Of a stretch of 36,553 nucleotides of DNA, positions 1 to 36,553 are shown piece by piece. A program made the translations under genes and the position numbers. The notes under the pieces are model-generated. The model searched no databases, was not told the origin of the DNA, and was given only the letters and a program-made list of their open reading frames with translations. Origin of the DNA: Vermamoeba vermiformis (taxonomy: Eukaryota); NCBI GenBank assembly GCA_045837725.1, contig JBEWZL010000031.1, forward strand, positions 1 to 36,553. Reading direction: 5' to 3'. Position 1 is the stretch's first letter. Each line of letters begins with the position of its first letter.

Positions 1-145
1 AAAGAGTTCGCGCTAGGCGACATATCGCCTGAAATCTCGCGATAATCTCGCGAGATAAAAACACTTTGTATCGTTATTTATTGTACGCTTTACTCTTATA
101 TCAATAAACACAACTTACCGTTATTATTCCGACGGATATTCTACA
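1..145 (+). repeat. 5' LTR (truncated by the window edge; full length ~162 bp)
   Basis: Identical to the reassembled 3' LTR. Ends ...ATTCTACA and contains AATAAA at 103-108. Confidence 0.95.
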
Positions 146-147
146 TT

Positions 148-157
148 TGGTTCCGAT
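148..157 (+). promoter_or_regulatory. Primer-binding site (TGGTTCCGAT), possibly complementary to a tRNA-Glu 3' end
   Basis: TGG lies 2 nt after the LTR-terminal CA. The complement ATCGGAACCA resembles tRNA acceptor-end sequence plus CCA. The tRNA identity is inference. Confidence 0.65.
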
Positions 158-275
158 TTTGCGTGAACCGTTGTTGTAGATTCGGTTGTGGAAATTGATT
201 CGGAGTTGGCAAAACGTTGTATGAAAATTGTAATAACATCGCCAATAATTCCAATAATTATATTACAAGCCACCT

Positions 276-2373
276 ATGTCGTCAGACAATCGCATCCGTA
301 CGCGCTCTCAATCGCAGCGAGACCTGCTCGCATCTCAAGGGGGAGAAGCCCCGCCCAGCCAGCAGCCTAGCTCAAACGCTAGAGCGGACAGCTCAGCGCC
401 TGGGACTACCTCGACGGCCGCTCCCCTAGCACCGAGCTCAGAGGGGACGCGGACCAACTCAGGGATGAAAGACTCCCGCGAGAGTTCACGGTCGAGAGCT
501 AGTTCTCACGCCTCTGCAGCTGCTCCTAAGTCGCACGCCTCCCAGGCAGAGCCCGGCAATCAAGCTAGTCCGCGCAAAAGGTCAAGATCTCGCCAATCTG
601 ACCAAAGGGATGACAATGGCCGCTCCCCTAGCCCCAGGAGCTCGAGCCCCTCTCCCAAGCGCCGTGACCGAAGCTCGCGAAGGCACAGACGTCGATCCGA
701 ACGTAGAGACCGGCGCAGAAGTCGCCAATCAAGGTCCCGTTCTCGTGATCACAGATCTGATCGCCAAAAGCACCGCCGCGCTCGCCATTCTAAGTCTCGT
801 TCTCGTTCCCGCTCTCGCTCAGCAAGCTATGACAGCTCTTCAAGAAGCCGCTCAAGAAGTGCTTCTCGCGATCGTCGCCGATCTCGGAGAGAAAAATCTA
901 AGAGAACAAGCTCTAAGTCCCGCAAGCAGACGCGCACGCGTGAGGAAGGCACCAGACACTCGCGTCAACGCGATGTAGCTCAGCAAGGTGCCGTGATAAC
1001 CGTTACTGAGAATGAGACAACTCGTGACACAACTCAACAACCTCCACCTCGCGAACGAATTGACAACAGGGGGACTCAAGACAGCCCTTCTGACAACAAT
1101 TGGTCCCGCCCCGACCAAACTGCTCAAGACGCGCAGTTCGCGCAAGAAGTTCAGGAGTACGAAGAGTTCCGTCACATGACAATCGATTCAATCAAGCAGC
1201 TTCAACTCGAGACCAAGGACAACGCAAAGCACATACAGCTACTTGGGGAATCCCTTTCTGATATCAAGAGACAACTGACCAACCTCGTACACAAGATCGA
1301 GGAACACCAGCAGGACACTGTCCGTCAGTTGCAATTCTTGTCTGAGCCCAATTCAGGCGCGGAAGAGACTCGTGGTGCAGCTCCTAAGCGTGTTATTCCT
1401 GTTCATGGCTCAGCAGTTGCCAAGCGCTACACTCGCAAAGGCTCTGAAGTACCTAGCCACCAAAAGCCTCTCAATGAGAAAGAGATTCCGAGCGAATGCC
1501 TTTTCTTTTAGACTGGCATGAACAGCTGCAGAAAATTAGCTTACAACGCTGGTATACCAAGATCTTGCTTTGGCAAGCCATCCTCGACTGGAGTGATCGG
1601 CAGACTCTGCAATGCATGTGCCTCAGAGTTCGCGGAGAAGCTGCAACCTACATCGAGAGAGGAGATGTCATTGGCCCAGCTACAACTCCGGAGGACCTGT
1701 TCGAAATGTTCAGTGCTAATTTCTCAAACACTGCAACGGAGCTCTCGCTTTCACTCACTTTGGATAGCATTCACATGCAGACCAATGAGGGTGTCAGCGA
1801 CTACAATGCACGCTTCATGAAGACTCTGGCTCAAGTGGGAGACATTGACGAGTCGCGCAAGCTGATCGCGTACATTAAAGGCCTAAGCAGCAAGTACCGA
1901 GACATCATGGCCCTTGCACGACCATCAACCCTTGCTGCTGCAATGCAAGCATTGTCCCTCACTACCGCGTTCCAACAAGCCACCAATGTAACACCAACAG
2001 GCAACACGCCTGTTACAGCTACACCAGCCACTAGTTCCGTGTTACCAGCTGTCAGTGTCGCCAACACTGAGATGACCCAGTTGCTACAGACACTGGTCCA
2101 GTCCGTTAATAAGATGTCGACATCTCTGGAACAGTCAAAGTCTAACTTCAACAATAAGCCATTCTACCAGCGCTTCCAAGGACAGAACCAAAGTCAGACC
2201 TCAACCTCTGGGCAACCTAAGACCCAGATCCCCTCAAGTGCTGCAACACCCAAGCCGAATGGCTCAAGCTTCCAACGCTCTATAGATAACAATCCACGAG
2301 TGAGCGCAGCCCTTGAAAGGATAACCCTCAGAGGGACCTGGCTGAAGAGGGTATTGATCAGGAAAACGCCTAA
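276..2373 (+). CDS. gag: Gag-like protein with N-terminal Arg/Ser-rich domain, coiled coil and capsid-like domain (frameshifted near 1500 and ~2300)
   Basis: ORFs 276-1511 and 1496-2419. Capsid major-homology-like motif QTNEGVSDYNARF...AYIKGL. Likely true end is ...GIDQENA* at 2371-2373. Confidence 0.8.
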
Positions 2374-5300
2374 GTCGGGATGGCTCACCAGCCCTCCAGA
2401 AAAGACGTTCCCTCCTTGAGGCAGGACCTAGTCAATAATGAAGCCGACATCTCGTCAGTGGTGCCAGCGTCAATCCTCGATAAGTCCCTCATTTAGTGGA
2501 ACCAGGCCAAATCTGGGGTGGTTGGACCCATCAAATTAATAAATGGGTGAGTGCTCTATGCGCCTATTCAGCTGTTCAACAGACAGATCCAAGCTTTGTT
2601 GGATCAGTGGGACCTCGTGCAATCTAATCTCATCATCGGCGTGTCAAACGCCCAGAAACGAGACCAGAAGCAAAAGGTTAAAGTCAACTTCTAGCCACGT
2701 CAGGCTTCTGCCATCAACGACAGCAAACTCAAGATTGAAGGTACTGCTATTCTACCTATCCGGTTTGCAAATGGCCTCAGCTATGACGTGAAGTTTGCCC
2801 TGTCTCCAGAGATCAATCACCTCGTAGTGTTGGGCATGGACTTCATCAGGTTGACAAAGCCGTGCATGGACTTTGGCTCTGAGAATGTGTGGTTCCACGA
2901 GTCAACCCCTGACTACCCACAGCTACCCTTGAAGCGTAAGCGCACAAAGCCCAAGTCAACGCGACAGAGGCGCAGAGAGCTGCGCGCAGAGCAACGTGAA
3001 TTTATCAACTCTGTTACTGGCTATTCAATCAGTGACTTACTGGTCGACCCCTCCGAGGATACTGCTCGCGTGCCAGTTATCACACATGGCCACCTTAGTA
3101 TACCTGCGCGATCAGAGACACTGTTCTTGCTACCAACACCTGTGCACTATCGCTCTGCTCTAGTTGTGCCAGCAACCAACTTTTACCACCAGTATGGAGT
3201 ACAATTGGCTCTAGCTGTAGTTAGCATCAAGAACGGGAATGTTCCAATCCGTATCATCAATGCTAGTGAGCGAGAGGTCATCATCCCTCCATTACGGCGC
3301 ATCGCTCACTTAGAGACTTATGAACTCATCCAGACCTCTGACGAAGTCAACTCCGTAGATGACAGTCCTATGGATGAGGAATGGGTTGATGCGCGCTTCA
3401 AATTCACGAACACTAAGCTGAGTGCAGCCCAATTGCATGAAATCAAGCTATTAGTGTGGCGCAATCGAGACAGATTCAGTCAAGTGTTAGGCAACACCAA
3501 TGCAGCTGAACACCGGATCGATCTCACAACCGACACTACACCGAAAGCACACGGATATCGAATACCAGAGGCTCATTTGAAGGTGGTGCAAGGCGAGATA
3601 GATCGTATGCTGGATCTAGGAATCGTGGTTCCCTGGAAGCCGCCCATGTCAGCTCCTATTGTCTTGGTGAAGAAGAAAGATGGCACGCTACGGTTCTGTG
3701 TGGATTATCGCAAACTCAATGCGATCACTCAGAAGGACGTCTACCAACTGCCCCGTATCAATGACATCTTGGCCATACTCTCTGGCAATATCTTCTTCTC
3801 TACATTCGATGCTGACAGTGGCTTGTGGCAAGTAACTGTCCGACCAGAGGATCGTGCAAAGACTGCGTTCACTAGTCCCCTTTGGGCTATTCGAGTTCAA
3901 TAGGATGCCCATTGGGCTGTGTAATGCACCTGCTACATTTCAACGTTTGATGGATGTCGTCCTTTCAGGCCTCCTATGGAAGAATTGCCTGGTCTATATG
4001 GATGATATCATCGTATTTGGTCGCAGTTTCGACGAGCATCTCGACAATTTGACCCTAGTACTTGACGCCCTTCGAGCTGCCAACATCACTCTCAAGCCAT
4101 CAAAATGTAAATTGTTCTGCGAGGAGATTCAATTCCTTGGACATGTCGTGTCTTCAGCAGGAGTTGCAACAGACCCAGAGAAGGGGAACAAGATCAAGGA
4201 CATGCCAGCGCCACGCAATGCTCATGAAGTGAGAATATTCACTGGCCTCACTGGGTATTACAGAAAGTTCATTAAGAATTACGCCACAATTGCCGAACCC
4301 TTAAATAAGCTACTGCGTAAAGAAGGAGAGTGGCAATGGGACACTCCACAGCAACAAGCAGTTGACGAGTTGAAGAGGAGACTAACAGAAGCACCTATAC
4401 TGGCGTTCCCTGACTTCAATCTGCCCTTCGTACTGTTCACAGATGCATCAAATCACGGCATTGGTGCGGTGCTCTCTCAAGTTCAAGATGGCAAAGAGGT
4501 GGTAATCTGTTACTTCTCTCGAACCCTAAACGCTGCTGAACGAAACTATTCTACTACGGAACGAGAATGCCTGGCAATAGTTGACGCCGTCAAGAACTTC
4601 CGCTACTACCTAATTGGTCGTCGATTTGAAGTAGTGGTGGACCATCACAGCCTTCGATGGTTGAAGACAGTCGGAGACAATTCACAGCGCTTCACTCGTT
4701 GGAGTTTACAGCTACAAGAGTTTGATTACGACGTTTCTTATCGTCCTACCAAACAGCACGCCAACAGCGATGCCTGCTCACCACTTACTGGAGAAGTTGT
4801 CAATATGGTCAGCACAATCAGTGACTTCCGTGATGAGCAAATGCGAGATCCAATGCTTCATAGCTACATTGAATACTTGACAAAGAAGACTCTTCCACCT
4901 GATGTGAACTTCTGCGACAAGACATTATCAAGGCATGTGTCGAACTGATCAGTGATCGATGGACTGCTATTTAGAATCTGGCATTCTCAAGGCTTTCGTA
5001 ACAGCGAATCAAGATCTCAACTTGTCGTCCCGTTGACTTTATACGCCAAAGTTATTGAAGAGCATCACGATTCAAGCATTGTTTTTTAACTGGTTTCTTC
5101 AAGACATATGAACGAACCTGCGAACGCCATTTCTGGGATCATATGCTTCAAGACATCGCTACTTGGGTCTCGACCTGCGAGCAGTTATATCCGTCGTAAG
5201 CGAACAAAGTTAACTGGGCTACTACAACCCATACACTCTTCCGCACCATTCGAAACAATAGGAATGGACATATTAGGCCCCTTCAACCCTACACACGCAA

Positions 5301-6443
5301 TGGCAATCGCTACATTATCGTCATTGTCGACTACTTCACTAAGTGGGGCTGAAGCGTGCCTACTTCGAGATCAATCAACAATGGAGATTGCAAAGAAATC
5401 TATGGCAAGAAGCGTATATGCCGACATGGTGTCTCCTCGTCGTATCCTCACTGATCAAGGAAGCAATTTCTGGCCAGCACTGGCTCAAGACATCTACCGT
5501 GTGTTGAATTCAAAGAAGATGGGTACAACAGCCTACCATCCACAGACGGATGGCTGAACAGAAAAGTACCAACCACAGTCTTGCTACCATGCTGACTCAT
5601 TATGTCAACGAGTTTGAAGATGACTGGGACGACTATATCAATTATGTCCTATTTGCTTATCGCATTGCAGTGCATCACTCTACTAAGTACTCTCCGTTCT
5701 TCTTGTTATATGGGCGACAAGCACGAATGCCCAGTAACTTAGATCAATTCGAAAGAGTGGATGAGTCACAACCAGACATTGACGAGTATGCACGCGACTT
5801 GTTGCGTAAGTTGAACATAACCTACAGCGATGTACGCGACAACAATCTATTAGCAAAACAACGTCAAAAGAAGCAATACGATCGCATAAGGATCAAAGAA
5901 AGCATTAAGGTTGGAGACAAAGTTTATTTGGATTTGATAGTTGGATCAAAACTTTCGTACAAGAACGAAGGGCCTTTCAAAGTCACACATGTGAAAGGTT
6001 TAGTCTGTGACATTCAACATTTAGAAAACAAACGCGATGTTAGACGAGTCAACGTCAGTCAACTACGACACACACCAACTAGAATTAACAACAACGGAGA
6101 GAGCTCTTCTACCGACTCTCAACAGAACCACGAGTCTCATGTGGATAACAAAGAGATATTGCAATCAGCTGAGCCGCCTACCAGCGAGATTGTGCGCAAG
6201 AAGAAAACACGAGAGCCAACTCTTCTCAAAGATTTAACAAGAATCAAAGACAGCTTGTCAGAACCGAATTTTTCCTCCAACAAGAAATTGGTTCTTCAAT
6301 TGCTCGGCAAAGGATCGCCTTTCATTTCCTCCAGCAGATTAGAACAACAGTACGACAAGCAAATCAAAGCAACGGACAATGCCGAAGAATTGAAGAAATT
6401 TATTTCTGAAGTCATTCGCGACAACGGAGCGTCGCGTCTTTAA
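2361..6443 (+). pseudogene. pol: Pol polyprotein (protease, RT, RNase H, integrase with GPY/F module), broken by several frameshifts or stops
   Basis: Frameshifted ALLDSGTSCNLI protease site near 2592-2630. RT motifs LRFCVDYRKLN, MPIGLCNAPATFQR and YMDD. RNase H TDAS and NYSTTERECLA. Integrase GMDILGP, TDQGSNF and AYHPQTDG. GPF motif KVGDKV...EGPFKV. Confidence 0.92.
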
Positions 6444-6459
6444 AAGATGGGGGGAGGAA
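6442..6459 (+). promoter_or_regulatory. Polypurine tract
   Basis: AAAAGATGGGGGGAGGAA directly precedes the TG that starts the 3' LTR. Confidence 0.9.
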
Positions 6460-6600
6460 TGTAACACCACGCGCGAAAAGAGTTCGCGCTAGGCGACATA
6501 TCGCCTGAAATCTCGCGATAATCTCGCGAGATAAAAACACTTTGTATCGTTATTTATTGTACGCTTTACTCTTATATCAATAAACACAACTTACCGTTAT
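6460..6600 (+). repeat. 3' LTR, upstream part
   Basis: Starts TGTAAC; 6477-6600 is identical to 1-124. Confidence 0.95.
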
Positions 6601-6643
6601 CTTCCCCACCCCAGACCTCCACCCCGGACCTCCGCCCCGGACT
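6601..6643 (+). repeat. Left TIR (three ~13-bp CCACCCCGGACCT units)
   Basis: Matches the reverse complement of 8351-8393 at 40 of 43 positions. Confidence 0.93.
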
Positions 6644-6862
6644 AATTAATTAACGATTAAAAGCGTATTAATTTAGGTAAAGGGCTGATTAATTTTAATT
6701 ATATTAATATTAATGGATTATATTATATTGATAATTAAAGAGTTGGTATTGATAACGATTTAATAATTTACGCGCCAAAATTCAAAAAAATTTACCCGAT
6801 CCAAAAATTTCGGTTTTCCGTTTATTTTTAACAACCCACGAGCCATTAACACCACACCAGCA

Positions 6863-8307
6863 ATGGAAAACAATACAAATGTAAGTAATAGAGATATTTG
6901 ACCGGAAGAGTGGTACTTTTTTGTTCGTCTTTGAATTAGAAAGCAGAATTTAATTTTTTGGTTGCTGGATTTAGGCTCCGGAGAAAAAATCAAACCCACG
7001 AAAGCGAAAACGCACGCGCAAATTATCCAAAAAGCAGAAACGATTAAAGACAGTGTAAGTAACATTATATTAGGCCTGCTCCGTTCTTGATTCAGTTGTA
7101 ACGGCTACTTATGAAATTTCCTATTAGAGCGACTATTGCGGATCAGCTCAAAGCTGAGGGTTGGACACAGCTCGATAAGTGCCCTATTCGATTCCGAGAG
7201 ATGGAAGTGATATCTAAGGTCACTCTAAACACTGTCAACCCACTATCACCACTTCAGTGCTTTCGCATTCTTTGGACCGATGCCATTCATGACGCGTGGA
7301 TCAGTGCAGCACGTGCAAACATTCAACATAACTTTCAAGTGCTTCAGCCTGCTGCAATACACAATACTGGTTGGTTCTACATAGGATTCCATCTCAACCT
7401 CATAGCAGCACCTGCATCTTCAATAAGAGCCAATTTCAATGCACTTCAAGTCCTCCGGAACCACGATGTCTATGAAGGCCTTCACACAGCACGGGGTTCC
7501 ATCGACCCATACAACCTTGCCCAGCTATTGAGTGACTCTTTCACTGCTGCTGTGAACATAGGGTCCCATGTCTCTATTGATGAGATAATTGCTGAATCAA
7601 GCCTTGATAGCCCTGCAGTTTCAGTTGTCCCTCGAAAGCCCCACTCAAAAGGTGTCATTCTTTGGGGTGCTGGTGTCAAACTTCCATGCAACACTCCCTT
7701 TGTTGTGCGTGTAGTTCCAAAGACTGAAGACTTTGTAGACTGGACAACCCAACAGATAGTAGAGAAGTTGGTTTCTCCCATTAATGTCCCTCACAAGATT
7801 AATTTTGTGATGGATTCTTGGTTCGACAGTGCTGGAGTCAAAGAGTACATCAACTCAACAGGCCATTTTTATACATTAGGTGCTCATTCAAATCGAGACA
7901 AGAACTTTTGGGAGTGGGCCAAGACAGGTCTGCTTCCAAATACATGGCGACAGTTCTACAATGATACCACTGGAGTGCTTGCCAGCGTGTTTCACGACAC
8001 ATCAGTACACTCATGTACCAGCACCGCTTACAGAAAAGTGAACCTGATGAACCAGACACTCACTCGATGCCCTCTATCTGATGCTTATAAGGCACATTTC
8101 AACTACATAGACTTATTTGACCGGAGGTTCTATACTTTTGATATGCCTCATCGAGCCCACACCATCAAAGGCGTTCTGTTTGATGCTCTGCTACACATTG
8201 CTGTTATCAATGCGATGGTCCTGTACAACTCCCAAGAGGGAGTTAACCATTTTACTCTAGGAGAGTGGACAAAGGCACTATCCAAGGCCTTGTTGCCAGT
8301 TGTTTGA
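6863..8307 (+). CDS. piggyBac-like DDD transposase, ~425 aa; predicted exons 6863-6880, 6975-7054, 7128-8307
   Basis: Motifs VSIDE (D at 7579), PRKPHSKG..LW, VMDSWFDS (D at 7813) and YKAHFNYIDLFD (D at 8110). Two GTAAGT...TAG introns join in frame and add the basic stretch PRKRKRTRKLSKKQKR. AATAAA at 8332. Confidence 0.88.
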
Positions 8308-8350
8308 TATAGAATCACTATAATATATATAAATAAATGATGAATTTTTA

Positions 8351-8393
8351 AGACCGGGGTGGAGGTCCGGGGTGGAGGTCCGGGGTGGGGAAG
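8351..8393 (-). repeat. Right TIR
   Basis: AGACCGGGGTGGAGGTCCGGGGTGGAGGTCCGGGGTGGGGAAG, an inverted copy of 6601-6643. Confidence 0.93.
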
Positions 8394-8418
8394 TTATTAT
8401 TCCGACGGATATTCTACA
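8394..8418 (+). repeat. 3' LTR, terminal part (includes the duplicated TTAT)
   Basis: Identical to 121-145; ends CA. Confidence 0.93.
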
Positions 8419-8422
8419 ATTC

Positions 8423-9224
8423 TTACTCTTGCGTTGTTATCTCATCCAGCACTCGCTGAATTTCCGCAGTTTCTGCTTCAATTTGCATTTTCAGAAGCAA
8501 TGCTCCATATTCAAGCGCCTTTCGCTGAGACTTCTTATATACAATTAATCGACCCCCTATTTCATGAGGAAGCACTCGTGGCTCTTCAAAAATGTTTTCG
8601 ACTGAGACTGGATCGTAAGTCAAATCCACTTCGTAATAGTAATCTCTCGGATATTTGTTGTTTTTTAAATCAGCTCTTGTCCAATATTGAGAGAAAAAAG
8701 TCCATCGATAAGGATGAACTTTGATAACGACGTTGGGGCTTTCGAGTTCGCTGAAAAATCCACCGAGCTTTCTTTTCAGGCGTTGATTATTGACTAATAG
8801 CACGCAATATGCAACAACTTCTTTCTTTAAGTCGATCGAGGCCAATACACGCTTGTCTGTCAGATCGAGATCCGGATTAGGTCCTTCACGAACTTGTTTA
8901 AGCTCGTTTAATATCTTTTCAGCTCCTCCTAATGAACGGCAAACTCTAGCCCAAAAGGTATTATTCTAATAAGGCCGTTAAATTAAATTTCAAATTCATC
9001 AATTACAGATTTGACTTACGCCGCCAAGCAAATCGTGGTAATAGTATTTACATGTAATAATTAGTTGCACAAAATCATGTGTAGATAATGTATCTATCAA
9101 TAAGATCAAAATATCTTCAGGTAAGGCGCTGAAAAATCCTTCTCTTTGCAAATCAAAATTCCGAGCCTGGCTGAATAATGCTATTAGATAATTATTATTT
9201 ATATCAAACTTACGAATTTCCCAT
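8423..9224 (-). CDS. F-box domain protein, three predicted exons, possible N-myristoylation (MGNSQA)
   Basis: F-box motif FSALPEDILILLIDTLSTHDFVQLIITCKYY...NNTFW. Introns 9213-9171 and ~9019-8967 restore the frame into ORF 8423-8845. Confidence 0.65.
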
Positions 9225-9352
9225 GCTGCTCTTTTCGTGGTGAAATAATAATTATGTACCAATAAAGGAAAAAAGATTATCAATTTTATTCGAATTTCCT
9301 CCTTTTTTCTACGTTTCCAATTTCGGCTTACGCAAAAGTTGCAATTCACTCG

Positions 9353-12156
9353 TTAATTGCAAGCAGTAAAATCCTCCATTTTTTGAGGAACAGCAGTAGT
9401 AGGAGGCACGAAAGGTAAGTTCTCGCCGTTGAGCGGATCTTTGAACACGCGGCTCCACTCTCGGTTCACAACATCGTAGAATCGTTGGTAAGTACCGTCA
9501 ATCTTCAAACGCTCTTCAATAATATCAGCAATGCCACCCACCTAATATTCATCATATCGTTAGTACGTGTATTGATGTCAGCGCAGAGCCAGATCCGTGT
9601 AACTTACGAGGGTTGCAACGGTCGTGATCTTGGTGTCCCAAGTAGTAACAGGCGCAATTTCAGTGCCAATGTTGTTGATACCTTCAGTAGAGCCAAGAGG
9701 GCCTATAGAGTGTCAAAAAATGTGACGTGACGATGTCAAAATGTCATCGCACTGACCTTGCATCTTGGCACCCTTCAACATATTGTGATACCAAGCCAAA
9801 CCAATCGATTCGTTAGCTAAAATGACTGGGAAGGCGCCGTAAGGAGTAACCATCTGAAATAGAATATCTTATTAGTCATCATATCGAGTACGTGAGGCGT
9901 AATATGACAGGTACTCACGTGTTGGTAGTCTACGGGTTGCCAAGCAATCTCGGGCACACCAATAGCAGAGATATAACCAGTGTTGTCGTTGTTGTTCTTA
10001 GAGACGTTTGTGACTGACGCGAACAAGCCAGGAATGTTCTTTTGGTTGGAGTTCCAGACACGTGCTCTTTCACCGTTCATGAACACTCTACGACCACGCA
10101 TCAGTTAATATTTAAAATATTAATCATCAGTATTGAGAACTTACCTCTTGTTAATAGGGACGCTCAAGTAAGGCAACTCGAGGTACTTCCATTGCTCGTG
10201 CGAAGAGAACCACCAGCCACGTTGCACAGAGATGGGTCCTTGGCTCGAAGGGTACTCGGCACGTTGCAATTTAGCACGCTTGACCAACCACAAGAATTCA
10301 CGGTCAGACGGCTTAGCCCATTCGGTGTACATGTCGAGGAAGAATGCGAACAACTCGCCTTCATAGGGGTCATCCAAGAAACCACCAGCAGTACCGTAGT
10401 TACCTAAAAAGGAAAGTTAGCATAAACGTACCACGTACTCGAAGGCAACTATCGATGAGCGCAATAATTGAATGAAAATAATGCTGTCACATTGAGTGAA
10501 TGACTTACCAGGATAAGGTTGGACAGTAATGTCTTTAATTGTGGCAACGTCACGAACCCAGCCGTAACCAGCGTAGAAGATCATTTGACCAGTCTAGAAA
10601 CAACATTAGCACCCTTATTTTATATGAATGTAGCGGCGGCCTTTGTGTCCAAATGACACTTTGACACGTGTCATCGAGCCCAAATAATATCTTGTACCAT
10701 TTGTCCGTGAAAAATTTACTAAGGATGAGATTAACAAGGCTAGGTACTTACTTTAGCCATAAGATCCCACCACTTTTTGTAACGAGCAGCCAAGTCAGAA
10801 AGTTTCTCGTACATTTCTATGTTGTTTTGAGTGCGGTAGTTGTTGGCACTTTTGTCGAGCACGTGATACACGGCGTAGATTCCCCACATCATTTCTCCGT
10901 TGTCGAGGGCGGGAACTGAGTTCCACCAGCCATTCGCGGGGATAATATCAGTGTCATTGAGGTAGATCCAAGGAAGATAACCTACATCCAGATCAGACAA
11001 AAAACAAAAACTCAAAACTCCAAGTTACTAAACTATTATAGAGTGGTATATTATATTGTGGTACTTATTGCCATATGATATGCAGTTCCTTATATTATTA
11101 CGCCGGTTCATAAATAAATTTACCTCCGTATCCAGGGTACTTTCGATTGAAGTACTCGAGTCCAGCCATCTTCGTAGTCAACAACTCAACTGCTTTGTTG
11201 AACGCGTTGCTGGGGTCAGTAGGATTGATGAAAATCTATAATTAAACGAGTTATTACAAGTCCCTCAAATTGTACACGAGAGCACGGATCGCAGATCCGA
11301 TTTGATAAAATTTTGATGATTCGTCTTAATTATATGCAATTATATATAGCCTTACATTGGCGAGTTTGTTGCCGTTGATCACTTGCGCTAAAAGCATCAA
11401 ATGAACGGACTCTTTTGAAGCTGCAGTCCAAAAGTGCAATCCAGATTGAATAGGACCGCCTTAAATATATATTAGGACCATATTTATATTATATAGTATT
11501 AGAATATTATTTGGAATAAGATTTTTTGGCTTGGAAGAATATTACAACGAAATTTGCAAACGCATCAGTTAAAGAGACGTACCAGTAGTGTAGTTAATAG
11601 CGATACCATCGTAAGTCAATCCAAAAACGGGATTGTAACCGACATAAGGCTGATGGAACTGTCCTTCCCAATACATAATCGCTTCAACAAATCTGTCAAA
11701 AATTTGATCTGTTAGGCCACAATATTTTTGAATAACAATGGTATTTCTTGACTTTAATAAAATATATTATGCAAACGATTATAATCTTACTTTTGTCGAG
11801 CGTCACTTGAGTGCAATAATTGCTCTTGAGTGAAGTCGTTCGCGAAACGGCATCGAGGTGCTTGTTTAGCATTAAAACTGCGTGCTAAAAATAGTAATAG
11901 ATTAGTATTATATTAAATAATGTTTAATATTGCTAAATGTGATATAAGTAAATAGATCCAAAATAAAAATTTTCAGATCCGTTGTTGAAATTATCTAAAG
12001 CACTGTATAATATCCTAATTAATAAATTTCTATGATAAATAGCATTTAATTATCTAAAATAATTCAAGTGCATTTAAGGATCACAAAGTTACTACCTTGG
12101 ATGCACACGATCAAAACAGCGAACGCCAGAAAGGCGAATATAACGTTCTTTCCCAT
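9353..12156 (-). CDS. Secreted endo-beta-1,2-glucanase-like protein (GH162-like), multi-exon
   Basis: Signal peptide MGKNVIFAFLAFAVLIVCIQ. Motifs FHQPYVGYN, WTAASKESVH, YLPW, VPALDNGE, DDPYEGELF, WFSSHEQWKYLELPY, PGLFASV and VTWDTKITT recall fungal GH162 enzymes (recognised from memory, not searched). Confidence 0.72.
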
Positions 12157-12729
12157 AGACTAATATAATATACTGTTATATATTGCAATTGTGGTAAGAT
12201 CCACCGAAAGAAAAGACGAAATGACAAAACAAACGAAAAATCTTTTCTGCGGCAAACATCGCGCGAGTGCTGTCAAACTTCCGTCACACGAGTGCACTAC
12301 AACAAACGTTGAATAATAACTGGCGACACTCGGACTCAATCCATACAGGGGTAATACTGTGAGCAGTTGGTAAGATCCAAGTTGGATCCCGAATAATGTC
12401 GTTTCAGGGCAATCTACTGTTATTCACTAATTCCTGCGATTCTTTGCATTTATTATTAATATATCCCTTGATTTTAAATTATTTATAAATATTACAAACT
12501 ACAAACTTTGTAATATCCGTCGCATCTCAAGTTGGCTATCCTCGATTGCTCCGAGCATTTTTGTATTTTTATTAATGATATTTTTGTGCTTAAGAGCCTA
12601 GAACGTTCGATTTTACGAATTTCGCAGGCAATTTTCGAGTGTCACAAACGTCAAGTGAATCTTTTCATCCAGATTTTGCTTGCGTGTATCACAAGTCCAT
12701 AATTATAGGTGTACATATTCATATACACC

Positions 12730-14740
12730 ATGGATCCATCAGCTTCTACTTCGCTCGGCGCGCCGTTGCTGGACGAGTCGCAACGAGATTCGATGAGTTT
12801 AGTGACAGACGAAGATGCTGAAATCAAGCAATATTACAAGGAGATGAAAGAAACCAATGAAAAGAGGAACTATTGGTTTATGATCATCGTAAGTCTTGCT
12901 GTGTTAACGGTTAAATACTCGGATCGCAAAAAAAAAGTTGCAACCAATTCCATCAATTTGCGATCGTAAAACATGATCACCCTAGTTTAAATTTATAGAT
13001 TATAAAGGCGATAGGAGGAATTACACTTTATATTTTCGAACTGAAAATAGATCTGGACCTCCTAAAAAAATCAGAAAATCGAAATAATATTAATTCGCAC
13101 TAGATCAAATTTCTAAAACTCTACTTAAGCGATATGCTAACTAAGGCTTTTGAACTGGAATTACCGGATCTGACTTTCTTGTAGGGCACAGGAACGCTTA
13201 AAATGACCTGGGAGACACTCCACGTGGCTGTCGTTACGTTTTTCTTGCAGCGGTTTTATCTGATTACGTATTTATCCATCTTGTTGATTGCCTACGGATT
13301 TGCCCAATCGTTCGGATCTGTTTTTGCTGGTCAACTCGTTAAGAAATATAGAGCTAATCGTGTATTAGCTGCAGCCATGTTTGTAGTAGCAATAGACGGT
13401 ATGTGCACCTTTTTTCAAAGTTCCTAACGATTGGGATCCTGATTTGGTTACTTACGTCCCATATTTTTTAGTGGTCATTATTCTTGTTATTGAAGCTGCT
13501 TATGGTGGAACGTTTCAAGACTCAGCATCATGGGATCCCGTATGGATGTTCCCTTTAGGCATCGTTATGGGTTTATGCGAAGGTGCAACAGAATTAGCCC
13601 GCAGAGTGAGTCAGATCCGCTATCTTTTTTCAACTTGCTAATAATCGTACGAAAGGTTATTTCACCTCTCATCGTCTCTGGCGGCGAGGAGCAGTTAGAA
13701 AAGCTAAATTCAGCCATCCATATTGCTTGGGGTCGTAAGTCTCATTCGTCAAAGTAGTAGCCTCACAATGATTTTTAACGCTTTAAAGTTTTTGGCGCTA
13801 TCGGCGCTTTTACATCAATGCCCATGGTCTCCGCACTTAGTTATGTCTACGCAATGATTCATATTCCAGTAGTACTCGGCATTGGCATCACCTTTATCTT
13901 GTTAGTGAAGCACGAGCCCCCAAAGAAAAGTACCCCGAGTCACTTGTTTCGACTACTTTGACACGATGGACTGACACTTTTTTTTTAGACAAAAACAAGG
14001 TCATTTATTACACTGCCAGAGAGAACTGTATTGCCTCCATGGTGGGATTCAGAAACGGTGCGAAGGATTACTTCTTGATGATCAAGACCGGTGCGCAAAT
14101 CATTTTCACGAAAGGCTATTGGTGGATCGTAGTTTGCTACACGTTGCCGCAGATCATTTACTACTTGCTCGAGTCAGTATTTTTCTCGGTCTACGCCAAC
14201 GACGTACTGATGGACTACTCTCTTCCCGGTGTCTTCTTGGGAAGTGCTAACGTTGGTGAAATGATTGGAGCAGTTTTCCATTTCACTCTTGGCCCTCGCG
14301 TCAAAGAATTCTTTTGGTGGACTCGTGTCTACGCCCTCTTTTTGAACATCTTCTGGTTCTTCCCGTTCATTTACACTGACGCGCCGTTGACTTTCGCACT
14401 TGCGATGATTGCCCCGATTGCTTGTTTGAACGCAGGCTGGTCATCGAGCGATATTTCAATTCTCAGTTACATTCAAAACTCGTTCCCTGAAGACGAAGAA
14501 AACCCACAAAACAACAAATTGCCGGCAGTAATTGGATTTTTGTACACTCTTTTCTCCCTCACCGCTGCAGTTTTGTCGCTTGCTATTGGTGAAGTATTGG
14601 ATGTCTTCTTGGTACAGAACAGATTACGCGAAGGATTTATTTATTTGCCTGCAACTTGGCTCTCAGCGATGTCCATATTAGTTATGATCGTCACATTTAC
14701 GGTCAAACGACCAACACCACTTAAAGAAGGACATCATTAA
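12730..14740 (+). CDS. Multi-pass membrane protein, probable MFS transporter, multi-exon
   Basis: About 11-12 hydrophobic segments across spliced exons. MFS motif-A-like GQLVKKYRANRVL. Confidence 0.6.
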
Positions 14741-14949
14741 GAAAGATTAATAATCGATTGTAATTACATTGTAAAGAAGCGAGAGTTTTTTTATATTATA
14801 AAAAGTTTATTAACAAAAAATTACACGGCGGCTGCGTAGTATAATGGCTATGAGGATCCAAATAGTGTATATAATAAAGTGGCTATGTACATATATTACA
14901 GTAGGCAGGTTGGTCTGTACACAAGCCAATCAGCTAACTGAAATACAGC

Positions 14950-17900
14950 TTAGTTGTCGCGGAAAAGAAGTTTGAGCTCATCGATGCGGATCTGTCTGAG
15001 CTCGTTCTTCTTCATGCCCAAGGCACCTTGGGACAACATCTTCTTCTTCTCTTGCAACTCCAAGATTCTTTCTTCAATAGTATCCTATTAAACAAGATCG
15101 TAAGTCTCGGTTTTTCTTTTTGACGACTTCTTTCAAATTTCAAAAACAAAAAAAAATTGACCAATCAGCGCAGGCGGCAAGGTTTTGCCCAGCCGCTCCG
15201 CGCACGATGGATCGAATTTCATCGTTGACTGTAATTATTTTTTTGCTAGTGTCGAGACTTACCTTCACTACGAATCTTGTGACATAGACTGTCTTTGTCT
15301 GGCCAATACGGTGGACACGATCAATGGCTTGTTCCTCGGTCGATGGATTCCACCACGGGTCAAGCAAGAAGACGCGGTTGGCAGAAACAAGATTCAAACC
15401 TAAACCACCGGCCTTCATAGAGATCAAGAACAATTGGATCTCAGGCTTGTTGTTGAAGTCCTTGACGGCTTGTTCTCGTTGGTGTTGGGCCATGGCACCG
15501 TCTAGTCTACAGAACTTGAGGCCAAGTTGGGCAAGAGGCTCTTCCAGCATGTCCAACATAGACGTCCATTGAGAGAAGATGATACATTTATCGCCAGGCT
15601 GGGCATTGGCGCCGTAGTAGAGTTCCTTCAGTTGTGACATCAATGCTTCGATCTTTGTCGACCGTGAGCCACGTCCTTCAGCTTGAATGATACTTGATTC
15701 ATTCTGAAGGACGTGTTCGTTGTTAAGGACGTTATCATGGTTCAAGACGTTATCGTTCTGGAGCACGTTGTTTTCATTGTTAAGAACGGCGTTCTCTTCC
15801 TCCAAACCAAGTGGCATATCCAAGTCGAAGTAAGAGAGCACGTCCTCAAAGGCAGCGTCTTGAGCAGGAGCAACGGCGGCTTCGGTCAATTCTTGTTGTG
15901 CTTCAACGGGGGCGGACAGCTCGGAGTCCTCAGAGGCTTGTTCGAGTCTTCGTTTAGTCTTAAGACGACTCTCGACAACCAACTGCGGGTGATCACAAGC
16001 TTGACGAAGGCGAAGCAAAATCTCCAAGATGTGTGCATAGTTGTTCAGAACTGTTCCATTGGTGAAGAGCTCGTCAAATTTGCTCTTCGATGAATCCCAC
16101 AACTGCTTGTAGAATTCACGTTCTTGTTCACTGAAGTCACAAACGTGCATTGTGACATTACGAGGAGGCAAAGCAACGATGGGCTGGTTGTTGATTTGTT
16201 GGTCCTTGGTCCGTCGCAACATGATGGTCTGCAAGATGGTTTGTAAACGAGTAAAACCACGCTCGTCCCTGTTGCGAATGGGCTTCATGATGATTTGATT
16301 CCACCAATTATGTTCTCCATACGGTCGCACGCGCAAGAAATGCAGCAAGCTGAATAAATCGTCCAATTTGTTTTGGATAGGAGTCCCGGTAACGCACCAG
16401 TGCCGCTCAGCTTGCAAACAAAAAGCTGCGCGGGCCGTGCGCGTCGTTCGGTCCTTGATCGTTTGTGCCTCGTCCAAAATAACTCGGTACCAGGGAACTT
16501 GAAGAATAGGGCCTTTCTTCTCGTGAGGAATAGGAGCTTCGAGATCTGCTTTCTTGCCTTTAGCTTGCTTGCCTTGACTGGGAAATTCCGTTGCGAGCGT
16601 TGCGTACGTCGTGAGAACAATGTCGAATTGCGTAAGATAATTGAGGTCACCACGGCGGTTGGCACCGTGATAAATGTAGACGGAGATGGAGTCCTTTTGC
16701 GTGTGTCGCTTGATTTCAGAGTACCATTGATGAAGAACACTGAGAGGACAGACGATAAGTGTCGTCTTTGAAGGGATGTAGGAGCCGGATCGTTGAGAAA
16801 TATCTTCCAGGTTGAGAGGGTTGGAGACCACAAGAGATAACATTTCCAGCGTCTTGCCCATGCCCATCTCATCCGCAAGAATACCACCACGAACGACTGC
16901 CTTGGCCTGGTTGTTGTTCTCATCCAGTTGAGCAGCGACGGCGTCGTAAGGGAACTTCCACGTCGTTTGCTTCGTGACCTCGTTGTAGTAATACTTTTTG
17001 CCTTGGCTGGTCGTCATTTCCTTCCAATGTACAGGTAAGGAACGACAGTGATGTTGATCTTCATCGATCTGAGAAAAAATTCAAAATGTAAGTAAAGACT
17101 TGTTTTCGATTGAAAGTGAGAAAACTAGGTGCTCTTACCAATGAGGGGTCGTAATTGAACATTGAGTTGTTCTCAGACTGCTCGCGGTGGATCATCCAAG
17201 CGAGAGCCTGTTTTTGATACGATCTCATCGTCGTGATAAGCAAGGGACTGGGCTCTTGTTCCAAAAGCACTTGTTCACTAGCTCTTCTAAGACTCTCGAG
17301 CAGCTTCTCGATGTGCGCATCGTTGACGACTTGATCTTGCGAGGAATTCAAACTGTTGTTGACATTGATATTCTGTTGTTGCTGTTGTTGTGCCCCGCGG
17401 GGGGCTTGAGAAATGTCGTAGATCGATGGCGCATTCTCGAATACTGACGAATCTTGCATCAACTTTTCGATTTCCACGTTCATTTGATCGTCGATCGAAA
17501 ACTCCATTGGTGCAGGAGATGCAGGAACTGAGAATGGTGAAGGCTTGGGTGATTGAGGCAAGAAATTAACGGGTTGAATGCTAATCTTAATAGGTGTTCT
17601 ATCTTCTGCCTTGAACTTCTTGGCGGGGCTTGGATTCTCGAGCTCTTCTTCTGCGGCTCGTTTTAATTTTGCTTTCAATAAATTCTCTTGAATCTTCGCG
17701 TTTAAGTCATTATTAAATAAGCCCGCCACGGGCTTTAGCTCTAGAAGTGCCTTCTTCTCTTGCTGGAATAGATTTGGTTGTTGAGATTTGAACAAGAACG
17801 ATGATGAATAATCTGATTGCTTGATATTTTGAGAAAGGAAGCTGTTTTCTTGTTTGGGTACTTCAAAATTAGCTGGGTTTGGCTTTGCAAATCGCGCGTT

Positions 17901-18071
17901 GAGTTGATTCGCGAGTTTCAATATTCCAATATTAGATTGTCCCGGGAGGGACCTAGAACTGTCGCCATTGATAGAGGGCGTTGAAGGGGGTGTAAACATA
18001 AAATTTTCGCTGTGGGTGTCGTTACTAACTTCGGCTGTGGAAGCGTTGTAGATGTATTGGTCGAAAAACAT
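14950..18071 (-). CDS. SNF2-family ATPase, Rad5/16/TTF2-like, with internal WW domain and no RING; three predicted exons
   Basis: Motifs YQKQALAWM, GGILADEMGMGKT, ILDEAQ, TGTPIQN, LRLRQACDHP, FSQW, GGLGLNL and QAIDRVHRIGQ. WW motif LPVHWKEMTTSQGKKYYYNEVTKQTTWKFP. Confidence 0.92.
15698..15793 (-). repeat. Degenerate 18-bp coding tandem repeat (about 5 x NVLNNE-like)
   Basis: Translates as NAVLNNENNVLQNDNVLNHDNVLNNEHVLQNE within the helicase linker. Confidence 0.7.
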
Positions 18072-18775
18072 GATTGCTTGCCAGGATCGGCCGAGTCAAT
18101 CGGAAGTTGTAAGACTGGTAGACTCTATTTTGGAATAGGGTAAAAAAAATAAGTAAAAAATAACAAATAAGAAATAAAAAGAAGAGGTTTGGTGTGTCTT
18201 CTTTTCGCGAGTTTGAAAATGAAAAAAAATCAAAAATTGAGTTTTTATGCCAGCGCGTGGTTTCGAATAATTTTCTCAGTTTTACTAAAGACGTCAACAC
18301 CACGAGGTTTCTCAATATTTCGATATTATAGGTCAACGTTAGTTCACAGTTCTCACCACATCTTACGACATCGCGAGGACGATCCAACGCCCACGCGTGA
18401 TCTTCGTACAACTCGCGCTTATCCAATATAGCTCATTAATGTACCATCACAGGTACTTGTCGATATTGTCACATCGCATTTCTTGCTCAACAAATTCATA
18501 AGCGTAATACCTAGTGATAACGGTAACTTTCAAATCTCATTTTCCGCTTGCTACAATCGACGTAAAAATAATTGTGCACGATAATATATTCCATTGTATT
18601 GTAGCTACTATATCCATTTCTTTAGCTTATTTTGTTGCACTCCGAATTACTGATTTTTTTTAAATTAACCAGATCAAATTGTCCTTCATCAATTTGCATT
18701 TTTATGCACTCTAATTTACATATTAAAATAATATACATTTATTTCGGGCAAGCAAAGCTATTTCTGATAATTTTC

Positions 18776-20798
18776 TTATTTGATGTGGAGAACGTATTTC
18801 GGGATCACTTGAGCTTCTTGAAATACAACTAACTCATCGTAAATCTTTCCATCAGTCACTATGGTGGATGGTTTGCCTTGATTATTGACTAAAGAAAGAT
18901 ATAGGTTAGTAACGGTCGCGATCGAATCCAGAATAAGACACAACATTCAGGTTCTTTGTTGCTACCTTTCGTTATATTATTTCCACATGCTACTTACCTA
19001 GTACGTAGTGTGACTGGTAGCCGTTCTTAAATGGCTTTCCTTTCAGCGATTCTTGCTCGTTATCTGGATCCTCCACAACTGGATAGACGTTGCCCGGTGT
19101 GACGTAAGTGACTATCAAAATCTTTTCGCCTTCATCATTGGCTCGGCAGTAGTAGTTAGCTGCATACTCCGAATAGCTCGTAAAGTACATTCCTATTGGA
19201 AAATATGACGTGTAAGTACGCGTGTCACAAAGACTTTTGATGACGCGAATGACCCAATATTAATAGCTTGATATTAGGCACAATAGTGAACTTACCTTTG
19301 CCGTACCACCCTTCATCTAGTGTCGATACCGTTGTGAAGCCTGTTTGAATGATCTGCCAGACCGCTTTGTCCGAAGTACCGTGGATCATTGGCACGATAG
19401 GCACGGGCTTCGTTGCATTGTGTGGAAATGTTTGCTCGTAGTTCTCAAGATGATTGAGCATCCATTGGCGCCATTCTTTCTTATTCAACTTCCAGTCTTC
19501 TTTTCGAAAGAGTTGCGGATTCACTCGCCACTGATTGTACAGCTTGTCGCCGTAGTGCTCGAACATGTGCTCGAGTGCTAATCAACGCGGATTAGTACAA
19601 GGTCCTTATTTCAAGCGTGGTTTGCTTACATGGGTTATGCACTGCATAGGCCTTAGTTATGGTGAACTTGGCTCCGTGTAAGTGGAGATTGAACAGCTTC
19701 TTCAGCTTGTCAAATTCACCTTGGTTGTAAATTGAATCATTTTCCTTGATTTTAAAGGATCTATATTTCGTAGAGGCGTAACCTAACGAGAAGAGCGAAT
19801 TACTAACGTATTCAACTAAGAGGGAAGTTGGGCTTGTCGGAGATACGGCCAGATTAGATTCAAGGATTAAAGGGACATTCTTACCTTTTTCCTGCCAGCC
19901 AGGTAACTCAAGAAAGTCTTTAGAGAATGTCCACGGGAGCACGTCAATCTCTGCAGAGTTGTTCGGATTTATCTCTACGACACGCACTTTGGCCTATTGA
20001 GGATACGTTAGGTAAGCACGAAGGGCGACAAGAATTCGTTTAGTAGAGTTACCTTGTCGGGCAATGTAGTGAGGTCATCGACTGCAATGAATTCACTGAA
20101 GTCTTCATCTTCGTATTCAATGCGAATGTTATTGTTTGTGTTGAGATTTTTCCGCACTGACTCTGCTAGGTCTTGTACATTAGAGGCGGTAAGTTGCATT
20201 TTCTTCCTCGCTCCTTTATAATCGACTAATAACAGCAGTTCTCTACCAGAGGCAGACGGTTGACTGGCTGGCACTGGGGCGATAGCGGATTTGACAACAG
20301 GCAATTGAAGCTTTGGTGCCGCTGGTTCCATTTTTTGTTTCTTTGGAGGCGATTGCACTTCTTTGACATCTTCATCTTCTTCTTCTGCCTTTCTCTTCTT
20401 GCTCGCTGGTTGAGCGGCTACATCTGACACGATGGCAGGACAATCGATCTCAATTTTGCCGTTGCTAAATAATTAATAAAATATAAAATAAAATACAATT
20501 AAGATAAAATCGCTTACGCTATCAGTCCCCATTTTGGCTGGGTTAAGATCCAAGTCAATCGGTGGCCTTTTTTTGCTAAATTTGCGTAGTTTGATGATTT
20601 AGTTTTATTTTGCTCCATAAATTGATATCCGAGTACATTTGCCTAAATATAAAATTAATTATTTTATTGTTTGAGTTGGTATCTTACCGATCGGCAAGCT
20701 CCACGGCTGGTGATCGGGTATTTCTTGCCACGAATAGTAACAGACGCATCGCCGTCGTGAATAGCGTTATGTACTGCGATAGCTTCTTCTTTGTTCAT
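18776..20798 (-). CDS. Multidomain PARP-like ADP-ribosyltransferase: uncharacterised N-terminal domain, NLS, PB1/ubiquitin-like domain, H-Y-E catalytic domain
   Basis: Catalytic motifs MIHGT, GWYGKGMYFT..SEYA..Y and YDELVVF. Exons 20798-20688 and 20642-20518 splice in frame onto ORF 20008-20430. PB1-like IRIEYEDEDFSEFI. Confidence 0.8.
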
Positions 20799-21013
20799 TG
20801 TGGTGGCGGTTGTAGGCCAATGACGGGCCAAAATTCTGCATTGTCGCCTATTGGCCAATTCCTGGAATTTTGTGCCTCCCGTCCGGCGATAGGGAGGCAA
20901 AACTATCAGGTGCTCGTCAGCGTGCGTGAATTAAGGCTGCCTTCTAGCTTGATGATACGTCTAGAACTAATTGGCTTGTTGATAAATAAGTTGCTTTATT
21001 TACAAGGTGGATC

Positions 21014-22364
21014 TTAGGAACTTTCTCTTCTCCTCTTTTCTTCCTGCCAGTGCTTCAATTCGCTTACAGTCATGTTCTGATCAACACCAGGGATCGGTCT
21101 ATCCACAAACGGCGAAGAAGTGTATCCGTTCCACCACATGAACATTCTTCTGGACTGCTCGAAGACAGCGAACATAATGCCCGCGTACGGGACAACTTTA
21201 GCCAAGTTCGCCGTAGTTCCTCGCCACAGACCGAGTACTCCGTGCTTTCTAATGGTTTGTTTGAACGCGTCCAACATTCCGTTGAATGCTACGTCGGGTT
21301 TCATGTCCTCGAAGACTGCAGCTGATTGGGCTTGCAATTTCTTCCTAATTGTATCAAACGGGAAGGAAAACGTTTGCGCAAAAGCAGCAGCCAAGCAGCC
21401 GTTAACGAAGTTTTCCAGCGGTGTCATTTTGTCACGTGGCTTGGCCCAAGCTTTGTCCAAGAACTCGTATGCCATGAACGTGCCACCAGCGAACGGAATA
21501 ACGCCAATTATGGAAGTGTTCATGCCTTTGAAGAATGCTTTGAAACCTTCTTCTTTGTATATTTTCAGGAAGCAGTCTTTAATGCCGCTGTACTTTGAGA
21601 TGTTCTTATCTGCGTGCGCTACCGTCAGCCGTGTTTTGACCATGTCGAGCGGGTACGTCATTATTGTTGCGAATACTCCTGCTAAGGAACCCGCTGCTAG
21701 TGCGTTGAACGAACTAATATTGCCTCGTGCGTCTGCAAATGAGCTCTTCAGTCTATAATAAGTAGCGAATTGGATCGCGTTGTAAGGAAAGAGTCTGTAG
21801 CACGCCACGAGGTTTCCTTTCCAAAAAGCCTTAGTGCCTTCTCGTTGATTAATATTTACGAATGATTTAATAAAGCCGTTCTTCGTCTCTTTTGTTCCGA
21901 CTTGCGCCAAGATCTTGACGACATCCAGCGGCGAAGTTATTGTCCGTGATGCTACGCCAGCAATACCACCGGCCAAAAAGCTCTGAGTAAAGAATTGTTT
22001 TGTTAGTGAGAAGTCAACATTTTGCTACAAAGCAAAGATACAGCTCGCGACGGCGTACGACACTTGGACATCCGCCGAAGTGCGTAGTACCAATTTTACA
22101 ACAAATATAAATATATTTAATAGTAGCATAATTAAGTAATTCATAATATTTGGAGCTATTAATAAAACTAAGTGAGCTCATCTTATTCAAAAAATATTTT
22201 GCAAAGCCAGAAGACCTATTACTGAGAATAGGCGTATTAAAGCTGCTTAAATATTGAAAAAATATTATTACAAATTATTGCAGAATATACAAAAGGGATC
22301 CAACAAAGATCCACAGTCTTACCTGACCTACAGTCATGCGTTCGTCCCTTCTAACTTTGCTCAT
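21014..22364 (-). CDS. SLC25A43: Mitochondrial carrier, SLC25A43-like
   Basis: Three PxDxxKxR-type signatures. N-terminal exon MSKVRRDERMTVGQ, VLAQVG-like motif and C-terminal NGYTSSP...PGVDQ resemble SLC25A43. Confidence 0.82.
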
Positions 22365-22569
22365 GATGTATTATAGACTATATCGCATGGTTCTTGCTCT
22401 TGCTTTGTTTGGCGGAGAAAAAATAGTGAATTGCACAATTCGTGAACGTGAGAAGAACCCGCGGGCGGCGAACAAGAATTGGATCGATTTGACTGCATAT
22501 TGAAGTTCATTTATTATGTACATTGCTTTACTAAATTGGCTAGCCTCATTAATTTAAGTATTGAAAAAA

Positions 22570-23921
22570 TTAAGAGGGCGACGGATCCAAGTTGGTCTTG
22601 CCTTCTTCCGTCTTCTTCAACGCTGCAGCACTAGCTTTACCTCGCTCGTAGTTCTCCTTGGCAGTCTATTGAGATACTCCGAATCAGTATTCAGTCATTC
22701 AATCGATTCAATAAAGATTTGTGCAAATTGAATTCACATTCTAGCGCCGATTAAATTAGATTACTTACGAGATCTGCACCTTCAAGTCTATCACCAATCA
22801 TATTTGCAAAAGCTGCTTCATCGTCGACAGCAACAACACCCTTAAAAACCGTTAATTGCGTGTTTTGAAAAGGCCCATCTGATTTTACCTGGATCTCGGG
22901 TATCCAATGCTTGAACATTCTCTCGATACCTCCCTTCAATGTAGCACTCGAGCTAGGACATCCAGAGCACGAGCCTTGCATCTTCACGAAAACTACACCT
23001 TCGACGTAACCCATGTACTGGATGTCACCACCGTCATCTTGCACTGAAGGTCTAAATAATATAAATGAGATATATAGATCATGGACAGCACCTTCTATAA
23101 GGTCATACCTAATTCTAGTATCCAAAAGCTCTTTGATCATTTGTACGACTTCGTCATCCTCGGGTCGGACTTGGGTATCTTTTGGAACGCTGTCGGCGTC
23201 AATTACTTTCTCCTGTAATATAAAGTGGTTAAATATGTATTATCGAACATTATAAGACTTCTTATAGCTTACTCCGCTGTTGAAGAACTCCATTAAAGTT
23301 GCGAACACAGCAGGCTTCAAGAATTCCCATTCAATATCGCCTGTTTTTGTTACGGAGATAAAATCTGGACCCAAAAATACGCGTTGGACACCTGTACATA
23401 GATTTCAGCGATTAGAATGGCGCTAACAATGGCCTAGAACGACATCTACACGTACCTTCTTCTTTGAACAGAAGTTTAGCCAATGGGCTAATAGAGGCAT
23501 CCTTAGCAGTTGGAAAATCAAATGTTCCACTTTCGAGCACGACAGTACCTAAGTGAGTTATCAAACGTCAATTACGGACCATTACGGAATACATCCGCTC
23601 TGAAAATCATTAAAACTTACCAGGAACGAATTTTAATGTCTCTGGGTTGGGAGTAGATTCTACTTGAATGAAAACGCTTCTACTATTTGATTGACGAATT
23701 TCAAATTTGTTGGAAAGTTTTGTGGTTGTTGAACTGGCACCAAAGGCTGATTTAAATAGACCACTATTACTAGCAGTAATTTTAATATTATTATTTGATT
23801 TTTTCTTTGCAGTAGTGAAGTTCCGTGTTTGTTGTGAAAGGATTCGTGTGCACGTGGCTGATAGATGGCGCGATCCAATACGGCGCGTGGACGCTCGTAC
23901 TACTGTAGTTAAAATATTCAT
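22570..23921 (-). CDS. NFU1: Mitochondrial NFU1 iron-sulfur cluster carrier, multi-exon
   Basis: Basic presequence, [35 protein letters not shown] and [18 protein letters not shown] (CxxC). A predicted extra last exon ends at 22570. Confidence 0.92.
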
Positions 23922-24064
23922 GTTTAGTGGTGCTATTGTGGTACTACAGGGGGGCTAAACGATAAAAATTTGAGCCACGCGACACTTCAACTCATTTTTG
24001 GATCGTGCAAAAGTCACGCACACCCGTGTTAATATTATTTATTGTAAATATACACCGTATAGTA
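23922..24064. promoter_or_regulatory. Probable bidirectional promoter between NFU1 and the WDR89-like gene
   Basis: Only 143 bp separate two divergent start codons. Confidence 0.55.
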
Positions 24065-25867
24065 ATGGAAATAAACACCGAACCTACAGCGCCTCAACCG
24101 CAATTACAACAGTTTTATCACTCAAAAACGATCGTAAACGATCTGGCAACGGAAGAGGTGTATATTTTTGATATTCGGGGTATGTACAAATGAAATTACA
24201 AACTTGCAAATATATACTAAAAGCCCAAGTAATTTTCTAATTTTGTTTGGTTTTTTATTTTCGAAATCTGATCGCAGCTCTGTTCAGGTTCTGCTGACGG
24301 TACTCAAGTTGCTTGTTCTGCCTCGAACAATTTAGTTAAATTATACGACGTTGCCACGTAAGTAGAAGCATTCAATATTTGAACCTGAAAAAGCAATCTG
24401 ATCGGATCCGTTTTGCAGTTACAAATTGACTTCTCAACTTGCCGGACATCAAGGAACTATTACAGATATTCAATATGCTACAGCAAGCCCTCATCTTCTT
24501 ATCACATGCTCTTCTGACACAACGGCTGCTGTTTGGGATCTTCGAACATCTACAAAAGTCGCTCAATACATTCCTTGTACGTTTAAAATATTATCCTGTA
24601 CTACATAACCTTTATTAATATATTTTATTAATTTACAGCAAAGAGGAAAGAGTTGTACAGTCTCAGTTTGAGCCACGATGACAAGGTATTGGCCTTGGGT
24701 TCTGAAGATTACATGGTGCTCTGGTACGTCCTTTTCACATTCTAGTGCGTTGTGTCGGCACTTACAATATTATTATAGGGATGTAACTGGTAACAAGCAA
24801 ATGGCAGTCTATGAAGACTCGCATACAAATGAGATCTCGCAGGTAAGTCCGGTCACTTAACTTTGCTTACATTGCTCAATTATGACGTAGGTCCGATTCC
24901 ACCCGACAGTACACAACAGATTGTATTCTGGTGGCATGGACGGATTAATGTGTGCTTTTGAATATGTCGACGGAAAGTACTCCGAAGACGACGCACTACT
25001 GAATGGTAAATATGATGATAAGAGCGTTCAATACAATGCATTCTAATGTTTAATGTCTTTAGTGTACAATGTCGAGCAGCCTATCAATAAGATTGGTTTC
25101 TTTGGTCCTTCAAATGAATTTTTGTATGGCGTGACTAGCACTGAAATGTTGTCTTTCTGGAACTTGGGTGACGTAAGAATCTCATCATATATTGGAATTT
25201 AAAATATCCCCGAGACCTAAATACTATTGTTCGTATCTTCGTAATACTGATCGGCTATACAGGACAACAAAATTATTGAGTTTGGCTTTGATCTGCGTGA
25301 CAAACTGTCGGAGTTGATTGGAGTGCCTGTTCAATACATTATCGACTGCAAATACAACCACAATACTCAAGAACTATATTTGGTCACAGGAAACCACGAG
25401 TAAGTTATTTGACATTATCTCTGGATCGACATCCACGTACTTAAGATCTTTTTAGCGGCCGCTTGATGGTGTTCGCTTGGAAAGATAATGCCTTCGTACC
25501 TGTAGCCATTACGGAGGATAATACTAGCGGACATGTCTCTACAATCAGATCGTTCTTGTGGAACGTTAATGTAAGATCGAGGATTTGTTTTTCGCTGCAT
25601 CTACTAACGACTTAAATATAGAACAACGTACTGCTTACTGCAGGTGAAGACAGCAGATTATGTTTCTGGAGCACACAGCCGAGCGAACAGACTGAAACTA
25701 CAGCTATTAAGAGTTCAAGAGTTCTAAAAGACAAAAAGGTAAAATAACAACGGATGCAAAGTTTAGAATGGTCCGTATTTGCCTTAATGTGTTATTAAAG
25801 CAGTATTTTTGACGCATTTGCATTTTATGTTTAGGATGATAACTCTATCAGGCACAAACCGTACTAA
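24065..25867 (+). CDS. WDR89: WD40-repeat protein, WDR89-like, multi-exon
   Basis: GHQGTITDI...SSDTTAAVWDLR. YEDSHTNEISQVRFHP...LYSGGMDGL matches the WDR89 signature. LLTAGEDSRLCFW. Confidence 0.75.
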
Positions 25868-26629
25868 ATAAATATAACAATCCGCGATTAACATAACTTA
25901 GATCTTTCCGGTGATAGGGTCGTTATATATGTCAATATTGCTAATAAGAATCGAAACTTCTTCTTGATTCAATTTCAGAAGCTTCGATCAGAACACGATA
26001 AAACTCAGTAATGTCCTTTCACGAAAACTGATTGGTGATGACGTTTCGACACTTCGCAAGAGAATTACGCTGAGTAACCTGTCATTATTGACAGAATTAG
26101 ATTTATACTTATAATTGTCGGAAGGAAATTACGGTAGTTTGGCAGATCCAGATTCGGGCCAGTTCGTGATGACAGGTTAGCATACAAACTGTGTCGATGT
26201 GGCTCGTAGCCACTACGTAGTAAGCTTGATGGACAATACGCCATTATAGATCTTATTGTTTTGACCACGCAGTGTGTCTCCTGTTAAGTGGATCTAGCGA
26301 TCGGCCGATCTTCAAGCGTACGCATTATACGAAGATGGGAGCAAGACTTTTTGGTAAAATAGCAAGAAATGTGATTCAGCACACGCTAATCTCACGTGGT
26401 TACGACACTTCCGCGAAAAATTAAGCCTGCCACGTGGGTTGTCACGTGATGTGTGACATGTGACACGGTATCTGCATAAATTAAATGTATATTTTCGTTT
26501 TTAATTCATTAACAGTACTCACTTACATACTAAGAGCGAGATAGTATTTTATCGGTCAATTTTGCTTTCACGACCGGTAAAACGATCCTCGATTTTAGTA
26601 TTAACCGAACGATTTAATTATCCAAAACA

Positions 26630-29600
26630 ATGCGTTCACCTTTTGCATCCACAAAGTGGATTTTATTTATTTATTTGTTGGTTGTATTCAACGACAGAAC
26701 ACAGGCTCAATTAGCAGCCGAAGATGCGCAATTTATTGCTGATTTTATTGCAACTTCTCCTGGATTCGCGGCCAGTTTTGCAAGCAAAGACATTTGTTCA
26801 TTAATACCAAAGTTTTCTTGTGACATCAACGGCCATTTAATCCGCATGTAAGTTGGGATCTGGATTACATCCAATTTTTCTTGGAACACCCTAATATGAA
26901 TGTTGCAATCATGATTAATCCTCTAACCATGCTCCAGAAATCTACAACAAACCCTCGGCGGTTCGATACCAGACTCTCTCGGCTCACTTCCGATGTTAAC
27001 GTCGTTGTAAGGCAAACCAAAGCGCTTCTTTGTCAATAAGCTCAATCATCTTATTCTTTTAGACTCATATCTAGAAGCGCTTTGACTGGCACTATTCCAC
27101 CGAGCATTGCAAACCTATCCCTGGCATATTTGTGGGTTAATCAAAAACGATTTAATTGTTCGTACTAATCAATGATTATCATAGGGATCTTTCTCAAAAT
27201 TTCTTAGAAGGGTCAATACCCGCGGGTTTGTTCAGAATGGAAGGGCTTTTTTCGATGTGAGTCCAGTGCCGGGTCCCGTCCGGATGCGTTAACTTACGAA
27301 TTACTTTTGAACAGTTCCCTACAATCCAATCAACTCTCTGGTACCCTACCGGAATTCAACCTTCCAAATGTAACGACACTGTAAGTGATTTTATTTTTTC
27401 TGTCCAAAATCGTTTTGACCTCCTCTTGCAGCCTGATTTCAAACAATTTCTTAACTGGATCCATACCCACTTCGCTCTTTCAACTTCCTCGCCTAAAAAA
27501 TGTGTACGCGAGCACTAACATGTTCACGGGTACACTTCCAGAGCTCCTATCAAGTTTCAGTGAGCTGTAAGTTTGTACCTAACCGGGATCGAGCTGTTAC
27601 TTATTTGTATGAACAGGCAGCTATGGCAGAACAGTTTAATCGGAACTATCCCTGGAAGTCTATTTAACTCGACAATGAATCGACTGTATGTACCGCGGAG
27701 CAAGATCTGAAATCATTAACGAATCTGACAGGTTCCTATCTGGTAACAAGCTAAGCGGCACTCTTCCACCCGAGTTCGCCACAACCAAAATTGGTTCAGT
27801 GTGAGTATATTGAGTCTAGCTCGAACTAAGTATTAATTGAGTGTTTCAGGCACCTTTCGAACAACCAACTTAGCGGAACGATTCCAGATCTCACGGGAAG
27901 CCAGATCAGCGAACTGTATGCTCTCATCTATCGTTTTATATTATCCATTTTAACATTTCATTAGTGATTTGAGCAGCAACTTTTTCACTGGCCAGTTCCC
28001 ATCGGTTGGTTCGTCATTTTCCTCGCTGTAAGTTAAATTCCGTAGCTAATTGCGCTAAATGAATTTATTATTGACAATAATGTATGGAAGGCAATTATCG
28101 AACAATCGCTTGGCAGGAACCATTTCTTATGATGCGTTGAACTGTACTCAGCTCGGTGTTTTGTAAGTTTGTTGTTACCTATATGTGCGAAGCTAATGTT
28201 TAAAAACAGTTCTGTATCAAACAACCTGTTATCTGGACCACTTCCCTCGTTTAAAAATGCGTTCCGCATCACCTTTTTGTAAGACTTAGTCTTCGGATCA
28301 GAGAATTTCTGGATTAACGTAACTTTGCTTGTCAACAGGGATATGAGTCTTAATAGCTTTAGCGGCCCTTTGGATGAGCTGTCAGTGCTGACTCAAGTGA
28401 TTAAACTGTATGTGATAGCACTCTAACCGAAAATAGCTAACACTATTTTAGGGACTTATCATCAAATGCTTTTACCGGAGAATTCGTTCCTAATCCAGCT
28501 TGGGGCTCCGTTCAGGAAATGTAAGGATTAATAGCAACAATCGAATAATCTAACTTACGGCTCCCTAGTTACGTTCATTCAAACCAGTTTGTCGGATCGT
28601 TTCCACTTTTTGGTATTGTCAGTGGCGCGTCATTGCGTTACCTGTAAGTGTAGCCCGAACTATCTTGTTAATGATCTAATATATATTCTAATGTTCCATA
28701 CAAGTGATATCTCGTTCAATCAATTCAGCGGATCTATTCCTGCCGATAGATTGAACAGTCTGACTACGTTAATGTCGCTGTAAGTACTGCAGAGTATTAA
28801 TGATATTGTTATTAACACGCTTTGCAGAAAGATACAAGGCAATCAGTTCTCCGGGACTTTCCCGAATGTTACGAACACTTTCGTGCTCGGATCACTGTAC
28901 GTCCAGCGATCTAACTCGTGTTATAGTTATACTAAACGATATTTTTTTTACAGCGACTTAAGCAACAACAAGTTCGTCGGCACTTTGCCAGAAAGTATTG
29001 GCCAGTTGGTGCAACTAACCGACTTGTGAGTTAGCTAACGACCGCATCAATTTATACATCCGCAGCACTAACTCTATCATTACATCTAGGAGCGTCGCAA
29101 ACAATCAGTTCGATGGCACGATTCCTGATATCTTCGAAACGATTTCACGTCTATCGACTCTCAATTTGGAGTTCAACAAGTTCTCTGGACCATTCCCGCC
29201 CTCAATTACAACCCTCCGATTCCTCACGTCATTGTAAGACTACAAAATAGACCATTTTTGTCAATCAGAAACTAACCGCCCCGATTTCAGGGTGTTAACG
29301 TCGAACGAGCTGACTGGGACAATACCCTCGGCTGTTGGTTCTATGAAGTCTACGCAGATACTGTAAGCAACATTACTTCGTTATTGGTACGAGTGATACT
29401 AATACTATGCAGGAAATTGGGTAGCAACAAGTTCGAAGGAACGATCCCCGAAGAGATAGGCCAACTCAATTCATTGACACAGCTGGCACTCGAGAACAAC
29501 GCTTTAAACGGCGTAATTCCTTCAAGCTTGCTGAATCTCAGTACACTGGCTTCATTGTAAGTTGGTCGAATGTTGACACTTTGAGTGACACGTGTCATTT

Positions 29601-31415
29601 TAATCTGACACTTTACGTTTCCAGAACGCTTCAGAACAATCAACTGAGTGGTACTGTGCCATCATCGTTGAGCTCGAATACAGGATTGAAGCAACTGTAA
29701 GTGCTCTGTTTATCGATTAGTACCGCTAACGCTGCAACAGGAACTTGGCCGGCAACCAGTTGACGGGATTCTTCGAGCCAACAATGGCCCTGGTCGAGTG
29801 CAATCTGGGAGGAAACAACTTTTGTTGCGGTGATCTAACCTCAGGTGCTTGTCGCGCTAGCTCTCCATGTAAGTTACTTCCACATATTTCTACGTGTACC
29901 TAACGTCTACATTAAGGCTCGGGAACTCGCAAGATCGTTGCTCAAAATGAGACCATCACTATGTCGCAGCAATTCCAATGTAAGCACTACGATGCAAAAG
30001 GAGTTATTAATGAACTCACCATGTATTTTCTAGCGCTCGATGTGCCCGCAGGAGTTGTGCTGCTTGTTGATCCAAACACAAACATTCAGACTCAATGCCT
30101 CAGTTTGAGTGGCGATATCCAGCTCTTAGTATCAAGCACGCCTTCACAAGACACTACGTTCATGCCAATTTCTTATTCGCACGCGTTCACCACCCTTCCC
30201 ACTGGTGATTTGAACGTTGTTTCGAACGACAAGTGCACCAACTTTGCAGCTCAACTGTCAGTCACGCCTGTTACGGACACAACGACGGGCTCGTTGACTA
30301 TCGCGCTCACAGCGTCTGCAGTTGCCGGTTGCTCGAACTTGAGTGAGGCAACAGTGTTTGCTCTCGCTTTTTCTCTCGGCATTGGTCTGCCGCTGATCAT
30401 CGCTCTCATTGTGGTGATTGTGCTGTGGCGCAAAGGTCGATTCAGAAGAAACATTCGTCAACAAGTGTCCATGGACATCATGACCTCGTTGGCTGACAAA
30501 TCATTCTTGACTCCTTCATCATCACTCAAACTCGATCGTGAACTTGGTGCTGGCAGTTTTGGCAAAGTTTATGTCGGCAAGTGGCAACAAACACAAGTTG
30601 CGTTCAAGTTCTGCAATGTTCCAAGCAAGATGGATGAGTTCTTGCGTGAAGCAGCACTGATGATGAAACTGACACCTCATCCGAACGTTGTTCAACTTCT
30701 TGCAATCAGTATCGATGGACCTGAACCTGTCATTGTTCTGGAATACTGTGACGGTGGATCACTTGACAATATATTGTTCGACTCAACGAAGGCTATCTCA
30801 TACGAAGAGAAGATTCGTTACGCGGCAGGTAAGATGACACTTTGTGGCACGTGTCATTCTTGGTAACTAACAACATTCGCTCAGGTATCGCTCGAGGCAT
30901 GCTTCATCTTCACAAGCATAACATTGTTCATCGTGATTTGGCCGCACGCAACGTGTTGATTCAGAAAGGCAGTCCTAAAGTGTCAGACTTTGGCATGTCG
31001 CGACTGCTCCAGGTCAACAACGAGTCAAAGACTTACAGCAACATCGGTCCCATTCGATGGATGGCGCCTGAGTCTCTCAAAAATCGAGTGCACAGCACCA
31101 AGACGGTATGTTTGGAACTATTGAGCGCTTATTAGTAGTGTACTGACGATGTGCCTTCAGGATGTTTGGATGTACGGCATTGTTCTGACTGAAATCATCT
31201 CGCAAGCAGAGCCGCACGTCAGCGAAGACCCTCTGGAGATTGGCGCAAAGATCAGAGATCAAGGATTGATTCCAGCGCTTCCCAATGACATGCATCCACT
31301 GCTGTCACAGCTCGTGTCAATGTGCTTGAAGATGAATGCAGATGAACGTCCTGATTTTGAATCAATCTGTCAACATATTGATCAATATTGCAGTGCGAAT
31401 GGAATAACGATATAA
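26630..31415 (+). CDS. LRR receptor kinase 1: signal peptide, ~25 LRRs, Cys cap, TM, tyrosine-kinase-like domain; ~27 exons
   Basis: LxxNxLxGxIP repeats, TM LAFSLGIGLPLIIALIVVIVLW, and kinase motifs LGAGSFG, VAFK, HRDLAARN, DFG and GPIRWMAPE. Confidence 0.92.
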
Positions 31416-31658
31416 ATTTGTAAATAAAACACGATTGTCTCAAGTAGTTTCGTGCGGACCTTCTTAAAATTTTATTGTGAAGTAATTCACTTGTGGTCCC
31501 TATGTCAATCACCACAATTGTGCGATTACGAAATTATGAAAGAACTAAATCCACCACGAAGTTTCGAAAATCACACTGACGAATATGTCATCGATGGTTT
31601 TTATTGCCTATGGCGGTTAGTAATACGAAGAATTTGATACCAGTCGTAGAAGACACAA

Positions 31659-34600
31659 ATGCGTCTCTCGTTGTTTGCGCGTGTAAATAATTTTTCGCAG
31701 TATGGCAACACACATTGTCTGTTCAAGAAGTTGGGCATATTATTATATATATGCAACTTATTATCAATCGTGCAATGCCAACTCAGCGCAGAAAGTAATC
31801 AGTTTATAGAAGATTTTAGATCGACTTCGCCTGGATTTGCTTCTTTGTTTCCTTTAGATGATGTCTGCACTGTTTACAGCACTAATTTTCAATGCAATCC
31901 TGGGGGAGAGCTAATTGCAATGTAAGTTAACCAAGATCAGAATATTTTGATTACGCAATCAAAATAAAATTAATTTTGCTATAATTGTAGATATATTAGG
32001 CGAAGACCTGTTGATGGTTCATTACCGAATTCTGTTGGAGTTTTATTGCCTAAATTACAGCGATTGTAAGTCGATCCACGAGTGTATTAAATTGGATTAA
32101 CGTTCCGTTAAGGGAGATAAGCTATACTCAGTTGGGTGGTACTATCCCCACCTCTTTCGACCAATGCAACGCAACTGCGATGTAAGTTGATAAAACAAAA
32201 TCTGGACATATATCGGGTGTGATCTAATTCATTTTGAATGCCAGAGTTTTATCAAGCAACTTTTTAGAAGGGACAATCCCCGTTGGCGTATTTTCTAATC
32301 CGAAGCGCGCTTTTGTGTAAGTCGTTGGCCTTACTTTGGCACATCTCGTAACTAATCTTTTTCTAGCGAGCTAACCGGAAATAGACTGACAGGAACACTG
32401 CCAAATATCATCCACACGGTGAATTACATGTAGGAATAATAATTTGGTCTTTTCCAAATAATTAATTGTTGGCCAGAACAATTGCGAACAACTTGCTCTC
32501 CGGATCTGTGCCCGAGAACTTCGCAAACAGTCCTGATTTAGTACAATTATACTTAAGAAACAACAAGCTGACGGGAAGCATTCCTGCAACTTGGTCGCCT
32601 AACTTGCAAAATTTGGATCTTGCGTACAACTCATTAACTGGAACGATTCCTGAGGAGCTTTTCTCATACAAAAAGCTCTTTGCATTGTATGTATACCAAC
32701 AGAGTTGAATTGTTCGAATATGTATGCACTAGTAACTAATTTTCTGGTAGATACCTGATTGCCAATCAACTTAGCGGAACAATTCCAGCTTCTTTTTCAA
32801 ATTCGAGCATATCAACTGCTATGTAAGCACGTATTCTTTAATATTACGATACTCATTACTTGTTGGCGTAGCGATCTATCGAACAACAAATTGACAGGAA
32901 CAATTCCGCCAATTTTACCAGAGATGGTATGCTCAAATTTGTACGTAACGCTTATAAGTTGTTTTTTTAACTGAACGTAAGCTGATTTTTATTATCGGAA
33001 GAGAGCTGTCTGGCAATCGGCTCACGGGAGATTTTCCGCGCCTCAATAACTCGAACGTGCAAGTGATGTAAGTTATTAAGGAGGAAATTGTTTTTCTATG
33101 GAATAGCATCAAACCTTCAAGCAATAACGAAGCTTGATATGAATATTTTTTCTTACATCCGAGTTAACTTTTTATTATCAGCGATGTTTCCGGTAATCTG
33201 TTAGATGGCACGATTCCAGAGCTAGAATCTCCTTCTATTACGATGTAAGATGCAAACTAAATTCACTTTGCTGGATTTAACTCCTTTCTGTATAGGATTT
33301 CCGCGGCGAACAACCGACTAACCGGATCTCTCTCCTCGTTCCAGAAACTGAGCAACTTGCTGTCCTTGTAAGTATCTCCTTGGCACAATGCGAAATATTA
33401 ATGCCTGTTAAAGGACCTTGGCGTTCAACAGATTGAACGGGACTTTAGATCCGCTCTACAACATAACGTCACTAACACTTGTGTAAGAGACTTTAGTAAC
33501 CAGTATGCCTAATACGTGTTATTAATATTTTATATTAGCGATGTCTCGTCAAACTTATTTTCAGGAGTTTTCAATCCGAATCCAGCTTGGGCGATCAATA
33601 CTTTGTGCGTGCTATTGTTGTATTTAAGCGATTCTCTCCAACTAACTAACAGCTACTACAGGCTACTTGGTCGAAATAGTATTGAAGGAGCATTTCCCAA
33701 GTTTGAAATTGGTTCTGGATCTTCTCTGAACACCTTGTAAGTACTCGTTTTTGAACTATCACGTGACTAATATTATGGCTATTTCGTCTAGGGACTTATC
33801 GTTCAATCGTTTTTCTGGGCCCATTCCTGATAGTGCTCTGGAGATATTTCTCAATCTTCGAACATTGTAAGTACGGTAACACAATTAAGTACGAAAGGCT
33901 AAAACTTCTTAATATAGAAAGCTTCAAGGCAATCGATTCAGCGGAGTAATTCCGAATATCACCAAGTCGAGATTAATTCAAGAATTGTAAGTCTAGACTC
34001 ACTTTTCGAGCCGTGCTAACGTCGCCGCATCTACAGGGATCTGAGCAACAATAATTTTGAAGGGTCGATTCCATCGTCTCTGTCTCTGTTGGAACATATG
34101 GCTAAGCTGTACGTCAATTATATAAGTCAAAGTGCCCTACAAGCGGAAAAATAATATCCGTTTTGCAGATCTGCAGCGAACAACAGACTCGAAGGAGATC
34201 TACCGGACTTCTTTGAATCGCTTACTTCAATCAATGAGATCGACATTCAATTCAACGAGCTCTCTGGCACATTGCCTCCGTCATTGACTTCGCTGCAGTA
34301 TCTCACTACCTTGTAAGTTCTTCCAAATTAGGAAATGTGGCTCTAACTTTGCGTTTGGACAGGAAATTGAATTCTAATAATTTCCAAGGGGTGATACCAC
34401 AATCAATATCGAATATGATATCATTGCAAGTGCTGCAACTTGACAGCAATGCGTTCTCAGGGACGATCCCAGATGAGCTCGGATCTATCGGCACTCTGAC
34501 TCAACTGTCCTTGGAGAACAATCAACTCGAGGGCACTATTCCTTCGACGTTTGAGAACTTTCAAAGCTTGGCGTCCTTGTAAGTGTCACCGTGAAAAAAG

Positions 34601-36457
34601 TTTGACGCGTGTCACTAACTTGTTGACATGCCAACCCTCCAGAACGCTTCAGAACAATCGCTTGAGCGGCATTATCCCTAACTCATTCAACACAATGATC
34701 AGTCTAAAACAGTTGTAAGTATTATTACTACTGCCTCAGTTAACTGGCCTCTTCTAACGAACGTAGAAATCTGGCCAATAACCAGCTGATTGGTCTGTTT
34801 GAGCCGACTGTGCAAATGTTGGAGTGCAACGTGGCAGGAAACAACTTATGCTGCGGCGATCAGACTGTCAGTATCTGTCAATCTAGCCCTCCCTGTAAGT
34901 CTTTTTCGAGGCGTGCTCTAAGTTACAACGTGCGCAACTGACGCTGTCGCGTCGATCAGGCTCAGGAACTCGAAAGATTATCACTCAAAACGAAACCATC
35001 TCATCGTTTCAGCAGTATCAATGTGAGTAAATGAAGCACATTTGAGCGTTACTAACTATACTTCACAGACCTTGAGGTCTCTTCAGGATCGATGTTGTTC
35101 GTTGACTTGACAAGTGACATTCGCACTCAATGTCTTCGCGTGAATGGCGATATCGGACTGTCAGTCACATCTACACAAGGTGCCAATGTGCAAGAGCAAT
35201 TGTCGATCACACCAATATCGTTCATTTACTCTTACAGCGACCTCATGAGTGGTTCAATGGCAGTGGCACGAGAAGAGAAGTGTCGTGACTACACTGCGAC
35301 GAAGAGTCAAGTATCAAGTACCAACTTCACAGCGGGGCAGCTTGTTGTAGAAGTCACAGCAACTGACATTGCGAGCTGTTCTGATTTGAGCGAGGCAACA
35401 GTGTTTGCTCTGGCTTTTTCTCTCGGTCTTGGTTTGCCACTGATAGTAGCTCTCATCGTGGTGATTGTGCTGTGGCGCAAGGGTCGATTCAGAAGAAACA
35501 TTCGTCAACAAGTGTCCATGGACATCATGACCTCATTGGCTGACAAATCATTCTTGACTCCTTCATCATCACTCAAACTCGATCGTGAACTTGGTTCTGG
35601 CAGTTTTGGCAAAGTTTATGTCGGCAAGTGGCAACAAACACAAGTCGCGTTCAAGTTCTGCAATGTTCCGAGCAAGATGGATGAGTTCTTGCGTGAGGCA
35701 GCACTGATGATGAAACTGACACCTCATCCGAACGTTGTTCAACTTCTTGCAATCAGTATTGACGGACCTGAACCTGTCATTGTTCTGGAATACTGTGATG
35801 GTGGATCACTTGATAACTTGCTTTTTGAAACAAGCGAGCCTATTGGTGACCACGAGAAGATTCGTATTGCTGCAGGTTTGATTTTTCCACGATTCAAAAG
35901 CCAAACCCTAACCCTCGCTCAAAAAGGTATTGCCCGAGGCATGCTTCATCTTCACAAGCATAATATTGTTCATCGTGATTTGGCTGCACGCAATGTTTTG
36001 TTGCAGAAAGGAACGCCGAAAGTATCGGACTTTGGCATGTCTCGCCTGTTGCAAGTGAACCAAGAGTCAAAGACTTACAGCAACATTGGTCCAATCAGAT
36101 GGATGGCACCTGAGTCACTGAGTGCCCGTATCAATTCTCCAAAGAGCGTAAGTGCCTGCGTATTAACGACACTTCCTGTCAAACGCTAACTCCTATTTTT
36201 AGGATGTTTGGATGTACGGCATCGTTCTGACTGAAATCATCATGCAAACTGAACCTCATATTAACGAAGACGTCCTCGCCATCGGAGCCAAGATCAGAGA
36301 TCAAGGATTGATTCCAGCACTTCCCAATGACATGCATCCACTGCTGTCACAACTCGTGTCGATGTGTTTGAAGATGAATGCAGATGAACGTCCTGACTTT
36401 GAATCAATCTGTCAACATATTGATCAATATTGCAGCGCGAACGGAATAACGATATAA
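31659..36457 (+). CDS. LRR receptor kinase 2, tandem paralog: ~25 LRRs, TM, tyrosine-kinase-like domain; ~25 exons
   Basis: Same architecture and motifs as 26630-31415, with a near-identical TM/N-lobe and C-terminus. Confidence 0.92.
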
Positions 36458-36553
36458 TTTTGTAAATAAAACAACGCCCTCATTTGCTGGCTTGTTCGTT
36501 CGTTCTCCAATCGATGGTTTAGATCTGCTGTTCTCACCTGCGAAACCAAGAAT

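What the first reader, a model, noticed from the sequence alone, without database searches (positions are those of the whole stretch)
6597..8397. Compact non-canonical piggyBac-like transposon: TTAT target, CTT termini, no cysteine-rich domain, intact
Seen: the 5' LTR provides the empty site (CCG-TTAT-TATTCC), so the 4-bp duplication is TTAT. The ends are CTTCCCC...GGGGAAG, the element is only 1793 bp, and the ORF is uninterrupted with all three catalytic Asp motifs. The protein stops soon after the catalytic domain (...KALSKALLPVV) with no Cys/His cluster. Established: canonical piggyBac duplicates TTAA, ends in CCY...RGG, and encodes a ~590-aa transposase whose C-terminal cysteine-rich domain binds the ends; occasional non-TTAA sites occur. 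Inference: this may be a distinct, recently active, miniature piggyBac lineage with different target preference and end recognition, possibly useful as a compact transposase.
Basis: partly seen in the sequence, partly recalled or inferred. Interest (0 to 1): 0.85.

Follow-up and report, generated by a model that had tools for sequence, protein, structure and literature searches.

The report
Compact piggyBac-type transposon without zinc-finger tail
This is an intact 1.8-kb "cut-and-paste" jumping gene of the piggyBac kind whose enzyme lacks the zinc-binding tail thought essential in the textbook piggyBac, and it belongs to a diverse, apparently undescribed group of such short enzymes; its unusual TTAT insertion site rests on a single verified case and is not shown to be a preference.

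Summary
Window 6601-8393 is a 1793-bp element with 43-nt terminal inverted repeats (40 of 43 matched). It is flanked by a 4-bp TTAT duplication, and the uninterrupted copy of the same LTR at window 121-124 shows the empty site.

It encodes a roughly 425-aa, three-exon protein with all catalytic Asp residues. Only 86 nt follow the stop codon, 43 of them the inverted repeat itself, so no exon for a cysteine-rich domain (CRD) fits.

The protein alone scores below Pfam's piggyBac cut-off. Homology is nevertheless secure:
- A profile of it and 18 relatives hits T. ni piggyBac at E 6e-28.
- An AlphaFold model (pLDDT 95) superposes on piggyBac residues 117-516 at Z 31.3.

The missing tail is a family trait. 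Of 59 relatives that reach the profile's C-terminal end, 56 stop within 15 residues.

The claim of a new target preference is not established. TTAT/ATAA is the commonest known off-target of ordinary piggyBac elements (about 11% in Pokey). CTT ends and the 1.8-kb size lie within published ranges. I could not obtain other copies for a count; one contig hints at a second TTAT-flanked copy.

Verdict: a new variant of a known kind, namely an autonomous core-only piggyBac lineage that moved recently.

The parts
6597..6600 (.). left copy of the 4-bp target-site duplication TTAT
   Evidence: alignment of the two LTR copies
6601..6643 (+). left terminal inverted repeat (43 nt, 40 of 43 matched to the right end; weaker similarity to 61 nt)
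6606..6642 (+). 2.8 tandem copies of a 13-nt G+C-rich unit inside the left repeat
   Evidence: Tandem Repeats Finder
6863..6880 (+). inferred exon 1 (MENNTN), followed by a GTAAGT donor
   Evidence: inferred from sequence, no RNA support
6881..6974 (+). inferred intron 1 (GT...AG, 94 nt)
   Evidence: inference
6975..7054 (+). inferred exon 2, a basic stretch with 14 K/R in 26 residues, likely a nuclear localisation signal
   Evidence: relatives also carry a short basic N-terminus before the conserved EGW motif
7055..7127 (+). inferred intron 2 (GT...AG, 73 nt); restores the frame of the long ORF
   Evidence: inference
7128..8307 (+). exon 3 with stop codon: piggyBac-type transposase core (DNA-binding/dimerisation domain, RNase H-like catalytic domain with beta-strand insertion domain); D151/D229/D328 numbered from 7129
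8351..8393 (-). right terminal inverted repeat, with 2.7 copies of the 13-nt unit at 8354-8388
8394..8397 (.). right copy of the TTAT duplication
121..124 (.). single TTAT at the uninterrupted (empty) site in the 5' LTR of the same Ty3/gypsy element
   Evidence: an empty-LTR form is also seen as a joint skipping 1797 nt in run X1
6460..6600 (+). 3' LTR of the host Ty3/gypsy element, part left of the insertion. The start at TG after a purine-rich tract is inferred; contigs of X1 diverge at 6458/6459
8398..8418 (+). 3' LTR, part right of the insertion (ends ...TTCTACA)

Best explanation
Window 6601-8393 is an autonomous cut-and-paste DNA transposon of the piggyBac superfamily. It inserted into the 3' LTR of a young Ty3/gypsy element and duplicated TTAT.

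Its single gene (three inferred exons, about 425 aa) encodes only the piggyBac core: the helical dimerisation/DNA-binding domain, the RNase H-like DDD catalytic domain and the beta-strand insertion domain, preceded by a short basic nuclear-localisation stretch. It lacks both the roughly 110-residue acidic N-terminal domain and the linker plus cysteine-rich domain (CRD) of T. ni piggyBac.

This is the normal architecture of a diverse, unnamed group of compact piggyBac-type proteins, not a truncation.

Inferred mechanism: a dimer binds the transposon tips through the core. It cuts via the piggyBac hairpin route and joins the 3' ends 4 bp apart at a T-T-A-(A/T) tetranucleotide. The three tandem 13-bp G+C-rich units at each end probably supply the extra transposase-binding sites that the CRD-bound palindrome supplies in piggyBac.

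Shown: anatomy, homology, fold, family-wide C-terminus and one verified target duplication. Inferred: splicing, dimerisation, chemistry, the role of the repeats and current activity.
For: Anatomy:
- Inverted repeats, TTAT duplication and empty site are all present.
- The empty-LTR form is also present in public run X1 as a joint skipping 1797 nt.

Homology:
- 17 of 19 aligned family members hit Pfam PF13843 at E <= 0.01 (best 2e-23), and none hits the piggyBac zinc-ribbon family.
- The profile of these 19 hits T. ni piggyBac 6x67 at E 6e-28 over residues 127-510, and piggyBat 9c0f at 1.5e-15.
- In that alignment the three Asp fall on D268, D346 and D447, D331 on D450, and the invariant Tyr on Y439.

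Fold:
- AlphaFold2 model with pLDDT 95.2 and pTM 0.93.
- Foldseek top hits are 6x67_C (E 2.8e-13) and 9c0f.
- VIA-align gives Z 31.3, rmsd 3.5 A, 353 residues aligned, model 27-392 on piggyBac 117-516. piggyBat scores Z 28.1 and the next family, Tn5, Z 16.8.

Family:
- An exhaustive phmmer search found 97 cluster representatives at E <= 1e-3.
- Of 100 stored relatives matched by the profile, 59 reach its C-terminal end and 56 of those stop within 15 residues. 17 are full-length at 362-433 aa. Only 3 of 100 carry 5 or more Cys downstream.

No room for a hidden exon: 86 nt separate the stop codon from the element end.

Youth: the LTR halves are identical to the 5' LTR over 145 nt, and X1's version differs at 3 positions.
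Against: - The window protein alone is below Pfam's cut-off for PF13843 (17.7 bits against 22.4, E 0.0023).
- There is no RNA support for the introns or for expression. Two RNA runs of the same species label put 0 reads on the element, but the few reads that fitted the flank (8568-8700) were all under 95% alike, so the strain may differ.
- No second full copy with both flanks was recovered, so mobility rests on one insertion.
- In T. ni piggyBac and in PiggyMac the CRD is required for activity (PMC7351741, PMC8086355, PMC5861402; passages and abstract). A CRD-less enzyme working alone is therefore unproven.
- The midpoint-rooted tree of search hits places other compact groups and the few CRD-bearing hits on the other side of the root. 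The compact forms are thus not shown to be one clade.
Confidence: 0.85

Rival explanations
1. The lineage has a shifted or relaxed target preference, with TTAT (= ATAA) as a main target rather than TTAA.
For: - The one verified duplication is TTAT.
- One X1 contig fits the right end through position 8398 (TTAT plus one T) and then runs on into sequence unlike the LTR. That could be a second insertion with a TTAT right flank (table 7).
- piggyBac N440, which reads the third base of TTAA (PMC7351741, passage), is K here and R/K in most of the 19 aligned relatives.
Against: - n = 1 verified site.
- TTAT/ATAA is the commonest off-target of TTAA-preferring elements: about 11% in Pokey, 7.2% non-TTAA for piggyBat and 2.4% in human cells (PMC3849761, passage).
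- The second contig shows one flank only. It could be a rearrangement next to the same insertion rather than an independent event.
- The changed base is the fourth, not the third, so the N440 difference does not map onto it.
Confidence: 0.35
2. It is a non-autonomous or dead derivative: a piggyBac element that lost its CRD and is moved, if at all, by a full-length transposase encoded elsewhere.
For: The CRD is essential in T. ni piggyBac (PMC5861402 abstract; PMC7351741 passage). No expression was detected.
Against: - The same C-terminus recurs in 56 of 59 relatives that reach it, at 20-30% identity to one another. The catalytic residues are invariant in 19 aligned members.
- A random truncation would not be conserved across such distances.
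- No CRD-bearing close relative appeared. The nearest hits (44-61% identity) end at the same place where they reach it.
Confidence: 0.07
3. It is a domesticated host gene, or a member of a different superfamily (IS1380/IS4-like, for example acquired from bacteria), and not a piggyBac transposon.
For: The window protein's own Pfam score is weak. Among the 19 relatives, 1 gives a weak NCBIfam IS1380 hit (E 2.7e-4) and 2 give weak IS701 hits (best E 5.3e-4).
Against: - Inverted repeats, a target duplication and an empty paralogous site mark a mobile element.
- Spliceosomal-type introns and a basic N-terminus fit a eukaryotic element.
- The fold match to piggyBac (Z 31.3) is far above Tn5 (Z 16.8) and ISCth4 (Z 7.7).
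- The window protein itself has 0 NCBIfam hits.
Confidence: 0.03

Closest known systems
Trichoplusia ni piggyBac (transposase 594 aa; PDB 6X67/6X68)
   Same: Same core fold and domain order over piggyBac residues 117-516 (Z 31.3). The DDD(D) residues and Y439 are conserved. Both make a 4-bp duplication with central T-A and have ends starting with C.
   Different: - No acidic N-terminal domain (about 110 aa) and no linker or CRD (553-594).
- About 425 aa against 594, and 1793 bp against 2475 bp.
- 43-nt repeats built from three 13-bp units, instead of 13-bp repeats plus a 19-bp CRD-bound palindrome.
- The basic nuclear-localisation-like stretch is N-terminal, whereas piggyBac's lies at 551-571 in the CRD region (PMC5381638, passage).
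- TTAT, not TTAA, at this copy. About 16% identity.
piggyBat (Myotis lucifugus; PDB 9C0F)
   Same: Core fold (Z 28.1; profile E 1.5e-15). It tolerates non-TTAA sites at 7.2% (quoted in PMC3849761).
   Different: piggyBat has a CRD that binds a palindrome in its left end (PMC11707139, passages).
Pokey (Daphnia piggyBac-superfamily element)
   Same: Uses TTAT and ATAA as duplications in about 11% of insertions (PMC3849761, passage).
   Different: Pokey's main target is TTAA (88%). It was not compared by sequence here because no reference sequence was available to the tools.
PGBD5 and PGBD1 (domesticated vertebrate piggyBac-derived genes)
   Same: piggyBac-derived proteins without a CRD (PMC11707139 passage; PMC5381638 table 1).
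   Different: They are host genes without inverted repeats or target duplications, and PGBD5 lacks most of the canonical Asp residues (PMC5381638 table 1). The element here is a bounded transposon with all of them. The relationship was not tested here.
'Onthophagus taurus 2' piggyBac-like candidate
   Same: Reported to 'appear to lack a CRD' in a predicted structure (PMC13099356, passage).
   Different: It came from a screen for proteins of about 600 aa next to TTAA motifs. The passages I read do not give its activity.
Tn5 / IS4 and IS1380 bacterial transposases
   Same: RNase H-like core with a beta-strand insertion domain. Bacterial IS elements of this kind are of similar compact size (recalled).
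   Different: The fold match is much weaker (Tn5 Z 16.8), and the NCBIfam hits are sporadic and weak.

Membership tests
piggyBac superfamily (by transposase core) | Sequence homology to the piggyBac transposase core (Pfam PF13843 DDE_Tnp_1_7) | tested here: met
   The window protein alone scores 17.7 bits, below the 22.4 cut-off. 17 of 19 aligned relatives hit PF13843 (best 2e-23). The family profile hits T. ni piggyBac at E 6e-28 and piggyBat at 1.5e-15.
piggyBac superfamily (by transposase core) | DDD catalytic triad in an RNase H-like fold, interrupted by a beta-strand insertion domain and wrapped by the all-helical dimerisation/DNA-binding domain | tested here: met
   D151/D229/D328 are invariant in the alignment and aligned to D268/D346/D447. 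The model superposes on piggyBac 117-516 at Z 31.3 and rmsd 3.5 A over 353 residues. Strands at 272-303 lie after the fifth core strand.
piggyBac superfamily (by transposase core) | 4-bp target-site duplication | tested here: met
   TTAT on both sides and single at the empty site.
canonical piggyBac-like element (PBLE) as defined in surveys | TTAA as the target duplication | tested here: not met
   This copy has TTAT. That is one copy only. TTAT is a known minority site of PBLEs (PMC3849761, PMC5381638), so the family's preference remains open.
canonical piggyBac-like element (PBLE) as defined in surveys | C-terminal cysteine-rich (cross-brace zinc finger) domain | tested here: not met
   The protein ends at the equivalent of piggyBac residue ~516. 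It has 1 Cys in the last 80 residues, and 86 nt run from the stop codon to the element end. No PF13842 hit in 19 relatives. 56 of 59 relatives that reach the profile end stop there.
canonical piggyBac-like element (PBLE) as defined in surveys | Inverted repeats starting C[C/A/T][C/A/T][T/G/A][T/A/G][T/G/A], 12-19 bp long | tested here: inconclusive
   CTT fits positions 1-3. CCC at positions 4-6 does not fit. The length of 43 nt exceeds the usual range, but a 50-bp case is on record in a fungus (PMC5381638, passages).
canonical piggyBac-like element (PBLE) as defined in surveys | Precise (footprint-free) excision through a hairpin intermediate | not testable with these tools
   The empty site seen is a paralogous LTR, not an excision product.
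IS1380 / IS4-type bacterial insertion sequences | Match to the curated NCBIfam transposase models | tested here: not met
   0 hits for the window protein. 1 of 19 relatives hits IS1380 at E 2.7e-4, and 2 of 19 hit IS701 at E >= 5.3e-4.

The most novel reading that the evidence does not exclude
An ancient, overlooked branch of piggyBac transposons works with the catalytic/DNA-binding core alone. End recognition would have moved from a CRD-bound palindrome to arrays of 13-bp repeats read by the core. The nuclear-import signal would have moved to the N-terminus, and the target would have shifted from palindromic TTAA to TTAT. This member would still be mobile, giving a natural transposase about 30% smaller with a different target logo.
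Probability: 0.2. Interest if true: 0.8.

Novelty: new variant of a known kind. Interest (0 to 1): 0.55.

Why it matters
The CRD is treated as indispensable for piggyBac. The largest recent mining effort kept only elements with both a CRD and a TTAA duplication (PMC13461360, passages), so lineages like this one were filtered out by design.

A bounded, intact, recently inserted element whose whole family ends right after the core argues that piggyBac-type transposition can run without the CRD. That would bear on two things:
- How transposon ends are recognised and how the synaptic complex is assembled.
- The search for smaller transposases for gene delivery.

If the TTAT site turned out to be a true preference, it would also be the first piggyBac lineage with a non-palindromic target. 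That is not shown here.

Tried and rejected
- Own genome: none is held, so the planned tabulation of all copies and their duplications could not be done.
- DNA of relatives:
  - The search for related loci found nothing in metagenome contigs (223 pattern matches, 0 confirmed).
  - Nothing in viral contigs (28, 60 and 1 pattern matches, 0 confirmed).
  - Nothing in genome contigs (29 and 21 pattern matches, 0 confirmed).
A closer alignment (A5) was then used.
- A 20-nt end pattern scanned in metagenome contigs gave 3 loci (L001-L003). All 3 are single chance matches in G+C-rich contigs without the repeats or TTAT.
- The word-based protein search found 1 relative and 2 with the profile. It was far less sensitive than the exhaustive search.
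- Sequencing runs: no RNA holder is listed. Two RNA runs of the same species label gave 0 reads on the element at 88% likeness or more. All 34 reads that were laid were under 95% alike to the flank, so the strain may differ. This is no evidence on expression.
- Homodimer prediction: no verdict, score 0.00. This is not evidence either way.
- Protein atlas: the transposase's nearest clusters carry PF13843, which adds nothing. The SNF2 neighbour gave no usable host taxonomy.
- Earlier scan findings: nothing for this place or sequence. The word search returned unrelated Naegleria piggyBac notes.
- Literature searches for a described CRD-less or compact piggyBac lineage found none. These cover only the held open-access library. 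Repbase and Dfam could not be consulted. Supplementary table S2 of PMC5381638 lists the 157 elements, including the 1,721-bp one and the 50-bp-repeat fungal one; it is closed and may hold a related element.
- 'Kobuta' turned out to be a Xenopus piggyBac subfamily name, not a compact superfamily (listing only).
Full report
**What is in the sequence.** Window 6597-8397 holds a bounded mobile element.
- The 12-mer CTTCCCCACCCC occurs exactly twice in the 36.5-kb window, at 6601 (+) and 8393 (-). The chance expectation is 0.02, and 0 of 100 shuffles gave two or more.
- The two ends match at 40 of 43 positions. Similarity fades out at 61 nt and 84%.
- Each end consists of nearly three tandem copies of a 13-nt G+C-rich unit (period 13; 2.8 and 2.7 copies).
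- The element sits in the 3' LTR of a Ty3/gypsy retrotransposon. The gag, RT and RNase H domains are; the LTR pair is.
- The other LTR copy, at the start of the window, is uninterrupted and carries one TTAT where the interrupted copy carries TTAT-element-TTAT. The two LTRs are otherwise identical over all 145 alignable bases.
- A G precedes both TTATs, so the longest junction repeat is 5 nt. Read laying reports the same ambiguity. The symmetry of the inverted repeats fixes the duplication at 4 bp and the element at 1793 bp (6601-8393).

**Gene model.**
- One ORF of 398 codons is open from 7111 to 8307.
- Upstream lie an ATG at 6863, two GTAAGT donors and two YAG acceptors. Together they give a frame-preserving three-exon model: 6863-6880, 6975-7054 and 7128-8307.
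- The model adds 33 residues, 14 of them K/R within 26, for about 425 aa in total.
- This is inferred from sequence only. It fits the family, whose full-length members carry a short basic N-terminus before a conserved EGW motif.
- After the stop codon only 86 nt remain before the element ends, and 43 of them are the inverted repeat itself. A further exon encoding a cysteine-rich domain cannot exist inside the element.

**What the protein is.**
- On its own the protein only grazes Pfam's piggyBac family (PF13843, E 0.0023, 17.7 bits against a cut-off of 22.4).
- An exhaustive phmmer search of 1.84 billion cluster representatives found 97 relatives at E <= 1e-3. Thirty are at <= 1e-10 and five at <= 1e-30.
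- In an alignment of the query with 18 of them, D151, E152, K170, G175, D229, Y320 and D328 are invariant.
- 17 of the 19 hit PF13843 (best 2e-23), and none hits the piggyBac zinc-ribbon family.
- The profile of that alignment finds T. ni piggyBac (6x67) at E 6e-28 over its residues 127-510, and piggyBat (9c0f) at 1.5e-15. The Asp residues fall on D268, D346 and D447, D331 falls on D450, and the invariant Tyr on Y439.
- An AlphaFold2 model built on 51 sequences is very confident (pLDDT 95.2, pTM 0.93).
- Foldseek ranks 6x67 and 9c0f first (E 2.8e-13 and 6.4e-10), then Tn5.
- VIA-align gives Z 31.3, rmsd 3.5 A and 353 aligned residues for model 27-392 on piggyBac 117-516. piggyBat scores Z 28.1 and Tn5 Z 16.8.
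- In the published domain map the disordered N-terminus is ~1-110, the DNA-binding/dimerisation domain 117-263 plus 457-535, the catalytic domain 263-457, the insertion domain 372-433 and the CRD 553-594 (PMC7351741, passages read).
- By that map, this protein is the piggyBac core and nothing else.

**The missing CRD is a family trait.**
- I matched the 101 stored relatives to the family profile; 100 matched, and P0075 did not.
- 59 reach the profile's C-terminal end, and 56 of these stop within 15 residues of it.
- 17 are full-length at 362-433 aa, representing 14 distinct clusters.
- Only 3 of 100 (P0067, P0079, P0098) carry five or more Cys downstream. P0067 and P0079 are ordinary piggyBac-type proteins, with strong PF13843 matches and PHD/C1-like tails.
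- A set of longer relatives also ends at the same point. Of the five of these scanned, three (P0034, P0047, P0052) carry a match to SAP-type DNA-binding domains in the extra internal sequence; only P0034's reaches Pfam's cut-off.
- In a quick maximum-likelihood tree of 60 rows, the window protein sits with P0002 and P0001 (SH-aLRT 96 and 99) inside a 19-row compact group (support 92, not starred).
- Other compact groups, the SAP group and the CRD-bearing hits lie across the midpoint root.
- I left out rows covering under 60% of the profile, and no reference piggyBac sequences could be added. The tree therefore does not say whether CRD-less forms are one clade or repeated losses.

**How it most likely works.**
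- By homology it should follow the piggyBac route: a dimer binds the tips through the core, cuts via a hairpin that includes the 4 flanking bases, and inserts with a 4-bp stagger.
- The direct TTAT repeats leave complementary overhangs on excision just as TTAA does. Precise repair is therefore not excluded (my reasoning). Precise excision from non-TTAA sites is documented for piggyBac (PMC3064801, passage).
- In piggyBac the CRD dimer binds a 19-bp palindrome inside the end and is needed for activity (PMC7351741 passages; PMC5861402 abstract). Here that role has no protein domain.
- The arrays of 13-bp repeats are the obvious candidates for extra core-binding sites, and the basic N-terminus may add unspecific DNA affinity as well as nuclear import. 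piggyBac's own nuclear-localisation signal lies in the CRD region (PMC5381638, passage).
- These steps are inferred, not shown.

**Target site.**
- Only one insertion is verified.
- TTAT/ATAA is the commonest non-TTAA site of ordinary piggyBac elements. Pokey has 5.93% TTAT and 5.09% ATAA against 88% TTAA; piggyBat has 7.2% non-TTAA sites; piggyBac in human cells has 2.4% (PMC3849761, passage).
- TTAT is among the main variant sites of piggyBac in fission yeast (PMC3064801, passage).
- TTAT and ATAA occur as rare duplications among 157 surveyed elements (PMC5381638, passage).
- In favour of a shift, one contig of run X1 fits the right end through TTAT plus one base and then continues into non-LTR sequence. 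That may be a second copy with the same right flank (table 7).
- Also in favour, piggyBac N440, which reads the third target base, is replaced by K here and by R/K in most relatives.
- I rate a real shift at about one in three.

**Age, copies, expression.**
- The LTR pair shows no difference in 145 nt. That bounds the retrotransposon's age only loosely, and the piggyBac-type insertion is younger still.
- Run X1 (same species label, possibly the source sample) holds the element in contigs of word depth about 515, against about 7,500 for the LTR.
- It differs from the window at 6910, 7417 and 8172: by my reading of the frame, one change is intronic, one is Ser to Pro and one is synonymous.
- X1 also holds the empty-LTR form. 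Depth is not a copy number, but it suggests few copies.
- Run X4, from a differently labelled organism, holds one identical 225-nt piece (7613-7837) at depth 3.7.
- Nothing can be said about expression (see Tried and rejected).

**Comparison and novelty.**
- By its core it belongs to the piggyBac superfamily.
- It fails two features that surveys and mining pipelines use to define a piggyBac-like element: the CRD, and TTAA at this copy.
- CTT ends fit the first three positions of the published end motif. The 1793-bp size lies inside the published range of 1,721-8,451 bp, and long repeats have a 50-bp precedent (PMC5381638, passages). Those points are not unusual.
- CRD-less piggyBac derivatives are known only as domesticated genes (PGBD1, PGBD5; PMC11707139 passage) and as one untested-looking beetle candidate (PMC13099356, passage).
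- The largest mining study required both a CRD and TTAA (PMC13461360, passages), so it would have discarded this group.
- My searches of the held library found no description of a compact CRD-less transposon lineage. Repbase, Dfam and the closed supplements could not be checked.
- I therefore rate it a new variant of a known kind, of moderate interest. The interest would rise if activity without a CRD or a TTAT preference were demonstrated.

Noticed in passing
proteins P0034, P0047, P0052 (relatives): Longer CRD-less relatives (548-746 aa) end at the same C-terminal point. In the extra internal sequence before the third catalytic Asp they carry a match to SAP-type DNA-binding domains; only P0034's reaches Pfam's cut-off. 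This may be an alternative replacement for the CRD.
   Followed up: partly
protein P0075: A 4405-aa predicted protein with 9 separate stretches matching the query. It did not match the family profile. It may be a read-through of tandem or nested elements.
   Followed up: no
window 6888-6920 and 8107-8139: A 33-nt direct repeat (76%, with a 12-nt exact core) links inferred intron 1 to the coding region around the third catalytic Asp. It may be chance or a trace of an internal rearrangement.
   Followed up: no
window 6719-6732 and 8314-8327: A 14-nt subterminal inverted repeat (93%) lies in the A+T-rich regions just inside the ends. It could be a sub-terminal repeat of the kind described for some piggyBac-like elements, or chance.
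   Followed up: no
window 7613-7837; run X4: A run labelled as a different organism (B) holds one 225-nt contig identical to the transposase gene, at depth 3.7. Shared element, close kinship or cross-contamination cannot be told apart.
   Followed up: no
window 1-8418: The host Ty3/gypsy element has very short LTRs (about 162 bp, inferred), and its pol is split over at least five ORFs. Its LTR has a word depth of about 7,500 in run X1, so the LTR family is abundant.
   Followed up: partly
window 8421-8638; run X1: A contig matches the flank right of the LTR exactly but has different sequence upstream of 8421. The contig that joins element, LTR and flank differs from the window at 27 positions. 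The retrotransposon insertion may be polymorphic, or the flank may be duplicated.
   Followed up: no
window 30307-31431 and 35354-36473: A tandem duplication about 5 kb apart (86-91% identity). The later copy overlaps a protein-kinase ORF at 35092-36189.
   Followed up: no
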